64,000 nt of DNA from Nitrospirota bacterium (GTDB lineage: Bacteria > Nitrospirota > Thermodesulfovibrionia > Thermodesulfovibrionales > Dissulfurispiraceae). Positions 1 to 64,000 of the stretch are shown in pieces; the first letter of the stretch is position 1, and every line of letters starts with the position of its first letter. Below the pieces are notes generated by a model, which was not told the origin of the DNA, ran no database searches, and saw only the letters and a list, made by a program, of their open reading frames with translations. The stretch covers positions 320,001 through 384,000 of the forward strand of contig CAWBMP010000002.1 of NCBI GenBank assembly GCA_963790025.1, in the 5' to 3' direction. The translations under genes were made by a program, and so were the position numbers.

Positions 1-270
1 GAATCTCATTATGCAGAGATAGCTGTCAAGAACATAAAAGATCGGGCTCAGCGTTCCGCGCTATAACTTAAAATTGAAACGGAAGGTCATAGAAGAATCT
101 GTACCATTTGTCAGCATCCTGAAATGGCTTTTCCTTGCAACACGCATTGGTATCATTGTCAGCTTGTCCACTGCTTTTTTCCTCGGACTCCTTCATATAT
201 GAACCAAGGGAGAAAAGTTTATTAGGCTTTGTATCGAGGAGTTTTAAGAGATTTCGAGAGCGATGGTAAC

Positions 271-299
271 TTGACAACACCCCTCTTTGCTTATAACAT
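271..299 (+). promoter_or_regulatory. sigma70-type promoter for the iorAB-like operon
   Basis: TTGACA-N17-TAACAT upstream of the GGAGG RBS and ATG at 333. Confidence 0.6.
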
Positions 300-332
300 T
301 ATTTTATCCATCCTTAAGCCGGGAGGTGCTCC

Positions 333-797
333 ATGATATCACTTGACGTAAACGGAAAAAGGTATGAGGTCGAAGCCGGCCCCGATGTACCTCTGCTCTG
401 GGTCATCAGAGAGCAATTGGGGCTGACAGGCACAAAATACGGTTGTGGCGTGGCCCAGTGCGGCGCTTGTACCGTCCATATCGACGGCAAAGCCGAAAGG
501 TCCTGCCAGGTGCAGGTTAAGGAAGCTGAAAACAAAAAGATAACGACCATAGAAGGCATTCCCGATGACCACCCTGTAAAAAAGGCGTGGGTAGAAGATG
601 ATGTTCCCCAATGCGGCTATTGCCAGCCGGGTCAGATCATGACCGCAATAGCACTGTTAGAGGAAAACCCCCACCCAAACGACACTGATATAGTCAATTC
701 CATGTCTGCAACCCTCTGCCGCTGCGGTACATATCAACGAATCAGGCGTGCTGTCCAAAAGGCTTCCGGTATCGCGGTTAAAGGAGGAAGTCAATGA
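333..797 (+). CDS. iorA: (2Fe-2S)-binding small subunit, isoquinoline 1-oxidoreductase alpha/CoxS family
   Basis: GTKYGCGVAQCGACTV and QCGYCQPGQ...LCRCGTY motifs; 4-nt overlap with the large subunit. Confidence 0.9.
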   Translation: MISLDVNGKRYEVEAGPDVPLLWVIREQLGLTGTKYGCGVAQCGACTVHIDGKAERSCQVQVKEAENKKITTIEGIPDDHPVKKAWVEDDVPQCGYCQPGQIMTAIALLEENPHPNDTDIVNSMSATLCRCGTYQRIRRAVQKASGIAVKGGSQ

Positions 798-2953
798 GCG
801 AATTCATGATTATAAGCCGCCGTGATTTCTTAAAGACCGGTGCACTGGCAGGAGGAGGACTGATAATCGGCTTCTCTCTTTTTCCCCGCGAGTCGGGTGG
901 AATGACAGACGAGCCATCGTCATGCTTTGTCCCGAACGCATTCATCCAGATAGGCAGCGATGACACAGTTACTATTGTTGTCAACAAATCAGAGATGGGA
1001 CAGGGCGTTTATACGTCCCTGCCTATGTTGATAGCTGAAGAACTCGACGCGGATTGGTCAAATATCCTGGTTGAACCCGCGCCTGTAGATCCTGCTTACA
1101 ACCATACCGAATGGGGGAGCATACAGGGAACCGGCGGAAGTTCGAGCGTCCGCTCGACCTGGAACCAGTTCAGAAAGGCGGGTGCCGCGGCGAGAGCAAT
1201 GCTGGTGAGTGCAGCATCAGAGATGTGGCAGGTCAGCCCGTCTTCCTGCCGTACCGAAAACGGACACGTCATTAACAAGTCTACAGGGAAAAAGCTTTCT
1301 TACGGCAAGCTTGCCCAAAAGGCTGCCCAGTTCAAACCACCTGAAAATGTGCCATTGAAACGGCCCGATGAATTCAGGATCATCGGCAAACCAATGCATC
1401 GCATAGATTCCTCGGATAAAGTAAATGGGAAAGCGATATTCGGTATGGATGCTAAGGTCCCGGGTATGCTCATAGCTGTTGTTGCCCGAGCTCCTGTATT
1501 CGGCGGCAAGGTGAAAAGCTTCGATGCGAAGAAGGCGGAAGCTGTTAAGGGCGTAAAGAACGTTGTACAGATAGATTCCGGTGTTGTGGTTGTAGCTGAT
1601 ACCTTCTGGTCCGCAAAACTCGGGCGGGACGCTCTGAAAGTCGTTTGGGATGAGGGCCCGTTGTCCGCGCTGGACAGCGGATCACTGAGCAAGCAGTATG
1701 CCGGCATGGCCGGCACTCCGGGACTTGTTGCAAAAAAAACGGGAGATGCCGTACAGGCGTTCGCAAAGGCTGAAAAACAGATCAGTGCAGAGTATGAGGT
1801 GCCTTACCTGGCCCACGCTACGATGGAACCGCTGAACTGTCTCGTTGACCTCCGTTCCGACAGATGCGAAATCTGGACCGGCACGCAGTTTCAAACGGTA
1901 GACCGCAATGCCGCAGCCCGCGTAGCAGGACTTAAACCCGAACAGGTTAAAATTCACACTACCTTTCTCGGCGGAGGGTTCGGCAGGCGTGCTAACCCTC
2001 ATTCGGATTTTGTCATTGAAGCAGTAAATGTTGCCAAAGCAGTGAAACAGCCTGTGAAAGTAATATGGACCAGGGAGGACGATATGAAAGGCGGCTATTA
2101 TCGTCCCATGTGGCGTGACCGCATTTCGGCGGGCCTCGATGCGAACGGAAAACTGACCTCCTGGCAGCACACTATCGTAGGGCAATCTATAATCAGCGGG
2201 ACCCCATTTGAAAACATGATGGTAAAGAATGGAGTTGACGCAACTTCGGTCGAAGGGGCAGCCGATATTCCATATTCTATTCCCAATATCCTTGTCGATC
2301 TGCACACTGCAAATACAGGAGTCCCCGTACTGTGGTGGAGGTCTGTCGGCCATTCACATACGGCCTTTGTCGTCGAGACCTTTATCGACGAGGCGGCCCA
2401 TGCCGCAGGCAAAGACCCATACGAATTCCGCCGCGCCATGCTCGCAGAACATCCCAGGCACAGGGCCGTACTGGAGCTTGCTGCGCAAAAGGCTGGCTGG
2501 GGCAGTCCGCTCAAAGCCGGACGCGGGCGGGGGATAGCGGTGCATTCATCGTTTAAAAGCTATATTGCCCAGGTGGCCGAGGTCTCGGTGGGCCCGGCAA
2601 AGACAGTCAATGTCCATCGAGTTGTTTGCGCTGTCGATTGCGGAATAGTAGTGAATCCCGATACGGTAAAGGCGCAGATGGAATCAGGCATTATCTTCGG
2701 CCTTTCCGCCGCCCTGTTCGGCTCGATAACCTTTAAAGGCGGCAGGGTGGAACAAAACAATTTTTATGACTACCAGTTGGCGCGCATGAAAGACACTCCG
2801 GAAATCGAGGTATATATTGTGCAAAGCCAGGAGCTGCCGACCGGGGTCGGAGAACCGGGTGTCCCGCCCATTGCCCCGGCAGTAGCAAATGCGGTCTTCG
2901 CGGCAACAGGGGCAAGGATACGAAAGCTTCCCATGACCCCTGAAACACTCTAA
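794..2953 (+). CDS. iorB: Xanthine dehydrogenase-family molybdopterin-binding subunit (IorB-like), Tat-exported
   Basis: SRRDFLK Tat motif; [33 protein letters not shown] motifs. Confidence 0.88.
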
Positions 2954-3014
2954 AAAAGGCGAAAGGCAAAGGGCTGATGGCACGTTTCGCCACGTTTAAG
3001 GGGGCCGCCTGACA

Positions 3015-4157
3015 ATGAGCCTTTTCCTTACCATTTTCTTCATACTCTACGCGGCTCTGCATTGTTATGCCTTTATAAAGGCCAGGGCCGCATTTGCTTT
3101 TGGTGCCGGCGCCGGCGTCACCCTTGCGCTCTTTATGCTGGTAATGCTCTTTATGCCTTTCATAATCCATTACCTGGAAAAATACGGATACGATACAGCA
3201 GCCCGTCCTACCGCCTTTGCAGGATATACGTGGATGGGGGTACTGTTCTTATTTTGTTCCGCAGCAATGCCAATAGATTGTTACCGGCTTGCCGTTCATG
3301 CAGCGGGATTTTTTTCTAAAAAAAACCTTGCTTACATATCCGTATCAGATTATCATTTATTCATGGCAGCGCTGATAATTTCTCTGGCTGCCGCTGTATA
3401 CGGTTATTTCGAAGCAAAAGACATCAGGACCGAAAGACTCGTTATTAAAACCCCTAAAATTTCACGGGAGCTGGGCAGGATCAGGATCGTTCAGATCTCC
3501 GATGTGCACCTCGGGCTTATTGTCAGGGAAGAACGGTTAAAAAAAATACTCGACGCTGTAAAAAAAGCGGGTCCGGACATGCTGGTTTCGACCGGCGATC
3601 TCGTTGACGGACAGATCAGCCATAGGAATGGCCTTGCTGCTATGCTGCAGGAGATTAACCCGCGGTATGGAAAATTCGCCATAACCGGAAATCACGAGTT
3701 CTATGCAGGGCTCGAACAGTCGCTGAATTTTACAAAAGAGGCAGGGTTCACCATTCTCAGCGGTAGCGCTGTATCAGGACCGATCATTGTTGCGGGAGTC
3801 GATGACCCGACTGCCAAGGCCTTTGGATTGTCCTCGTCTATTACTGAAAAAACACTGCTTCAGAAATTACCCTCAAACAAGTTTATTATATTGCTCAAGC
3901 ACCGGCCGCTGGTAGATAAAAATTCCGGTGGCCTCTTCGATCTGCAGCTCTCAGGACATGTGCATAAAGGACAGATATTCCCTTTCAGCCTTTTGACGAA
4001 AATCTATTATCCGGTATATGCGGGATATGAAAAACTGCCGGGCAATGCCCATCTGTACGTTAGCAGGGGCAGCGGGACCTGGGGACCCCCGATACGCTTT
4101 CTGGCCCCCCCCGAAGTAACTGTCATAGACCTGGTAAACAATGCAGACGTATTGTAA
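3015..4157 (+). CDS. Membrane-anchored metallophosphoesterase (YkuE/YaeI-like)
   Basis: N-terminal TM helices; SDVH, GDLVD, GNHE, SGHVHKGQ motifs. Confidence 0.88.
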   Translation: MSLFLTIFFILYAALHCYAFIKARAAFAFGAGAGVTLALFMLVMLFMPFIIHYLEKYGYDTAARPTAFAGYTWMGVLFLFCSAAMPIDCYRLAVHAAGFFSKKNLAYISVSDYHLFMAALIISLAAAVYGYFEAKDIRTERLVIKTPKISRELGRIRIVQISDVHLGLIVREERLKKILDAVKKAGPDMLVSTGDLVDGQISHRNGLAAMLQEINPRYGKFAITGNHEFYAGLEQSLNFTKEAGFTILSGSAVSGPIIVAGVDDPTAKAFGLSSSITEKTLLQKLPSNKFIILLKHRPLVDKNSGGLFDLQLSGHVHKGQIFPFSLLTKIYYPVYAGYEKLPGNAHLYVSRGSGTWGPPIRFLAPPEVTVIDLVNNADVL

Positions 4158-4829
4158 CTACTTCGGCAACCATACACGGTAAGAAGACGCATCAGGGTCT
4201 TTGACAAATTTTATTGTCTTTATCTCACCCTTGTACAAAGCACCGACCAACTGCCTTGATCCATTTATTTGGTTGCCTCCGGCGTCGTAAAAGTCAATCA
4301 TGACCGGGGTCTTACCATTAACGTCCTTAAGCGCTTTTATCGTAACTTCGACATACTCCTTTGAGCCCGATGAGGAATAATAAACACTGTCCGATTCTTT
4401 GATGTTCAACAATCTCAGAACATCATTGCCTTCGGCGCCCGCATCACCTTTTGTTCCCTGGACCTTTCCAATCTCTTCCCGTATAGCATCTTCAAATGCT
4501 GCAGGCTCAATGTTCGCTTCTATCCTGTCGCAAATGGTCCTGCCTTTCTCGGAATGCATTATTGTTTTAATATTTTTCAGATAACTCGCCGACAACACCT
4601 GCACCAGATCATTCGTAAGTTGAAAATTCTCAACATTTGTTGTTGATTTGACAAATGCTCCGTAAGATTCGATCGCGTTTCTGACTGCCAAGGCCCTTGC
4701 CGTTTCTCTAGCTTCTTTCAGGCTTTCTTTGTCCCCGTAGGTATAACAATAATTCCCCTGAATTGTTTCGCCAAAGCAGAGGGACGGGAGGAACAGAAAG
4801 ATTAACAACAGTGTCATTTTCTTCAGCAT
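4158..4829 (-). CDS. Exported hypothetical protein (FlgT-N/LPP20-like N-domain and FxLYD-like C-domain, tentative)
   Basis: AGGAG RBS before ATG at 4829; signal peptide MLKKMTLLLIFLFLPSLCFG; A..A.RNAIE helix; IDFYDAGGNQI. Confidence 0.65.
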   Translation of the reverse strand: MLKKMTLLLIFLFLPSLCFGETIQGNYCYTYGDKESLKEARETARALAVRNAIESYGAFVKSTTNVENFQLTNDLVQVLSASYLKNIKTIMHSEKGRTICDRIEANIEPAAFEDAIREEIGKVQGTKGDAGAEGNDVLRLLNIKESDSVYYSSSGSKEYVEVTIKALKDVNGKTPVMIDFYDAGGNQINGSRQLVGALYKGEIKTIKFVKDPDASSYRVWLPK

Positions 4830-4885
4830 AGCTTTGCCTCTCCTATTACCATACACTATTTAAAAAAACTTTTGAAGTACGACTT

Positions 4886-4914
4886 TGGAAGTGGGACAGA
4901 CTGACCCACTTCCA
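4886..4914. repeat. Intergenic palindrome
   Basis: TGGAAGTGGG-acagactga-CCCACTTCCA between divergent genes. Confidence 0.7.
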
Positions 4915-4964
4915 CTACTTACATAAAGTTGTGACTTTCCGCTGTCTCCTGTTATAATCTTTCG

Positions 4965-6008
4965 ATGAGGCGTATCCTGATGAAGGGCAATGAAGCGATT
5001 GCCGAAGCTGCAGTACAGGCATCATGCAGGTTTTATGCTGGATATCCCATAACACCCCAGAATGAAATCCCAGAATACATGTCACGGCGCTTGCCTGAAG
5101 TTGACGGGACTTTTATTCAGGCAGAGAGCGAGATAGCGGCAATCAATATGGTTTTCGGGGCTTCTGCATGCGGGGCCCGGGCAATGACCTCTTCGAGCAG
5201 CCCGGGTATAAGCCTTAAGCAGGAGTGTATCTCATTTCTCGCCGGTGCCCAGCTCCCCGCTGTAATTGTCAATATGCAAAGGGGCGGTCCCGGTCTTGGA
5301 AATATCTCGGCGAGCCAGGCCGATTATTTCCAGGCTGTAAAAGGCGGCGGGCACGGTGACTACAAGGTTTTGGTTTACGCCCCATACAACCATCAGGAAC
5401 TTTGGGATATTACCATGAGGTCCTTTGATAAGGCCGATGAATACAGAAATCCGGTAATGATCCTGGGCGACGCCATTCTGGGACAGATGATGGAGCCTTT
5501 TGTTCCGACCCCGTACACAAGGCCGGTACTCCCGGAAAAGACATGGGCGCTTACCGGGTGCAAGGGCCGTCAGCCTAATGTCGTAAAATCCCTCTTTATG
5601 GGGGAAGGTGAACTGGAGCAGCATAATATTATGCTCCAGGCTAAATACCGGAAGATGAAGGACAAAGAAACGCTGTTCCAATCCACTTATGCTGATGACG
5701 CGGAACTCGTTGTCGTAGCCTTTGGAATCGCAGCACGCATTGCATTGTCTGCAATACGCAGGCTGAGACAGGATGGACACAAAATCGGTCTCCTGAGGCC
5801 CATAACACTATTCCCTTTCCCCGACGCCCCGATCCAGGCATTGGCAGGCGGCAACAGAAGATTTATAACCGTCGAGCTGAATGCGGGACAGATGGTTGAA
5901 GACGTCAGGCTCGCCGTCAACGGGAAGTCAGAGGTGCTATTTTACGGAAGGCCCGGCGGTGCCATTGTCACTCCGGAAGAGTTGTACGAAAAATTGCTGA
6001 CGCAGTAG
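4965..6008 (+). CDS. vorB: 2-oxoacid:ferredoxin oxidoreductase alpha-type subunit (VorB-like)
   Basis: KGNEAIAEAA, GYPITPQNE, QAESE, TSSSSPG, RGGPG motifs. Confidence 0.9.
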   Translation: MRRILMKGNEAIAEAAVQASCRFYAGYPITPQNEIPEYMSRRLPEVDGTFIQAESEIAAINMVFGASACGARAMTSSSSPGISLKQECISFLAGAQLPAVIVNMQRGGPGLGNISASQADYFQAVKGGGHGDYKVLVYAPYNHQELWDITMRSFDKADEYRNPVMILGDAILGQMMEPFVPTPYTRPVLPEKTWALTGCKGRQPNVVKSLFMGEGELEQHNIMLQAKYRKMKDKETLFQSTYADDAELVVVAFGIAARIALSAIRRLRQDGHKIGLLRPITLFPFPDAPIQALAGGNRRFITVELNAGQMVEDVRLAVNGKSEVLFYGRPGGAIVTPEELYEKLLTQ

Positions 6009-6033
6009 GGGTGCAGGTGATTGCCCCTGTTCG

Positions 6034-7032
6034 CTAATACAATAAATCCATTAGTTTTTTTATCAATTCTGCCTTCACTGTCCCCAACTCGCCTTTCGCA
6101 ACACAGCCTGCGGCGTTTTTGTGTCCACCGCCTTTGTAAGAGGCAGCGACTCTCTCCACGTTTATTTCCTCTACCGACCTCAGGCTGATCTTATAATTAT
6201 TTTCTTCCACTTCTCTTATAAATACGGCGATTTTTATATCTTTCATGATCAGGGCAAAGGAGGCAAAATTTTCGGTGTCATCCGAAGTAGTGGCGGTTTC
6301 CTCAAACATCTTTCTAGTTACATAGATGACCGCTACGCCATTGTTGATGGAAAGCGTATCCAGCGCTCTGTTAAACAGCATGAACCGGCCCTCACTCCAC
6401 GATTCGTTAATCCCTTTATATATCCGGGAGGGGTTCGCCCCCGCTTCTGCCAGGTCTGCCGCCACGCGCAGCACCTCGCAGGAAGTATTGGGGTAGCGGA
6501 AATTGCCGGTATCAACAATAATGCCTGCATAAAGATTGTCTGCCATCGGTTTTGTGATTGTGATGCCGAGCGCCTTGATAAGATAATACACCATCATGGC
6601 CGTAGCAGTTATGCTCGGGAATATCCATGAGATATCGCCTGAAGGCCGCTCGATCTCATGGTGGTCAATCACCGCCAATGCATTGAATTTTGCAGAGGAA
6701 AGCCCGGATTTCTCAAGACCGGTCCGCTTGAGCTCGTTACAATCTATGAGTACGAGGTTTTTATATAGTGAGAGATCGATGTCCGGGGGTCTGACAGCAT
6801 CAAAGGTCAGGAACCGGTCCAGGCCGGGCAGAAAGGTATACTGCTGGGGTACTGCATCCCTGCAAACAAGTATACTCCGCTTGCCGAGCTTCTCAAGTGC
6901 CATGCCGAGGGCGCAGGCAGATCCCAACGTATCACCGTCGGGATTAAGATGGGATGCAATGAAAAAGCCATCGTTATTTTTAAAAAAATCGACAATGTCT
7001 TCCGGGGGCGCTACGCCCATCGAGTCAGACAA
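6034..7032 (-). CDS. nrnA: DHH/DHHA1 phosphoesterase (nanoRNase/pAp phosphatase)
   Basis: HLNPDGD, IDHH, DTGNF, GGGH motifs; typical position after rbfA. Confidence 0.9.
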   Translation of the reverse strand: MSDSMGVAPPEDIVDFFKNNDGFFIASHLNPDGDTLGSACALGMALEKLGKRSILVCRDAVPQQYTFLPGLDRFLTFDAVRPPDIDLSLYKNLVLIDCNELKRTGLEKSGLSSAKFNALAVIDHHEIERPSGDISWIFPSITATAMMVYYLIKALGITITKPMADNLYAGIIVDTGNFRYPNTSCEVLRVAADLAEAGANPSRIYKGINESWSEGRFMLFNRALDTLSINNGVAVIYVTRKMFEETATTSDDTENFASFALIMKDIKIAVFIREVEENNYKISLRSVEEINVERVAASYKGGGHKNAAGCVAKGELGTVKAELIKKLMDLLY

Positions 7033-7039
7033 GGCCGCT

Positions 7040-7402
7040 TCATTCGTCTTCAGAATATCCCTTCTTCCTTATCTCGCCCAGCAGCCGGTCGATCCGGTCG
7101 CCATGTGCTATAGACGTATCAATTTTGAATTCTATAACCGGGATGAACTTCACCCTCACTCTCTTCGCCACCTCGCTGCGCACAAGCCCTTTTGCCGCAT
7201 TCAGAATCTCAAGCGCCAGCTCTTTATCCTCATCCTTTAAGGCACTGATAAACACACGCGCGATCTTCAGGTCTTCAGATAATTCCACATCGGTAACGGT
7301 AATAAATCCCAGACGGGGATCTTTAACCTTCTTGATAATTATATCAGCGATTTCTTCCCTGAGCAAAATGGCCAATCTTTTTGATCTTTTGTATGGATGC
7401 AT
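7040..7402 (-). CDS. rbfA: 30S ribosome-binding factor A
   Basis: VKDPRLGFITVTDVELSEDL signature; follows infB. Confidence 0.95.
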   Translation of the reverse strand: MHPYKRSKRLAILLREEIADIIIKKVKDPRLGFITVTDVELSEDLKIARVFISALKDEDKELALEILNAAKGLVRSEVAKRVRVKFIPVIEFKIDTSIAHGDRIDRLLGEIRKKGYSEDE

Positions 7403-7426
7403 ATCTTAAAAGGGAGGTATACGTAT

Positions 7427-7494
7427 AGGCAAAGGCAAAGCAATTAAAACCAAAACTATGTCTTTATCTCTACCTTTACCTTTACCTCTGCCTT
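7427..7494. repeat. Inverted hexamer tandem-repeat spacer (AGGCAA / TTTACC)
   Basis: aggcaaaggcaaag ... ctacctttacctttacctctgcct between infB and rbfA. Confidence 0.7.
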
Positions 7495-7495
7495 T

Positions 7496-9862
7496 TTATA
7501 ATTTTGTGGCTATTTTCTCGATGATGAAGTTCTCAAGGATATCGCCGATTTTCAGATCATTGAAATTCTCTATAGTGATCCCGCACTCGTATCCCGTTTG
7601 CACTTCCTTCGCGTCCTCTTTAAATCTTTTCAGTGATGAAAGCTTGCCCTCGTATATAACGATATTGTCTCTGATGACCCTGATCCCGTCGCTGGTGCGG
7701 TGTATAGTTCCATCGATCACATGGCAGCCGGCAATAGTACCAATCCTCGACACGTGGAAAAGCTGCCTTACCTCAGCCCTGCCAAGAATCTTTTCTTTGA
7801 GAGTTGGCTCAAGCAGCCCCTCCAGTGCCTTCTTCACATCTTCAATGGCTTCATAGATGATATTATAGAGCCGGATATCGACCCCTTCTTTTTCGGCTGT
7901 CTGTGACGCCTTCAGTTCGGGACGAACATTGAACCCTATTATTATGGCATTCGAGGCCGCAGAAAGCATCACATCCGATTCATTAATACCGCCGACAGAG
8001 GAGTGTATAACACGCACTTTTACTTCAGCGTGTGTAATGCCTTCCAGTGATTGCGTAATAGCTTCAACAGAACCCTGTACATCTCCTTTAATGACGATAT
8101 TCAGTTCTTTTATCTGGCCTTCCTTTATTTTGGCATACAGCTCATCAAGAGTCAGTTTCTTATGGCGCGCTATTTCTACGAGACGCTGTTTTTGCAACCG
8201 TGCAAGTGCTACCTGCCGGGCCTTCTTTTCATCTTCAACGCAGGTAAAAACGTCGCCTGCCGCCGGGACTTCGGAAAAGCCGATGACCTCCACTGGTGTC
8301 GAGGGGAGCGCTTCATGGATCTTTTTGCCTGTATCGTTAATGAGGGCCCTGACCCTGCCCGATGCTGCTCCTGCAACAAAGGCATCGCCTATCTTCAACG
8401 TGCCCGACTGAATAAGCACCGTTGCCACCGGCCCCCTGCCCTTGTCGAGCTTTGCTTCGATGATAGTGCCGCGCGCCGGTTTGTTGGGCTTGGCCTTGAG
8501 TTCCATCACCTCGGCCTGCAGCAGTATCATTTCCAATAAGTGCTCGATACCGATGCGTTGTTTGGCGGAAACTTCAACAAAAATATTCTGCCCGCCCCAC
8601 TCCTCGGATATTACACCTCGTTCGGCAAGCTCATTCCTGACCTTGGACTGGTTTGCTTCCGGTTTGTCGATCTTATTGATGGCAACTACAATAGGGACAT
8701 TCGCCGCCTTTGCATGGTCGATGGCCTCGATAGTCTGCGGCATAACACCGTCATCAGCAGCAACTACCAGAACTACGATATCCGTCACTTTCGCTCCTCT
8801 CGCCCTTAACGCGGTAAAGGCCTCGTGACCGGGTGTGTCGAGGAACGTAATATCCTTGCCCTGAAGGGAGACCTTGTATGCGCCAATGTGCTGCGTAATA
8901 CCACCTGCTTCCGATTCAGTGACCTTTGTCTCCCTGATTGCATCCAGCAGCGAAGTCTTTCCGTGGTCTACATGACCCATTATTGTAACAACAGGAGGCC
9001 GGAAAACCAGATCAGAAGCGCTTTCAGCGGCCTCTTCTATAACATCGACCTGCTCTGCTAACACCGATTCGGCCTTTATGCCGAAGCTTTCGGCCACAAG
9101 AAGGGCAGCATCGGAATCAATCGGCTGATTAACAGTTGCCATATAGCCGAGTTCCATAAGCTTCCTTATCACATCCGGTATTTTAAGTCCTATCAGGTCA
9201 GCAAATGCCTTGACAGTGGTCCCTTCTTCAAACTTGATCGACTTTTTCCTTGGGGCCGTAATCTGAGGTTGCTGGAGCTCCGGTGTGAACCTCCTCATCC
9301 TGTCCTTCGGCCTTTTCCCTGACTTCTGGTCAACCCATTTCTTAGGTTCAATCTTCTTGATGGCCTGGAAGGCCTTTTGCATGGTAGGCTTGACTTTAAT
9401 CTTCTCGAGCTTTTCTACCTCTATATCTTTCTTGAACCGGTCCGGGACCTTAACTTCATCATCCTCTTCGGTAACAACGAGAGGAGGAGCTATGGCTAAG
9501 CCAACTTCCTCTGCAGCCGTTTCGGGAAAAAATTCTTTTTCGCTTTCAGCATGTTTTTCAACTTCAGGCCTTGCAGGTTCGAGGGGCTTGCCAGCTTTCT
9601 TTTTTATATGTTCTGCTCTTAATGCCTGCGGCCCTTTCGGAGGCAAAGCCTCTCCGGAGGGTGGTGTTTCCCGTATTCCCGGAGCTTTCTTCGGCCCGGT
9701 CAATTGCCTGATTTTCTCCGCTTCTTCAGCAGTCATTTTTACATTCGTAGTTCCCTTTTTAAATTCTTTAGCCATGACCTGCCCAAGCAGCTTCACCACC
9801 TCGGTAGGCTTCAGGTTCAACTCCTTGGCAAGTTCAATGCTTTTTATCTCGTTACCCGACAT
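7496..9862 (-). CDS. infB: Translation initiation factor IF-2
   Basis: [27 protein letters not shown] motifs. Confidence 0.98.
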
Positions 9863-10002
9863 CCGGAATCATCCTCCCATCCTTCTTCATACTTCTTACT
9901 TGTAACTTCTTACTTTCTTTTTACCTCCTGAAATGTTATCATAAAAGACTTTTTTAAAGCAATGAACATAAGACGGTTATGAGACCGTCGAGGAGGAAAA
10001 TT

Positions 10003-10191
10003 ATGGCATCGTGCTCAGTCTGCGGCAAAAAAAGGGCCGTTGGAAATAATGTCAGCCACGCAAACAATAGAACAAAACGCGTAGTCATGCCCAATATTCA
10101 GAAGATCAAGATTGTTACTGATAGCGGCAGCAAAAGGTCATATGTCTGCACCAGATGCATCCGCTCCAAAAAAATAGTCAAGTCAGTATAA
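10003..10191 (+). CDS. rpmB: 50S ribosomal protein L28 (Zn-ribbon type)
   Basis: AGGAGG RBS before ATG at 10003; CSVC...GNNVSHANNRTKR...CTRC. Confidence 0.95.
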   Translation: MASCSVCGKKRAVGNNVSHANNRTKRVVMPNIQKIKIVTDSGSKRSYVCTRCIRSKKIVKSV

Positions 10192-10193
10192 TC

Positions 10194-10260
10194 AAATGTT
10201 GAATTTTGAATTATAGAGTCCGAATAGTTAAACAAGCTGTTTTCCCTTAATTCAACATTT
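10194..10260. repeat. Inverted repeat with heptamer periodicity (TTGAATT)
   Basis: aaatgttgaatt (10194-10205) and aattcaacattt (10249-10260). Confidence 0.65.
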
Positions 10261-10279
10261 AGTAAACATCGGCGGTTTT

Positions 10280-10732
10280 ATGAAAGACGCTGCATCAATT
10301 TTAGCCTCCCTTTTCAAAAATATCGGCATGGAAGACAGGCTAACGCTCGCCTGTTTGCAAAGGGAATGGGTTTCGCTGTTTGATGAGCCGCTGTCACTGC
10401 ATACCTATCCGGCAAGTCTGAATAACGGCATACTTGTGGTCAATGTCGACTCGCCCCTGTGGATGCAGCAACTTAAATATTTTAAACAGGCCATGCTCAA
10501 GAAGCTTGAGGCCCACAGGATTAACGCCATCGAGTTCAGGCATGGTAAAATCGGTCATTTCAACAGGGACCATACGGCAACGGACCCTTCGGTAAGGCCC
10601 AAAAAACGTAAAGAACTTACGGATGAGGACACCGACTGGATAGAACAAACGCTTGCCGGCCTCGGAAGCCCTGAACTGAGGGAACAAATCAGAAAAGCAA
10701 TCGAAAAGTCACTGTCTACTTCCACGCCTTAA
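10280..10732 (+). CDS. dciA: DUF721/DciA family protein
   Basis: W...F...L..HT.P..L..G.L.V.V.SP.WMQQL pattern. Confidence 0.75.
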   Translation: MKDAASILASLFKNIGMEDRLTLACLQREWVSLFDEPLSLHTYPASLNNGILVVNVDSPLWMQQLKYFKQAMLKKLEAHRINAIEFRHGKIGHFNRDHTATDPSVRPKKRKELTDEDTDWIEQTLAGLGSPELREQIRKAIEKSLSTSTP

Positions 10733-10893
10733 TGACAATTACTTTTGATTTTGCATAAGGATATTTTTTTGTTGGTTCCAAAACCGACTTTTTCCATTGG
10801 ACCCCTACCCCGAAGAGAATTTTTCTGATAATATTTGAGATAAGCAACAAATTAATTGACAAGGCATCAATAAGAATACCCGAGGAGGCTAAA

Positions 10894-11640
10894 ATGATAC
10901 TTCTGAAAGACAAGGTTGCACTCGTCACCGGTGGTTCGCGCGGCATAGGCGCGGCTATTGCAAAACGACTTGCACGTGATGGCGCCCATGTTGCTATCAG
11001 CTATGTCGCGTCAGTCGAAAAGGCAGAGGCCGTAGTGAGGGAGTTGGAAGGTCAAGGCATTCAGGCAGCGGCATTCAAGGCTGATCAGGCTAATCCTGCT
11101 CAAGTAGAGGGTTTAGTCAGGGCGGTCGTTGCACGTTTTGGCCGTCTCGATATTCTTGTTAACAGTGCCGGCGTCTTTGTCATAGGTGTAGTCGGAGACC
11201 CTGCCTTAGACCGGCCCGCGCTTGAACGGCAATTCGCGATAAACATAGGTGGCGTAGCTGCTGCCGTACGCATAGCAGCCACGGTCATGAGCGAAGGCGG
11301 CCGAATAATTTCAATTGGCTCTGTGCTCGGGAGTCACACGCCGTGGCCAGGCATGGGCGACTATTCGGCAACTAAAGCCGCTGTGGCCGCCTACACAAGG
11401 GGCTGGGCGCGGGACCTGGGACCGAAAGGTATTACCGTCAATGTCATTCAGCCCGGCCCTATCGACACCGATATGAATCCGGCAAATAGTGATTTTGCCG
11501 AGGCCCAAAAGGCGAGCACAGCGCTCGGCCGTTATGGTCGACCCGAGGAGGTCGCGGCGGCTGTCGCCTTTCTCGCGAGTCCGGAGGCATCTTACATCAC
11601 AGGTGCTGCCCTCAACGTAGATGGTGGATTTAGTGCTTGA
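10894..11640 (+). CDS. Short-chain dehydrogenase/reductase
   Basis: TGGSRGIG, NSAG, YSATK, PGPIDTDMNP. Confidence 0.92.
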   Translation: MILLKDKVALVTGGSRGIGAAIAKRLARDGAHVAISYVASVEKAEAVVRELEGQGIQAAAFKADQANPAQVEGLVRAVVARFGRLDILVNSAGVFVIGVVGDPALDRPALERQFAINIGGVAAAVRIAATVMSEGGRIISIGSVLGSHTPWPGMGDYSATKAAVAAYTRGWARDLGPKGITVNVIQPGPIDTDMNPANSDFAEAQKASTALGRYGRPEEVAAAVAFLASPEASYITGAALNVDGGFSA

Positions 11641-11758
11641 CTGCTTCCAATATTTCGGAAAAAAATAATATCGGAACTGGGGATCTCGACCATTTATAGT
11701 TCTCACTTTGTGCAGTAATATGGACGCTTTCCCATTTTTCCGACATTCAGGGGACGCC

Positions 11759-12154
11759 GTGAAAACCTTAGCATTAGTGTTCGGCCTTTGTATCAGCGCT
11801 GTCGGCGCTGCAGGCATTCTTGCGCCATCCGGCCTCGTGTGGCTCGCCCACCTCTTCATCACTTCCGGCGCGTTCTATGTTCTCGCTACGGTCCGAATCG
11901 CTTTTGGTCTCATCCTGATCTCGGTGGCATCGGCTTCCCGCGCACCAAAGGCGCTCCGCGTCATTGGCTGCGTCATCTTGATCCTTGGGATAATAACGGC
12001 TCTCACAGGTCTGGTGGCAGTCGGGCGGGCTCGAGGCGCTATCGAATGGTGGTTGCAGCAGGGGTCCGGCGTCTTCCGTCTAACATGCGTTATAGTCGTA
12101 GCCTTCGGAGGCTTCATCGCGTACGCCTGCGCGCCAGCTCGACGGGCTCCCTAA
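11759..12154 (+). CDS. Hypothetical four-TM membrane protein
   Basis: GTG start after AGGGGA; four hydrophobic segments; GC-richer than flanks. Confidence 0.65.
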   Translation: MKTLALVFGLCISAVGAAGILAPSGLVWLAHLFITSGAFYVLATVRIAFGLILISVASASRAPKALRVIGCVILILGIITALTGLVAVGRARGAIEWWLQQGSGVFRLTCVIVVAFGGFIAYACAPARRAP

Positions 12155-12423
12155 CAGGCGCTTGAAGCTGCGGGGCGCTACAATTGAGGTGGTTATATGG
12201 CACAACCCGTAATCTGCAATGAACACCTGAAAGTCCGCACCGCAGACGTCTTGTAAGAAATGTTGAATTCAGCTTGAAACATTGATGTTACGTTTGTTCT
12301 CAGCGTATACTCTTGCAAAGCAATCGTGAGTTCTATCTAATTGTTAAAATTGCCACAAGTCTAGGACTTGTTCTATAATGCTGCAAATTAAATACTTGGG
12401 AAGGATATAACTGGTTAAGACAT

Positions 12424-13878
12424 ATGGACTTTTGTCTTTCAATAGGGATAGATAAATATATCCACTTAGTTCCGCCCACGCCCTTTGCAGAAAATGATGC
12501 AAAGGAGTTTAAAATTATTATGGAAAGCGTTTTTAAGGTTAAATCTGCTGATCTCCTACGAGGGCATTATGCTACATACACGAATGTCAAATCTCATGTT
12601 ATGAAGATTGCTGCGAAGCTTGAAAAAGGAGATAGATTTTTTTTATTTTATGCTGGACACGGCCAAAACTTTGAAGGAAGTCCGGCCATAAGTTGCTACG
12701 ACACCACGCCAGACGATAAAACAACATGGCACGATGTGATAGATTTAATGAAAACAGTTAAGGAGAATGGCTGCGAGAAAATACTCCTTTTCATAGATGC
12801 ATGTGAGAGCACAATTGGACTGGGATCAAGAAAAAAAGGTCTGGGCAAATTCTCTATAGAAGAAATCAAAAAACATATTATAAAAAGTACTTATTCAAGC
12901 GTGTTCAGCGCAACGTCTCACAAGGGGATAGCGGACATTATGCCTGATAAGAAACACGCGGATATGGACCTATTACCTGCTACAGGCTCTGAAGTGGAGA
13001 AGAACCCAACGCTTTAAAAGAGGAAAGCTTATTGACTAACTATTCGCTTCAAACATCCCTAAGTATGAGTGTTAAGAAATACTGCAAATCAAACAAAGAC
13101 TGCGATATGCAATCTCTCACGTATGGGGAAAACAGAAGGCGAATTTCTAATCAAGGATTTCACGAAGTCGGTAATCAAATATAAAGAACTTCCTCCATCA
13201 AGTATTCGTCGGATTGAGTTTGTTACCATTCACATCTGAAGGCGTTAAGATGCTGTCCGGATTCAAAGCTGGGCATACTATCCCAAAGTTTCATTCTAGT
13301 GCTGTTGATAATTTTATAAATAGCATTGCAGAGGATGACATTAAAAAGCATATCGAAGATGTTTCTCAGGGGTTACGGAAACTGCTAAATTTAAAATCTA
13401 CGGATTTTAAACTAGCTACGATGATGGATGCGGGTCATTTGAGTGCCCCTATTTTAGGTATTCATATTGTGTTGAAATTGATGCGAATGACCTCAGAGAA
13501 GTTGAATTCACAGCGACTCTCGAACCTTATGATATTAATAAAATAATCGAGGTGTCAAAGAAGTTCGATCAGTGTTTTCCAGAATGGTTTGAATACCTCT
13601 TATTTACTTTGTCCAAACCAATGAATGTTGAAAAATTGATACGTACTATAGAAGAATCAAAGGCTGGGACGTTAAAGGATTTTAACTACGATTACCCCTC
13701 GGATAAATCGTCTGTTACGTTGTCGAGTGAGACGTTGGGAAGGGAAATTACAATTCTAGATAACGAAATTAAAATTCACTTTAGGGCAAAGGAAGAAATT
13801 CCATCAATGTTAAAAAGCTTAAAAGAACTCGCCAATGATTTAGTATTAATTTCTCCCAATTATAAACTTCTTGAATAG
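12424..13878 (+). pseudogene. Caspase-family (peptidase C14) protein with uncharacterised C-terminal region, interrupted by about 5 frameshifts
   Basis: SIGIDKY, FYAGHG and FIDACES (His-Cys dyad); reading continues in other frames (HGIWTYYLLQAL, GEFLIKDF, VKMLSGFKAGHTIP, GSFECPYFRY) to the stop at 13878. Confidence 0.8.
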
Positions 13879-14005
13879 CATTTTGATTGTAGGTCCGTTC
13901 TCATCGCCTTTTATGTTGATCTGTTCCATGATTTGACCCTTCATCCACGTTGAATCTGAACCCATGAATTGACCTGCCCCGCATCTCATTGTACCGAATA
14001 GAGCT

Positions 14006-15481
14006 TTAATTTTGTTCTAACCATTTATTAGCAACATCTTGAGCGAATGAAATCTGAGATAGGGCACCTTGATCTAGACTCGTATCGAGCGTCATATTCG
14101 CCAACAAAATCATAAGTTCTTGCAACCTATCGTTGAATAAGTCTTTTGCTCTTTTACTGTTGAATTCGAACCGGTCGCCAAAAGATATTGTAAACGGACT
14201 ATCTATTATCAACGGAATTATCTGATATATTGTAATTTGTGACTGTATCTTTGCGGCATCCAGCAGCAAATATCCGAGCCATCGCCACTCAGCGGCCTCA
14301 AACCCATCACCTCCATACTCGGGGTCACTGAATAGAACTGCAAAATGACGTGTGCTATATATATATGTGGGATCAACTGATTTAATAAAAGATTCTGGCT
14401 TGCCAAGGAATAATGCTTTAAAATTGTTTATGACAAAATTACGCAATTCTGGAGTTTTTTCCTTTGATGTCACATAGGGATTATGTCTCCAATAACTGTA
14501 CAAATCATTGGCGAAATGAAGACTTATGGGAAGGGCTTTTATGATTTCTTCAAGAATCCATTTGCCATGTTCACCCTCAGTCCCCATTGGCATCCTATTT
14601 GAAAGTCTCCAGAGCGATAGAAAACCTGGACAGCTGTCGACATTTGCCTTTACTCCGTCATGTAGAAGGATGACTTCAAAAAGTGATGTAGCAAGTTCAC
14701 GTATATCTTCCGGATTTAAAAAATAACGAGCGAATTGTTCTAATTTGGAAGACGAAGTTGGTAATGAGTATAACACCTCCGGAAATGAGAAATCCCTAAG
14801 AACAATACCATTGTGATCAAATTTCCATTTTCTTAGAGCTTGCAGAATTTCTTGATCTGATATTTCGGCTTCAGGTATAGCTTCATCATTTATTCTTTGC
14901 CAGTAGTTTGTCGGATAACTATTCCGTATGCCTTGAGGTATTTGTACAGAACTAAAGGGGCCTTTATCCCACGTTGGAAATAAGAAGGCTATTAATTTCT
15001 CGGCTGCGACGGCATCCCATTCTACATTCGTTGCTAATAGCCCCCATTTCTCTTTTAAATAGGTTCTACTCTTTTTTGCGCTGTCATCGTTTTGTCGTGA
15101 TTCCAATGTTTGAAGTTCTCTGATGTTTTCCATGAGAAAATCATAGGCTTCAGGAGCGGCAAATCTCAAAACAGTCGCAATAAAAAGATCATCGTAATCG
15201 ATTTCCCCATGCAAACTGTTCCAGACAGATAATATTCTTCTGAAGGATATTTTTAGCAATCGAGGTGTTTTTAAAAGGCTCGCAATATTATCTACAGGTT
15301 CTCTGAAAAGAGGATCTATGGAACTCATAATACGAATATTAAGATCATATGCCCCTTTCAAACTACCCAAACGCATTTCTCGTTCCTTTTGAGGCACTAG
15401 ATCTATCACGTCAGAATATTTTGTTAAACAAAAATCTCGAAATAGATCGACTGTTTTTAAAAAATCCTTATAGTTAATCAC
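14006..15481 (-). CDS. C-terminal helical portion of KAP-family P-loop NTPase
   Basis: LKTPRLLK...W..LHGEIDYDDL...LR...PEAYDFL pattern follows the KAP NTPase core; GTGA overlap with the upstream frame. Confidence 0.7.
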   Translation of the reverse strand: MINYKDFLKTVDLFRDFCLTKYSDVIDLVPQKEREMRLGSLKGAYDLNIRIMSSIDPLFREPVDNIASLLKTPRLLKISFRRILSVWNSLHGEIDYDDLFIATVLRFAAPEAYDFLMENIRELQTLESRQNDDSAKKSRTYLKEKWGLLATNVEWDAVAAEKLIAFLFPTWDKGPFSSVQIPQGIRNSYPTNYWQRINDEAIPEAEISDQEILQALRKWKFDHNGIVLRDFSFPEVLYSLPTSSSKLEQFARYFLNPEDIRELATSLFEVILLHDGVKANVDSCPGFLSLWRLSNRMPMGTEGEHGKWILEEIIKALPISLHFANDLYSYWRHNPYVTSKEKTPELRNFVINNFKALFLGKPESFIKSVDPTYIYSTRHFAVLFSDPEYGGDGFEAAEWRWLGYLLLDAAKIQSQITIYQIIPLIIDSPFTISFGDRFEFNSKRAKDLFNDRLQELMILLANMTLDTSLDQGALSQISFAQDVANKWLEQN

Positions 15482-16717
15482 GTCAGACTCTCCACATGGT
15501 CACAAATACGGATAAGTACGCTCGAATACTGATGTTCGGTTCCTATTGCCAGGACAAATGATATATGTTTCAAATGGCGCAATCTATCCAACAAAGCCGG
15601 CATTTCATCTCTGATCATTTCATCAGAGACGTTTTCTGTCTAAATCTTCTAAAAAGATTATGAGACGCATATGTGCAGCATCTAATAGCACGTCTAATTT
15701 TGCCAATGTGGTATGAGGGCTGTCTTGCCGGTTCAGTAGCAGGAAACTTATGAAACCTAATGGACCTTTTAATAGCTCTAAGGCTTCAATATAAGCGGCG
15801 GGTGTGGTTATAACTGATAAGCAATCTATTTCAGCACTTAGACGTTTGATGGCTATAGTAAGGATTTGTTGAGCGATAGAGCCTTTTATCCGGCCCCATC
15901 CATCGACCCGACATATAAGGAGTTTGCCATAAAAAAAATCGGAATCATCATGAACTGAACTAAAAGCCTTTGAGGTTTCACATGGATTATTAAGATAATA
16001 TTCTACCAAATTCAGCAAACTACTTTTCCCGATACCGTATTGCCCAACAACCCCAATAGTTTTTAATTCTCGAAACATTAGCTCACACGATATTCGTTGT
16101 GCCATAACTGACAAACCAAAGCGATCTTGAGCCGGTTGTCTTATTGGCACCTCTTCCTGAAGCCAGTGAATCAAATGATCAGGACTATCCAGCACGCTTT
16201 GAAAGTTCCCTGCTGAATCAGCAGATTGAAGCGGCAAAGAGGTTTCTTGAGTTAAACTGAGAGAGAAAAATCTATGAAATAGAGATGCCGTTGCAAATCC
16301 AACTATCATCGACGACGCGACATATCCGAAAGCGTAGAAGTTGACATAGTTGCTCAAAACCTGACGATCAGATAAGGGAAACATAGACAAAAGCCAACAA
16401 TAGACACACAGGCCAACAAGGCTAAAAAACCAGACAGGTGGATATCGAATAAATCTATCTGGCGATAAATCACCCCAGCGAAATCCACCAACCCTGATTA
16501 ACAAAAACCATAGGAAGCCACTAATCAGGGTAGTGATGAAAAATTGTAGCCATATTGGCCAAGGACTTGTGATTTGACCAAATCTATCAGATAAAAATTG
16601 GATTAATGGATAAAGCAAGACACATACGAGTATTGCCACAACAATAAGAGCCAATAGATCTAACCAGCGTCTAAGCGAAGACCGCATAGAAATAAAAGCC
16701 ATTTTCATTTTATTCAT
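15478..16717 (-). pseudogene. N-terminal portion of membrane-anchored KAP-family NTPase, +1 frameshift near 15633
   Basis: Several N-terminal TM helices, DRFG, Walker A GQYGIGKSS, Walker B IIFLEDLDR; removing one A extends the frame to ...ICDHVESLT*. Confidence 0.8.
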
Positions 16718-16956
16718 ATATAAAGATACGTCTGAAAATCGCTGAACATTCTTCCGATTTCAGTTGACCATAGTACAGGCATGAATACCCCCAGGAAGAT
16801 TGCATATTATTGTACATAATTCGTAAGAATTTCAATATATAGGAAGAGACTTACACCTGATAACGTCCTCGGGTGTCTCGCCGAATATTCCGGTAGAAAA
16901 TAGGGACACATCCCAATTTTCTTGACACACAGGTAAGGTAGTCGATAGAATTCTCA

Positions 16957-17628
16957 ATGCCGAGGATCGGAAGAGCGGTTGCGGCGGGATTTCCGCACCA
17001 TGTAATTCAAAGGGGAAACAATCGAGGGGAAGTCTTTTTTGAAAAAGATGACCGAAAGCAGTATCTCTCGCTGCTAAAGAAATATGCCGCGAAGTGGACT
17101 TCTCCTGTAATGGCGTACTGCCTGATGACCAATCATGTCCATCTCCTGACGAAACCCGGATCGGAAGAGTCCCTATTTAAGATGATGCAGGGGCTTACCC
17201 TCTGCTATACGCAATACGTAAACAGGGTCTACAGGAGGACAGGAAGATTGTGGGAGAGTCGTTATCATTCATGCATTGTGGATCACGAGAAGTATTTGTG
17301 GGCAGTTGCAAGGTACATCGAGCAAAATCCGGTGCGCGCCGGGATGGTAGAGAACGCTGAAGACTATCTCTATTCAAGTGCCCGCGCTCATGTCAGTGGA
17401 AGCGATGATGTTGTATTGGGAGCAGAGCTGTTCAGTAAAGAGCAGCATGCGGACTATATACTTCTGCTGCACTCGGACATACCCCAGAGAGAAATTGAGC
17501 GCGTGCGGTACGCGACAAAGACGGGAAGACCCTTTGGCAATGAGGGATTTGTTGTTGAAATGGAAGGAAAGCTTGAACGAAGGCTCTTACAGCGGCCGAG
17601 AGGAAGGCCACGAAGGGAAGCGTTATGA
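16957..17628 (+). CDS. REP-associated tyrosine transposase (Y1_Tnp, HUH)
   Basis: HHVIQRGNNR, YCLMTNHVHLL (HUH), YIEQNPVRAG, YSS, C-terminal RPRGRPR. Confidence 0.92.
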   Translation: MPRIGRAVAAGFPHHVIQRGNNRGEVFFEKDDRKQYLSLLKKYAAKWTSPVMAYCLMTNHVHLLTKPGSEESLFKMMQGLTLCYTQYVNRVYRRTGRLWESRYHSCIVDHEKYLWAVARYIEQNPVRAGMVENAEDYLYSSARAHVSGSDDVVLGAELFSKEQHADYILLLHSDIPQREIERVRYATKTGRPFGNEGFVVEMEGKLERRLLQRPRGRPRREAL

Positions 17629-17675
17629 AAAATGGGATGTGTCCCTATTTCCAAATAGGGACACATCCCATTTTT
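17628..17675. repeat. Perfect 23-bp-arm palindrome
   Basis: aaaaatgggatgtgtccctattt-cc-aaatagggacacatcccattttt. Confidence 0.95.
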
Positions 17676-17857
17676 TAAACCACACCCGCAAATAAATAGA
17701 AACCGTCCCCTTTGAATTTTCCTCAGAAACGGGGTCAGGCTTGCATACGTGCATTTAGCTGAGGATTTCCATTTGTACCCCGCAGAATTATTAGGATGAA
17801 GGTTGATGTTAGGTGTGAAAACATTTCTGGTTGCACGTTAGTTGATGCGTTTGGACT

Positions 17858-18469
17858 TTAGGTTTTCAAAGCTTGAACGACATCAGACAACAATTTCTGC
17901 AGCATGTCTATCATTGCGCCCTCAAGAGTTTTCTGGTAGCCGGCGGCAGGCATACCAAAGCTGACACCTGCGGGACCCCTGCCCTTGCCGGCATATTCCT
18001 TGTCTTTGATCAGTATCTTGCTATTCTTCGTTATAGTAACAATAGCCTTCACGTCACCAGACCATCTCATGTATACTGATGCCCAGCAAAGGGTTACATC
18101 AACATCTATCCTGCTTGCCTGACCGCTATCCTTGTCCGAAATAATTGCGCCGAATCTCTTAAGCTCGGCTTCAATACAGTTTTTGACCCAGACGGCTGCA
18201 TCCTTGTCGGCCCAGACATGCGACATCGTAATATAATATGTGTTCTTAACAGCCCCAACTTCGTTAGGCTTCAGGCCGTCTTCTCTTTTATCGATCACAT
18301 TGACAAAAATATTCTGTCCAGATGCATCGAGTTTCATGGGTGTTTCAACTTGGTTCAATGTGACATTCCTGCCATTAATAGCGCACCCCAGCATACCTGA
18401 AAGCAGAAGTACTAAAACTAGTAATGCGCATTTTTGAAATCTCGTAAGCATCTCTTGTCCATCCCTCAT
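17858..18469 (-). CDS. Lipoprotein, YajG-like (alternative start 18451)
   Basis: Lipobox MLGC after a hydrophobic stretch; V.DKR...VG.VKN pattern. Confidence 0.65.
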   Translation of the reverse strand: MRDGQEMLTRFQKCALLVLVLLLSGMLGCAINGRNVTLNQVETPMKLDASGQNIFVNVIDKREDGLKPNEVGAVKNTYYITMSHVWADKDAAVWVKNCIEAELKRFGAIISDKDSGQASRIDVDVTLCWASVYMRWSGDVKAIVTITKNSKILIKDKEYAGKGRGPAGVSFGMPAAGYQKTLEGAMIDMLQKLLSDVVQALKT

Positions 18470-18642
18470 TTAAAAAGGCTATGCTTTGACGTGAACAAAA
18501 TTAATACATTGCATTGTGCCCTGTCAAGTCAAAAATAAATGAGACTTCAGGGGACACAATACTTTCGAGAGAAGCGTTTTGCATTATTCCCCTAAAAACT
18601 ATCACATTTTCCGCATAGGAGCCGACTCAATGTTCCTGTCAA

Positions 18643-19827
18643 CTATACACATACCTCCTTAAAATGAGTTCTCTGAGTCAGCATAGCAAACATAACTCTG
18701 ACCAGTTTGTGAGCTGTTGCAAGCGCAGCTTTTTTAAATGGCTGGCCAGCTTCTTTTCGTTTCATGAAATATTCCCTGAATGTTGGGTTGTGCTGTATCA
18801 CGCATACGGTCATAAGCCAAATGACCCTTCTGAGATGACGATTGCCCCTCTTTGAGATTCGGCTTGACCCTTCATATTTCCCTGATTGATACACTGATGG
18901 ATCTATTCCGGCAAAAGCGATAAGATTCTTTACGGAAGGGAAATTGCTTATTTTGCCAATCTCGGCAAGAAATGCAGTGGCAGTTTTGTCAGAAATTCCA
19001 TTGATCGAGGTAATAATCTCTAAGTCCTCAATCATCATTGATTTGCAGGCCTCGGTAAGTGCTTTGGCCAGTTCATTGCGCTGTTCATAAAGATGCTTGA
19101 TCGTAGATATCTTTCCTCTGAGAATCAACTCCTTTGCTGGACTCACTGTTGCAACAGAGTTCTGTGCTGCCTGGATAAGGTCTGCTGCTGTGTAGGTCAA
19201 TCTGGTGCCCACTCCCTTTCTGTTCAGTGCTTTTGCTATTGCCCTGGGTTTGGCAGCTTTCACCATGCGAGCAGAAGAAAACTCCTGCAAAAAGTCGAGC
19301 ATTACCTTTGTTGAGGGATCGCAGATAGATTCCAGTTCCGGGAAGATTGTTTGAAGGAGTCTTTTGATCTCTGTTTTATTGATAGATATTAGCTGACATA
19401 GCGATTCACTCTCTCTTGCAAGATCTCTGAGGTCCTGCAGGTCCTGGGTAACCGACAGTTGCGAGAGAGAATCCCTGTGTATCATAGCGAACTGGGCAAT
19501 GGTACCGGCGTCTTTCTTGTCCGTCTTAGTCTTCCGAAGAGAAAGTCTGGCAAAATTTGAAATCAGCAGCGGATTAATTACAACAGCGTTCACGTTATTT
19601 GCGGTGAGGAATGAGAACAGGTTGATGTGATAGCACGCCGTAGATTCCATGGCGACGAGCACGTCTGCTAAGTCCCGACTCTTGCTCTTCAGTTCATCCA
19701 ATAAGTTGGAAAATCCCGTGCTATTCATAGGAAATGACATGGAAAAAAGAGTCTCGCCCTTGGCATTTAGACCATGCCCCGTGGACGAATCCTTTGCTAC
19801 ATCAATCCCAACGAAAACCTCGATCAT
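18643..19827 (-). CDS. IS110-family DEDD recombinase/transposase
   Basis: GIDVAK, MESTACY, KTDKKDA, AGIDPSVYQSG, SKRGNRHLR; AGGAGGAGG RBS before ATG at 19827. Confidence 0.95.
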   Translation of the reverse strand: MIEVFVGIDVAKDSSTGHGLNAKGETLFSMSFPMNSTGFSNLLDELKSKSRDLADVLVAMESTACYHINLFSFLTANNVNAVVINPLLISNFARLSLRKTKTDKKDAGTIAQFAMIHRDSLSQLSVTQDLQDLRDLARESESLCQLISINKTEIKRLLQTIFPELESICDPSTKVMLDFLQEFSSARMVKAAKPRAIAKALNRKGVGTRLTYTAADLIQAAQNSVATVSPAKELILRGKISTIKHLYEQRNELAKALTEACKSMMIEDLEIITSINGISDKTATAFLAEIGKISNFPSVKNLIAFAGIDPSVYQSGKYEGSSRISKRGNRHLRRVIWLMTVCVIQHNPTFREYFMKRKEAGQPFKKAALATAHKLVRVMFAMLTQRTHFKEVCV

Positions 19828-19849
19828 TTGGATTACCTCCTCCTGACAG

Positions 19850-20000
19850 ATTTTGAAGGGAAGGATATGCCTCCCAGCCAATACACCCGCGTTACCAGGG
19901 CTCTAAGGCCCAATCAACTGATCAGGGCTAGGGGAGGCAGGGGATAAACAGAAACAAGGGTTCTATCACCCAGTGAGCACCATATCCTCCTGCCCTTCCT
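19850..20000 (-). ncRNA. Candidate IS110 bridge RNA
   Basis: Two stem/internal-loop/hairpin modules (GGGT-gataga-ACCC; GGGC-cttaga-GCCC closed by GCCTCCC..AGCC / GGCTGGGAGGC) upstream of the recombinase. Confidence 0.55.
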
Positions 20001-20290
20001 GACTTCTTTATAACATAATCTGTTGGTAGGTGTGAGGATGTAGCGTCTCGACGTCCGGCTGAAAACACGCAAGAGCCTCTTGCGCTCAAGAAGGATGATT
20101 TTGGAGTCAAGAAAAATACAATTTGTGGCTTCTAAATAGTCAGGCTCAAGAACTTTGCAAACTCATTGTTAACCATCATGTGATTTTAACCCACTATGGA
20201 TATTTATCGGCGTCGAACAGCGACTCACTGTAGTTCATTGACACAGATACATCTTTAGACTAATGAAACTTGCATAATCGACCTTACAAA

Positions 20291-20328
20291 TGCGATAATT
20301 GTCGTATACAACTACAACAAATGTCGTA
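20291..20328. promoter_or_regulatory. Tandem imperfect palindromic operators upstream of the TA operon
   Basis: tgcgataattgtcgta (20291-20306) and tacaacaaatgtcgta (20313-20328). Confidence 0.55.
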
Positions 20329-20350
20329 AATAAGAAAGGTGGTGTTAATT

Positions 20351-20926
20351 ATGCCGCACAGAATATTTCAGGCGCAATCCTGTGAGCACGAAAGCATAGA
20401 ACTGCGGGCTCTTGTTCTACTTGGGGTAAAAGAGATCATAAAGGCTATGATGGATTACCAGAAACATAGCGGTTCTAGAACTACTAAGCATTTTTTATCT
20501 CACAGAGAGACTATGTTAAATTGGGAACCTTCGAAACATATTTGCCTTGACATAGGCGGTCTGCGACCGGACCACTTTATTCGGGAAGGGTTTGATAGCA
20601 GATCAAGCCGGCTCCTGAAGAATAGCCTCAGGATAACCGACCATGAGATATCAGAATTGATCGGTGTTACAAGCAGGACGATCCAAAGAAAGGTGAAGGC
20701 GAAAGAGAAATTTGACATGATAGCTAGCGACCGCCTGTATCGTGTAGCACTTGTTTTTGCACTTGCAACGGAAGTATTCGAAAACGAAGAAGAGGCTAGG
20801 GAATGGCTCCGTGAGCCTCAGTATGATCTTGGTAACAGAATTCCCCTTGAGGTCATCCAGACAGAGGCCGGCGCCAGAGAGGTTGAGAGTCTTCTTCGGC
20901 GTATTGACCAGGGCGTCCTGGCATGA
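20351..20926 (+). CDS. Xre/MbcA/ParS-family antitoxin
   Basis: HTH-like ELIGVTSRTIQR; SDRLYR, AREWLREP, IPLE...TEAGAREVE..L.RI..G; start codon uncertain. Confidence 0.88.
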   Translation: MPHRIFQAQSCEHESIELRALVLLGVKEIIKAMMDYQKHSGSRTTKHFLSHRETMLNWEPSKHICLDIGGLRPDHFIREGFDSRSSRLLKNSLRITDHEISELIGVTSRTIQRKVKAKEKFDMIASDRLYRVALVFALATEVFENEEEAREWLREPQYDLGNRIPLEVIQTEAGAREVESLLRRIDQGVLA

Positions 20927-21408
20927 TGCAATGCTGGCGTATTGTAAATAAGAAGTGGGCTGTCGATGCTTTCTCTGGCGAAGGAGCCCGCAACTATCCT
21001 GGACGATGGAACCTTTCAGGGACAAGCATGGTTTATTGTTCAGAAAACCTTTCCCTGGCGGCGTTAGAACTTTTTATGCGTGTCAAGGGGCATGGACGCT
21101 ATGTATCGTACGTACGCTTTCAAGTTGATATTCCTGATGATGTTACCGTCGAAATGGTCGATGCTAAATTACTACCTTCCCACTGGGACTGTGTTCCGCC
21201 ATTGCAGTATACGAGGGAGTTGGGGAGTAAATGGGTAATCGAGAAAAGAACTGCCGTCTTAAAGGTGCCATCAGTGGCAATACATGGTGAATTTAACGTG
21301 CTATTGAACCCTATGCACTCGGATTTTGCTAAAATTATAGTCCATAACCCTCCACAACCGTTCTCTTTCGACCCACGAATGTGGGAAGATAGCACTGGCG
21401 TGAAATAG
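20923..21408 (+). CDS. RES-domain toxin (NAD+ phosphorylase family)
   Basis: GEGA..YPGRWN, YCSENLSLAALE, VPS, N.LLNP.H, FDPR; 4-nt overlap with the antitoxin. Confidence 0.92.
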   Translation: MMQCWRIVNKKWAVDAFSGEGARNYPGRWNLSGTSMVYCSENLSLAALELFMRVKGHGRYVSYVRFQVDIPDDVTVEMVDAKLLPSHWDCVPPLQYTRELGSKWVIEKRTAVLKVPSVAIHGEFNVLLNPMHSDFAKIIVHNPPQPFSFDPRMWEDSTGVK

Positions 21409-21726
21409 CTCCTTATTTCTTCTGATATCCATTTCCTGTCAGCGCTTTTAATAGAGACTTACCTCTTGGTTCTTTTCGGTTAAGGTCCAGAGAACTAACC
21501 ACTGAGCATTTCCATTTGAAACATAGCATAGCTAAGTCCGTGTCTCCTCTCAAGAGTTCTGTGAGGAATTGACCGCAGTTGAACGCTCTCATTTTTTGCA
21601 GGATAGTGGACTCCGCATAAGGAAATTGCGGGACAGTATTTGTGGTTACAAAACTTGTCAACACAAATACCGTCTGCTGCAAATTTATGGCCTGGAAGAA
21701 ACCGAAAAAAATGTGCTGGCTTCAGA

Positions 21727-22965
21727 TCACGCCGATTCGGCCTTGTCCTCGTATACTAGAATAGCCCGATCTTTTTGTGCGATGGCCTCTTCGTTGATAA
21801 TGCATTCTGCAACGCCCCTCTTGGAAGGAATATCGTACATTACATCAAGCATCACGTCTTCAAGAATGGCCCTTAGACCGCGAGCGCCTGTCTTTCTCGC
21901 GATGGCTTTCTTGGCTATAGCGGTGAGCGCCCCTTCAGTAAACTTCAGCCTGACATTGTCCATCATAAGAAGTTTCTGATACTGCTTTACCAGCGCATTC
22001 CTGGGCTGCGTCAATATAGTTACCAGCGCGGCCTCATCCAGCTCTTCCAGCGTTGCCACGACAGGGAGACGGCCTACAAATTCAGGGATCAGTCCGTAGC
22101 GTATTAGGTCCTCCGGCTCGACAAGACCGAATACGTCCAGCGCCTTATCTTTATTGACGGGCACATCAGAAGAGAAGCCTATAGTCCTCTTGCCGGTCCT
22201 GCGCTCTATGATTGAATCGAGTCCAACAAATGCGCCACCGCACATAAAAAGGATATTCGAGGTGTCGAGCTGAATGTATTCCTGCTGGGGATGCTTTCTG
22301 CCGCCCTGAGGGGGGATATTCGCAACAGTCCCCTCGATTATTTTGAGGAGCGCCTGCTGGACCCCCTCGCCTGAGACATCTCTCGTGATTGAGGGGCTGT
22401 CAGACTTCCTGCTTATTTTGTCTATCTCATCAATATAGATGATTCCCCGCTGGGCCCGTTCCACATCATATTCGGCCGCCTGCAGCAATTTCAGGAGCAC
22501 ATTTTCAACATCCTCACCGACATAACCTGCCTCGGTCAGTGTCGTAGCGTCCGCTATGGTAAAGGGGACATCGAGATACCTGGCAAGTATCTGCGCAAGA
22601 AGTGTCTTTCCAGTGCCTGTAGGTCCAATCAGCAGTATATTGCTTTTTTGCAGCTCAACATCGGATTTAGCGCCCCGGAATATTCTTTTATAATGGTTGT
22701 GGACGGCAACGGACAATACCCTTTTTGCCTTTTCCTGTCCTATCACATAATCATTCAGGAATTTGTGGATCTCGCCCGGTGTCGGAAGCTTTTTGGAAAA
22801 CTCTTTATCGAGAACATGCAATTCCTCATCTATTATCTCATTGCAGAGACCAACGCACTCATCACAAATATATACGGTAGGCCCGGCAATCAGTTTCTTA
22901 ACCTCTTCCTGACCCTTCCCGCAAAAAGAGCATTTAAGCAATGCATCGTTAATCTTACGAGCCAT
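21727..22965 (-). CDS. clpX: ATP-dependent Clp protease ATPase
   Basis: CSFC...ICDEC Zn finger, [19 protein letters not shown]. Confidence 0.98.
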
Positions 22966-22980
22966 AACAACCTCCAGCCA

Positions 22981-23583
22981 CTATTTCTTTTCCTTTTTTT
23001 CTTTAACCGAAGCTATTACTTCATCCACAATGCCGTATGCCTTGGCATCCTCACCCGACATAAAATAATCTCTCTCTGTATCAGCGTGGATTTTCTCATA
23101 AGTCTGGCCGGTATGATTAGCCATAATAGCGTTCAGTGTCTCTTTCATTTTCAAAATCTCTTTTGCGTGGATTTCTACATCAGTAGCCTGTCCGTAAAAA
23201 CCCGCAGTGGGCTGATGAATCATGACCCGTGAATGGGGCAACGCGAACCGCTTGCCCTTTGTGCCTGCGCACAAAAGGAGAGCTCCCATGCTTGCAGCCT
23301 GGCCTATGCAGTAGGTTGCGATATCGGGCTTTACGAACTGCATGGTATCGTACATGGCAAGGCCCGCAGAAACAACTCCGCCCGGCGAATTGACATAAAT
23401 ATGAATATCTTTTTCAGGGTCCTCAGTCTGCAGGAAAAGCAGCTGGGCAATGACCACATTGGCCACATTGTCATCTATAGCTGTACCGATAAAGATTATT
23501 CTGTCCTTGAGCAGTCTTGAGTATATATCATAAACCCTCTCGGTACGCCCGGTCTGTTCAATTACAATTGGAACAATGCTCAT
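22981..23583 (-). CDS. clpP: Clp protease proteolytic subunit
   Basis: [22 protein letters not shown]. Confidence 0.98.
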
Positions 23584-24839
23584 TGTATATTATTCTCCTT
23601 GGCCCCAGTTTCAATTTTCGCTTTGCCGAGCAGCACTGCAAGCGTCTTTCTCTCAAAAAGCGAATGCCGTAACCCCTCAAGCGAGCCGTCTTTTGTCACA
23701 TAATATTTTATAACATTTTCAGGAGTAATATGAAACCTTTGTGCCATACCGGCAATTTCTTCCTTGACTTCATCTTCTGAGACAGTCAGCCCTTCCTTTT
23801 CACCGATCATTTCCAGGAGCAAAGTCGCCTTAACACTTTTTTCCGCTTCGGGCCTGAACGTTTCTTTCAAGACCTCGTCAGACCTGTCATCTTTTCCCGA
23901 TGCCCGGATTTCGCTTACAATGCCGTGAAGCTGGTGATCAAGCATACTTTCAGGGACTTCAAACTGATATGTTTCAAGCAGTTTGTCAAGGACCTCCCGC
24001 TGCATCTCATTTTCAGCCCTTCTTTTTTTAGCATCTAAAATGTTACCTCTGACCCTTTCCTTTACCTGTGCCAGGTCCTGAAGCCCGAGATCTTTTGCAA
24101 ATTCGTCATCAAGGGCCGGGAGCGTCCGCTTTTTCATCTCCCTGACGCTGACTATAAAAGTTGGGGCTTTCCCTGCATAGGGTGATTGCATGTCCTCGGG
24201 AAAGACAGCTTGAATTTCAAGCTCCTCATCCTTTTTTCTTCCTATCAGTCCATCAAAGAACTCTTTCGGGTATGGGCCGCTGCCCACCTTTAAAACAACA
24301 TCTTTAACCAAAGAGTTGTCCTCTTTGACCGTATAATCAATAGTGACCAGGTCCCCAGTCTGCACAGGATCGTCCGATGCCTCATAAGTTGCACGCTCTT
24401 CGGCGAGAGTCTGCAAATAAGTATCCACTTCCTCGTCCTTGACTTCAACAGTAATATCCCTTACCGGGATGTCCTGATACACCAGATTTTCTATTTTAGG
24501 CATAACTTCGACTGTGAGCGTCATGGAAAGATCAGCATTCCTCTTGTAATCAAAAGATTCTTCTACGGCAGGCTGTGAAACAGGTTTTATGTCGGCCTCT
24601 TTCACCGCCCGCAAATAAAACTCGGGAACTATTTTTTCCAAAACTTCAGCCTCGATATCCTTGCTGAATTTTTTCTCTACCAGCGTCATCGGGGCCTTCC
24701 CCTGCCTGAACCCCGGGAATTTTGCCTTTTTCTGGGCATCAGCAAGACCCTTTCTGATCTCAGACTCTATTGAATCGGCCGGAATTTCTATTTTAAGCCG
24801 TTTCTTAGTTGATGATATGTCTTCGAGTACCTTTAACAA
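23580..24839 (-). CDS. tig: Trigger factor
   Basis: PGFRQGKAP signature; tig-clpP-clpX order; TTG start. Confidence 0.95.
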
Positions 24840-24884
24840 TTTCTATTTCTCCTCCCGCAATTAGTGCTTGATCTGTAACACTTT

Positions 24885-24913
24885 AGTTTAACCTAACCCC
24901 CTGCCTTTGTCAA
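24885..24913 (-). promoter_or_regulatory. sigma70 promoter of tig-clpPX
   Basis: TTGACA-N17-TAAACT on the minus strand. Confidence 0.7.
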
Positions 24914-24941
24914 TTTTTGGCGGTACATTTCCCCGTTGGGC

Positions 24942-25325
24942 CTATTTTGCGGGCTTATTTTGAATGCGTTTCCCGTCTGTCCAAATTGCCCCCTCAAGGT
25001 CAGCCCTGGTCAGGTCCGCCCCGCTAAGACGGGCCCCTTCAAGGTTCGCCCAGTTCAACTTAGCCCCTCTCAGGCTTGCCCTGCTCAAGTTCGCACTGCT
25101 CAGGTCCGCCCCGCTAAGATTGGTCCTGCTCAGATTCGCCCCTTCCAGATTGGCCCTGCTCAGATTCGCCCCGCTTAGGTCCGCCCCGTTCAGGTCACAA
25201 CGGACACATGCATTGGTGTTACTCAATTTTGCCAAATCAGATGCGTTAAACCCATATGCGACAGTTCCCATTAAGACCAGACAAATTACGGCCATCCCAA
25301 TTCCTGTCATGTTTCTTCCCTGCAT
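24942..25325 (-). CDS. Exported pentapeptide-repeat protein
   Basis: Signal peptide, CVRC, then A(D/N)LxG/R pentapeptides. Confidence 0.9.
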   Translation of the reverse strand: MQGRNMTGIGMAVICLVLMGTVAYGFNASDLAKLSNTNACVRCDLNGADLSGANLSRANLEGANLSRTNLSGADLSSANLSRASLRGAKLNWANLEGARLSGADLTRADLEGAIWTDGKRIQNKPAK

Positions 25326-25385
25326 GTCTTACCTCCCGTGTAAAAAGTAGTAAATGACACAGCGCAAATGATTATAGCATTTGGA

Positions 25386-25865
25386 TTAGTCTTCGGAAAG
25401 CAGGGCGATAATGCTGTTGGCGGTCTGTTTGACCATCGGCGACATCTTCTCTCCACAGAAGACGCTTCCGGCCTGAATACCTATAAAATAAACACCGGCA
25501 TCGGTATCTTCGGCCAGGATTTTTGCTACGGCCCTGATAGGAAAAGCATGTGTGCTCAGCGTGCTCTCCGGAATAAATTGTTCGGATATCACCCGCGCTT
25601 CTCCCGGCAGACCTCCGAAATCGGCAGCGTCTATAATAACTGTCCGGGCAGGTCTTAACGATGCAGCATGATCCAGGACCGTTTCCGGCCTCTCGCCGGC
25701 ATCAATAATGCGTATCCCCTTTTTCGGTGAATGAACGTGCTTTGCTATATATGGCCCAACGCCGTCATCGGACCTAAAGTCGTTACCCACTGTAAGTATG
25801 AGCACAATGCCGGATTCAGGCTGCTGCAAAATTTCAATTACGTCATCGGTTAGTGAATTGCACAT
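25386..25865 (-). CDS. Hydrogenase maturation protease (HycI-like)
   Basis: VGNDFRSDDGVG, RPE, IIDAADFG, STH. Confidence 0.9.
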   Translation of the reverse strand: MCNSLTDDVIEILQQPESGIVLILTVGNDFRSDDGVGPYIAKHVHSPKKGIRIIDAGERPETVLDHAASLRPARTVIIDAADFGGLPGEARVISEQFIPESTLSTHAFPIRAVAKILAEDTDAGVYFIGIQAGSVFCGEKMSPMVKQTANSIIALLSED

Positions 25866-27171
25866 TCAGCATATGCGTTGAGCAGGATATGCAGGGGTCA
25901 TAAGCCCTGACCAGCATCTCAAGGGCAAGCGTTATCTGTTCATCGCTCCTGGTAATTATTTCCGGGACCAGCTTCTCCATATCAAGCTCAATATTCCTGA
26001 GGTTCTGGTTGGTGGGAATCACACAGTTGGCGTCTACAATTATGCCCTTTTCATCAATACTATAGTTATGGAACAATGTTCCGCGCGGCACTTCGACAGC
26101 GCCCACTCCATTCCCCGCTTTTACCGGAATCCTGGACTGTTCATTAAGCCCTACAAGTATCTCCTCATCATAATTAACACCATTATTTTTAAAGAATTCC
26201 ACTATCCCGATCGCCTCTTCAAGACAATGCACCGACTCAATAAGCTGCGCCGCAGTATTCATATATGGATTGATACATTTGGGGCTGAGGTTAAGGGCAG
26301 CGGCAACTTCCCTGGCCCTGGGATGAAGCCTTTCATAATTCAGATTAAAACGAGCAAGTGCGCCCACTGCATATGAACTCCGGCTCAGCTTTGTATGCTT
26401 TGCCGAAGAGTGGGCGACGATATATTCATTTGTAATTTTTTTATAGTCGCTTTTAGGCATTCTGACGCCGTCTGTTGAGCCGATATCGCCCATGAGAAGC
26501 GGGTATTCGCTGTCGTCTTGCACCAGTCCCACATACTCGGTATCGCGCTGGAACTCAGGAAATTTCAGGGTGGCCGCCAGTTCTACAGTGGCATTCAGAT
26601 CAGGCTGCAGGCCCCTGAGCAGGTTCAGCATGGCATCGAGGTCGCAGGCACGGGGCAGCTTGGTAAAACCGCCAACGATTGCGGATATGGGATGTACATG
26701 ACGGCCAACCAATATGTCGCAGACATCGTTGCAGGCTTTTTTCATCCGGAGTGCCCTCCGGACGACGTTTGTATGCGTATCGATCAACGGCACAAAACTC
26801 TTCACGCCAAGCAGGTCCGGTGCTGCGAGGAGATAAATATGCAGAATGTGGCTGTCTAACATCTCGAAATGGAGCAGGAGCTTTCTCAGCCTTACTGTCT
26901 GGTCCGACGGTGCAATACCCAAGGCATCTTCCGCCGCCTGGATCGATGCAAGGGTGTGTCCGCATGAGCAGATGCCGCATATCCTAGCTGTAATATGCTG
27001 CGCCTCGAACACAGAACGTCCCCTGAGCATGCCTTCGAAGAAGCGCGGGGCCTCGACAATGTCCAGTCGACATGTCTCAAGCCTTCCTTCTTTAACGTCA
27101 ACAACAATATTACCGTGCCCCTCGACCCGTGTCAGATATTCAACGTTAATCTTTACATTACGATTGCTCAT
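25843..27171 (-). CDS. Group 3b NiFe hydrogenase large (alpha) subunit
   Basis: TRVEGHG, RICGIC, VEVPRG, DPCISCSTH plus cleavable tail. Confidence 0.95.
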   Translation of the reverse strand: MSNRNVKINVEYLTRVEGHGNIVVDVKEGRLETCRLDIVEAPRFFEGMLRGRSVFEAQHITARICGICSCGHTLASIQAAEDALGIAPSDQTVRLRKLLLHFEMLDSHILHIYLLAAPDLLGVKSFVPLIDTHTNVVRRALRMKKACNDVCDILVGRHVHPISAIVGGFTKLPRACDLDAMLNLLRGLQPDLNATVELAATLKFPEFQRDTEYVGLVQDDSEYPLLMGDIGSTDGVRMPKSDYKKITNEYIVAHSSAKHTKLSRSSYAVGALARFNLNYERLHPRAREVAAALNLSPKCINPYMNTAAQLIESVHCLEEAIGIVEFFKNNGVNYDEEILVGLNEQSRIPVKAGNGVGAVEVPRGTLFHNYSIDEKGIIVDANCVIPTNQNLRNIELDMEKLVPEIITRSDEQITLALEMLVRAYDPCISCSTHMLNVQFTNR

Positions 27172-27913
27172 TTTTGTCCAGCTCCCTGCACTCGTTATAC
27201 ATATCCATCTTCTTGATTACCATATCCTGAGAAATGCGGTATTTACGGAGTACATCCTGCGCTCCTTCCTCATTGGGGTTGCTCAGCATGCCCCTGCAGC
27301 CGTAGCAGATATTTCCGTTATTGATACACCAAGAGTTGCAGCCGGCCTTTGTCACGGGACCGAGACAGGTCACCCCTTTGTCGTACATGCAGACGTTTTC
27401 ATTCAATTTACATTCAACGCATACGGCGTAATCCGGGACATAATACGGTATGCCAAGGAGTATGGCCTTCAGCACCTCCACAAACTCGGGAATGTAGACA
27501 GGGCATCCGTTCACGAAATAATCAACCGGCACTACCTGGTGGACGGCCCGCGTTTTCCCAGTGGGAAAAAAGCCGTATTCCGCTCCATACACATAGCGCC
27601 GAATATCCTCCAGGTCAACACTGTTCTTTATACCGTTCACACCGCCTATCGTAGCACAGGAGCCATAGGCAACCATGACCGTTGACCTGTCCCGTATCTG
27701 CTTTATCCGCTCAACAGCATGCTTATTGGTTATGCTTCCTTCTATTATCGCAACGTCAAGCGGGCCGTCCCACTGTTCGGACATTACCTCTCGGAACTCC
27801 ACCACATCGATTCGGTCCAGAACCTCCAGCAATGTCTCGCCCATGTTGGCAACCTGGAGCTGGCATCCCTCACAGCAGGCAAAATCGAAAAAAGCCACCT
27901 TCTTCTTTTTCAT
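27158..27913 (-). CDS. Group 3b hydrogenase small (delta) subunit
   Basis: CCEGC, EGS, GSCATIGG, GCP, VCVEC, CLGPVTKAGC, CYGCRG. Confidence 0.92.
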   Translation of the reverse strand: MKKKKVAFFDFACCEGCQLQVANMGETLLEVLDRIDVVEFREVMSEQWDGPLDVAIIEGSITNKHAVERIKQIRDRSTVMVAYGSCATIGGVNGIKNSVDLEDIRRYVYGAEYGFFPTGKTRAVHQVVPVDYFVNGCPVYIPEFVEVLKAILLGIPYYVPDYAVCVECKLNENVCMYDKGVTCLGPVTKAGCNSWCINNGNICYGCRGMLSNPNEEGAQDVLRKYRISQDMVIKKMDMYNECRELDKNEQS

Positions 27914-27914
27914 C

Positions 27915-28751
27915 TCACAGCGCCTCGCTAATGTTTTTGATGTCCCCATAATTGAAAACCGGACCGTCCTGGCAGCAATATAGATTGTCGATTTGACAGC
28001 GGCCGCATTTTCCCATCCCGCATTTCATATTGCGCTCAAAGGAGACAAGTATCTGGCGCTCAGGTATCCCCTTGAGAAGTAATTCTTTTATTACAAACTT
28101 GTACATTATGGGCGGACCGACTATCACGGCAAATGTTCGTGCAGGATCGAGGTGAATGCCGGGAATCAGGGTAGTGATACGGCCCACGTGACCCGCCCAA
28201 TCAGGGGCTCCACTGTCCACAGTACACTCATAATACACATCCATCCGTTTTCTCCAGTGCTCAACTTCATCGAGAAAAAGCATGTCTTGTGGTGTCTTGC
28301 AGCCCAGCAATATATGCACCTTTCCGAAGTCCCGCCGGTTATCGAGGACATAATTGATCAGTGACCTGAGCGGGGCAATGCCGAGACCTCCCGCTATGAT
28401 CAGCAGATCATTACCCTCAAGTATCCTGATGGGGAAACCCTTACCGTAAGGCCCCCTGATACCAACTTCATCCCCTGCTTCGAGATGGTGCATTGCACGT
28501 GTAACCTTTCCCACCGCTCTCACCAGGACATCAAACGATCCCCGTTTTGTTGGAGATGATGCTATAGATATGGGGACCTCACCAGCCCCGAAAACAGAGA
28601 TCATTATAAACTGTCCCGGCTCGTAATCAAGGTTCTCCGTCATGTCCAGAGCAATTTCAAACAGTCTTTCCTGAGATGTCATCTGCTTTGTGCGGAGGAG
28701 CGTTCCTTTCTTGAACCGGTAATTCGAGTCCTTTATAACCACTTTTTCCAT
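27915..28751 (-). CDS. Group 3b hydrogenase gamma subunit (FAD/NAD(P)-binding, 2Fe-2S)
   Basis: PGQF, RGPYG, AGGLGIAP, CGMGKCGRC...C.DGPVF. Confidence 0.92.
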   Translation of the reverse strand: MEKVVIKDSNYRFKKGTLLRTKQMTSQERLFEIALDMTENLDYEPGQFIMISVFGAGEVPISIASSPTKRGSFDVLVRAVGKVTRAMHHLEAGDEVGIRGPYGKGFPIRILEGNDLLIIAGGLGIAPLRSLINYVLDNRRDFGKVHILLGCKTPQDMLFLDEVEHWRKRMDVYYECTVDSGAPDWAGHVGRITTLIPGIHLDPARTFAVIVGPPIMYKFVIKELLLKGIPERQILVSFERNMKCGMGKCGRCQIDNLYCCQDGPVFNYGDIKNISEAL

Positions 28752-29815
28752 ATCTTGAGATCACTCTCCTTTATCATAGCCTCCAGAGTCTCCTTAAGCT
28801 TTATCCCGGCCATACAGGTGCGGCTGCATCTTCCGCAGCCCGTGCAGAAAAACCGCGAGAATTTATCAACAGGGTATCTGAACTTGCGGTAATAGCGATG
28901 CCTCTGGCGCGCCGAGCGTTCCTTGCGAAAGTTTTCACCGCCCGCCACCCTGGCAAAAGGCTCAAGCTGGCAGGAATCCCAACGACGGTAGCGTCTCCCT
29001 CTCTTCAGATCTAAGTCCACCTCATCAACAATATCGTAACAGTAACATGTAGGGCATACAGCAGTGCAATTACCACAGCCCAGGCACCGGTCCTTAAGCT
29101 CAGTCCACACCATACTTCCCTTTGATCTGTCAAAGAGCTCAGGAATATCATGGTAATCAATCGGCAGTTCCCGCCTGAAAATGTTTCTCTTTTTCTCTCT
29201 CAAAAGTCCGAGTTCTTCCATGTGCCCTTCGTTCGCCGGCTCGCTGCATTTTACCGCTTCTATTGTCTCCTCCCCTGCCTGGGTATTTATATGGACTATG
29301 AAGTAATCGCCCAAATCGGTAAAGAACAGATCATATCCTCCACTCGGCAAATAAGCGTTCACAAGGGCGCAACTCGCGTATTCATCACAATATTCATTAC
29401 ATTCCAGACCCATTATATTTATATTCCGCTTGTGCATAAGATAGTTGTAATCTCTCGGGCGTTCCGAAAAAACCATGTTCAGGCATTGGATTCCGGCAAG
29501 GTCACACGTATGGACCCCGAAAATCGTCATTTTTTCATATTCTACAACGGCCTCGGCAAACAGTCCTTTGCTTGTGTCAAACTCCAAAAGCGTCTCCCGC
29601 TGCGGCATAAAAAACTTTTTAGGTGGTAAAATAGTCGGGATATATTTTAGTGCGATGCTGTCTCCTGAGGTGACCGCCCCAAAGGAAAAATTTTTATACC
29701 CCCTGGATACCGGCGCAACCACCTTTTGGATTTTTGAAAGTCTCGATATAAAACTATTAAACTGCTCTTTTTTGATTACGACATATTGCAAATCTTTCAT
29801 ATGTCCCTCACACAC
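28733..29815 (-). CDS. Group 3b hydrogenase beta subunit (4Fe-4S dicluster, AsrA-like)
   Basis: CLGCGNCTAVCPTCYC, RRWDSC, CTGCGRCSRTC. Confidence 0.92.
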   Translation of the reverse strand: MCEGHMKDLQYVVIKKEQFNSFISRLSKIQKVVAPVSRGYKNFSFGAVTSGDSIALKYIPTILPPKKFFMPQRETLLEFDTSKGLFAEAVVEYEKMTIFGVHTCDLAGIQCLNMVFSERPRDYNYLMHKRNINIMGLECNEYCDEYASCALVNAYLPSGGYDLFFTDLGDYFIVHINTQAGEETIEAVKCSEPANEGHMEELGLLREKKRNIFRRELPIDYHDIPELFDRSKGSMVWTELKDRCLGCGNCTAVCPTCYCYDIVDEVDLDLKRGRRYRRWDSCQLEPFARVAGGENFRKERSARQRHRYYRKFRYPVDKFSRFFCTGCGRCSRTCMAGIKLKETLEAMIKESDLKIWKKWL

Positions 29816-29818
29816 CTC

Positions 29819-30079
29819 TTACCCATATTTCACCTTAAAATAGAGGATCACCAAAATAAAGAGAAAAGATACACTATTTGCGGCAACAAGCGGGAGATTG
29901 CGTAAAAAAAAGCCGTATACCATCCAGAGAAATACACCGGTACCCAGTATAAGATACATCAGCAGAGAGATGTCCCTTGTCTCTTTCATTTTCCAGGATT
30001 TGATCAACTGGGGGACAAGTGATGTGGTGGTCAGTGCAGCCGCCACTAATCCGATCAGGGTAATGCCATCAGGTTGCAT
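29819..30079 (-). CDS. SemiSWEET/PQ-loop transporter
   Basis: LTT.SLVPQLIKSWK.KETRDIS, LWMVYG, AN motif; three TM helices. Confidence 0.92.
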   Translation of the reverse strand: MQPDGITLIGLVAAALTTTSLVPQLIKSWKMKETRDISLLMYLILGTGVFLWMVYGFFLRNLPLVAANSVSFLFILVILYFKVKYG

Positions 30080-30114
30080 AATTAATTATAACCCATGGCA
30101 AGGTGTCGAAATAC

Positions 30115-30143
30115 AAAAAAAAGCGGCTGAAGTCGCCGCTTTT
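30115..30143 (-). terminator. Rho-independent terminator of the ribosomal superoperon
   Basis: AAAAGCGGC-gacttca-GCCGCTTTTTTT on the minus strand. Confidence 0.85.
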
Positions 30144-30276
30144 ATTTGCAATTTTTGGATTTTCCCGAATCCTTGCGGGAAACAGCTCAGGTGGGGACCC
30201 CCAGCCTGGGCAATACAAACAACTGAACGATTACCCAAACGACAAGAATGATGGCGCCCAAAAAGATGTCATTCAT
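30142..30276 (-). CDS. Small single-TM protein, candidate selenoprotein (29 aa to TGA, 44 aa with read-through)
   Basis: ATGA overlap with the rplQ stop, GGAG RBS; MNDIFLGAIILVVWVIVQLFVLPRLGVPT-TGA-AVSRKDSGKSKNCK-TAA; hairpin after the TGA. Confidence 0.65.
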
Positions 30277-30674
30277 TTCTTCTCCGCTGTTTTTTCCGCA
30301 ATCTTGGGAACCGCACTTTCATAATCAATAAACTCTATAATCGCCATTGGGGCACGGTCATTGACCCTCTGCCGGGTCTGAACGATCCTTAAGTATCCCC
30401 CATTCCTATCGGCAAATCTCGGTGCTATATCCGAGAAAAGTTTCGATACAACTGTTCTGTTGGGTATATATGACAGCACCATTCTTTTTGCATGAAGGTC
30501 GCCCCGCTTGCCAAAAGAAACCAGTTCTTCAGCTATGCTCTTAATGGCCTTGGCCTTCGCAAGGGTTGTCTCTATTCTCTGGTGTTCAAAGAGCGATGAT
30601 ACGAGGCCGCGGAGTAATGCCTTCCTCTGGTTCGCGGTCCTTCCGAAATGCCTGCTTGCCACTTTATGATTCAT
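30273..30674 (-). CDS. rplQ: 50S ribosomal protein L17
   Basis: RIETTLAKAK, RNGGYLRI; follows rpoA. Confidence 0.97.
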   Translation of the reverse strand: MNHKVASRHFGRTANQRKALLRGLVSSLFEHQRIETTLAKAKAIKSIAEELVSFGKRGDLHAKRMVLSYIPNRTVVSKLFSDIAPRFADRNGGYLRIVQTRQRVNDRAPMAIIEFIDYESAVPKIAEKTAEKK

Positions 30675-30692
30675 GGTTACTCATTACCTCCA

Positions 30693-31700
30693 CTAAGATT
30701 TTGAAGTACTGCCTTCAAATTCGGTCATATCAATCCTCATACCGAAACTCAACCCCATGGAGTTGAGGATGTCCTTTATTTCATTGAGGGACTTGCGGCC
30801 AAAATTCTTGGTCTTGAGCATTTCATGTTCGGACCTTTGCACAAGATCGGCAATAGTCTTGATATTCGCATTTTTCAGGCAATTATATGCCCTTACCGAG
30901 AGTTCAAGCTCATCAATGCTTTTCATCATGTTCTCGTTTGTTATCGCGCTCGCCGTGACAACGCTCGCCGTACGGGGCGCCTCTTCGGTAATGCCTTCTT
31001 CTTCGACAAAAATAAAGAGGTCGAGGTGGTCTATCAATATTGAAGCAGCATCGCTTACGGCCCTTTCAGGATTTATGCCGCCATCGGTCCATAACTCCAG
31101 CACCAGACGGTCATAATCAGTCGAACGCCCCACCCTCGCTTTTTCAACCCAGAAATTCACCTTCCTTACAGGAGTGTAAATGGAATCTACCGCAATGACA
31201 TCAACCGGCAGATCTGCTTCCTTATTCAACTCTGCAGGCACATAACCCTTGCCTTTTCTGACATTCAATTCCATCTCGAATGTCGCATTGTTATCTACCG
31301 TAGCAATGTAACAGTCGGGGTTCAAAACCTCAACATTGGAATCGGTCTCTATGTCGGCGCCGGTTACCACCTTGGGCCCTTTTACTTTTATTGTTGCAGT
31401 TTTGGTATCATCTGAGTAAACTCTGAACCTCAGTTTTTTTACGTTAAGCACAATATCGACAACATCCTCTTTTACCGATTTTATGGCAGAGAACTCATGC
31501 AAGACACCCGGCATTCTTATTCCCGTAACTGCAGCACCTTCTATAGAGGAAAGTAAAACCCTGCGAAGCGAATTGCCGATGGTCGTTCCAAACCCACGCT
31601 CAAGCGGCTCCGCAACAAGCTTTCCATAAAAATCCGTCAGGGTCTCTTCTTCAAAAATAATTTTTTTGGGCAGTTGAAAGCCTTTCTTTATAAGATCCAT
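30693..31700 (-). CDS. rpoA: RNA polymerase alpha subunit
   Basis: EPLERGFGTTIGNSLRRVLLSS; ELSVRAYNCL; NFGRKSL. Confidence 0.98.
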   Translation of the reverse strand: MDLIKKGFQLPKKIIFEEETLTDFYGKLVAEPLERGFGTTIGNSLRRVLLSSIEGAAVTGIRMPGVLHEFSAIKSVKEDVVDIVLNVKKLRFRVYSDDTKTATIKVKGPKVVTGADIETDSNVEVLNPDCYIATVDNNATFEMELNVRKGKGYVPAELNKEADLPVDVIAVDSIYTPVRKVNFWVEKARVGRSTDYDRLVLELWTDGGINPERAVSDAASILIDHLDLFIFVEEEGITEEAPRTASVVTASAITNENMMKSIDELELSVRAYNCLKNANIKTIADLVQRSEHEMLKTKNFGRKSLNEIKDILNSMGLSFGMRIDMTEFEGSTSKS

Positions 31701-31755
31701 AATATGGTCTCCTATGCCTTTATTTTAAATGTTTAATTACCATTACCTGGCATAA

Positions 31756-31803
31756 TAACCCCACCCGGCTTCCCCTTAAGTTAAGGGGTGCGAGGAGGGG
31801 TTA
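31756..31803. repeat. REP-like nested palindrome
   Basis: TAACCCC...CCCCTTAA-g-TTAAGGGG...GGGGTTA between rpsD and rpoA. Confidence 0.7.
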
Positions 31804-31817
31804 GCAGGCGAACCCGG

Positions 31818-32444
31818 TTACTTTGAGTAAAGCTCGACAATGAGCTGCTCCTGCACAGGCAATTGTATCTCATCCCGGGCCGGCACTCTTACAAACTTTC
31901 CCGTCAGGCCTTTCGTGTCAACTTCCACCCATCCGGGGAATCCTCTGTGTTCGGCAATAGATAAACTCTCGGTGATGGCCTGGAGTTCCCTGCTCGGTCC
32001 GGCAACGCCGACCATATCGCCATCCTTCATAAGATATGACGGAATATCGACTTTCTTTCCGTTAACAGTAAAATGGCCGTGCCTTACCAATTGCCTCGAT
32101 TCTCTCCGGTTAAGGGCAAAGCCCATTCTGTATACTACGTTATCAAGTCTTCTTTCCAATAACTGGAGCAACAGTTCGCCGGTAATACCCTTCAGCCTGG
32201 AAGCCTTCTCAAAGTAGTTCCTGAACTGGTCTTCCATTATCCAGTATACTCTTCTGACTTTCTGTTTTTCCCTCAATTGCAGTCCATAATCGGAGAGTTT
32301 CCCCCTGCCCTGGCCGTGCTGTCCGGGTGGGTATTTCCGACGCTCCACCCCACATTTCTCGGTAAAGCACCTTGTGCCCTTCAAGAAGAGTTTTTCTCCC
32401 TCTCTTCTGCAAAGCCTGCACAATGGACCCGTGTATCTAGCCAT
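31818..32444 (-). CDS. rpsD: 30S ribosomal protein S4 (N-terminal Cys-rich type)
   Basis: [19 protein letters not shown]. Confidence 0.98.
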
Positions 32445-32831
32445 TTATACTCTCCTCCTTTTCGGTGGCCTGCAACCATTATGAGGTACCGGCGTAACGT
32501 CCTTTATAAGTGTTATTTCGAGGCCTGCTGCTTGCAGGGCCCTGATTGCAGTCTCTCTTCCGGCCCCGGGGCCTTTGACAAACACATCAACCTGCCTGAG
32601 ACCGACTTCCATTGCCTTTTTAGCTGCCGTCTCGGATGCTATCTGAGCCGCAAAAGGCGTGCCCTTCCTCGATCCTTTGAATCCGAGGCTTCCCGCACTC
32701 GACCACGCAATAACATTTCCCGTAGTATCGGTTATAGTGACGATAGTGTTGTTAAAAGTCGTCTGTATATGAGCAGTGCCGTTTGCAATATGCTTCTTGA
32801 CTTTCTTGCCGACTCTTTTCTTCTGGGCCAT
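32445..32831 (-). CDS. rpsK: 30S ribosomal protein S11
   Basis: [16 protein letters not shown]. Confidence 0.98.
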
Positions 32832-32847
32832 TATCTAAATGTCCTCC

Positions 32848-33216
32848 TTATGACTTTTTCCTGAGCACAAGCTTCCGCGGGCCACGACGTGTTCTCGCAT
32901 TAGTCTTCGTCCTTTGCCCTCTCACCGGCAAGTGTGCACTATGCCTCATTCCCCTGTAAGATCCAATGTCGGCGAGCCTCTTGACATTCATGGCAATTTC
33001 GCGCCTGAGGTCGCCTTCGACTTTAAATTCCTTTTCTATCCTGCTCCTGATTTTAACGACATCAGCGTCCGTAAGGTCCTTGACCCTTGTGTTCGGATTC
33101 ACATTGATCTCGCTCAATATCTTAATCGACAAGGCCCTTCCAATACCAAATATCCGGGTAAGTCCAATCTCGACACGCTCATTTTTCGGCAGGTCAACGC
33201 CAGCAATTCTTGCCAT
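32848..33216 (-). CDS. rpsM: 30S ribosomal protein S13
   Basis: [24 protein letters not shown]. Confidence 0.98.
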
Positions 33217-33305
33217 CCTCTACTCCTTTGTCGTCCATATATTTAGTGTCAAAGTATCAAAGTGTCAAAGACGTTGACTCTCCAACGCTAAAACTGATCA
33301 CTTTC

Positions 33306-33419
33306 TTATCCTTGCCTCTGTTTATGCCTGGGGTTTTCACAGAGGATCCTTACAACACCTTTTCTCTTAACAATCTTGCACTTGGAACATACCGGTTTTA
33401 CAGAAGGCTTTACCTTCAT
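33306..33419 (-). CDS. rpmJ: 50S ribosomal protein L36 (not in ORF track)
   Basis: Manual translation [37 protein letters not shown]. Confidence 0.97.
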
Positions 33420-33438
33420 AATCAATCCCCCCAAAATT

Positions 33439-33514
33439 AAGTAAAAAGTGAGAAGTAAAAAGTAAAAAGTGAAAAATGATAAGTCTTTAACTTTTAACTT
33501 TTTACTTTTTACTT
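33439..33514. repeat. Inverted heptamer tandem-repeat spacer (AGTAAAA / TTTTACT)
   Basis: Between infA and rpmJ; reversed copy at 39345-39443. Confidence 0.85.
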
Positions 33515-33727
33515 AAATCTATACGTAATACGGCCTTTGGTAAGGTCATAAGGGGAAAGCTCTATGGTAACTTTATCCCCCGGCAGAATCTTAATAAAAT
33601 GCATGCGCATCTTGCCGGATACGTATGCAAGTATAATCTGGCCGTTTTCGAGTGCAACCCGAAACATGGCATTAGGCAATGTTTCGACAATAGTCCCCTG
33701 CACTTCGATATTTTCTTCTTTAGCCAT
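33509..33727 (-). CDS. infA: Translation initiation factor IF-1
   Basis: [23 protein letters not shown]. Confidence 0.98.
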
Positions 33728-33754
33728 ATATAAGCTTATAATTATACCTGTCCG

Positions 33755-34504
33755 TCAAACTTTAGTCAAGATTACAGGGGCATTCCGTGTTATTGCAATA
33801 GTATGCTCATAGTGAGCGGATAACCGGCCATCAGCGGTAACTGCGGTCCAGCCGTCGTCCAGTATATTGACATCCGCAGTACCTGCATTAACCATAGGCT
33901 CTATTGCCAATGTCATCCCTGCCTTCAGCCGCGGGCCCACGCCGGGCGCCCCGAAGTTCGGCACTTGAGGGTCCTCATGCAGAGAGCGCCCGATTCCATG
34001 TCCAACGAACGCCCTTACTACAGAAAAACCATTGGACTCTACATACTGCTGAATAGCAGCCGAAATATCCGAAACCCTGTTTCCGGCTATTGCGCGCCCG
34101 ATACCTGCATAAAGGGCCTCTTCGGTCACCGACATCAGTTTACGTGTCTCAATTCCTACATCGCCAACCGGATACGTCATAGCTGCGTCCCCGTAAAACC
34201 CTTCAAGAATTACTCCTAAATCTATACTAATTATATCGCTATTTTTTAATTTGACGACGCTGGATGGTATACCATGCACCACCTGGTCATTTACCGATGT
34301 ACACGTGCTTGCCGGATATCCTCTGTATCCCTTAAATGCGGGAATTGCCTTCCGCTTTTTTATCTGGTCTGTTACGTATTCCTCTATGTCAGCTGTGGTT
34401 ATGTCCTCCGTTATAAAGGACTTGAGGTCGTTCAGAATTTCTGCTACGATACGACAAGCCGCTGCAATTTTTTCTATCTCTTTCTGTGACTTGACAATTA
34501 TCAC
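33755..34504 (-). CDS. map: Type I methionine aminopeptidase
   Basis: VVHGIP, GHGIG..LHEDP, AIEPM, AHYEHT. Confidence 0.97.
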   Translation of the reverse strand: MIIVKSQKEIEKIAAACRIVAEILNDLKSFITEDITTADIEEYVTDQIKKRKAIPAFKGYRGYPASTCTSVNDQVVHGIPSSVVKLKNSDIISIDLGVILEGFYGDAAMTYPVGDVGIETRKLMSVTEEALYAGIGRAIAGNRVSDISAAIQQYVESNGFSVVRAFVGHGIGRSLHEDPQVPNFGAPGVGPRLKAGMTLAIEPMVNAGTADVNILDDGWTAVTADGRLSAHYEHTIAITRNAPVILTKV

Positions 34505-34516
34505 GATGTAGTATTG

Positions 34517-35824
34517 TTAATCTCTTCTGCCCTTCATTTTTCCCTTCTTCAGAAAACCATCGTAAGACCTCGTAACCAGATGAGATTCTATCTGCGAGAC
34601 TGTATCGAGAGCAACGCCCACGGCAATCAACAGGGAAGTCCCGCCAAAGTAGAAGGGGACATTGAACCTCTTAATGAGCAGTTCAGGCATGACACAGACA
34701 ACAGCAAGATAAAATGCTCCAACAAAGGTCAGGCGTGTAAGGACCCGGTAGATGTATTCGGTTGTCTTCTGTCCCGGCCTGATACCGGGGATGAAGCCTC
34801 CATGCTTTTGCAGGTTTTCAGCGATGTCGACGGGATTGAATATCACCGCTGTATAAAAATAGCTGAAGAAGAAGATCATGCCGACATAGAGCAAGGTATA
34901 AACCGGGGTGCCGGGCGACAACTGCTTTGCAATGGCCTGGACCCATGGTACTGCAATGAACCCCGCGATCGTAGCCGGGAACATGATTATCGACGATGCA
35001 AAGATAGGGGGAATAACACCCGCCGTATTTACTTTTAAGGGAAGATGTGTACTCTGACCGCCGAAAACTTTCCTGCCGACAACCCTTTTTGCATACTGTA
35101 CCGGGATCTTCCTTTGGCCCCGCTCAATGTAGATGATGCCGCCAATGACCGCCACCATCAGTATCACAAGCAAAATGACAAAGAATATCGACAGTTCACC
35201 CGCCCTCACCAGGCTACCTGTGCTAAATACCGCATTAGGGAACCTTGCGGCTATACCGGCAAAAATAATAAGTGAGATACCGTTTCCTATACCTCTCTCA
35301 GTTATCTGTTCACCGAGCCACATTAGGAATGCCGTCCCGGAAGTAAGCGTGATCATGGTCAGGATCCTGAAGCCCCAACCAGGGTTCTGGATAAATTGCC
35401 CGCCGGCCATTCCTTCCAGACCTACCGCTATACCGAAGGACTGAATTGCGCCAATGACAACGGTGGCATATCTGGTATATTTGGTGATCCTTTTCCTGCC
35501 GGACTCCCCTTCTTTTGCAAGCTTGCCCAGAGCGGGTATGACCACTGTGAGGAGCTGAAAAATAATCGAAGCGCTGATATACGGCATTATTCCCAGCGCA
35601 AAAATTGTGACCCTCGACAGGGCGCCACCCGAGAACATATCGAAGAAGCCCATCATCGCCCCGCCCTTTTCAGTGAGGAACTTGCTGAGCGCCTCACTGT
35701 TGATGCCGGGTGTGGGAATATGAGCGCCGATTCTGTATACAGCCAACAGGCTGAGTGTAAACAGTACCCTGTTTTTTAATTCGGCAATTTTAAAAATATT
35801 CTGTATGCTGGCGAGCAAGCCCAA
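34517..35824 (-). CDS. secY: Preprotein translocase SecY
   Basis: LGIMPYISASI, GIGNGISL, PGIRPG, GGTSLLI. Confidence 0.98.
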   Translation of the reverse strand: MGLLASIQNIFKIAELKNRVLFTLSLLAVYRIGAHIPTPGINSEALSKFLTEKGGAMMGFFDMFSGGALSRVTIFALGIMPYISASIIFQLLTVVIPALGKLAKEGESGRKRITKYTRYATVVIGAIQSFGIAVGLEGMAGGQFIQNPGWGFRILTMITLTSGTAFLMWLGEQITERGIGNGISLIIFAGIAARFPNAVFSTGSLVRAGELSIFFVILLVILMVAVIGGIIYIERGQRKIPVQYAKRVVGRKVFGGQSTHLPLKVNTAGVIPPIFASSIIMFPATIAGFIAVPWVQAIAKQLSPGTPVYTLLYVGMIFFFSYFYTAVIFNPVDIAENLQKHGGFIPGIRPGQKTTEYIYRVLTRLTFVGAFYLAVVCVMPELLIKRFNVPFYFGGTSLLIAVGVALDTVSQIESHLVTRSYDGFLKKGKMKGRRD

Positions 35825-35826
35825 CG

Positions 35827-36270
35827 TTACAATACCTCGGGCTTTCCGCCGGCCGCATTGATCTTGGATACCGCGGAAGCGCTGAACGCGTGGGCCTTCA
35901 CAACAAGAGGCCTCGTAATGTTCCCCTCGCCGAGTATTTTAATGCCGTCTTTCATTTTTCTTACGATCCTGCGTTCGATCAGAATTTCTGGAGTTACAGT
36001 TTCAACGTCGGCAAGCTTATCAATATCACCCAGGTTAACGATGGCATATTCCTTCTTGAACGGCCTGTTCAGAAACCCTCTCTTGGGAAGTCTCCTCTGA
36101 AGCGGTGTCTGACCACCCTCGAATGCAGGCCCCTTTCCGGCACCGGAACGGGCCTTCTGCCCCTTGTGTCCCTTCGTAGAAGTCTTCCCGTGCCCGGAAC
36201 CCATTCCCCTGCCGATTCTCTTGGGCTTTTTCGTGCTGCCGGGAGCCGGTGTTAAATTCTCTATTCTCAT
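35827..36270 (-). CDS. rplO: 50S ribosomal protein L15
   Basis: [27 protein letters not shown]. Confidence 0.98.
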
Positions 36271-36273
36271 CGC

Positions 36274-36813
36274 TTAGCTTTTAACCTCCTGTTGGCTCTC
36301 TTCCTCTACAACAACTTCCCCTTCGGTCTTGCCCCTGAGCTTATTGACCACGTCAGGGTCCATCAGATGGCAGAGCCCGTCCAGCGTCGCTCTGACCGTA
36401 TTAAACGGGTTATGGCCGCCGAGCGATTTTGCAACAATATCGTGAATACCGGCAACTTCAAAGACTGCGCGGACTGCGCCGCCCGCAATAAGCCCCGTGC
36501 CTTTCGGCGCCGGATTCATAACTACCGCATTGGAACCGTACTTTCCAATAATCCTGTGGGTAATGGTGCCTTCTTTTAAGGCAAACCGCATAAGGCGTTT
36601 CTTGGCCTGCTCTACTGCTTTTCGTATTGCTTCAGGGACTTCAGAGGCCTTTCCCTTGCCGACGCCGACAATGCCGTCTCCGCTGCCGACAACAACAAGT
36701 GCGCTGAAGGAAAATCTCCTTCCTCCCTTAACAACCTTCGCAACCCTGTTTATATAGACTACCTTATCTTTTAAATTAAGCCCTTCAGCCTCGATCCTTT
36801 CGGTTCTCACCAT
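36274..36813 (-). CDS. rpsE: 30S ribosomal protein S5
   Basis: [16 protein letters not shown]. Confidence 0.98.
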
Positions 36814-36819
36814 ACCTCC

Positions 36820-37179
36820 TTAGAATTCCAGTCCGCCTTCGCGTGCACCATCAGCGAGGGCTTTCATACGGCCGTGATATATATAACCACCACGGTCAAA
36901 TACAACTTTTTTGACTCCCAGTTGGACTGCCCGCGACGCTATCATCAACCCCACGCGCTTAGCCATCCCGGCGTTACCCTTATGACCGCTTTCATTCCTC
37001 AACTCTTTATCAAGTGTGGAGGCGGCAATAAGCGTATGCCCTTTGCTGTCATCGATAATTTGTGCATATATATGGTTGAGACTCTTGTAAACACAGAGTC
37101 TCGGCCGCTCAACAGTACCGGACACTTTTTTTCTCAATCTCTTATGGCGTCTTTGCCTTGCCTCTTCTTTTACACTCAC
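36820..37179 (-). CDS. rplR: 50S ribosomal protein L18
   Basis: [11 protein letters not shown]...AREGGLEF. Confidence 0.98.
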
Positions 37180-37191
37180 AACATCCTCCCT

Positions 37192-37734
37192 CTACTTCTT
37201 TCCTGTTTTCCCGGCCTTCAATTTGATACGCTGGCCCACAAACCTGATTCCCTTTCCTTTATAGGCGTCCGGCGACCTCAGCTCTATTATATTGGCTGCA
37301 ACCTGACCCAGCAACTGCTTATCACTGCCGCTTAGTGTAAGGGTCGTCTGCTTCTCATCGATGGCGGCTTTAATTCCCTCGGGAAGCTGATACTCAACAG
37401 GATGAGAATACCCCAAAGTAAAACTGACCTTGCTCCCCTTCACCTGGGACCGGTACCCTATGCCGATTATTTCCAGGACCCTTGTGTACCCCTGCGAAAC
37501 ACCTGTTACCATATTGGATACAAGGCTTCTGGCAAGGCCGTGGAGCGCCCTGTACGACTTCGAATCGTTGTCCCTTTCGACGAGGACCTTGCCGTCGGAG
37601 ACGGCTATCTTTATGCCTTCGGGAAAGGTATACTTCAGTTCACCCTTAGGTCCTTTAACTTTAATGACATCCTGTTTTACCTGAACATCGATTCCCAGCG
37701 GAATATCTATAGGCTTTTTCCCGACTCGTGACAT
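37192..37734 (-). CDS. rplF: 50S ribosomal protein L6
   Basis: MSRVGKKPI; YKGKGIR. Confidence 0.98.
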   Translation of the reverse strand: MSRVGKKPIDIPLGIDVQVKQDVIKVKGPKGELKYTFPEGIKIAVSDGKVLVERDNDSKSYRALHGLARSLVSNMVTGVSQGYTRVLEIIGIGYRSQVKGSKVSFTLGYSHPVEYQLPEGIKAAIDEKQTTLTLSGSDKQLLGQVAANIIELRSPDAYKGKGIRFVGQRIKLKAGKTGKK

Positions 37735-37749
37735 CTATCTCTCCTCCAA

Positions 37750-37835
37750 AAGCCTGAAGCTACGTGCTAAAAGCTAAGAGCTTTTTTAATATTCAGCTCT
37801 TAGCTATCGACTCTAAGCTCTCAGCTATTTTAGCT
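37750..37835. repeat. Inverted heptamer-periodic spacer (AGCTnnn)
   Basis: aagcctgaagctacgtgctaaaagctaagagct ... agctcttagct...agctctcagct. Confidence 0.7.
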
Positions 37836-38229
37836 ACCAAACGTAACAGAGTACCTCACCACCAACACCTTCCCGACGGCATGTACTGTCGCTGAGAACA
37901 CCCTTCGATGTCGTAAGGACGGCAATCCCAACACCGTCCATGACCTTCGGTACCTCGTCCTTGCCCCTGTAAACTCTCCTGCCAGGCTTGCTGATTCTCT
38001 TCAAACCGCTGATGACCGGTCTGTTGTCAGTTGTATATTTAAGGGTCACACGAAGCATGCCCTGTTTTTTATCTTTTATTATTTTATATGATTTTATAAA
38101 GCCTTCTTCCTTTAAAATCTTTGCCAGTTCAACCTTCATCCTTGATGCAGGGATATCCACCTTTTCGTTCCTGATCAGGAGGGTATTTCTCATTCTGGTA
38201 AGCATGTCAGCAATTGGATCGGTCATCAT
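37834..38229 (-). CDS. rpsH: 30S ribosomal protein S8
   Basis: [20 protein letters not shown]. Confidence 0.97.
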
Positions 38230-38239
38230 AACTGCACCC

Positions 38240-38425
38240 CTACCAGCTCGATTTTGTGACCCCGGGAATAAAACCCCTGAGGGCAAGTGTCCTGAAGCAT
38301 ATTCTGCAAAGTCCGAACTTCCTCATGTAGCCTCTCGGCCTTCCGCATGACTTGCACCGGTTATAGGTACGTACCTTAAACTTGGGCGCCCTGTTGGATT
38401 TTTCAATTAAACACGTTTTTGCCAC
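38240..38425 (-). CDS. rpsN: 30S ribosomal protein S14 type Z
   Basis: RCKSCGRPR...LCRICFR...GVTKSSW. Confidence 0.97.
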
Positions 38426-38460
38426 CAAACTCCTCCTTTATGGGACTGCAAAACAATCCC

Positions 38461-39003
38461 TTATTTTCTGAAAGGGATGCCCATGTGCCTGAGTAATGAT
38501 CTGCATTCGGTATCGCTCTTAGCAGAAGTGCACATGGTTATATCAAGACCATGTACCATTTCGACTTTATCATAATTTATTTCAGGGAATATGTACTGCT
38601 CCTTCAAGCCGAAAGAGTAGTTCCCCCTTCCGTCAAAGGACTTCGTAGACAGCCCCCTGAAATCCCTGATCCTCGGCAGGGAAATATTGATCAGTCTGTC
38701 GAGGAATTCATACATACGTTCGCCCCTTAACGTCACCTTGCATCCGAGCGGAACGCCTTCCTTGAGTTTGAATCCTGCAATCGCCTTCTTCGATTTCGTG
38801 ACCAGCGGCTTCTGCCCGGTAATCACAGTAAGTTCCTTTTCGGCCGTATCAAGGAGCTTGATATTCTGAGTGGCTTCGCCCAGGGTGACATGGACAACAA
38901 TCTTCTGCAGCTTGGGGACCTGCATAATATTCTTATATGAAAATTCTTTCATAACCTCGGGAATAACTTCCTTCGTATATTTTTCCTTCAGACGCGGCGT
39001 CAT
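38461..39003 (-). CDS. rplE: 50S ribosomal protein L5
   Basis: [16 protein letters not shown]. Confidence 0.98.
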
Positions 39004-39005
39004 GA

Positions 39006-39323
39006 CTAATCAAGCACCTCCTTGCACTTCCTGCACGTCCTCAGCTTTTTGCCGTCATCGAGGACCGTATTGCCGATCCTGGTCGGCTTGCTGCATTTCG
39101 GACATAAAAACATTATATTTGAAATATGTATGGGCCCTTCCTTTTCGATGATACCGCCCTGTGCATATTTTTTATTGGGTTTTGTATGCCTTTTAATGAT
39201 ATTGACACCCTCAATTGTCACCCTTTCACTGACAGGAGAAACCGAAAGGACCCTTCCCTTCTTGCCTTTATTTTTTCCGGTCATCACCATGGCGGTGTCG
39301 CCTTTTTTTATTCCTAACCCCAC
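39006..39323 (-). CDS. rplX: 50S ribosomal protein L24
   Basis: KKGD...[21 protein letters not shown]. Confidence 0.97.
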
Positions 39324-39344
39324 TGTATCCTCCTTCTCAAAGAC

Positions 39345-39443
39345 AAGTAAAAAGTAAAAAGTTAAAGGATTAAAGAAAATATCATCTGTTCGCTTTTTTT
39401 CATTTGTTTTTACTTTTTACTTCTCACTTTTTACTTTTTACTT
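39345..39443. repeat. Inverted heptamer tandem-repeat spacer (AGTAAAA / TTTTACT)
   Basis: Between rplN and rplX; shares exact 30-bp and 20-bp segments (inverted) with 33439-33514. Confidence 0.85.
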
Positions 39444-39447
39444 GCTT

Positions 39448-39816
39448 TTATAACACCTCGGGAGCAAGCGATATGATCTTCATGAATTCCTTCCATCTCA
39501 GCTCTCGTGCAACGGGTCCGAAAATTCTCGTCCCAACAGGCTCCATCTGGGCGTTTAAAAGTACAACTGCGTTCTGGTCAAACCTTATGTATGAGCCATC
39601 AGGACGTCTGGTTTCCTTTTTAGTCCTCACCACAACAGCCTTGGACACAGCACCCTTTTTCACATTACCTTCGGGAATCGCTTCTTTAACGCTCACCACA
39701 ATAATGTCACCAAGCCGGGCATACCTTCTATTAGAACCCCCGAGGACTCTGATACACATTACTCTCTTGGCTCCCGAGTTGTCGGCTACCTCAAGGATGC
39801 TTAAATTCTGTATCAT
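39448..39816 (-). CDS. rplN: 50S ribosomal protein L14
   Basis: [28 protein letters not shown]. Confidence 0.98.
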
Positions 39817-40065
39817 TTACTTAACCTCGCCTTGAACTATTTTAATTACCTGCCAGCGTTTGTCTCCGCTCAGAGGTCTGCTTTCAACTATCTCGACCAT
39901 ATCGCCCTCTTTACACTTATTCTCCCCGTCGTGAGCTTTGAGCTTTGTAACCTTCTTGACGGTTTTCCTATAGAGAGGATGCTGAAACGTCCTGGTCACC
40001 GCCACCACAACGGTCTTATCCATCTTATCGCTGACTACTTTTCCAGTGTATGTCTTCTTAGGCAT
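39817..40065 (-). CDS. rpsQ: 30S ribosomal protein S17
   Basis: [14 protein letters not shown]. Confidence 0.97.
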
Positions 40066-40282
40066 TTATGGCGCCTCCTTTGCCGGTCCCCGCGTGAGGC
40101 TCCTTTTCCGTAATGACCGTCAGTATTTTCGCTATCTCCTTACGCACCGCGCGTACCCTCATATTACTCGGCAATTCGCCAGTCGCAAGCTTAAACCTGA
40201 GGTTGAACAGTTCCTTTCTCAAGTCCATCTCTTTCTGCTTCAATTCCTCTACTGACAACGCCCTTATTTCAGAAGATTTCAT
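40058..40282 (-). CDS. rpmC: 50S ribosomal protein L29
   Basis: [19 protein letters not shown]. Confidence 0.95.
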
Positions 40283-40698
40283 AACTCTGTTACCTCTCTT
40301 CTGACAAATTTCGTAGCGAAAGGCAGTTTCCTTGAGGCCAGCTTGAATGCCTCTTTTGCAATGTCTTCGGAAACCCCGGAAACCTCATACAATACTCTTC
40401 CAGGACTTACCACGGCAACCCAGTATTCGGGATTGCCCTTGCCTTTACCCATTCTGGTCTCAGCAGGCTTTTTCGTTATCGGCTTATCAGGGAAAACCCT
40501 TATCCACACCTTGCAGCCTTTCTTGGCATGGCGCGTTATGGCAACCCTGGCGGCCTCTATCTGGCGGCTGGAAATCCAGCCGGGCTCCATCGCTTTCATA
40601 CCGAATTCGCCGAAACTGACGTCCGAGCCCCGGTACGCCTTGCCGTTCATATTGCCTTTCATTAATTTCCTGAATTTAACTTTTTTTGGTGCCAGCAT
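40279..40698 (-). CDS. rplP: 50S ribosomal protein L16
   Basis: ETRMGKGKG. Confidence 0.98.
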
Positions 40699-40713
40699 AT
40701 ATTACTCTCCTAA

Positions 40714-41367
40714 TTATTCGCCTACCAGGGCCGCGGGCTTTTCGGCAAGTATATCGCCATGATACAGCCATACCTTTATACCGATTGCACCGAATGTCGT
40801 CCGTGCCTCTGCAAATCCATAATCTATATTTGCCCTGAAGGTGCTGAGAGGCACCCTGCCTTCCCTGTACCATTCCGTTCTTGCGATTTCAGCCCCGGCC
40901 AGCCTCCCCGAGCACTGCACCTTGATCCCCAGTGCACCGAATCTGACAGCCGACGCCACAGCACGCTTAAGCGCCCTTCTAAAGGCAACCCTCTTTTCCA
41001 GTTGCAATGCTATATTCTCCGACACAAGCTGAGCATCCACTTCCGGTTTCCTGATCTCTTTTATATCAATTGCAACCTGCTTCCCCGTGGCCTCTTCCAG
41101 TTCTTTCTTCAGCTTTTCGACTTCAGCGCCTTTTTTTCCGATAATGATACCCGGTCGGGCTGTATGTATAATAACTTTCAGCTTCTGTCCCGGCCGTTCT
41201 ATCTCCACCCTTGAGACACCGGCATGGAAAAGCTTTTTCTTTATCGACTTACGCACCTCTATATCTTCGAGGAGATACTTCGAGTATCCCTTCTTGAGAA
41301 ACCACCGGGATTCCCATGTCCTTATAATGCCCAGCCTGTTACCGATAGGATTTGTCTTCTGCCCCAA
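40714..41367 (-). CDS. rpsC: 30S ribosomal protein S3 (TTG start)
   Basis: [24 protein letters not shown]. Confidence 0.97.
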
Positions 41368-41424
41368 ATCAACACCCCCCATCGAAGATTTGAAATTTGA
41401 TATTTAAAATTTGATATTTTGGCA

Positions 41425-41760
41425 TTACTCCTCCGAAAGAATAATGGTTATGTGACAAGATCTCTTCTTGAGAACATTGGCCCTTCCCATAGACCTAGGT
41501 TCCATGCGTTTCATAAAGGAAGCACTATCGACAAAAGCCGTTTTTATTTTAAGTTTATCAATGTCTACCTGGGTATTTTTCTGTTCTGCGTTAGACATCG
41601 CCGATTTCAAGAGCTTTTCAACAGAGCGTGCCCCTCTGTATGGCATATATCTGAGTGAAAGCAGCGCCTCGGCCGCCCTTTTCCCCCTGATAAGATCCAC
41701 AACCCTTCTGGCTTTCCTGGCTGTAATTTTCGCATTTCGTAATATTGCTTTCGATACCAT
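41425..41760 (-). CDS. rplV: 50S ribosomal protein L22
   Basis: RKARRVVDLIRG; PRSMGRA. Confidence 0.97.
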   Translation of the reverse strand: MVSKAILRNAKITARKARRVVDLIRGKRAAEALLSLRYMPYRGARSVEKLLKSAMSNAEQKNTQVDIDKLKIKTAFVDSASFMKRMEPRSMGRANVLKKRSCHITIILSEE

Positions 41761-41765
41761 ATCAA

Positions 41766-42056
41766 TTACCCTTTCCCCGCAGTAGCAGCCTTCGCAGAAG
41801 CGCCCGAGTGGCCCTTAAAAGTCCTCGTCGGTGAAAATTCGCCGAGCTTATGCCCAACCATGTTCTCAGTAACATAAACGGGGATGAACTTTTTCCCATT
41901 ATGAACGGCGAAGGTAAAACCCACAAACTCAGGCACAACAGTGGAACGTCTTGACCAGGTCTTGATCATCCTTTTTTCACCGGCGCCAGTCATCATCAAT
42001 ACTTTTTTTAACAGCTTTGGCTCAACAAACGGCCCTTTTTTTAAGGATCGTGGCAC
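41766..42056 (-). CDS. rpsS: 30S ribosomal protein S19
   Basis: [17 protein letters not shown]. Confidence 0.98.
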
Positions 42057-42078
42057 GTAATCCCTCCTCTTTAAAACC

Positions 42079-42154
42079 AGGTTGAGGTTGAGGTTAAGTA
42101 AAAAGATGCTAACGTCTTTGCTTTTTTCTTAACCTCAGCCTTAACCTCGGCCTT
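42079..42154. repeat. Inverted hexamer tandem-repeat spacer (AGGTTG / TAACCT)
   Basis: aggttgaggttgaggttaag ... cttaacctcagccttaacct. Confidence 0.8.
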
Positions 42155-42158
42155 GTCT

Positions 42159-42980
42159 CTATTTACCGCGTCTTTTTACGATTAACCTGTCAGTCCTTTT
42201 ATTGTTTCTTGTCTTTACGCCTTCCGGTTTGCCCCACGGTGAGCATGGCGGCCTGCCGCCGGACGATCTGCCTTCTCCGCCGCCGAGCGGATGATCATGC
42301 GGGTTCATAACAACTCCCCTCACATGAGGCCTTATCCCCAAATACCGCCTCCTGCCCGCTTTTCCATAAGAGATGTTTTCGTACTCCACATTTCCCACCT
42401 GGCCGACGGTCGCCATGCAAGAGGCCGCAACATACCGCGCCTCCCCCGAAGGCAGCTTTATATGGGCCAGCTGCCCCTCTTTGGCAACTAACTGCGCGGC
42501 AGCCCCTGCGCCTCTGACCAATTTTGCACCCTGGCCTGGATTAAGTTCAATATTATGGATCATGGTGCCGAGTGGTATTTCCTTTATCATTAATGCATTG
42601 CCCGGCTTGATTTCAGCATCCGACCCTGACATAACGGTATCTCCCACATTGAGCCCGACAGGCGCTAGGATGTAACGGTACTCACCGTCCCTATATTTCA
42701 ACAGGGCGATACGGGCAGATCTGTTGGGGTCATATTCAATCGTTGACACCGTCGCGGGAATGCCGGTCTTATTGCGGTTAAAATCAATAATCCTGTATTG
42801 CCGCTTATTGCCGCCTCCCTTCTGCCAGCTTGTCACCTCGCCGGTATTATTCCTGCCGCCGCTACTCTTGAGCGGTGACGTAAGCGGTTTATGAGGTTTA
42901 TCAGTAGTTACTTCACTGTAATCTGATGAACTCTGAAATCTTCTGCCGGGAGATGTCGGCTTAAACTTTCTTATTCCCAT
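42159..42980 (-). CDS. rplB: 50S ribosomal protein L2
   Basis: [27 protein letters not shown]. Confidence 0.98.
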
Positions 42981-43271
42981 TTACACACCCTCTATAAAGT
43001 CGAGTTTTTCACCCGGTTTCAACGTTATTATAGCTTTCTTCCTGTCGGACCTTCTGCCTGTCGACCTTCCGTACCGCTTCAGTTTTCCCCTGACATTTAT
43101 AGTTGCAACCTTTTCAACCTTGACTTTAAATATTTCCTCCACGGCCTGCCTTACTTCGTGTTTATTGGCCCTCGGATCGATTTCAACAAGAATCTTATTT
43201 TCCCTCTCCTTCATGTCCATGCCTTTTTCATTAAAAAGAGGTTTTTTTATAATGTCGTAAATTATCTTCAT
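42981..43271 (-). CDS. rplW: 50S ribosomal protein L23
   Basis: ANK.EV..AVE.IF.VKV; KKAIITL. Confidence 0.96.
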   Translation of the reverse strand: MKIIYDIIKKPLFNEKGMDMKERENKILVEIDPRANKHEVRQAVEEIFKVKVEKVATINVRGKLKRYGRSTGRRSDRKKAIITLKPGEKLDFIEGV

Positions 43272-43945
43272 GACAGCTCCTTACCCCCTACCCCAGAAGG
43301 TCCTTGACTTTCCGGGGACCCCTGCAGTTTCGACAGTGCATCGGCAGTAAAAACAAGATTATCATATGCCGCCACCGCGTGGGCATTCAGATCAACTGCC
43401 CTGACAACATCAACACCGGGGATGTTCCTTGCCGAAATGACTACATTCTTATCGCTTTCCTGCAATACGATGAGCACTGTCTTATTGGACAAACCAAGAT
43501 TCTTGAGCACCTGTATCATTTCCTTTGTCTTCGGCTTCGCGAGGGACAATGAATCGAGCAACACCACCTCGCCGTCTGCCAGTTTCATAGTCAATGCCTT
43601 AAACAGGGCCACCTTTCTCATCTGTTTCGGAAGCTTTGACGAATAGTCCCTCGGTTGAGGGCCAAAAACTATGCCACCACCCCTAAACTGCGGGGCCCTT
43701 ATGCTCCCCTGCCTTGCCCTTCCCGTATGCTTCTGCTTATAGGGCTTCTTGCCGCCGCCGCTCACCATGCCCTTTGTCTTTGTCGCATGTGTACCCTGCC
43801 TCTGGTTAGCAAGGAAATTTACCACGGATGTGTGCACCACTGAGTCGGAGGCTTCACTGCCAAAAACCCGGCCCGTAAGGTTCATAGTCCCTTTTACGTT
43901 ATTATTAATGTCTTTTATTTCAATGGTTATGTTCTCTGGCTGCAT
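43268..43945 (-). CDS. rplD: 50S ribosomal protein L4
   Basis: RQGTHATK; QKHTGRARQGS. Confidence 0.98.
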   Translation of the reverse strand: MQPENITIEIKDINNNVKGTMNLTGRVFGSEASDSVVHTSVVNFLANQRQGTHATKTKGMVSGGGKKPYKQKHTGRARQGSIRAPQFRGGGIVFGPQPRDYSSKLPKQMRKVALFKALTMKLADGEVVLLDSLSLAKPKTKEMIQVLKNLGLSNKTVLIVLQESDKNVVISARNIPGVDVVRAVDLNAHAVAAYDNLVFTADALSKLQGSPESQGPSGVGGKELS

Positions 43946-43946
43946 G

Positions 43947-44561
43947 TTATTTTCCCTTCCGAATCTCTATTATCGTGTTCGCAGACCCCGGAACCGCACC
44001 TTTTATAAGTAAAAGATTCTGCTCGGGACGGACATCAACAACGGTCATATTCTGAACGGTCACCCGGTCGCACCCCATATGCCCTGCCATCCTCATTCCC
44101 CTCCACACCCTTGAGGGGTAAGAGCTTCCACCGATTGAGCCCGGCGCTCTGTTGAACATGGAGCCGTGTGAACCCGGTCCGCCTTTGAAATTATGCCGCT
44201 TCATGACACCCTGGAACCCTTTGCCTTTCGAAATACCCGATACCGATACGACATCACCCTTGGCAAAACTTTCGGACTTTATCATATCGCCGACCTTGAG
44301 TCCGGACATCGGGAACTCCTTCAGTACTTTAAAAGCGGGCGTCCCGGCATTTTTAAAAACGCCAGCCATAGGCTTCCGCACATGCTTCGCCTTCCTCTCT
44401 TCGACAAACCCTACTTTAACAGCCTCATAGCCGTCTTTTTCAGGGGTCTTCACCTGCACAACGCAGCACGGCCCCGCTTCTACTACCGTAACCGGTACTA
44501 ATCTGCCATCTTCAGTAAATATCTGTGTCATTCCAAGTTTTTTGCCCAGTATTCCTGTCAT
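43947..44561 (-). CDS. rplC: 50S ribosomal protein L3
   Basis: [16 protein letters not shown]. Confidence 0.98.
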
Positions 44562-44863
44562 AGCTTTATCTCCACATCTACTCCTGAGGCAAGCTCAAGC
44601 TTCATCAGCGCATCCACAGTATCCGGTGTGGGGTCGTAAATATCGACCAGCCGCTTGTGCGTGCGGATCTCGAATTGCTCTCGCGACTTCTTGTCTACGT
44701 GAGGCGACCTCAAAACAGTATATTTGCTGACCTGTGTCGGTAAGGGCACCGGCCCCGCAACCCGGGCGCCTGTCCTTTGCGCAGTAACAACAATTTCCCT
44801 TACAGACTGGTCCAGCAGCCTGTGGTCGTATGCTTTCAGTTTTATTCTTATTTTTTGATTCAC
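44558..44863 (-). CDS. rpsJ: 30S ribosomal protein S10 (GTG start)
   Basis: [25 protein letters not shown]. Confidence 0.97.
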
Positions 44864-44867
44864 CGCA

Positions 44868-46067
<1,200 letters not shown>

Positions 46068-46084
46068 ATCTCCTCCTCCATTTC

Positions 46085-46190
46085 GCGTTCAGCGTGCTGC
46101 GTGCTTACGGCACCTACTGCTGGTTCAGCCTACAACGTCAAAAATATTAAATTTAATTTCATACGTACAACGCTGAATCCTGCACGCAGT
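46085..46190. repeat. Degenerate inverted heptamer-periodic spacer (GCGTTCA-like)
   Basis: gcgttcagcgtgctgcgtgc ... aacgctgaatcctgcacgcag between fusA and tuf. Confidence 0.5.
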
Positions 46191-46198
46191 ATGTTGTT

Positions 46199-48277
46199 CT
46201 AGTCGCCTTTTACTTTCGCTACTATGCCTTCCATAATATTCTTGGGCACTTCTTCATAGTTCGAAAATTGCATGGTATAAGTCGCTCTCCCCTGGGTCTT
46301 GGATCTGAGGTCCGTAGAATAACCGAACATGTCAGCCAGGGGTACCATCGCCTTTATCACCTGAGCGCCGGCCCTTTGTTCCATCGACTGGATTTTGCCG
46401 CGCCGTGAATTCAAATCCCCGATAACATCACCCATATACTCCTCGGGAGTAACTACCTCGACGCTCATGATGGGCTCTATTAAAACCAGTTGGGCCTTCT
46501 TTGCGCCATCTTTCAAGGCCATTGACCCTGCTATTTTAAAAGCCATTTCAGAGGAATCGACCTCATGGTACGATCCGTCAATCAGAGATACTTTTGCATC
46601 GACAAGAGGATAACCGGCCAGCACCCCGCCTACCATGGCCTCTTTCACTCCCTTTTCAACAGCAGGAATATATTCTCTTGGGATAGAGCCACCCACAATC
46701 TTGTTCTCAAATTCAAACCCCTTGCCGCGCTCAAGCGGAGCTATGTCGATCCATATATGCCCGTATTGGCCGCGGCCGCCAGACTGGCGTACAAACTTTC
46801 CTTCCACCCTCGCAGTACCTTTTATCGTTTCTTTATATGCCACCTGGGGTTTGCCAACATTGGCCCCGACTTTAAATTCTCTTAATAACCTGTCGACGAT
46901 TATTTCGAGATGGAGTTCGCCCATTCCGGATATGATGGTCTGGCCGGTTTCCTCATCGAATGAGACTCTGAATGAAGGATCTTCCTGGGCAAGCTTAGCC
47001 AGCGAGTGTGACAGCTTCTCCTGATCGGCCTTTGTCTTTGGTTCGATTGCAACGGATATAACAGGATCTGGAAACTCCATTTTTTCGAGGATGACAGGGT
47101 TGTTCTCATCGCACAGGGTATCGCCGGTCAGGGTGCTCTTCAATCCTACCACTGCCGCTATATCTCCAGCCACAACTTCCTTTATTTCCTCTCTTTTGTT
47201 GGCGTGCATCTTGACTAGCCTGCCGATTCTTTCCCTTACATCCTTGGTCGAATTATAGATATAGGAGCCTGCGCTTAGCACACCTGAATACACCCTTACA
47301 AACGTAAGCTGACCTACGAAGGGATCAGCCATTATCTTAAACGCCAGGGCGGAAAAAGGCTCGTCTTCGGATGCCTTCCTTGGTACCTCGGTGCCGTCGG
47401 ACGGCAGTTTTCCCATCATGGGGGGGACATCAAGAGGAGATGGAAGGTAATCGACAATTGCATCGAGCAGCAGTTGAACTCCCTTATTCTTAAAGGCAGA
47501 CCCGCACAGTACAGGGGTAAGTTTCAGCTCTATGGTACCTTTACGTAAGGCTTGCCTGATCTCTGTTGCAGATACTTCCTTTCCTGAAAGGTACTTATCC
47601 ATTATTTCTTCATCTACATCGGCAATTGATTCAATCATCTTTTCCCTGAACTCTTTCGCCTTTGGTAAAAGTTCGGCCGGGATCTCATCCTCGACATATT
47701 TTGCTCCGAGCGTTTCGTCATCGAAAAATAAGGCCTTCATTGTTACAAGGTCTATGGATCCTCTCAATTTATCTTCGCTGCCGATCGGTATTTGAACAGG
47801 GACCGGATTGGCGCCCAATCTTTGCACCATGCTGTCGACAGCCATAAAGAAATCGGCCCCCACTCTGTCCATTTTGTTCATGAAGGCAATCCTCGGCACG
47901 TTGTATTTATTGGCCTGTCTCCATACTGTCTCGGATTGGGGCTCAACTCCGGCAACGGCGTCGAACACAGCAACAGCACCATCAAGCACTCTGAGGGAAC
48001 GCTCGACTTCTATAGTGAAGTCAACGTGGCCGGGAGTATCAATAATATTAATGATGTGGTCTCTCCACAGGCACGTGGTAGCAGCCGAGGTTATGGTAAT
48101 GCCCCGCTCCTGCTCCTGGACCATCCAGTCCATTACGGCCGTACCTTCATGCACTTCACCTATCTTATAAGTAACACCTGTATAGAAAAGTATACGCTCC
48201 GTCGTTGTCGTCTTTCCGGCATCGATGTGCGCCATTATCCCGATATTACGCGTATTTTCTAAGGAAACTCTCGCCAC
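46199..48277 (-). CDS. fusA: Elongation factor G (GTG start)
   Basis: [29 protein letters not shown]. Confidence 0.98.
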
Positions 48278-48291
48278 AGCCTGCAAACTCC

Positions 48292-48762
48292 TTACCACCG
48301 GTAATGGGCAAAGGCCCTGTTAGCCTCTGCCATCTTGTGAGTGTCTTCTTTTTTCTTTATGGAAGAGCCGGTGTTGTTGTATGCATCCAGCAATTCTCCG
48401 GCAACTCTTTCCCTCATCGTCTTTTCCTTGCGCAGCCGGGCATAACTTATCACCCAACGCAGGGCCAGAGCTATTTTCCTCTGGGGCCTGACCTCCATAG
48501 GTACCTGGTATGTCGCACCGCCAACCCTCCTCGGCTTTACTTCGAGAAGAGGCTTTACATTTTCTACAGCAGTCTTGAAAACTTTGAGCGGGTCCGACCC
48601 TGTCTTCTCTTTCAGGATATCGAATGCACCGTAACATATAGACTCGGCAGTGGACATTTTCCCATCCTTCAAGAGGACGGTCATGAACCTGGTCACCAGC
48701 TTGCTGCTGTATTTAGGGTCAGGGAGAATCTCTCTTTTTTCTGCTACTCTTCTTCTTGCCAT
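48292..48762 (-). CDS. rpsG: 30S ribosomal protein S7
   Basis: [24 protein letters not shown]. Confidence 0.98.
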
Positions 48763-48798
48763 GTATAGTGCTCCGGTTATGTTTAAATTTTGGTTTGG

Positions 48799-49170
48799 TT
48801 ACTTGGGTCTCTTAGCGCCGTATTTTGACCTGCCCTGGCGCCTGTCGGCCACACCTGCACAATCAAGCGCTCCCCTCAAAATATGATATCGCACGCCGGG
48901 AAGATCTTTGACCCTGCCGCCTCTGATCAGAACGATGGAATGCTCCTGAAGGTTGTGCCCCACGCCGGGAATATATGCTGTTACCTCCATCCCGTTTGTA
49001 AGCCTGACCCTCGCCACTTTCCTCAAGGCAGAGTTCGGCTTTTTAGGCGTGGTGGTATACACCCTTACGCACACTCCGCGCTTTTGCGGACAACTCTTAA
49101 GCGCAGGGCTCTTAGTCTTCCTCTCCACTTTCTTTCGTCCGTTCTTTACCAACTGTGCAATTGTAGGCAC
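48799..49170 (-). CDS. rpsL: 30S ribosomal protein S12 (GTG start)
   Basis: [19 protein letters not shown]. Confidence 0.98.
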
Positions 49171-49229
49171 TTTTCCTCCACACAATACAATTATTAATGA
49201 AAAGCTCCGGTTTGCCGGAAAACCCTAAA

Positions 49230-49258
49230 AGTGTACCAGAGACATCTTCTCTTGTCAA
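49230..49258 (-). promoter_or_regulatory. sigma70 promoter of the str operon
   Basis: TTGACA-N17-TACACT with TG extension on the minus strand. Confidence 0.8.
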
Positions 49259-49402
49259 GTTATCAGGCAAGACTGTAATGAAACCGTCCCGATACACCAG
49301 GAAAGAGAAATATAACATAATGGAATAAAAAAAATAAAGTAATTTTTATGATATACTTTTGCTAACTGCAGGAGAGAGTGTTTTGAGGCAAAAAAAGATA
49401 GA

Positions 49403-50056
49403 ATGGCCGACGCTAAAACCATAACCGATCTGCTATTTAAAAAGTACCCCGACGCCGGGATTGCACTTCATTTCCGGGGCCCTTTCGAGCTCCTTGTCGC
49501 AACTATCCTCTCCGCCCAATGTCCTGATATCAGAGTAAATAAGGTCACCGAAACGCTCTTTAAGCGATACCGCACGGCTGAACAATTTGCCCAGGCTGAC
49601 AGCAGGGACCTTGAGCGGGAGATCTCCAGCATAACTTATTTCCGGAGCAAGGCGAAGACAATAATCGACTGCTGCAAAAAACTGACGGAAGATTTCCATG
49701 GAAAAGTCCCGCAGGCCATGGATGAGCTTGTCAGCCTTCCAGGTGTCGGAAGAAAAACCGCTAATGTAATACTCGGGTGCGCCTTTGGACAGCAGGCTAT
49801 TCCTGTAGATACCCATGTGCTCAGGGTGACAGACCGGCTCGGGCTCTCTCATTCGACTAATCCCGACAAAATGGAACAGGAACTGATGCGGCAAATAGCG
49901 CCGGATTCATGGACACGTTTCAGCCTTGCCCTAATCCTGCACGGAAGGGAAACCTGCACTGCGAAGCGACCCCGTTGCTCCGTTTGCGTTTTATATTCCT
50001 TATGCGAGTGGCCCGAAAAAACAGTGTATAAAAAGAAAAACGATGCGTTTTCCTGA
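49403..50056 (+). CDS. nth: Endonuclease III
   Basis: LSAQ, LPGVGRKTANV, VDTHV, C-terminal four-Cys FeS motif. Confidence 0.95.
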   Translation: MADAKTITDLLFKKYPDAGIALHFRGPFELLVATILSAQCPDIRVNKVTETLFKRYRTAEQFAQADSRDLEREISSITYFRSKAKTIIDCCKKLTEDFHGKVPQAMDELVSLPGVGRKTANVILGCAFGQQAIPVDTHVLRVTDRLGLSHSTNPDKMEQELMRQIAPDSWTRFSLALILHGRETCTAKRPRCSVCVLYSLCEWPEKTVYKKKNDAFS

Positions 50057-50849
50057 ACTCTCCATTGAGGAAATCAGAGACCGATTAAATATGGACGGTC
50101 CATATTTAATCGGTAGTGAAATCCTGTTTTTTCCGGTAACCGGCTCAACAAACACGGCCGCCGCCGAACTAGCAGCAAAGGGACAGCGCGAAGGGACTGT
50201 TATCATTGCGGACAGCCAGACAGGAGGAAGAGGAAGACGCGGCAGGTCATGGGTATCTCCAGCCGGAAAGAACCTGTATTTAAGCATAATACTGCGGCCC
50301 TGCATGCCACCGAGGGATGCGTCAATACTTACGCTTATGTCGGCAGTTGCCTGTGCGTCAGCTTTACAAAAAATCTCTTCCGTTGCCGTATCTATCAAAT
50401 GGCCTAACGATTTAATGGTGGCGGATAAAAAATTGGGGGGCATCCTGACCGAGATGAAGACGGACACCGACCACATTGATTATGCAGTAATCGGGATAGG
50501 GATCAATATAAATCTCGATAGTTCCGATATGCCTGATGACATCAGGCATACGGCAACATCGGTCAGACTTCAGGCGGGACAACCCCAAACAAGGACGCAG
50601 TATGCGGTCGAAATAATAAAATCACTGGACTACTGGTATGCTATTCTTCTCAAATCCGGAAAGGGTCCGGTTATCGATTCCTGGCGGCGCCTGTCCTCCA
50701 CGATAGGCCATACCGTGACCGCCACGTCGGGAGAGGTCCAGGTCACGGGCCTTGCCGAGGACATTGATGCCGAAGGGGCACTTCTACTTAAGCTCGAAGA
50801 CAATTCCCTTGTAAAAATAAACGCCGGAGATGTTATTGTACTGAGGTAA
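50043..50849 (+). CDS. birA: Biotin--protein ligase without HTH
   Basis: STN, QTGGRGRRGRSW, KWPND, KLGGIL. Confidence 0.95.
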   Translation: MRFPELSIEEIRDRLNMDGPYLIGSEILFFPVTGSTNTAAAELAAKGQREGTVIIADSQTGGRGRRGRSWVSPAGKNLYLSIILRPCMPPRDASILTLMSAVACASALQKISSVAVSIKWPNDLMVADKKLGGILTEMKTDTDHIDYAVIGIGININLDSSDMPDDIRHTATSVRLQAGQPQTRTQYAVEIIKSLDYWYAILLKSGKGPVIDSWRRLSSTIGHTVTATSGEVQVTGLAEDIDAEGALLLKLEDNSLVKINAGDVIVLR

Positions 50850-50851
50850 AT

Positions 50852-51676
50852 ATGCTGATTGCTGTCGATATCGGAAATTCTACTATCGGGATCGCTCTAT
50901 ATGCCGATCCTTCAAAGAGTTCGTCTCTGAGCGTCGAAAAGGTACCCACTCACCCTGCCAGAACAGCGGGTTTTTATAAACTGCTTATGTCCCAGATGAT
51001 AAAAGAGGCACATTCCGGGAATATGCCCGCTTCGATTTCCGCTATTGTTTCTTCAGTTGTTCCGGCCAGAAGCACTGTAATAACCAAAGCCCTTGTCTCT
51101 TTATGCAAAAAGCAGCCAATTTATGTCAATGCCGGAATCAACAGCGGTCTCACATTTAACGTAAAGGAACCATTCAAACTCGGGGCCGACAGGATCGCAA
51201 ATGCAGTTGCCGGGGTGAGCCATAGCAAGGGCCGTCCTGCGGCAATTGTGGACTTCGGCACGGCAACCACTATTACGGTTGTAGGGACACGGCTCACTTT
51301 TTTAGGCGGCGCCATTTTCCCGGGCATCGATCTCATGCGAAAAGCACTACACTCCGAAACTGCTAAACTGCCTCTTGTCTCTACCGATGCCGGGGTCCCC
51401 GAAAAGTCGCAGACTTTTCGGAGTGCATCAAGGAGGACCGCTCTGGGGAAGGATACTGCCTCATCCATTATATCCGGCATTGTATACGGAACTGTGGGAG
51501 CGGTGGAGAAGCTGATAAAAATGATGGAGAAAGAGGTTGAATTTAAGTTACAATTAGTCCTGACAGGAGGGAACGCGTTGTTTATGTCCTCTTTTATAAA
51601 CAGGCCTTTTACTCTTCGTCCTAATCTTACATTTGAGGGACTGAGGCTGTTATATATAAAAACAGCAAATGAGTGA
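50852..51676 (+). CDS. coaX: Type III pantothenate kinase
   Basis: DIGNS, LGADR, DFGTATT, GGAI.PG, TGG. Confidence 0.95.
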   Translation: MLIAVDIGNSTIGIALYADPSKSSSLSVEKVPTHPARTAGFYKLLMSQMIKEAHSGNMPASISAIVSSVVPARSTVITKALVSLCKKQPIYVNAGINSGLTFNVKEPFKLGADRIANAVAGVSHSKGRPAAIVDFGTATTITVVGTRLTFLGGAIFPGIDLMRKALHSETAKLPLVSTDAGVPEKSQTFRSASRRTALGKDTASSIISGIVYGTVGAVEKLIKMMEKEVEFKLQLVLTGGNALFMSSFINRPFTLRPNLTFEGLRLLYIKTANE

Positions 51677-51737
51677 ATGAGCGTATGGGCAAATGGGTTT
51701 TACTCATTTACCCATATACCCATTTACCCATTTACCA
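51667..51737. repeat. Inverted octamer tandem-repeat spacer (AAATGGGT / ACCCATTT)
   Basis: aaatgagtgaatgagcgtatgggcaaatggg ... actcatttacccatatacccatttacccattt. Confidence 0.85.
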
Positions 51738-51761
51738 TCTTCGAGAAGGAGGATTATTATT

Positions 51762-52199
51762 GTGTTGACCCAAAAGATTCTTTTCCCTACCGATTTTTCC
51801 GAAGGGGCATTGCATGCCCTCCCATATGCAGCGGATATGGCAAAGACCTGCTGTGCAAAACTGTATATGATACACGTGATCTATGATGTCGCAACGGCAT
51901 CAGGGCTCTATGTACCTCATGTTTCCTTTGATCAGATGTATCTGGACCTCGAGAAAAGCGCCAAAAAGGAGCTCGAGAAATTCGGCTATGATGAACGGAA
52001 GGACATAAAGGATGTCGAATATGCGGTGCTGCGGGGAATTCCCTATGAGGAAATCCTGAAATTCGCCCAGGAAAAAAATATCAGCATTATTGTTATAGGA
52101 ACCCACGGCAGAAAGGGACTGGACCGTTTCTTATTCGGGAGCACGGCAGAAAAGGTGGTGCGTTATTCCGCATGCCCGGTCCTGACTGTCAGGGGGTAA
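51762..52199 (+). CDS. Universal stress protein
   Basis: KILFPTDFS; GTHGRKGL..FLFGSTAEKVVR...CPVLTV; AGGAGG RBS. Confidence 0.93.
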   Translation: MLTQKILFPTDFSEGALHALPYAADMAKTCCAKLYMIHVIYDVATASGLYVPHVSFDQMYLDLEKSAKKELEKFGYDERKDIKDVEYAVLRGIPYEEILKFAQEKNISIIVIGTHGRKGLDRFLFGSTAEKVVRYSACPVLTVRG

Positions 52200-52201
52200 G
52201 A

Positions 52202-52299
52202 AAAAAGGCAGAGGTAAGGGCAGAGGTAGAGAACTAAGAAAAGAAACTTCGTCTTTATCTTTACCTTTATCTGTACCTGTACTTCCACCTTTGCCTTTT
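52202..52299. repeat. Inverted hexamer tandem-repeat spacer (AGGYAR / YTRCCT)
   Basis: Reverse-oriented relative of 7427-7494. Confidence 0.75.
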
Positions 52300-52307
52300 G
52301 AATTATC

Positions 52308-53438
52308 ATGATACGCACTAATGTCCTTGTTATTGGCGGCGGTCCTGCCGGGGCTACGGCTGCACGAATACTGGCGCGCAATAAGATCGAGACCACCCTT
52401 GTCGAACGTGATCTCTCCTATGCAAAACCATGCGGCGGCGGCATTCCATCTTCCGCCTTCGACGAGCTGGACATTCCCGAATGCACCATCAAAAAGAAGG
52501 TTAAAAAAATCAGCATCATATCTCCGAACGGTGAAAGGATCGATATAGATCTCTCCGGGGGATGCCTTTGCATGACCGAGAGAGGGGCGTTCGATGCACA
52601 GTTAAGAGACCTGGCAATTGTCCAGGGCGCTTCAGTCATAGAAGGCATGTTCAGCAGATTCGAGAAGACCGGCAGACCCATCATCTCGGTAATAACCCGA
52701 AAATCAACACGCGAGGAAGTGCGTGTCAAGGCAGACTATGTTATCGCAGCAGACGGGATAACGTCCAAAGTTGCTGCGTCGTTACAAGTGCCGGGGCCGC
52801 GGACCATTAATACTGTCAGCGCCCATATCAAACCCGCGGATTATGACGCTTGCGAGTTCTGGTTCGGGACCGAGCACGCATCGAATTTCTATTCCTGGGT
52901 TTTTCCCTCCGTGGGGTATGCTTCAATAGGCACCGGCAGTTCATCGCCGCGGACCCTTACTTCTTTTCTTGATACATTTGTCAGGAGAAGGTTCAACGCC
53001 CAACTGACTGAATTAAACAGACAAAAACTTCTCGGCAAACCCAGGGCTTTCAAGATGCCTGACTGGACCGGGACCCTGTTCAACAAAGAGAACGTCCTCT
53101 TTGCCGGCGATGCAGCGGGCATGGTAATGCCCGTAATCTACGAGGGAATATACTATGCCATGAAATCCGGCGAATTTGCGGCACTGGCTCTCATAGACGG
53201 AAGTCCTGACTCCTATAGAAAACTCTGGAACAGCAGGTTCCGTACGCAATTTCTACTCATGCGGACAATAAAACAGCATCTTTTCAGGGACAATGAAAAC
53301 ATAGAAAAATGGGTCGCGCTCCATAAGAGGCCCGACGTGCAGGAACTTGCGGTAAAGTTATGGCTCAACAAGAAAGACAGCAAAAGCGGCATCCTCAGGG
53401 CTTATATCAAGTTATTCAGCCATTTTTTTAAGTTCTGA
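52308..53438 (+). CDS. Geranylgeranyl reductase-family flavoprotein (ChlP/BchP-like)
   Basis: GGGPAG, KPCGGGIP, AADG, YSWVFP, GDAAG, EGIYYAM.SG. Confidence 0.88.
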   Translation: MIRTNVLVIGGGPAGATAARILARNKIETTLVERDLSYAKPCGGGIPSSAFDELDIPECTIKKKVKKISIISPNGERIDIDLSGGCLCMTERGAFDAQLRDLAIVQGASVIEGMFSRFEKTGRPIISVITRKSTREEVRVKADYVIAADGITSKVAASLQVPGPRTINTVSAHIKPADYDACEFWFGTEHASNFYSWVFPSVGYASIGTGSSSPRTLTSFLDTFVRRRFNAQLTELNRQKLLGKPRAFKMPDWTGTLFNKENVLFAGDAAGMVMPVIYEGIYYAMKSGEFAALALIDGSPDSYRKLWNSRFRTQFLLMRTIKQHLFRDNENIEKWVALHKRPDVQELAVKLWLNKKDSKSGILRAYIKLFSHFFKF

Positions 53439-53453
53439 TTACCCGCTAAAACA

Positions 53454-54218
53454 ATGACTAAGAAGCATCTCGGACAAAATTTTCTTTTCGACCCTTCCAT
53501 CCTTCACAGGGTCGTTGAAAGCTCCGGCATTACCGGCGACGATACTGTAGTAGAGATAGGACCCGGTCACGGCAGCCTTACTGCGGTCCTTGCGAATATT
53601 GCCAAAAAAGTTATTGCAATAGAGCTTGATGATAGTCTCTACAGCAAACTCCGGGAAAGGTTCAGCGGCTCCGGCAACATCGTGCTCGTCCACGGCGATG
53701 CCCTCTCTTATGCCTATGAAACCCTGGGACCATTCAAGGTTGTGGCTAATATTCCTTATTATATTACGACCCCGATCATCTTCAGGCTCATGGAAACTGG
53801 AAAACGGCTCGCGTCCATGACACTGACGGTCCAGAAAGAAGTTGCGGAAAGAATAGTCGCCGGGCCGAATACAAGGGACTACGGCATCCTGTCGATAGCG
53901 GTCCAATATGCAGCAATCCCGAAAATGGAATTCATTATTTCTCGAGAAGCGTTCAGACCCGCTCCCAAAGTGGACTCCGCCGTAATACATCTGACAATGC
54001 GCGATACACCACAGGTTGCGGTTGAGGACGAAGCCTTTCTCTTCACCGTCATAAGGACCGCCTTTGGCCAGCGCAGAAAGACCCTTTCAAACGCCCTGAA
54101 ACCGCTCTCACCGGAAATCAGGGAAAAACTGACCCGCAGCGGTATCGATCCACGCAGAAGGGCGGAAACCCTCACCATAGAGGAGTTTGCAGCACTGGCG
54201 GACGCACTGAAAGAATAA
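53454..54218 (+). CDS. rsmA: 16S rRNA m6,2A dimethyltransferase
   Basis: LGQNFL, EIGPG, ANIPY, F.PAPKVDS, QRRKTL. Confidence 0.97.
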   Translation: MTKKHLGQNFLFDPSILHRVVESSGITGDDTVVEIGPGHGSLTAVLANIAKKVIAIELDDSLYSKLRERFSGSGNIVLVHGDALSYAYETLGPFKVVANIPYYITTPIIFRLMETGKRLASMTLTVQKEVAERIVAGPNTRDYGILSIAVQYAAIPKMEFIISREAFRPAPKVDSAVIHLTMRDTPQVAVEDEAFLFTVIRTAFGQRRKTLSNALKPLSPEIREKLTRSGIDPRRRAETLTIEEFAALADALKE

Positions 54219-54294
54219 CAATAATAACAAGTACTAAAATGTGGTATATTAGAAAACTGGCCTTGCACATATACCCTATTAGGAGTTGGAAGGG

Positions 54295-56055
54295 ATGGAC
54301 CCATCAAAAAGCAGAGTTTTAACTGTTCAGGACTTTTACCTGATAAGAAATATCATTACATATATCCTTAGACAAAATGGGTTTAAAGCTATAGATTCGG
54401 TCGGCAGTTGCCGGGAAGCGCTGAGCAAACTTGAGAGTGGAAACTATATCATGGTTGTGTCTGATTGGAACTCAAACATAGATGGCTTGGAGCTTCTGTA
54501 CACCATAAGGGAAAACCCGGAACTGAAAAACATTATATTCATAATGGTGACCACTGAAATCGACAAAAACAAGATAATGCAGGCAATGGAGCAGGGAGTT
54601 GATGGATATGTAGTGAAACCCTTTACAGCAGAGGCATTATGCCTTAGAATAGTCTCCGCTATAAAATCAAAGTATAAGGACCTGTACAAAAGCGTTCAAC
54701 AATCTGTAAGACAAAGTCGGGCGACATCCACAACCGATGATACCGGACCTTCAACGAAAGTATCGGAGACCACTCCAAAAGCGCCATTTTTTTCTGTCAG
54801 TAATTGGTCCACTGCGCCGTCTTATTTGCGTTCGAACCCCAAAATTTTTGTGGCGGGCAATACGGGCGCAATGATGGATATAATATCACCGCAGTTTGAC
54901 ATGATGAAGGAAACCAGTGATTTTGTATCGATCAACGACATGCTTTTAAATGCGAAAAATACTGCGAGGACAGCTAAAAAACAAACCGAAAATGCCTCAC
55001 AGATTGCAGCTGCAACCGGGGACATTGCTACAGCGTTAAACTTGTTGGATGCCCCGGCTGGTTCGCCGAAATCAATACAGGGATTAAAGGCAGTCAACAA
55101 GACTGCTGCTAAACTATCCGATATGATTGATACATTCAATAAAGATGCTGAAGATGTCATGAAAATGCTTAGTGGTATGGAGGGGATGGTAAGACAGGCC
55201 CATATTCACGAGATCAATGAAAGCATCAAAGATTCGTACGAACTGGAGATGCATCCGGAAACTGGCGCATTAAAGGATTCAAAAATCGGGCCCAACTCAA
55301 CAAAGGTTGCAGAAAAATTGGCGATGATCAGAAATGAATCAGAAAATGCCCGCGGTGCCCTCACGACCGCCGCAGAAAATGTTGCTCAGGTAATAGCAAA
55401 ACTGACTTCAACCGATCCTTCAACCAGTTCATCGCGCGAGTTATTTCATCAGTTAAGTTCAAGAATCGAAAATATTATTGATACGCTTGACAGCCAGATA
55501 GATAAATCCGGAACGCTTGCGCAAGGAATGGAAGAGGTTGCAACAGTGAAAAGTGAAGTGTCGGTTGTGAGTCCTGATAAAAAGGAAGCTGATACAGAAG
55601 TAAACAAGATAATAAATGAAGAACCTGGTCCTCGTGCCGGGGGAGAAACTAAAAGCAAGAGTGTTCCGGTGGCACTAAAGAAAATAATAGAGTATAGAAT
55701 ATTAATGATTGACCTTATCAAAAAAGATTTTCATATAAGCATAAAAAACCTTGAGGAAATGCTAAATGACAAGGCTGAATTCAGGCAGGAGCACCTGCCT
55801 GGACATCCTGCAAGCAGTATTTCCAAATGGCTTGATAAAAGAATAGAACAAAAGGATTATTATGATATAGATGTGTGTCATCAGATAGCAGACGCAGGGA
55901 ATGAACTGTATGAACAATCTGCAAAGGCCCTTGAAATGCAGGCAAAAGGAAATAGAAGAGAGGCCTTAAGTATGATGAAGAATATAAATGGTAAGGTAAA
56001 TATGATTGATACCCTTTTAAAGAAGCTTAAAGATGAATTGAAGAAAAAAATTTAG
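54295..56055 (+). CDS. Receiver domain, MCP-like helical region and degenerate CZB-like domain protein
   Basis: CheY-like VSDW, MVT, VVKPF; heptad-rich middle; C-terminal GH..S.ISKW...Y...G.R.EA pattern. Confidence 0.7.
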   Translation: MDPSKSRVLTVQDFYLIRNIITYILRQNGFKAIDSVGSCREALSKLESGNYIMVVSDWNSNIDGLELLYTIRENPELKNIIFIMVTTEIDKNKIMQAMEQGVDGYVVKPFTAEALCLRIVSAIKSKYKDLYKSVQQSVRQSRATSTTDDTGPSTKVSETTPKAPFFSVSNWSTAPSYLRSNPKIFVAGNTGAMMDIISPQFDMMKETSDFVSINDMLLNAKNTARTAKKQTENASQIAAATGDIATALNLLDAPAGSPKSIQGLKAVNKTAAKLSDMIDTFNKDAEDVMKMLSGMEGMVRQAHIHEINESIKDSYELEMHPETGALKDSKIGPNSTKVAEKLAMIRNESENARGALTTAAENVAQVIAKLTSTDPSTSSSRELFHQLSSRIENIIDTLDSQIDKSGTLAQGMEEVATVKSEVSVVSPDKKEADTEVNKIINEEPGPRAGGETKSKSVPVALKKIIEYRILMIDLIKKDFHISIKNLEEMLNDKAEFRQEHLPGHPASSISKWLDKRIEQKDYYDIDVCHQIADAGNELYEQSAKALEMQAKGNRREALSMMKNINGKVNMIDTLLKKLKDELKKKI

Positions 56056-56059
56056 CCCC

Positions 56060-56725
56060 TTACACCGGAGTCACAATGCCGTTGCTCATTTTCAGCTGGC
56101 GCCCGGTTTGCTTCGCGAGTTCGTTATTGTGAGTTACTATAATAAAAACCGTTCCTTTTTCCTGGTTAATCTTTTTGAAAAAATGAATCATTTCGGCCTC
56201 GGTCTCTTCGTCTAAATCTCCGGTGGGTTCATCGGCCAATACAATCCCTGGGCTGGTTACAAAGGCCCTTGCAATAGCAACTCTCCTCTGCTGGCCCCCA
56301 GAAAGCTGGGATGGATAGGACTTTATTTTATCACTCAGGCCGACAACATCACAGAGATACTTCGCGTAGCTGCCTGCGTCCTCGCCATGCATGCCGAAGG
56401 TCAGCGGGAGTACGATATTTTCGAAAACAGAAAGCGTGGGGATAAGACTCGCAAACTGGTAGATAAAACTGATCGTTTTACTCCTGAAATCCGAAAGAGC
56501 GTCGTCGCTCATAGACCAGATATCGTTTCCATTTATGATGACCGATCCTGAATCCGGTTTTGTAAGCCCCCCGATCAGACTCAGAAGTGTCGTTTTCCCG
56601 CTCCCGGAATGTCCAATTATAGATACCAACTCACCGGGACTCACCGTAAAGACCGCCTTATCTACAGCCGCGACTTTTTTCCCTGCAATCGTATACTTCT
56701 TGGTAACGTCCTTAATTTCTATCAT
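56060..56725 (-). CDS. ABC transporter ATPase, LolD/MacB-like
   Basis: GHSGSGKT, LSGGQQRRVAIARA, LADEPTG, VTH. Confidence 0.93.
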   Translation of the reverse strand: MIEIKDVTKKYTIAGKKVAAVDKAVFTVSPGELVSIIGHSGSGKTTLLSLIGGLTKPDSGSVIINGNDIWSMSDDALSDFRSKTISFIYQFASLIPTLSVFENIVLPLTFGMHGEDAGSYAKYLCDVVGLSDKIKSYPSQLSGGQQRRVAIARAFVTSPGIVLADEPTGDLDEETEAEMIHFFKKINQEKGTVFIIVTHNNELAKQTGRQLKMSNGIVTPV

Positions 56726-57372
56726 TATTCCTTTCCAGTCTTTTCTATCTCTTTCATCAGCACTTCGGCTGCGCCGGTGTCGATGTCTTTTAAAGCCTCA
56801 TATTCCCGCATCGCAGCTTTCCTGTCTTTTACTTTCAGATACGTTATTCCAAGATTGAGTCGCGCCGTCACATAGCGAGGACGCAACTGCACGGCTTTCT
56901 TCAACACAGATATTTCTTCGCGGTCCCTGCCCAGTTTTCCGTATGCTATTCCAAGGTTATTGTATGCCACCGGATAGGCCGGCATATAATGTACCGCTTT
57001 TTTTAAGGCCGTCACTGCTTCGCCCGGCTGCCCTATCCGGTCATATGCCGTTCCCATTTTTAAATATACATACCCCTGTGCAGGTCTCAGCTTAGACACT
57101 TTTTTATAGGCATCGATCGCTTCGGGATATTGACCGTCACGTTCATATAAATCTGCCAGACGGAACCAGGCATCAGCGTCTTCGGGATGCTCTGCAGCAT
57201 TTTTCTTTGCATCGGAAAGAATCGTATCAACCGCATAAGGATTGAAAGCCGGTCCCTGATTTTTTTCAGCCGGTGTCTCTTCTTTTTTACAGGAATAAGA
57301 TAGTGCCGTTCCGAATAAAAACAGAAATAAAAGAGCAATGGCCGCTGCCCTGTTCAGTATACATTTTTTCAT
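56725..57372 (-). CDS. TPR-repeat lipoprotein
   Basis: Signal with SYSC-KKEE; tandem TPRs (AWFRLA, VYLKMG, AYNNLG, ARLNLG). Confidence 0.85.
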   Translation of the reverse strand: MKKCILNRAAAIALLFLFLFGTALSYSCKKEETPAEKNQGPAFNPYAVDTILSDAKKNAAEHPEDADAWFRLADLYERDGQYPEAIDAYKKVSKLRPAQGYVYLKMGTAYDRIGQPGEAVTALKKAVHYMPAYPVAYNNLGIAYGKLGRDREEISVLKKAVQLRPRYVTARLNLGITYLKVKDRKAAMREYEALKDIDTGAAEVLMKEIEKTGKE

Positions 57373-57836
57373 CTCGTACCTCCGGACTCGGGGTAAAGCT
57401 CCAAAAGCCTCGCTTTCATCAGTCCAAAGGCGGCAGCGAAATCCACGGGATTGCCCCACTTCCCGGCTTCGGCGTCAGTCCTGAAGGCCGCTATGCTCCA
57501 TGACATCGGGGTATCAAATTTCTTGCTTCGGACATACCGGGCCTTCCTGCCGTCGATCCATGCGCCGCCCGCATAATCTTTCACATATACAGCCCGGATC
57601 GCGTTCTTCGATGTCCTGAAATGATAAAGCATATCCCCCAAATCGCAAAAAAACAATTTCCTGCCTTTTTCATCAATGACCTCGTTAGCAAATTTCGAGT
57701 TGCGGTCAACAGCCATCCCGCATTCATCGCAGTGTTTTCCCTCAGGTATCGCCACAGGTTGCGCATATACCACAGAAAAAAAACAGGCAAAAACTAAGAC
57801 ACAACCTATACCTGTACCTTTTATTCGTGATTTCAT
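57369..57836 (-). CDS. NosL-family metal chaperone-like exported protein
   Basis: CDECGM, FFCDLGDM, YVKDY...WID...A.YV, TPM. Confidence 0.85.
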   Translation of the reverse strand: MKSRIKGTGIGCVLVFACFFSVVYAQPVAIPEGKHCDECGMAVDRNSKFANEVIDEKGRKLFFCDLGDMLYHFRTSKNAIRAVYVKDYAGGAWIDGRKARYVRSKKFDTPMSWSIAAFRTDAEAGKWGNPVDFAAAFGLMKARLLELYPESGGTR

Positions 57837-57837
57837 T

Positions 57838-59046
57838 TCACTCTCCTCTACGTATGGCCTCATACGGCTCCATTCTGCTTGCTATCATCGCGGGCATCAG
57901 GGACGATAGGAGTCCAGTAATCACAGAAAAAAGCAGAGCGCCGGCCACCAATTCCGCAAGCACGACCGGGGGTGGCAAAAGATACGGTAATTTAAGACTG
58001 TTCAAGATAAAAGATTTGAATGTCAGCAGGATTGCCGAGCCTCCGATCAACCCGCATATGCCGCCTGCTATAGAAATGATAATCGCTTCCGCAATAATAA
58101 GCCCGAAAATATGCCTTTTCTTCGCCCCCATGGCCCTCAAGAGACCAATTTCACGCTGTCTCTCATTCACTATCATATAAAAAGCAAATCCCATCATAAG
58201 AAGCGCCAGCACCCACACAACGGCGCTTATAATAATTATGCCATTAAGAAGTCCGCTCAACTGTTTCCTCACTGTGTTCAATACTTCATCAGAGGCAATA
58301 GCCTTAACCCCATCAATGTCGTGGTCTATTCTGATAGCGACCCTGTCCGGAGCATCGTCACTTTGGACCTTGACCAGCACTGCCGATATTTTGTCTCTGC
58401 CTATGTCGATCGGCTGCATGGATCTGGTCTTCGAATTTGCAGCCATTGCATAGGCAGCATCCAGTGACATGAAAACCGTACGGTCAAAAAATTTCATTCC
58501 TGTAGGTTCCAGGGTGCCTGCTACAGTGAAAGGCGTCCCGTAAAATGGGATCGTATCTCCCACGATCACAGGCACGCTCCTGCCGGTTATAACCTCGCTG
58601 ACGCTCAAAGGCTTCTTCATATTTTTTTCAAGCCATGGGGCTATAGTAAAGTCCGTGAGAGGATCGAAAGCCACGAGAAAGACATCAACATTATAACAGC
58701 AGGTAAAGGAGGTCGGTTTAATAAAAAGCTGCGGGGTCGCCTCCTTAACACCATCAATATGCCTGACTTTGTCAAGCACGGACTTGTCCATATAAAAACT
58801 GGCCGGTTCGCCTGCAAGCAATGCCGAACGGGCCTCGGAGACATTTTTCTCAGGGACAACGAGGATGTCCGCGCCGAGCCGATACGTCCCGATCTTCAGT
58901 GCGTTCTGCATACTCGATATGAAGAGCGTCGCAGCAAATATGGTTCCGGTAACCACAGTCACCGCCAGGAGAAGCAGCAAGGTCCTGATAATTTTTCTGC
59001 TCAGATTTTTGACCGCAATCGAAAATATAGTTAATCGTGTCTTCAT
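57838..59046 (-). CDS. ABC transporter permease, MacB/FtsX/LolC-like
   Basis: NL.R...RT, RLGADILVVP, ER.REIGLLRAMGA, PA..ASRMEP..AIR. Confidence 0.92.
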   Translation of the reverse strand: MKTRLTIFSIAVKNLSRKIIRTLLLLLAVTVVTGTIFAATLFISSMQNALKIGTYRLGADILVVPEKNVSEARSALLAGEPASFYMDKSVLDKVRHIDGVKEATPQLFIKPTSFTCCYNVDVFLVAFDPLTDFTIAPWLEKNMKKPLSVSEVITGRSVPVIVGDTIPFYGTPFTVAGTLEPTGMKFFDRTVFMSLDAAYAMAANSKTRSMQPIDIGRDKISAVLVKVQSDDAPDRVAIRIDHDIDGVKAIASDEVLNTVRKQLSGLLNGIIIISAVVWVLALLMMGFAFYMIVNERQREIGLLRAMGAKKRHIFGLIIAEAIIISIAGGICGLIGGSAILLTFKSFILNSLKLPYLLPPPVVLAELVAGALLFSVITGLLSSLMPAMIASRMEPYEAIRRGE

Positions 59047-59086
59047 AAAAAACCTTTACCGCCTCGCCCAATCTTAATTTATACAG

Positions 59087-59120
59087 AAAAAAGAGGGGCA
59101 TAAGTCATTATGCCCCTCTT
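59087..59120 (-). terminator. Intra-operon intrinsic terminator after the beta-propeller gene
   Basis: AAGAGGGGCATAA-tgac-TTATGCCCCTCTT followed by T-tract on the minus strand. Confidence 0.85.
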
Positions 59121-59142
59121 CCGTAATAATTGTCCAATAAGA

Positions 59143-60270
59143 CTATTTACCAGGATTCCAGTCAATCTCCAGACCGCAAAGGAGCGGAGACCCCTTGTCG
59201 ACCTTGACCTCTATTCCATTGGCTTTGTGGCAGGAGGCGCATGCCGAAACCCTGCGCACAATATTGGCATTCCTTAAATCCATGACGTCGAGTGTGCTGT
59301 CATCGGCATATGTCCTGGAGGTAAGGAACGCATATTTCCCGTCCTTCGTAAATGCAAAGTCGTGCGGTCTGATATTATCAGGCAGGATAATCCTCTTTAT
59401 TATCTTATCGGTCTTTGTATCGATAACAATGATCTGGCTCTTATGCGTCCCCGGCTTCAGGCCTGGATCATACTCATTGGGAGCGCTGACCCACAGATAT
59501 TTACCGTCGGGCGTCATGCGCGTCTGGTGAATAAATGTCATCTCAGGGCTTTTTATCTCTTTTATCGGCTTTTTCGTCTTCCAATTATATACATAGACGA
59601 TACCTGTCGGCATATCGGTTATGTACGCCTTTTTATTATTTTTGGTCCACTGGATGCCGCATACCGCTTTACCCACCGGCATTTTATCCGCTGTTTTTAA
59701 CTTTTTGGCATCCCATACATATACATTGCCGTCAGCCATGTCTTCCAGATAGACCTTGCCGTCAGGACCTACAATAGCCCCGCAGAACTTTTCTCCAACG
59801 TGGAAGGGCCCTTCTTTTTTTCCTGATGCCATGTCAATTTTATAGACATCGCCGCTCAATGTGCCGGCAATCATTACTTTCTTCCCCTTCTCGGTGATAA
59901 GCGCCTGACCGTGCGTGCCGCCGGCCTTCTTGACCTCCTCAAAGCTCATTCCGGCAATCTTTCCTTCCATCTCCGAGCCGGCCTCGACAAGTACAATTCT
60001 GTCTTTTTCGACATCCATCGGAGGCTTCATGGTCCGCATATCGATAATAGCTACATGTCCGCCATGACCTGCGATATAGCCAACAGCATTGAAAGTGACA
60101 TTTTTTTCCGGCGTGATCACTTTGGCATCTATGGTATCACCGGGTGCGGTATAACATGATTCGCCACTCATATCGACGGCAGCAATGCCGTTCTTAGGAG
60201 CACTGCCAAACACTATAAGCCCTGCTATAACCATAGAACCTGCTACTAAAACCGCCAGTTTTTGCCTCAT
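59143..60270 (-). CDS. Exported YncE/YVTN-type beta-propeller protein with C-terminal CxxCH motif
   Basis: Sec-type signal; (T/G)PDGK/TKDGK/TKNNK blade repeats; SACASCHK. Confidence 0.8.
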   Translation of the reverse strand: MRQKLAVLVAGSMVIAGLIVFGSAPKNGIAAVDMSGESCYTAPGDTIDAKVITPEKNVTFNAVGYIAGHGGHVAIIDMRTMKPPMDVEKDRIVLVEAGSEMEGKIAGMSFEEVKKAGGTHGQALITEKGKKVMIAGTLSGDVYKIDMASGKKEGPFHVGEKFCGAIVGPDGKVYLEDMADGNVYVWDAKKLKTADKMPVGKAVCGIQWTKNNKKAYITDMPTGIVYVYNWKTKKPIKEIKSPEMTFIHQTRMTPDGKYLWVSAPNEYDPGLKPGTHKSQIIVIDTKTDKIIKRIILPDNIRPHDFAFTKDGKYAFLTSRTYADDSTLDVMDLRNANIVRRVSACASCHKANGIEVKVDKGSPLLCGLEIDWNPGK

Positions 60271-60283
60271 GCTTCCCCCATTC

Positions 60284-60379
60284 TTATGTATTGTTTTCGT
60301 TTTTCTGCTGTACTGCACACGCCGAAGCCGCCGTGCTGCCCCCATAAGAACAGAGAACAGCCCTGAACACTTTACTCAT
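60284..60379 (-). CDS. Candidate 31-aa leader peptide
   Basis: AAGGAGGTGAG-ATG; MSKVFRAVLCSYGGSTAASACAVQQKNENNT*. Confidence 0.35.
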   Translation of the reverse strand: MSKVFRAVLCSYGGSTAASACAVQQKNENNT

Positions 60380-60406
60380 CTCACCTCCTTCCACTCTCCT
60401 GTAACT

Positions 60407-60435
60407 ATCTTAAAATATTAACTCTTTTGTGTCAA
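60407..60435 (-). promoter_or_regulatory. sigma70 promoter of the propeller/ABC/NosL operon
   Basis: TTGACA-N17-TAAGAT on the minus strand. Confidence 0.7.
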
Positions 60436-60460
60436 GTATCTAGCAATTGATTGTAACTGG

Positions 60461-61027
60461 CTACTTATTAGCAGTGATAAAGTCGTTGACAGTAAAAATA
60501 TCGTATACCGGATACCCCAAAGCCTCAATGTTTTGTCTGCCGTTCTGTTCGCACCGGTCAACAAGCACAATGACGGCATCTATAATCAGACCGTATTCTC
60601 TGGACACTTTTATGGCCTTTATTGTAGAGCCTCCGGTGGTTACTACATCATCGATGACGATGACATGGTCTCCAGCCTTTACATTGCCTTCAATGGGCAA
60701 CCTCAATCCGTGCTCCTTCGGCTCTTTACGGATAACAAATGCCTGAATCGGCTCTTTAGAATAATACGAATGCATGGCAACTGCATAAGCTATCGGGTCG
60801 GCCCCCATTGTCAGCCCGCCTATGGCATCGGGAGACAGTTTCAGTTCTTTGATTTTTTCAAATACCAGCTTGCCTACGAGGTACATACCGTCAGGGGACT
60901 GCGTCGTTTTTTTCATGTTGAAATAAAAACTGCTTACCCCACCGGAAGTAAGTTTGAATACAGGTTCCATGCTGTACTGAAAGGAACGCTCCTTTATTAT
61001 CTCAATAAGGGTGTTTTTATCATTCAT
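60461..61027 (-). CDS. pyrE: Orotate phosphoribosyltransferase
   Basis: FKLTSG, GGLTMGADP, RKEPKEHG, IDDVVTTGGS. Confidence 0.95.
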   Translation of the reverse strand: MNDKNTLIEIIKERSFQYSMEPVFKLTSGGVSSFYFNMKKTTQSPDGMYLVGKLVFEKIKELKLSPDAIGGLTMGADPIAYAVAMHSYYSKEPIQAFVIRKEPKEHGLRLPIEGNVKAGDHVIVIDDVVTTGGSTIKAIKVSREYGLIIDAVIVLVDRCEQNGRQNIEALGYPVYDIFTVNDFITANK

Positions 61028-61111
61028 AGCTTAAAAATGTAACAAAACAGATACATAAAAATCAAATAGATAAAGGTTGCATGTTTATTTATCATTTTGC
61101 TTTAATATTGC

Positions 61112-61792
61112 ATGCAGACTATGCCGGATGAAAAAACTTTTTCGCTATTAGCGGTATTACAGGAAGTTAACAACAGGGAATTCAGGAAGCGACTTGAAGA
61201 CTTTCCCGAGAAAATGCACTATTATGCGCTGGTGGCCAGTAGTATTATAGGGGCGGAAAATTCAAAAAGGATATCTGAGACCCCTTCCGGTGTCGCCGAG
61301 CAGAGCAAGGCGTTCGTATCGGACTTGCTGAATATGAAGCCGGTCGATGACGATGATGCTTTCAGGGAAATGCTCGAAGTCTACATCGTAAAAACGCTGG
61401 AGAGCGAGTTGAGGTTTTGCTGCTTAAACTGCAAGAATTTCGAGCAGTGCCTGGATGTAGAAAATCTTTCAGTCGGGCAGCTTTTTAAAAAACGCGTTCT
61501 CGGTGATGACACGACAAAGACAAGAATGGAAATATCACTCCTGGTCGAAGAAGCACTCCGGAATACTCCTTATATTAACTCTGACGACGGGCATCTCTTA
61601 TGCAGCAAATTCGAGCACCAGTACACGGCCTCGAATATAGGCGAAGTCTTCGGACGCTATGCGGCAATAGCAGCGGACCTTAAAGAGAAATTCGGCATCG
61701 ACTATATAGCGTTCCAGCAGCAGATACTGGAGATCAATACATCTTTCTTAAAAAATTACAGTGAGCAGGCAAGAAATGCACAAAGAACATAG
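61112..61792 (+). CDS. Hypothetical helical protein with Cys cluster
   Basis: 226-aa ORF; CCLNCKNFEQC and a later Cys. Confidence 0.7.
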   Translation: MQTMPDEKTFSLLAVLQEVNNREFRKRLEDFPEKMHYYALVASSIIGAENSKRISETPSGVAEQSKAFVSDLLNMKPVDDDDAFREMLEVYIVKTLESELRFCCLNCKNFEQCLDVENLSVGQLFKKRVLGDDTTKTRMEISLLVEEALRNTPYINSDDGHLLCSKFEHQYTASNIGEVFGRYAAIAADLKEKFGIDYIAFQQQILEINTSFLKNYSEQARNAQRT

Positions 61793-61811
61793 GATGTACA
61801 TCCTATGTTCT
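61784..61811. repeat. Perfect 28-bp loopless palindrome between convergent genes
   Basis: agaacataggatgt|acatcctatgttct. Confidence 0.9.
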
Positions 61812-63022
61812 ACAGTCCCTTCTTTCTCCGGATCAAGTCATGCCTTCTGACTCCCTGCGGAACATTGATTCTGATAACACCTTCATTCCTTGCTGACATA
61901 ATAGCAACACCTTCGCCATCAAACATTGACTCAACAGAGAAATGTTGACCCTCAAGTCCCGGAGTAAGGTATTCTATATCGTCTCCTTTATCAAGCCTGT
62001 TCCTGAGGGCTATTTTTGCAGATCCTCCGTTCACTTCCACTACCACACCCACCAGTTCATGGCTCATACGGTAACTTTCACCATCAAAATTATAATCGGC
62101 ATCCGGCTGTTTTCCAAAAAACATGCCGGTCGTATATCCCCTGCTGCTGAACATGGAAAGTTCGTCCACCCAGCTTTTCCTGACACTATAATCCCCGCTT
62201 CCCCCGATTGAATCGATTGCTTCCCTGTAAACTTTCACCACACCGGCAACATAATTTATGCCTTTCATCCTGCCTTCTATTTTGAAACTGTCCACTCCAG
62301 CTCCCATGAGAAGATCAAGGTGCGGCAGCATGCAGAGGTCCTTTGAACTCATGAGATAGGTGCCCCGGCTGTCCTCTAAAACCGGGAAATATTCTCCGGG
62401 GCGCTTCTCCTCCAGCAAGGCATAGTTCCACCTGCAGGAATTAGTGCATTCGCCCCTGTTGGCTCCGCGGGATGCAAGGAAACTGCTGATATAACACCGA
62501 CCCGAATAGGATATGCAAATTGAGCCGTGGACAAAAACTTCAAGCTCGACTGAAACCTTTTCCCTGATTTCGCCTATTTCTTCCACAGTCAGTTCCCTGG
62601 AAAGCACAAGACGCTTTGCGCCGCAGTCCTCCCAGAACCGTGCAGCGGCACAATTTGTGATATTTGCCTGGGTGCTGATATGAAGAGGAATGGCCGGCGC
62701 GGTTTTTTTGAATAAAGCACAGATACCCGGGTCGGAAACAATAACAGCATCGGGGCGGAAATCCATAAGCTGTTCAATATGCTCCTCTATGGCAGGCAGA
62801 ATCTTTGTTGTGGGGGAAAATATTGACCGTTACATACACGCGAACACCTTTCTTCCGCGCATATGCAACGGCAGCGCGCACCTCCTCGCTGCCAAAATTC
62901 CCGGCTTTGCTTCTCAGGCTAAACCCGGAATCACCCAGGTATACCGCATCAGCCCCATAGTGAATTGCCGTCTTCATCTTCTCGAAATCTCCGGCAGGGG
63001 CGAGCAATTCAGGCTTTTTCAC
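61810..63022 (-). pseudogene. U32-family protein (TrhP/YegQ-like) with +1 frameshift near 62800
   Basis: [15 protein letters not shown], then HISTQAN, CISYSGRC, CTNSCRW, KIEGR; removing one base gives HNKDLPAIEEHIEQLMDF. Confidence 0.85.
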
Positions 63023-63482
63023 GGTATATTCGCTCCCTGCATATTTCAATGGCGTTCCGTGCGAGTTGGTCACACCGTTCATTCTCATAATGCCCGTTGT
63101 GTCCCTTGATCCACGTCCATTCAATTTCATGGGTCGCTGATGCATTAATAAGTCTCTCCCAGAGATCTCTGTTGAGAACGTCCTTCTTTTGAGAGTTTTT
63201 CCAGCTATTCTTTATCCATCCCCTGATCCATTCAGTCATGCCCTTTACTACATAATTCGAGTCGCTTATCACCCTGACCCTGCACGGTTTCTTAAGCACT
63301 TCAAGGGCGGTAATAACACCGAGCAGTTCCATTCTATTATTCGTTGTCATCGCCTCGCAGCCGGACAGCTCTTTTTCTTTTGCTCCTGCCCGCAAGATAG
63401 CACCGTATCCGCCGACGCCGGGATTTCCGCTGCAGGCGCCGTCAGCATAAATTTCGACAAAAGGCAATTTATCACTTTTCAT
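63009..63482 (-). CDS. rnhA: Ribonuclease HI
   Basis: [33 protein letters not shown]. Confidence 0.97.
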
Positions 63483-63689
63483 GCGTATATATTATAACTC
63501 AAAGGCCCCCTTGAGCCGCAAAACTCTATCTATTGTCTGATTGATAGTGACGTATAACCGCAAGAGGAATGTGATATACTGTATGAAGAGAATTTTGGCT
63601 TTTTCAGAACGCGATTATGCGGCAATGTCGTAGCGCGAACTGCGGCCCATCACGATTAATATGGAAAAACTGATTTAGGAGGATTGAAA

Positions 63690-64000
63690 ATGAAAACTAC
63701 GGGCAGGGTTCCCGGTCTCGTACTTCTGGCGATTATGTCATTGGCTTTGCTCGGCGGGTGCAGCACGATAGATATTTCGGACATCAGTGCTTATGACAAA
63801 TATTATACCGATTCAACCGCAGAGCGGACCAGAGGTATATCACCGAAGTTCGTTTTCTATGTGCCGTACAGACAATTCAAAATCTCCCAGTTTGCCACCG
63901 GTGACACAACCCCGATTCTCGATGCCCTGAAAACAGTTTTTGGCGAAGCTATTTCTTTCGAGAAATCAAATTCGACGTCCTATGTCGTTGATGTGAAGAG
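63690..64000 (+). CDS. Lipoprotein, truncated by window end
   Basis: AGGAGG RBS; MKTTGRVPGLVLLAIMSLALLGGC lipobox; frame open to the end. Confidence 0.75.
   Translation, partial: MKTTGRVPGLVLLAIMSLALLGGCSTIDISDISAYDKYYTDSTAERTRGISPKFVFYVPYRQFKISQFATGDTTPILDALKTVFGEAISFEKSNSTSYVVDVK

Follow-up and report, generated by a model that had tools for sequence, protein, structure and literature searches.

Results

Genes and signals at the locus

On the minus strand of the window (the whole 64-kb stretch of DNA analysed), a small gene closes the rpsM-rpsK-rpsD-rpoA-rplQ operon (Table 1). Its ATG (30276-30274) overlapped the rplQ stop TGA (30275-30273) in a shared ATGA and was preceded by a GGAG ribosome-binding motif. 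Both had been reported in the initial annotation, together with an ORF of 29 aa closed by a TGA, and all were found as described. Reading through this TGA added 14 codons and ended at a TAA, giving the product MNDIFLGAIILVVWVIVQLFVLPRLGVPT-U-AVSRKDSGKSKNCK when TGA was translated as U. The terminator-like stem of the window started within the TAA, in agreement with the annotated read-through to 44 aa and a stop that abuts the operon terminator. Elsewhere in the window TGA was an ordinary stop, closing 8 of 36 genes, rplQ among them.

Table 1. Position and basis of the features at the small-gene locus
Feature	Position	Strand	Basis
rplQ (ribosomal protein L17, 133 aa)	30273..30674	-	ORF list
GGAG, Shine-Dalgarno-like motif	30282..30285	-	5 nt before the ATG, within the 3' end of rplQ
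Full small gene, 44 codons plus TAA	30142..30276	-	translation with TGA as U, orthologs, coding statistics
In-frame TGA, codon 30, probably read as selenocysteine	30187..30189	-	TGA at the homologous codon in 42/43; Cys aligned in P0003 and P0054
TAA stop of the full-length gene	30142..30144	-	sequence and translation
Intrinsic terminator of the operon, stem 30143-30119 plus T run	30111..30143	-	9 pairs, 5 of them G-C
Predicted transmembrane helix, codons 2-24	30205..30273	-	AlphaFold2 on alignment A2, Kyte-Doolittle, conservation
Codon 43 (TGC), conserved tail Cys, presumed partner of Sec30	30148..30150	-	C43 column at least 90% conserved (alignment A2)
Conserved SECIS-type hairpin GGAUU-CGGGAA-AAUCC	30157..30172	-	covariation, per-sequence hairpins, bSECIS criteria
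Hairpin of the initial annotation, UUUCCCG-CAAGGAUU-CGGGAAA	30161..30182	-	minimum-energy fold of the region, -8.5 kcal/mol alone

Orthologs and conservation of the in-frame TGA

Relatives were collected with rplQ as the anchor; 487 were confirmed by tblastn, and 60 loci of the Nitrospirota type (Thermodesulfovibrionia) were analysed. The small ORF directly followed rplQ at 43 of the 60 loci and was absent from 17. Its start overlapped the rplQ stop in 39 of the 43 sequences, most relatives had a purine-rich GAGG, GGAG or AAGG ahead of the start, and rpoA lay upstream in 42/42 loci carrying the small gene. The genes downstream of it varied among relatives, both in kind and in strand. Judged from the sequences compared, the arrangement of a small ORF after rplQ exceeds chance.

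TGA occupied the same codon in 42 of the 43 gene-bearing loci. Homologs ending in TAA or TAG at this codon, which the initial annotation had named as evidence against its own proposal, were found at 0/43. In the remaining locus, L004, the gene was broken by a 26-nt partial duplication. A Cys form was considered for L004 and rejected, as its TGT arises at the duplication junction and the frame is broken. A remnant of the SECIS and tail was still detected in L004 by model R1 (E 0.0078). When R1 was run over 657,858 bases, its hits were confined to L004, a single chance match (E 0.76) and the known sites, among which those used for training match by construction.

Cys-form homologs and database searches

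An exhaustive single-sequence search of 1.84 billion representatives returned P0003 as its sole match (E 3.8e-4), and P0054 was retrieved in a profile search (E 2e-5; BLASTP 1e-8 with C30 aligned). Both carried Cys at the position of the in-frame TGA within the motif ...GVPTCLSGxC..., and these are Cys-aligned homologs of the kind that the initial annotation had proposed to seek. In a protein-atlas comparison of P0054, the sole lead (0.87) was to a cluster without a name. The Cys-form clusters found numbered two, a low count for a selenoprotein family. A single-sequence word search gave nothing beyond the window's own 29-aa entry. The 29-aa form made up 45 of the 55 clusters from the profile search, with the label "hypothetical protein" where a name was given; apart from the Cys forms, the family is present in public databases as 29-aa truncations.

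Family models gave no assignment. At E up to 10, NCBIfam 20.0 had no family for P0001 or for the 29-aa form, and at E up to 1e-6 Pfam had none for the Cys form P0003. For P0001, Pfam-A at E up to 10 listed DUF1467 alone, an identity that was rejected as sub-threshold (14.6 bits vs a cut-off of 29.4). Longer or fused relatives were sought and none was found, which is weak evidence. None of the 119 prokaryotic selenoprotein families tabulated in a 2026 source fits the small protein (PMC13188914). The small protein appears, from these sequence comparisons, to found a selenoprotein family not previously described.

Predicted protein and the adjacent terminator

The single transmembrane helix of the initial annotation was reproduced by prediction. 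AlphaFold2, run on alignment A2, placed a helix at residues 2-24 with a pLDDT of about 89 and a tail of low confidence, and Kyte-Doolittle means over 19 residues reached 2.99. In alignment A2, W14 and L17 were near-invariant and Q18, P23, G26 and U30 were invariant, with P23 located at the end of the helix.

The position of the second stop allows the locus to be read as a regulatory device, in which read-through dependent on Sec-tRNA would drive ribosomes onto the terminator and tune the SemiSWEET and hydrogenase genes that lie beyond it, with a peptide that is itself incidental. This stop does abut or overlap the terminator stem in the window, L001, L003 and L006. However, many relatives had a terminator 20-30 nt further on or none evident, the genes downstream were different in kind and strand, and the peptide was conserved as a protein, with the four invariant residues above and C43 retained at 90% or more, a pattern not expected of an incidental product. 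Adjacency to the terminator was thus not conserved; the attenuator reading was rejected on that ground, and a regulatory device is extremely improbable.

The conserved SECIS-type hairpin

The conserved hairpin of the window had a 5-bp stem and the loop CGGGAA (30167-30162); it began 14 nt after the UGA, and its loop 19 nt after. Over 42 sequences, 75.2% of the cells in the 30172-30157 pairing were paired vs 59.9% in shuffled controls, and 48 cells were changed on both sides vs 17.7; neither value was reached in any of 500 shuffles, a control that ignores relatedness. Slid controls were all paired at 54.4% or less, and the covariation result was unchanged on a model-based alignment. RNAalifold predicted no pairs on the plain alignment A1; explicit pair counts were used instead because loop sizes differ between subgroups. 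A hairpin finder anchored on the conserved G column detected, in 41 of the 42 sequences, a stem of 4-8 bp capped by a loop of 3-6 nt. A G stood in the first two loop positions in 40 of these 41 hairpins, and the spacing from UGA to loop was 16-37 nt in all 41 and 19-20 nt in 36. Rfam, searched at its gathering thresholds, had no match.

The bSECIS model set out in PMC13188914 calls for an apical loop of 3-9 nt on a stem of 4-16 bp, with G among the first two loop nucleotides, 16-37 nt between UGA and loop, and an energy limit of -7.5 kcal/mol. This geometry was found in the window hairpin and across relatives. By contrast, the window hairpin fell short of the energy limit at -4.0 kcal/mol and only 15 of the 41 hairpins reached it, values for which the bare upper hairpin was scored, so that the comparison is inexact.

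The initial annotation had assigned the SECIS to another hairpin, which overlaps the conserved one and is mutually exclusive with it. That hairpin is present and is the more stable of the two (-8.5 vs -4.0 kcal/mol). Across relatives, however, its cells were 51.7% paired vs 49.7% in shuffled controls, a value reached in 59 of 500 shuffles. It was rejected as the SECIS, pairing no better than shuffles, and the conserved element is the hairpin at 30172-30157. The initial annotation had also been concerned about a short spacing of about 14 nt, a worry that is removed because of where the loop of the conserved hairpin starts. A combination of both hairpins as an H-type pseudoknot was rejected as well, since it would leave nothing to bridge the 7-bp stem.

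Coding past the UGA

Frame 0 was free of stops for 13 codons after the UGA in 41/41 sequences, whereas stops occurred in frame +1 in 9 and in frame +2 in 26. Tails differed in length by whole codons only. Exactly one Cys was present in each of the 41 tails, encoded by TGC in 22 and TGT in 19, and it was the penultimate residue in 28. The conservation beyond the TGA that the initial annotation had proposed to look for is borne out by these counts. Among the sense frames, the tail had a mean pairwise BLOSUM62 of 24.3 in frame 0, vs 6.9 and 9.1 for the two others; in a six-frame comparison of the whole gene, the sense frame scored best (111 vs at most 73.5). The pN/pS was 0.40 before the UGA and 0.60 after it, the latter denoting moderate constraint only and being confounded by RNA structure. 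Residues encoded by the stem region varied (KGSGNSK, RKSGTSK, KGQDGQP) while pairing was retained, indicating that protein and RNA levels are both under selection.

These results bear on the simplest alternative, that the gene ends at the UGA and encodes a membrane peptide of 29 aa, with the downstream conservation due to an RNA element only (a stabilising or regulatory hairpin before the terminator). Such a gene is what translation table 11 yields, it has the length held by most of the database clusters, TGA is an ordinary stop in the window, and a conserved RNA hairpin does occur downstream. However, it leaves unexplained the open frame 0 in every sequence, the alternation of TGC and TGT, the codon-sized indels and the pN/pS below 1. 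P0003 and P0054 continue with Cys at the exact position of the UGA, and the changes of stem-region residues under persistent pairing likewise speak against an RNA element only. We regard a gene of 29 codons as very improbable.

Selenocysteine machinery and lineage

tRNA searches were negative for the window, as was a search for tRNA-Sec in the 43 loci. Among the scanned ORFs of the window, no sel genes and no other selenoprotein genes were found, consistent with the remark in the initial annotation that selABCD genes are missing there. A scan of TGA-joined ORFs combined with Pfam drew attention to the in-frame pair 52308-53438 / 53454-54218, which was rejected as a selenoprotein and consists of two ordinary genes. 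Within the lineage, the Sec apparatus is present in Thermodesulfovibrio (PMC5389517), and Sec use in Thermodesulfovibrio/Thermodesulfovibrionia, with other Sec proteins, is described in PMC5389517 and bioRxiv 10.1101/2025.11.18.688581.

The UGA could also be recoded by other means, either as Cys through a tRNASec-like selC* tRNACys with a SelB-type factor or through near-cognate suppression. Genes for selC* tRNACys have been reported in Thermodesulfovibrio and in Nitrospirae-like contigs (PMC5389517), and, as the homologs with a natural Cys show, position 30 can function with Cys. However, every selC*-containing genome in that study also has the complete selA/B/C/D apparatus (PMC5389517). TGC or TGT would suffice for Cys, yet TGA was present in 42/42 intact copies, and the hairpin fits the geometry of a Sec SECIS. 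Recoding without Sec is, in our judgement, quite improbable.

Discussion

Proposed decoding of UGA and predicted product

It is highly probable, on comparative evidence, that the small gene is a genuine selenoprotein gene decoded with Sec. Ribosomes ending rplQ would reinitiate at the ATG that overlaps its stop; this overlap is observed, and the coupling is presumed from it. The UGA at codon 30 would be decoded as Sec by SelB and Sec-tRNASec, with the 30172-30157 hairpin as the putative recruiting element. A ribosome with UGA in the A site covers approximately the first dozen nucleotides that follow, and the SECIS of E. coli fdhF is a precedent for a hairpin 3' of the UGA; from these two points we infer that the ribosome would melt the competing upstream hairpin and free the conserved one. 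Translation would then proceed 14 codons beyond the UGA to the TAA.

The predicted product, 44 aa long, is a bitopic membrane protein with a short acidic N-terminus outside. The interface motif P23-x-L-G26-x-P-T-U30 would put Sec at the cytoplasmic face, and a flexible Lys-rich tail would end in Cys43. Sec30 and Cys43 might together form a membrane-tethered, redox-active selenenylsulfide loop, a function read solely from the architecture and held tentatively, at somewhat less than an even chance. Gln18 may mediate helix-helix contact with a second copy of the protein or with a partner membrane protein.

Comparison with known systems

CydX, KdpF and AcrZ are proteins of 30-50 aa with one helix, encoded at operon ends and often unannotated, that act by binding to larger complexes in the membrane. 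Contacts of this kind typically involve a polar residue within the helix, and the invariant Gln18 may be comparable. We know of no protein of this type that contains Sec, nor of any encoded in a ribosomal-protein operon.

SELENOS and SELENOK are single-pass membrane selenoproteins whose cytosolic tail is disordered and positively charged, and SELENOS resembles the small protein in its single N-terminal membrane helix and its flexible basic tail with Sec and Cys. The likeness to both is architectural only: the product here has 44 aa vs 189 aa, and the order is reversed, Sec adjoining the helix and Cys lying at the end. SELENOS and SELENOK are eukaryotic with a SECIS in the 3' UTR, whereas the small gene is bacterial with the SECIS within the ORF. 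No SELENOS or SELENOK family was found in the Pfam scan of P0001 (E up to 10). In SELENOS, Sec and Cys in the tail form a selenenylsulfide "redox loop", and association with ribosomes and membrane-protein biogenesis depends on this loop, according to PMC13524514. The parallel between this ribosome association and the place of the small gene in a ribosomal operon is suggestive.

The small gene resembles E. coli fdhF-type genes and the bSECIS model (PMC13188914) in its in-frame UGA and short G-loop hairpin, here 19 nt on. It shares with bacterial selenoprotein genes the existence of both TGA-bearing and Cys-bearing homologs, and differs from them in overlapping a ribosomal-protein gene. The small protein shows no similarity to the listed bacterial selenoprotein families, and its 44-aa gene barely exceeds the length of a SECIS. 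KCU-star/DUF466 (NF033934), UXX-star (NF041114 and NF041211) and dual CXXC (NF041197) proteins are likewise very short, carry Sec near the C-terminus and were found by comparative genomics (PMC13188914). However, none of these NCBIfam models matched P0001, and the Sec motif here differs, being P-[TS]-U with the Cys far from it. Bacterial membrane selenoproteins also occur in PF02411 (putative mercuric transport protein), PF04143 (YeeE/YedE) and NF033936 (SO_0444 Cu/Zn efflux) (PMC13188914), and their Sec/Cys may handle soft metals or chalcogens. Those are polytopic transporters, whereas the small protein has a single predicted helix and matched none of the three models.

Significance

A broader proposal, which we consider rather unlikely, is that the product is the smallest known selenoprotein and a convergent bacterial counterpart of SELENOS/SELENOK. 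It would be a membrane-tethered Sec/Cys loop made together with L17 and RNA polymerase alpha, acting where ribosome and membrane meet (e.g., at a SecYEG/YidC site) or at a respiratory complex, and it would couple membrane-protein biogenesis to selenium or redox state; nearly the whole family would depend on Sec, and Cys forms would be rare.

As a probable Sec-decoded gene, the small gene would add a selenoprotein family that standard pipelines miss. With one membrane helix, 44 residues and a position at the end of a ribosomal operon, the family would differ from a prokaryotic selenoproteome that consists mostly of soluble proteins with a thioredoxin fold. Its natural SECIS, compact at 16 nt and represented by many natural compensatory variants, would help to define SelB recognition in the phylum, and the gene would provide a simple marker of Sec use in metagenome-assembled Thermodesulfovibrionia genomes. 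If the Sec/Cys loop works as in SELENOS, the protein would offer a minimal bacterial model of a membrane-anchored selenenylsulfide switch.

Conservation of the small gene behind rplQ

The initial annotation had described a small membrane-protein gene whose ATG overlaps the rplQ stop, with an upstream GGAG, an in-frame TGA and read-through to a TAA at the terminator; all of these elements were present. TGA has an ordinary stop role in this organism, ending 8 of the 36 window genes checked, including rplQ.

Coordinates of the small gene, its signals and other features of the window
Feature	Position	Strand	Remark
rplQ	30674-30273	-	stop TGA
Small-gene start ATG	30276-30274	-	shares ATGA with rplQ TGA; GGAG 5 nt upstream
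In-frame TGA	30189-30187	-	ends ORF reading MNDIFLGAIILVVWVIVQLFVLPRLGVPT
Read-through tail AVSRKDSGKSKNCK	after TGA up to TAA 30144-30142	-	
Initially annotated hairpin	30182-30161	-	local minimum-energy fold
Conserved hairpin	30172-30157	-	GGAUU-CGGGAA-AAUCC
Terminator-like stem and T run	stem 30143-30119	-	starts within the small gene's TAA
SemiSWEET	29819-30079	-	PQ-loop, 86 aa; first past operon terminator
SemiSWEET and group-3-type [NiFe] hydrogenase cluster	25386-30079	-	after terminator
IS110-family transposase	18643-19881	-	adjoins RES/Xre pair
RES toxin/Xre antitoxin pair	20339-21408	+	
Peptidase_C14 (caspase-domain) protein	12424-13017	+	
KAP-family P-loop NTPase	15623-16717	-	
ORF pair	52308-54218	+	one frame across single TGA

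A genome collection was scanned with rplQ as the anchor, so that the DNA behind it could be read with or without the small gene. The scan matched 599 stretches; 487 were confirmed as relatives and 80 loci were kept, L001-L060 from Nitrospirota (Thermodesulfovibrionales, Dissulfurispiraceae and MAGs) and L061-L080 from other phyla. The small ORF lay directly 3' of rplQ in 43 of the 60 Nitrospirota loci (tblastn and direct reading), and tblastn gave no credible match in L061-L080. Homologs had been sought with TGA or Cys, as against TAA or TAG, at codon 30; the homologous codon was TGA in 42 of the 43 and TAA or TAG in none. In the remaining locus, L004 (4470-4562), a 26-nt partial tandem duplication had shifted the frame, breaking the gene and making a TGT at the junction; behind it, the former TGA, the hairpin and the ...KCK tail could still be recognized, although out of frame. 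This copy may have become a pseudogene recently, or it may reflect an assembly error. The gene was missing from 17 of the 60 related loci (L007, L013, L015, L035, L036, L038, L039, L041, L044, L046, L049, L050, L051, L054, L056, L058, L059), where a terminator or a different gene came after rplQ, whose stop was always TAA or TAG, not TGA.

The start codon overlapped the rplQ stop in 39 of the 43 loci (4-nt overlap, 21 loci; 8-nt, 12; 1-nt, 6). The 8-nt form, [AG]TGAxTGA, places the rplQ stop 5 nt inside the small ORF (L022, L023, L028-L030, L040, L042, L043, L045, L047, L048, L057), and some of these loci have a longer rplQ C-terminal tail (e.g., L022, about 181 codons). rpoA was upstream on the same strand in all 42 loci, and the downstream gene was not constant and lay on either strand (26 of 41 next ORFs scanned), showing that the small gene belongs to the alpha operon and not to what follows. 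Downstream genes included those for a response regulator, histidine kinase, shikimate kinase, formyltransferase, trigger factor, AccA, Mur ligase and sigma-54 activator.

The window's hydrogenase cluster contains a Fer4_22 protein, an FAD/NAD-binding subunit with a DHODB Fe-S domain, small and large subunits and a HycI protease; the large-subunit gene showed no in-frame TGA. The ORF pair in the table was considered as a selenoprotein and rejected, being two separate ordinary genes for an FAD-binding oxidoreductase and a KsgA-type rRNA adenine dimethylase. The Peptidase_C14 protein and KAP NTPase are encoded near each other and may be defence-related.

Evidence for coding past the TGA

The prediction of conserved sequence beyond the TGA was borne out. 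A second stop followed 14-25 codons beyond the TGA in every TGA-bearing copy (exactly 14 in 30 of 41), and tail length varied by whole codons (e.g., 4 more in L010). Within 13 codons after the TGA, stops occurred in 0, 9 and 26 of 41 sequences in frames 0, +1 and +2, respectively. By mean pairwise BLOSUM62, the tail scored 24.3 in frame 0, against 6.9 and 9.1 in the two alternative frames of the same strand. For the gene as a whole, the score was 111 in the sense frame and at most 73.5 in any of the other five. pN/pS was 0.40 before and 0.60 after the TGA (29 equal-length sequences). Every tail (41/41) carried a single Cys, penultimate in 28, encoded by TGC in 22 and TGT in 19, a synonymous variation at a conserved residue. 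In the protein alignment (A2, 41 sequences), M1, Q18, P23, G26 and residue 30 were invariant and W14, L17, L25 and C43 were at least 90% conserved.

Cysteine forms in databases

Neither the 29-aa nor the 44-aa reading matched any Pfam or NCBIfam model, and the sole match in a word-indexed protein search was the window's own 29-aa entry. When the 44-aa reading was searched exhaustively against 1.84 billion representatives, one match was obtained, P0003 (58 aa, E 3.8e-4), which reads ...LPKLGVPTCLSGSCAAP.... The A2 profile retrieved 55 clusters at E ≤0.01, 45 of them exactly 29 aa. All ten non-29-aa clusters and four 29-aa clusters were inspected by sequence; the other 41 29-aa clusters were judged truncated solely by length and 66% query coverage. 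Nine of the ten stopped at ...G-x-x-[TS], like the 29-aa forms, with longer called N-termini. The tenth, P0054 (61 aa), ran on as ...LPRLGVPTCLSGACAVP..., its C30 aligned to residue 30 of the window protein (BLASTP, E 1e-8). The search for Cys-aligned homologs thus yielded two, P0003 and P0054. Where source names were given among the cluster proteins, they were "hypothetical protein".

The SECIS candidate

RNAalifold predicted no structure on the nucleotide alignment A1 (TGA-6 to TGA+50; 42 sequences, L004 and the N-containing L024 excluded) because loop sizes differ between subgroups. Single-sequence folds revealed a recurrent hairpin about 17 nt past the UGA (e.g., GGGUUC-GGG-GAACUC, GGAGUC-GGGC-GACUCC, GGAAGUC-GGG-GACUUCC, GGCCA-GGA-UGGCC). 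On A1, this helix had 75.2% paired cells versus 59.9 ± 1.5% in shuffles, 48 cells changed on both sides versus 17.7, and a covariation score of 0.494 versus 0.226; none of 500 shuffles reached any of these values. Sliding the 3' partner by 1-3 columns reduced pairing to 54.4% or less. A covariance model from A1 (R1), whose training sites match by construction, was run over 657,858 bases and found the known sites, the L004 remnant (E 0.0078), one chance match (E 0.76) and nothing else. Pair counts on the R1-based alignment were the same as on A1.

The hairpin initially proposed as the SECIS does exist as a fold, but it paired no better than controls (51.7% vs 49.7%; 59 of 500 shuffles reached this value, and a -1 slide gave 53.4%). 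The putative SECIS was therefore corrected to the conserved hairpin. The two are mutually exclusive in the window. With UGA in the A site, about a dozen downstream nucleotides lie within the ribosome; during decoding, it would open the initially proposed hairpin, and the conserved one would stay outside.

The consensus bSECIS published in PMC13188914 has a loop of 3-9 nt, a stem of 4-16 bp, G in the first two loop positions, a UGA-to-loop distance of 16-37 nt and an MFE of ≤-7.5 kcal/mol. A hairpin of this shape was present in 41 of 42 sequences, with the G in 40 of 41 and the spacing within range in all 41 (19 or 20 nt in 36). The MFE reached ≤-7.5 kcal/mol in only 15 of 41 when the bare hairpin was scored (window copy, -4.0). 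The amino acids encoded by the stem varied by subgroup (KGSGNSK, RKSGTSK, KGQDGQP) and pairing was kept, indicating that the RNA is selected in its own right. The hairpin Ser codon was UCG in most sequences (A1 columns 41-43; window 30167-30165) and the following Gly codon always supplied the loop Gs; this codon choice points to dictation by the RNA element.

A probable selenoprotein family and its architecture

Judged from comparative sequence analysis, the small gene is very probably a real, conserved selenoprotein gene, and the family is undescribed. Table 1 of PMC13188914 (a May 2026 review; whole table, 119 prokaryotic families or subfamilies) lists no single-helix protein of this size, none with its motif and none at rplQ. 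According to that part of the review, an NCBIfam or Pfam model exists for most of these families; none of those models matched the small protein. No description was found in open-access full-text literature on selenoproteins at rplQ, in Thermodesulfovibrio/Nitrospirota, of small-membrane type or in new families, nor in passages of deep-Sep (PMC12013277). Passages of PMC5389517 report that Thermodesulfovibrio genomes with selC* have the full selA/B/C/D set, and passages of bioRxiv 10.1101/2025.11.18.688581 describe a cytochrome that contains Sec and occurs mainly in Thermodesulfovibrionia.

AlphaFold2 on A2 predicted that residues 2-24 form a helix (pLDDT about 89; hydropathy peak 2.99), followed by a low-confidence tail (mean pLDDT 69.6 overall). 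Residues 23-44 contain six Lys/Arg and one acidic residue, and the N-terminus is MND; by the positive-inside rule, the tail with Sec30 and Cys43 is predicted to be cytoplasmic. The second Cys was always present; the Cys forms have it at a distance of 4 residues, L053 and L060 at 7 and most other sequences at 12-14. Such variability is more in keeping with a flexible loop that a Se-S bond would close than with a fixed metal site.

In architecture, the closest parallel is human SELENOS. Passages of PMC13524514 describe this protein as positively charged and as crossing the membrane once, with a selenenylsulfide "redox loop" formed by its Sec and Cys. A Pfam scan gave no sequence similarity between the two proteins. 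We infer the function of the small protein from its architecture; the association of SELENOS with the ribosome is reported in the same passages to need the redox loop (PMC13524514).

Follow-up and report, generated by a model that had tools for sequence, protein, structure and literature searches.

An undescribed exported β-propeller with a Cys/His hub and a CxxCH motif, and its conserved operon in sulfate-reducer-type Nitrospirota

The minus strand of the window (the whole stretch of 64,000 nucleotides analyzed here) carries a compact operon of five genes in 4.4 kb that is conserved in sulfate-reducer-type Nitrospirota. On balance, it probably encodes a periplasmic redox metalloprotein, a propeller with haem c and copper, together with a dedicated assembly machine that is Nos-like but of the MacB type. 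A promoter-like site is followed by the gene of an exported six-bladed β-propeller from an uncharacterized family (59143..60270, 375 aa), a terminator-like hairpin, and the genes of a MacB/FtsX-type ABC permease (57838..59046, 402 aa), a NosL-type Cu(I) chaperone (57369..57863, probable start 57836), a TPR lipoprotein (56725..57372, 215 aa) and a LolD/MacB-like ABC ATPase (56060..56725, 221 aa), all on the minus strand. The last four adjoin or overlap by 1-4 nt, with one ATGA overlap among them. Open reading frames, Pfam matches and a hairpin scan confirmed this layout of propeller, hairpin and four tightly coupled genes, which an earlier note on this DNA had described. The single promoter proposed in that note fared less well: the sigma-70-like site upstream of the propeller gene (TTGACA-17-TAAGAT, 60407..60435, minus strand) is a consensus match only, at 10/12 positions, and the scan as a whole gave 9 sites against 8.1 expected from shuffles, so that the site alone is weak evidence. 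The hairpin between the propeller and permease genes (59089..59122, minus strand) has 15 pairs, six of them G-C, a loop of 4 and a following T run, and was also found in 88/99 related intergenic regions as opposed to 72/495 shuffles. The internal terminator and its recurrence fit production of the structural protein in excess of its helpers, which the hairpin would bring about.

The propeller start was placed at an ATG preceded by GGGGGAAG, which gives 375 aa; a longer 400-aa ORF from 60345 has no site like GGGGGAAG, and the homologues begin with MRQKL or MKK. The N-terminus, with MRQK, a hydrophobic stretch and IAA/VD, reads as a Sec signal (approximately residues 1-31; 60178..60270, minus strand), and the AF2 model has a helix at residues 2-20 followed by a disordered stretch. 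The model (mean pLDDT 77.4, pTM 0.79) has six blades by DSSP; its weak spots are the CxxCH region (pLDDT 48-68) and the loop 97-117 (below 50). The closest structural neighbours were YWTD, NHL and lactonase propellers (Z 20-25), with NosZ (2iwf) at Z 19.5. A PDB sequence search and Foldseek returned only generic YVTN/WD40 propellers, hydrazine synthase beta and NirN, none of them informative on function. The second propeller match in the same genome (C4, 483 aa) lacks CxxCH and belongs with the generic YVTN proteins.

The propeller family is undescribed and uncharacterized. Pfam, NCBIfam and PDB searches gave no full-length match to a characterized family, in line with the earlier note, which took the system as a candidate undescribed one, and our literature searches found no paper describing the family. 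The protein fits no curated family above cut-off except for a marginal and partial match to PF02239 (cytochrome d1; 30.4 bits, cut-off 25.5; residues 216-367 of the 400-aa ORF on positions 212-355 of the 368 in the profile), and many generic propeller models outscore PF02239. The best named profile match was L-NosZ (NF052460), with 55.4 bits against a cut-off of 700 and covering profile positions 88-231 only; BLASTP against L-NosZ gave an E-value of 4e-5 with blade-shifted alternative alignments. A search of the source genome with NF052460 found nothing over cut-off, and no NosZ profile was among the Pfam/NCBIfam matches of the propeller at E ≤ 0.1. Database entries of the family are labelled "YncE family" or "cytochrome D1 domain-containing"; the former is a fold label only, the propeller scoring 28.3 bits against the YncE equivalog cut-off of 400 (NF052280). 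The protein atlas returned clusters of the family itself and generic lactonase or YncE clusters, and nothing else. No longer, fused relative turned up in the size range of 658-2000 residues (E ≤ 1e-20), which is weak evidence, and one protein of 2470 aa in the representative library (P0125) carries one such propeller domain.

Six motifs supply the propeller hub with three Cys and three His, namely THG (H120), FCG (C163), VCG (C204), IHQ (H248), PHD (H303) and LCG (C365). These residues lie at most two positions from the starts of the inner strands, since the AF2 model places the start of each blade's first strand at 119, 162, 203, 250, 302 and 367, respectively, and from this blade topology they are predicted to converge on the central channel. 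Conservation was examined in 147 relatives down to 33% identity (119 in the main group, 7 at 42-60% and 21 below 42%). C204 and H248 were kept in all 147, C163 and H303 in 146, and C365 in 145; the proposal that His or Cys occupies equivalent blade starts is borne out by the model for each of the six, but H120 is lost in a far clade. The AGHGGH motif (H69, H72) was present as described, with H72 kept in 146/147 relatives and H69 in 142. The pairs D177-M178 and D219-M220 were nearly universal in the same set; H276 was not conserved. Among the 31 columns of the divergent alignment (A2) that were invariant or nearly so, 9 were Cys or His, an enrichment over their share of the whole protein, 14 of 375 residues (Fisher p = 8e-8).

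The CASCH motif (C344-x-x-C347-H348; 59227..59241, minus strand), a putative haem-c attachment site, lies in a short helix that follows blade 5 in the model. Its three motif residues were kept in 146-147 of the 147 relatives, so that the conservation expected for both hub and CxxCH held down to 33% identity, and CxxCH is retained even in hub-less paralogues. One relative (P0127) carries an extra, cytochrome-like insert bearing CAGCH. As in c-type cytochromes, the conserved CxxCH is combined with a Sec-type signal and with maturation genes in the genome, which holds two Cytochrom_C_asm (cytochrome-c assembly) genes. We infer covalent haem c at the CxxCH and a metal at the hub; as judged from sequence, the propeller may well be a new periplasmic metalloenzyme. 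The protein ends 27 residues past the CxxCH without a CuA-type motif, and inspection of both termini agreed with the earlier description in that neither a CuA/cupredoxin domain nor an N-terminal cytochrome c domain was found.

The permease matches FtsX (PF02687, 70 bits) and MacB_PCD (PF12704, 39 bits), both over the Pfam cut-offs, and matches no Nos profile, in agreement with the earlier statement that the ABC is not of the NosFY type. With an FtsX domain, a MacB periplasmic core and a separate ATPase, the system is a MacB/FtsX-type (type VII) ABC. Its periplasmic domain (approximately residues 44-268) carries a vicinal pair, Cys116-Cys117 (58696..58701, minus strand), present in 98/98 permeases including those of far clades, and conserved methionines (M86 in 98, M184 in 93, M193 in 94 and M201 in 90 of the 98). 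To our knowledge, an invariant periplasmic Cys-Cys pair is not a feature of MacB, LolCDE or FtsEX systems. The operon resembles these mechanotransducers in its FtsX domain, MacB periplasmic core and LolD-like ATPase, and differs from them in that its ABC falls below every equivalog cut-off and has no MFP partner in the operon. The ATPase (Pfam ABC_tran, 115 bits) has LolD as its best profile (TIGR02211; about 227.5 bits, cut-off 307.75) and the permease scores approximately 44.5-45.5 bits for LolCE (cut-off 362); a true LolCE is encoded elsewhere in the genome (G000:C5:468761, 405.8 bits). A housekeeping Lol system was rejected on these scores. Cys28 of the TPR lipoprotein was kept in at least 90% of 78 sequences, and its Pfam TPR match is over cut-off.

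The pairing of a propeller with a TPR lipoprotein resembles that of BamB and BamD, and this parallel, together with the LolD-like ATPase, could suggest a non-catalytic envelope factor, a BamB/BamD-like or Lol-like set serving lipoproteins or outer-membrane proteins. We consider this very improbable, given the low LolCE score of the permease, the true LolCE elsewhere and the patchy distribution of the family, which was found in 75/401 sampled Nitrospirota genomes and in 5/34 of the source genome's own family; nor would such a set have any use for the invariant CxxCH, for the Cys/His hub or for the copper chaperones.

NosL matched PF05573 with 52.4 bits (cut-off 24). The metal ligands given for S. 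denitrificans NosL are Cys59, Cys62, Met64, Cys88, Asp92 and Met145 (PMC8457098), and all six positions are present in the operon NosL with the same spacing pattern. The corresponding C36-x2-C39-x-M41, C64-x3-D68 and M111 are conserved in 90% or more of 31 NosLs from such operons; the N-termini of these contain Cys residues and no conserved lipobox. The NosL-like gene of the earlier note is hence a true NosL, but an optional one: it was detected in 19/64 genome loci by tblastn (25/80 by ORF clustering) and absent from 45/64. After the ATPase gene, one locus carries PCu(A)C (L107; PF04314, E 2e-19) and another a BLAST-similar ORF (L108), and four carry a TlpA/ResA-like thioredoxin (L103, L111, L112 and L113). 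That NosL is optional and replaced by PCu(A)C or TlpA/ResA-like proteins broadens the copper reading without breaking it. TlpA/ResA-type partners are not copper-specific, because such proteins also serve cytochrome c maturation.

Related loci were collected from genomes with alignment A1 and from metagenomes with alignment A3, and counts were made on the 64 genome loci whose downstream sequence extended for 3.8 kb or more. Permease, TPR and ATPase genes lay directly downstream of the propeller gene in 58/64, and the propeller-permease-ATPase order was kept in clades at 33-48% identity, so the anticipated co-occurrence with the ABC genes extends to distant clades; the TPR gene is absent from the latter. 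In the remaining 6/64 the propeller gene stands alone, and most of these loci come from MAGs in which a linked copy is present as well. Propeller relatives across families share 70-88% identity over the full length. In 13/80 loci, the divergent upstream genes encode a regulator (either ArsR/SmtB, a metalloregulator, or TetR) along with a TolC-like OEP, an MFP and an RND pump. The conserved operon itself has no membrane-fusion or outer-membrane partner gene.

MacB and LolCDE are established extruder-type ABCs, and the divergent regulator and efflux genes could point to copper detoxification or trafficking, with an abundant propeller acting as a periplasmic Cu(I) sponge or adaptor and copper from NosL or PCu(A)C being expelled by the MacB-type pump. 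The soft Cys, Met and His ligands on both propeller and permease would serve such a pathway, and the strong promoter and terminator layout suits an abundant binding protein. We regard it as unlikely: a membrane-fusion or outer-membrane partner is missing from the conserved operon, the invariant CxxCH, the P0127 insert and the full-length identity across families suit an enzyme better than a sponge, and the hosts are mostly sulfide-producing anaerobes, in which free copper is scarce, DsrA being present in 72/75 carrier genomes.

The same hosts could favour a haem-only thiol or sulfur enzyme, in which the hub cysteines would hold persulfide or polysulfide or ligate the haem, as His/Cys ligation is known from TsdA, SoxAX and DsrJ, with the Cys-Cys pair of the ABC relaying sulfur and the copper chaperones being incidental or intended for other clients. 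No carrier was found in the sampled families without DsrA, although this association is weak because it is largely one deep clade split. In the clade at 45-48% identity, a YeeE/YedE sulfur-transport gene lies directly upstream (PF04143, E 6e-71, from Pfam on locus L121), with look-alike ORFs also upstream in L137 and L165, and both the TlpA/ResA-like partners and the vicinal cysteines suit thiol chemistry. However, the unrelated copper chaperones NosL and PCu(A)C, along with a TlpA/ResA-like thioredoxin that matches SCO1/SenC weakly, recur in the operon across clades, and the Met and His conserved next to the Cys commonly ligate Cu(I), which leaves a copper-free enzyme, in our estimate, a rather improbable explanation.

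For the preferred haem c and copper protein, the ABC motor, the TPR lipoprotein and the copper chaperone probably assemble the propeller. Sec would export it unfolded and one covalent haem c would be placed at its C-terminal CxxCH. Copper would be bound at the hub by one Cys or His per blade start (H120, C163, C204, H248, H303 and C365), assisted by H69/H72 and the Asp-Met pairs. NosL, or PCu(A)C in other lineages, would be the Cu(I) source, and a TlpA/ResA-like thiol reductase might keep the propeller cysteines reduced in other lineages. The MacB-type ABC may then pass copper on through its periplasmic Cys-Cys pair and conserved methionines, cytoplasmic ATP hydrolysis powering the permease periplasmic domain as NosDFY does for NosZ, with the TPR lipoprotein as a putative scaffold. 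MacB-type ABCs extrude or extract substrates, and we know of none that loads metal. Electrons would enter the holo-propeller through the haem and a small inorganic substrate would be handled at the copper-thiolate hub; judging by the hosts, this substrate could be a nitrogen oxide or a compound of sulfur.

In the NosZ system, Cu(I) travels from NosL by way of NosDFY to NosZ (review PMC13685413). The operon shares with it a periplasmic propeller with hub residues from inner blade strands, a NosL with the same ligand pattern and an ABC complex encoded beside the structural gene. Clade II NosZ is likewise Sec-exported, and Wolinella-type cNosZ also has a C-terminal haem c domain. NosZ nevertheless has seven blades and a seven-His hub, in contrast to the six blades (AF2) and mixed Cys/His/Met hub found here, and a cupredoxin CuA domain in place of which the propeller has a single CxxCH; NosFY and the NosD β-helix are replaced by a MacB/FtsX-type ABC with a Cys-Cys periplasmic domain, and the TPR lipoprotein is an addition.

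Lactonase-type NosZ (clade III, L-NosZ), reportedly described by He et al. (Nature 2025;646:152), also occurs in Nitrospirota, and the GIHH and PHGH motifs of true L-NosZ align with FIHQ and PHD of the propeller. A true L-NosZ (L094, 581 aa) differs in its C-terminal CuA motif, His-only hub motifs and adjoining cytochrome c and b genes; the C-terminal CuA domain is present in L094 and L098 and absent from the propeller. L-NosZ was found in the sampled Nitrospirota families f10, f14, f15 and f16, in which 0/21 genomes carried the propeller family. Clade III nosZ has no nosDFYL genes, and its clusters reportedly include a MacB-type ABC (PMC13685413). On five Nitrospirota L-NosZ contigs we detected neither a permease homologue (tblastn) nor an FtsX-domain gene, which is not evidence of absence on contigs this short (8.5-20 kb).

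NirS and d1-type propellers combine haem c with a propeller, as proposed for the protein described here, the PF02239 match being weak and partial, yet NirS has an N-terminal cytochrome c domain and eight blades, unlike this six-bladed (AF2) protein, in which no CxxCH occurs near the N-terminus, and there are no haem d1 genes near the propeller operon. Thiocyanate dehydrogenase (TcDH) is a periplasmic copper propeller of sulfur bacteria whose gene adjoins thioredoxin-like and copper-transport genes (PMC6504805). It differs from the propeller in being Tat-exported and seven-bladed and in having no haem motif. PDB entry 8q9x, which we take to be TcDH, matched the propeller family profile with an E-value of 0.3 only.

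A bolder proposal, which we hold to be quite doubtful, is that the operon represents a fourth architectural NosZ-like type, with haem c for CuA, a Cys/His/Met copper(-sulfide) six-bladed hub for the all-His CuZ and a MacB-type ABC with a Cys-Cys relay for NosDFY. Its reaction would be a reduction or oxidation for which sulfate-reducing Nitrospirota and Desulfobacterota have no assigned enzyme so far, for example N2O/NO reduction or a copper-dependent inorganic sulfur step. Few propeller enzymes with multinuclear copper are known to us (NosZ, L-NosZ and TcDH), each of which opened a part of the nitrogen or sulfur cycle. If haem and copper are bound as proposed, the propeller would combine its cofactors in a new way and might account for a reaction still missing from our picture of anoxic sediments, peat and groundwater. 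Its helpers would then provide the first demonstrated case of a MacB-type ABC that loads a periplasmic protein with metal. Such loading would bear on the maturation of clade III NosZ, which is without NosDFYL (PMC13685413). The family is widespread and very strongly constrained, yet unnamed: it comprises 559 database clusters and also occurs in MAGs labelled Desulfobulbia, "delta proteobacterium" and Acidobacteriota.

All five genes of the operon, encoding the propeller and its four helpers (permease, NosL, TPR protein and ATPase), lie on the minus strand. The propeller gene (59143-60270) encodes 375 amino acids from an ATG that follows GGGGGAAG, and its homologues start at this same position, so the gene cannot be the 400-aa ORF beginning at 60345. 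The N-terminus, composed of MRQK, a hydrophobic stretch and then IAA|VD, reads as a Sec signal, and in the AF2 model it forms a helix (residues 2-20) followed by a disordered stretch. A promoter-like TTGACA-17-TAAGAT element at 60435-60407 (minus strand) matches the consensus; since the promoter scan overall yielded no more sites than shuffled sequences, this site alone is weak evidence. The permease (57838-59046), NosL (57369-57863, probable start 57836), TPR protein (56725-57372) and ATPase (56060-56725) genes have adjacent ends that touch or overlap by 1-4 nt, and their products scored above the Pfam cut-offs for FtsX and MacB_PCD, NosL, TPR repeats and ABC_tran, respectively.

The hairpin described in the earlier note after the propeller gene is present and terminator-like: at 59122-59089 (minus strand) it has a 15-bp stem with six G-C pairs followed by a T run. 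Perfect-stem terminator-like hairpins were found by a strict scan in 52 of 100 spacers between propeller and next gene, and a tolerant scan, accepting a single hairpin of -10 kcal/mol or stronger followed by a T-rich tail, detected them in 88/99 spacers versus 72/495 shuffled ones. Hairpin sequences vary among loci, so that conservation lies in the feature rather than in its sequence, and we infer that the hairpin would influence expression.

In Pfam the propeller matched only generic models of the fold and, marginally and in part, cytochrome d1 (30.4 bits vs a cut-off of 25.5), the best NCBIfam match was the profile of clade III lactonase-type NosZ (55 bits vs a cut-off of 700) and a PDB profile search recovered YVTN-type propellers only (1l0q, E 8e-12). 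These searches bear out the lack of a full-length match to any characterised family and, judged by sequence, the propeller is outside every named family; a literature search found no paper on it. A word-index search identified 559 relatives, the best 120 of which were all at least 70% identical, were named, where a name was given, "YncE family" or "cytochrome D1 domain-containing", and came from Nitrospirota, Thermodesulfovibrionales, Dissulfurispiraceae and one Acidobacteriota MAG. Only 20 representatives in a 50%-clustered library reached E 1e-30, beyond which there were a few full-length relatives (28-47% identity) and then generic YVTN repeat proteins.

The AF2 model (pLDDT 77.4, pTM 0.79) has six four-stranded blades, the last closed by a C-terminal strand (367-370). 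Its neighbours in a structural search against representatives were YWTD, NHL and lactonase propellers (Z 20-25), folds that are six-bladed, and NosZ (2iwf, Z 19.5). The first strands of the blades start at 119, 162, 203, 250, 302 and 367, which places H120, C163, C204, H248, H303 and C365 each at the start of an inner strand, where propeller enzymes place hub ligands. The blade-start equivalence proposed for these residues holds by topology, which would place all six at the hub.

Conservation was assessed in 147 aligned relatives (119 in the main class, 7 at 42-60% identity and 21 below 42%). H72, C163, C204, H248, H303, C365 and the CxxCH motif (C344/C347/H348) were conserved in 145-147 of them and H69 in 142, with D177-M178, D219-M220, E266, D304, R319 and W371 near-universal and H276 not conserved. 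The proposed conservation of the His/Cys set therefore stood except for H120, which is absent from the most distant class and is conserved only in the two nearer ones, along with an invariant Met/Glu-rich loop (97-117; in the main class, M101 in 119/119 and M108 in 116/119). In the divergent alignment, conserved columns comprised 9 of 14 Cys/His versus 22 of 361 other residues (p = 8e-8, Fisher). Two family members from other Nitrospirota genomes have in-frame stops, one TAG in G013:C1:610981-611949 and two TGA with a split match in G209:C12:1165242-1166229, either of which could be a pseudogene or an assembly error.

In the AF2 model the CxxCH motif is carried by a short helix that follows blade 5; the motif is also retained in lipoprotein paralogues without the hub, which argues that it is a putative haem site distinct from the hub rather than part of it. 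One relative, P0127, has an extra insert bearing CAGCH, and the window's own genome contains two cytochrome-c assembly genes. In several divergent family members (P0122, P0124, P0132 and P0144) a low-complexity linker leads into a short C-terminal tail, ...G-C or G-C-G/M; the N-termini of P0124 and P0127 resemble those of lipoproteins.

A survey of one genome per species found 121 stretches encoding a propeller relative, of which the best 80 were kept. Among the 64 of these loci whose downstream sequence extended to 3.8 kb or more, permease, TPR and ATPase genes directly followed the propeller on the same strand in 58, which upholds the co-occurrence with ABC genes that the earlier note's reading requires. 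Six loci had none of the four helper genes; in five of them the MAG holds another propeller locus (L016/L017, L043/L052, L041/L054, L049/L083, L088/L089), and ABC genes were found in four of the five partner loci, L041 being too short to tell. ORF clustering of the best 80 of 121 loci gave 66 permeases, 61 ATPases, 58 TPR proteins and 25 NosLs, plus a DUF4418 membrane protein in 15/80, always adjoining NosL. In 13/80 loci, L015:2-6147 (minus strand) among them, genes upstream of the propeller and divergent from it encode a metalloregulator of ArsR/SmtB type (or TetR), a TolC-like OEP, an MFP of HlyD type and an RND permease. One subclade (10-15 loci) has multihaem cytochrome c and cytochrome b561 genes convergently downstream.

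The operon NosLs retain C36-x2-C39-x-M41, C64-x3-D68 and M111, with the same spacing as the Zn/Cu ligands of S. denitrificans NosL (Cys59, Cys62, Met64, Cys88, Asp92, Met145; PMC8457098). The NosL-like partner named in the earlier note thus has the ligand pattern, but occurs in only 19/64 loci. The periplasmic domain of the permease has conserved Met residues and a vicinal Cys116-Cys117 pair that is invariant in 98/98 sequences, those of distant clades among them. Cys28 is conserved in the TPR protein, consistent with a lipoprotein. The housekeeping Lol system was rejected as an identity for the transporter, the permease scoring 44.5 bits vs the LolCE cut-off of 362 and true LolCE being encoded elsewhere in the genome. 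A role of the propeller as an envelope-assembly factor seems highly improbable.

The same genome has a second NosL-linked FtsX-type ABC module (L102, G000:C3:70000-89999), comprising a TlpA-like thioredoxin, NosL (114 bits), an FtsX permease (375 aa, without the Cys-Cys pair), an ABC ATPase and a polytopic membrane protein of 333 aa. This last protein has SCC and HHCPF motifs and resembles a 335-aa protein in the corresponding position of L103. The opposite strand close by encodes YtkA-like and di-haem cytochrome c peroxidase/MauG-like proteins, together with a 487-aa protein bearing a NosL domain at its N-terminus.

In a metagenome scan that used divergent members (208 relatives, best 80 kept), the propeller-permease-ATPase core was still present in distant clades. 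At 45-48% identity the gene order is YeeE/YedE - propeller - NosL - DUF4418 - permease - ATPase. The 33-38% clade is without the TPR gene; four of its loci (L103, L111, L112, L113) add a second FtsX permease, a propeller lipoprotein that has CxxCH but no hub, and a TlpA/ResA-like thioredoxin, and a PCu(A)C chaperone is found instead in L107 (Pfam E 2e-19) and, as an ORF similar by BLAST, in L108. The core thus recurs with copper chaperones from two unrelated families and with a thiol reductase. Such chaperones could also belong to a copper-detoxification set, which we regard as unlikely.

The second propeller lipoprotein (L103:10914-11951, L113:4947-5891, L111:5352-6374) comes after the second FtsX permease (566-568 aa), keeping the C-terminal CxxCH without the FCG/VCG hub cysteines. 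In one MAG, a second divergent propeller (L040:11032-14493; YVAGHGGH, LCG, C-terminal CLGCH) directly follows the first operon with its own permease, ATPase and 100-aa membrane protein. Membrane-anchored ORFs of 91-100 aa in far-clade operons (L107:7098-7373, L108:6511-6786, L040:14191-14493) share a [LIV]-D-[IV]-C motif and had no family match.

In function, the closest counterpart is NosZ together with NosL and NosDFY. According to a review (PMC13685413), NosL hands Cu(I) to the ABC-anchored NosD, from which it is transferred to NosZ upon ATP binding, and clade III nosZ clusters are without nosDFYL and have a MacB-type ABC of unknown role; the latter was not confirmed on five short Nitrospirota contigs encoding this lactonase-type enzyme (L-NosZ). 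A true L-NosZ (L094) has 581 aa with the CuA motif at its end and adjoins cytochrome c and b genes. Its BLASTP similarity to the propeller is weak (E 4e-5), yet GIHH pairs with FIHQ and PHGH with PHD. The propeller differs from NosZ and L-NosZ in its six blades, its mixed Cys/His/Met hub and a putative haem c replacing CuA; it is a member of neither family but would work like them. The earlier note's observations at the locus were confirmed, and its proposal of a haem-c plus mixed His/Cys metal-site protein with maturation genes gains support from the comparative evidence. We lean towards a haem-c/copper redox propeller, so far undescribed, whose assembly machine would be Nos-like but of MacB type.

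Of 401 sampled Nitrospirota genomes, 75 carried the family (54/329 high-quality ones), and its distribution is patchy also within the family to which the window belongs (5/34); true L-NosZ was found in other Nitrospirota families. DsrA (E <= 1e-60) is encoded by 72/75 carriers, the exceptions being G322, G227 and G248, and no carrier was found in sampled Nitrospirota families without DsrA. This association is mostly one deep clade split and only places the hosts in sulfite- or sulfate-reducer-type lineages. That the propeller is instead a haem-only sulfur or thiol enzyme appears unlikely to us.

Elsewhere in the window, a 589-aa protein (54286-56055, plus strand), convergent with the ATPase gene, opens with a response-regulator receiver domain; the long rest of the protein is unassigned, of low complexity and coiled-looking. 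A U32 peptidase (61810-63145, minus strand) is apparently split over two reading frames: its 318-aa ORF starts at Pfam domain position 14, and a 123-aa ORF just upstream (62774-63145) had no family match. The split may reflect a frameshift or a sequencing error.
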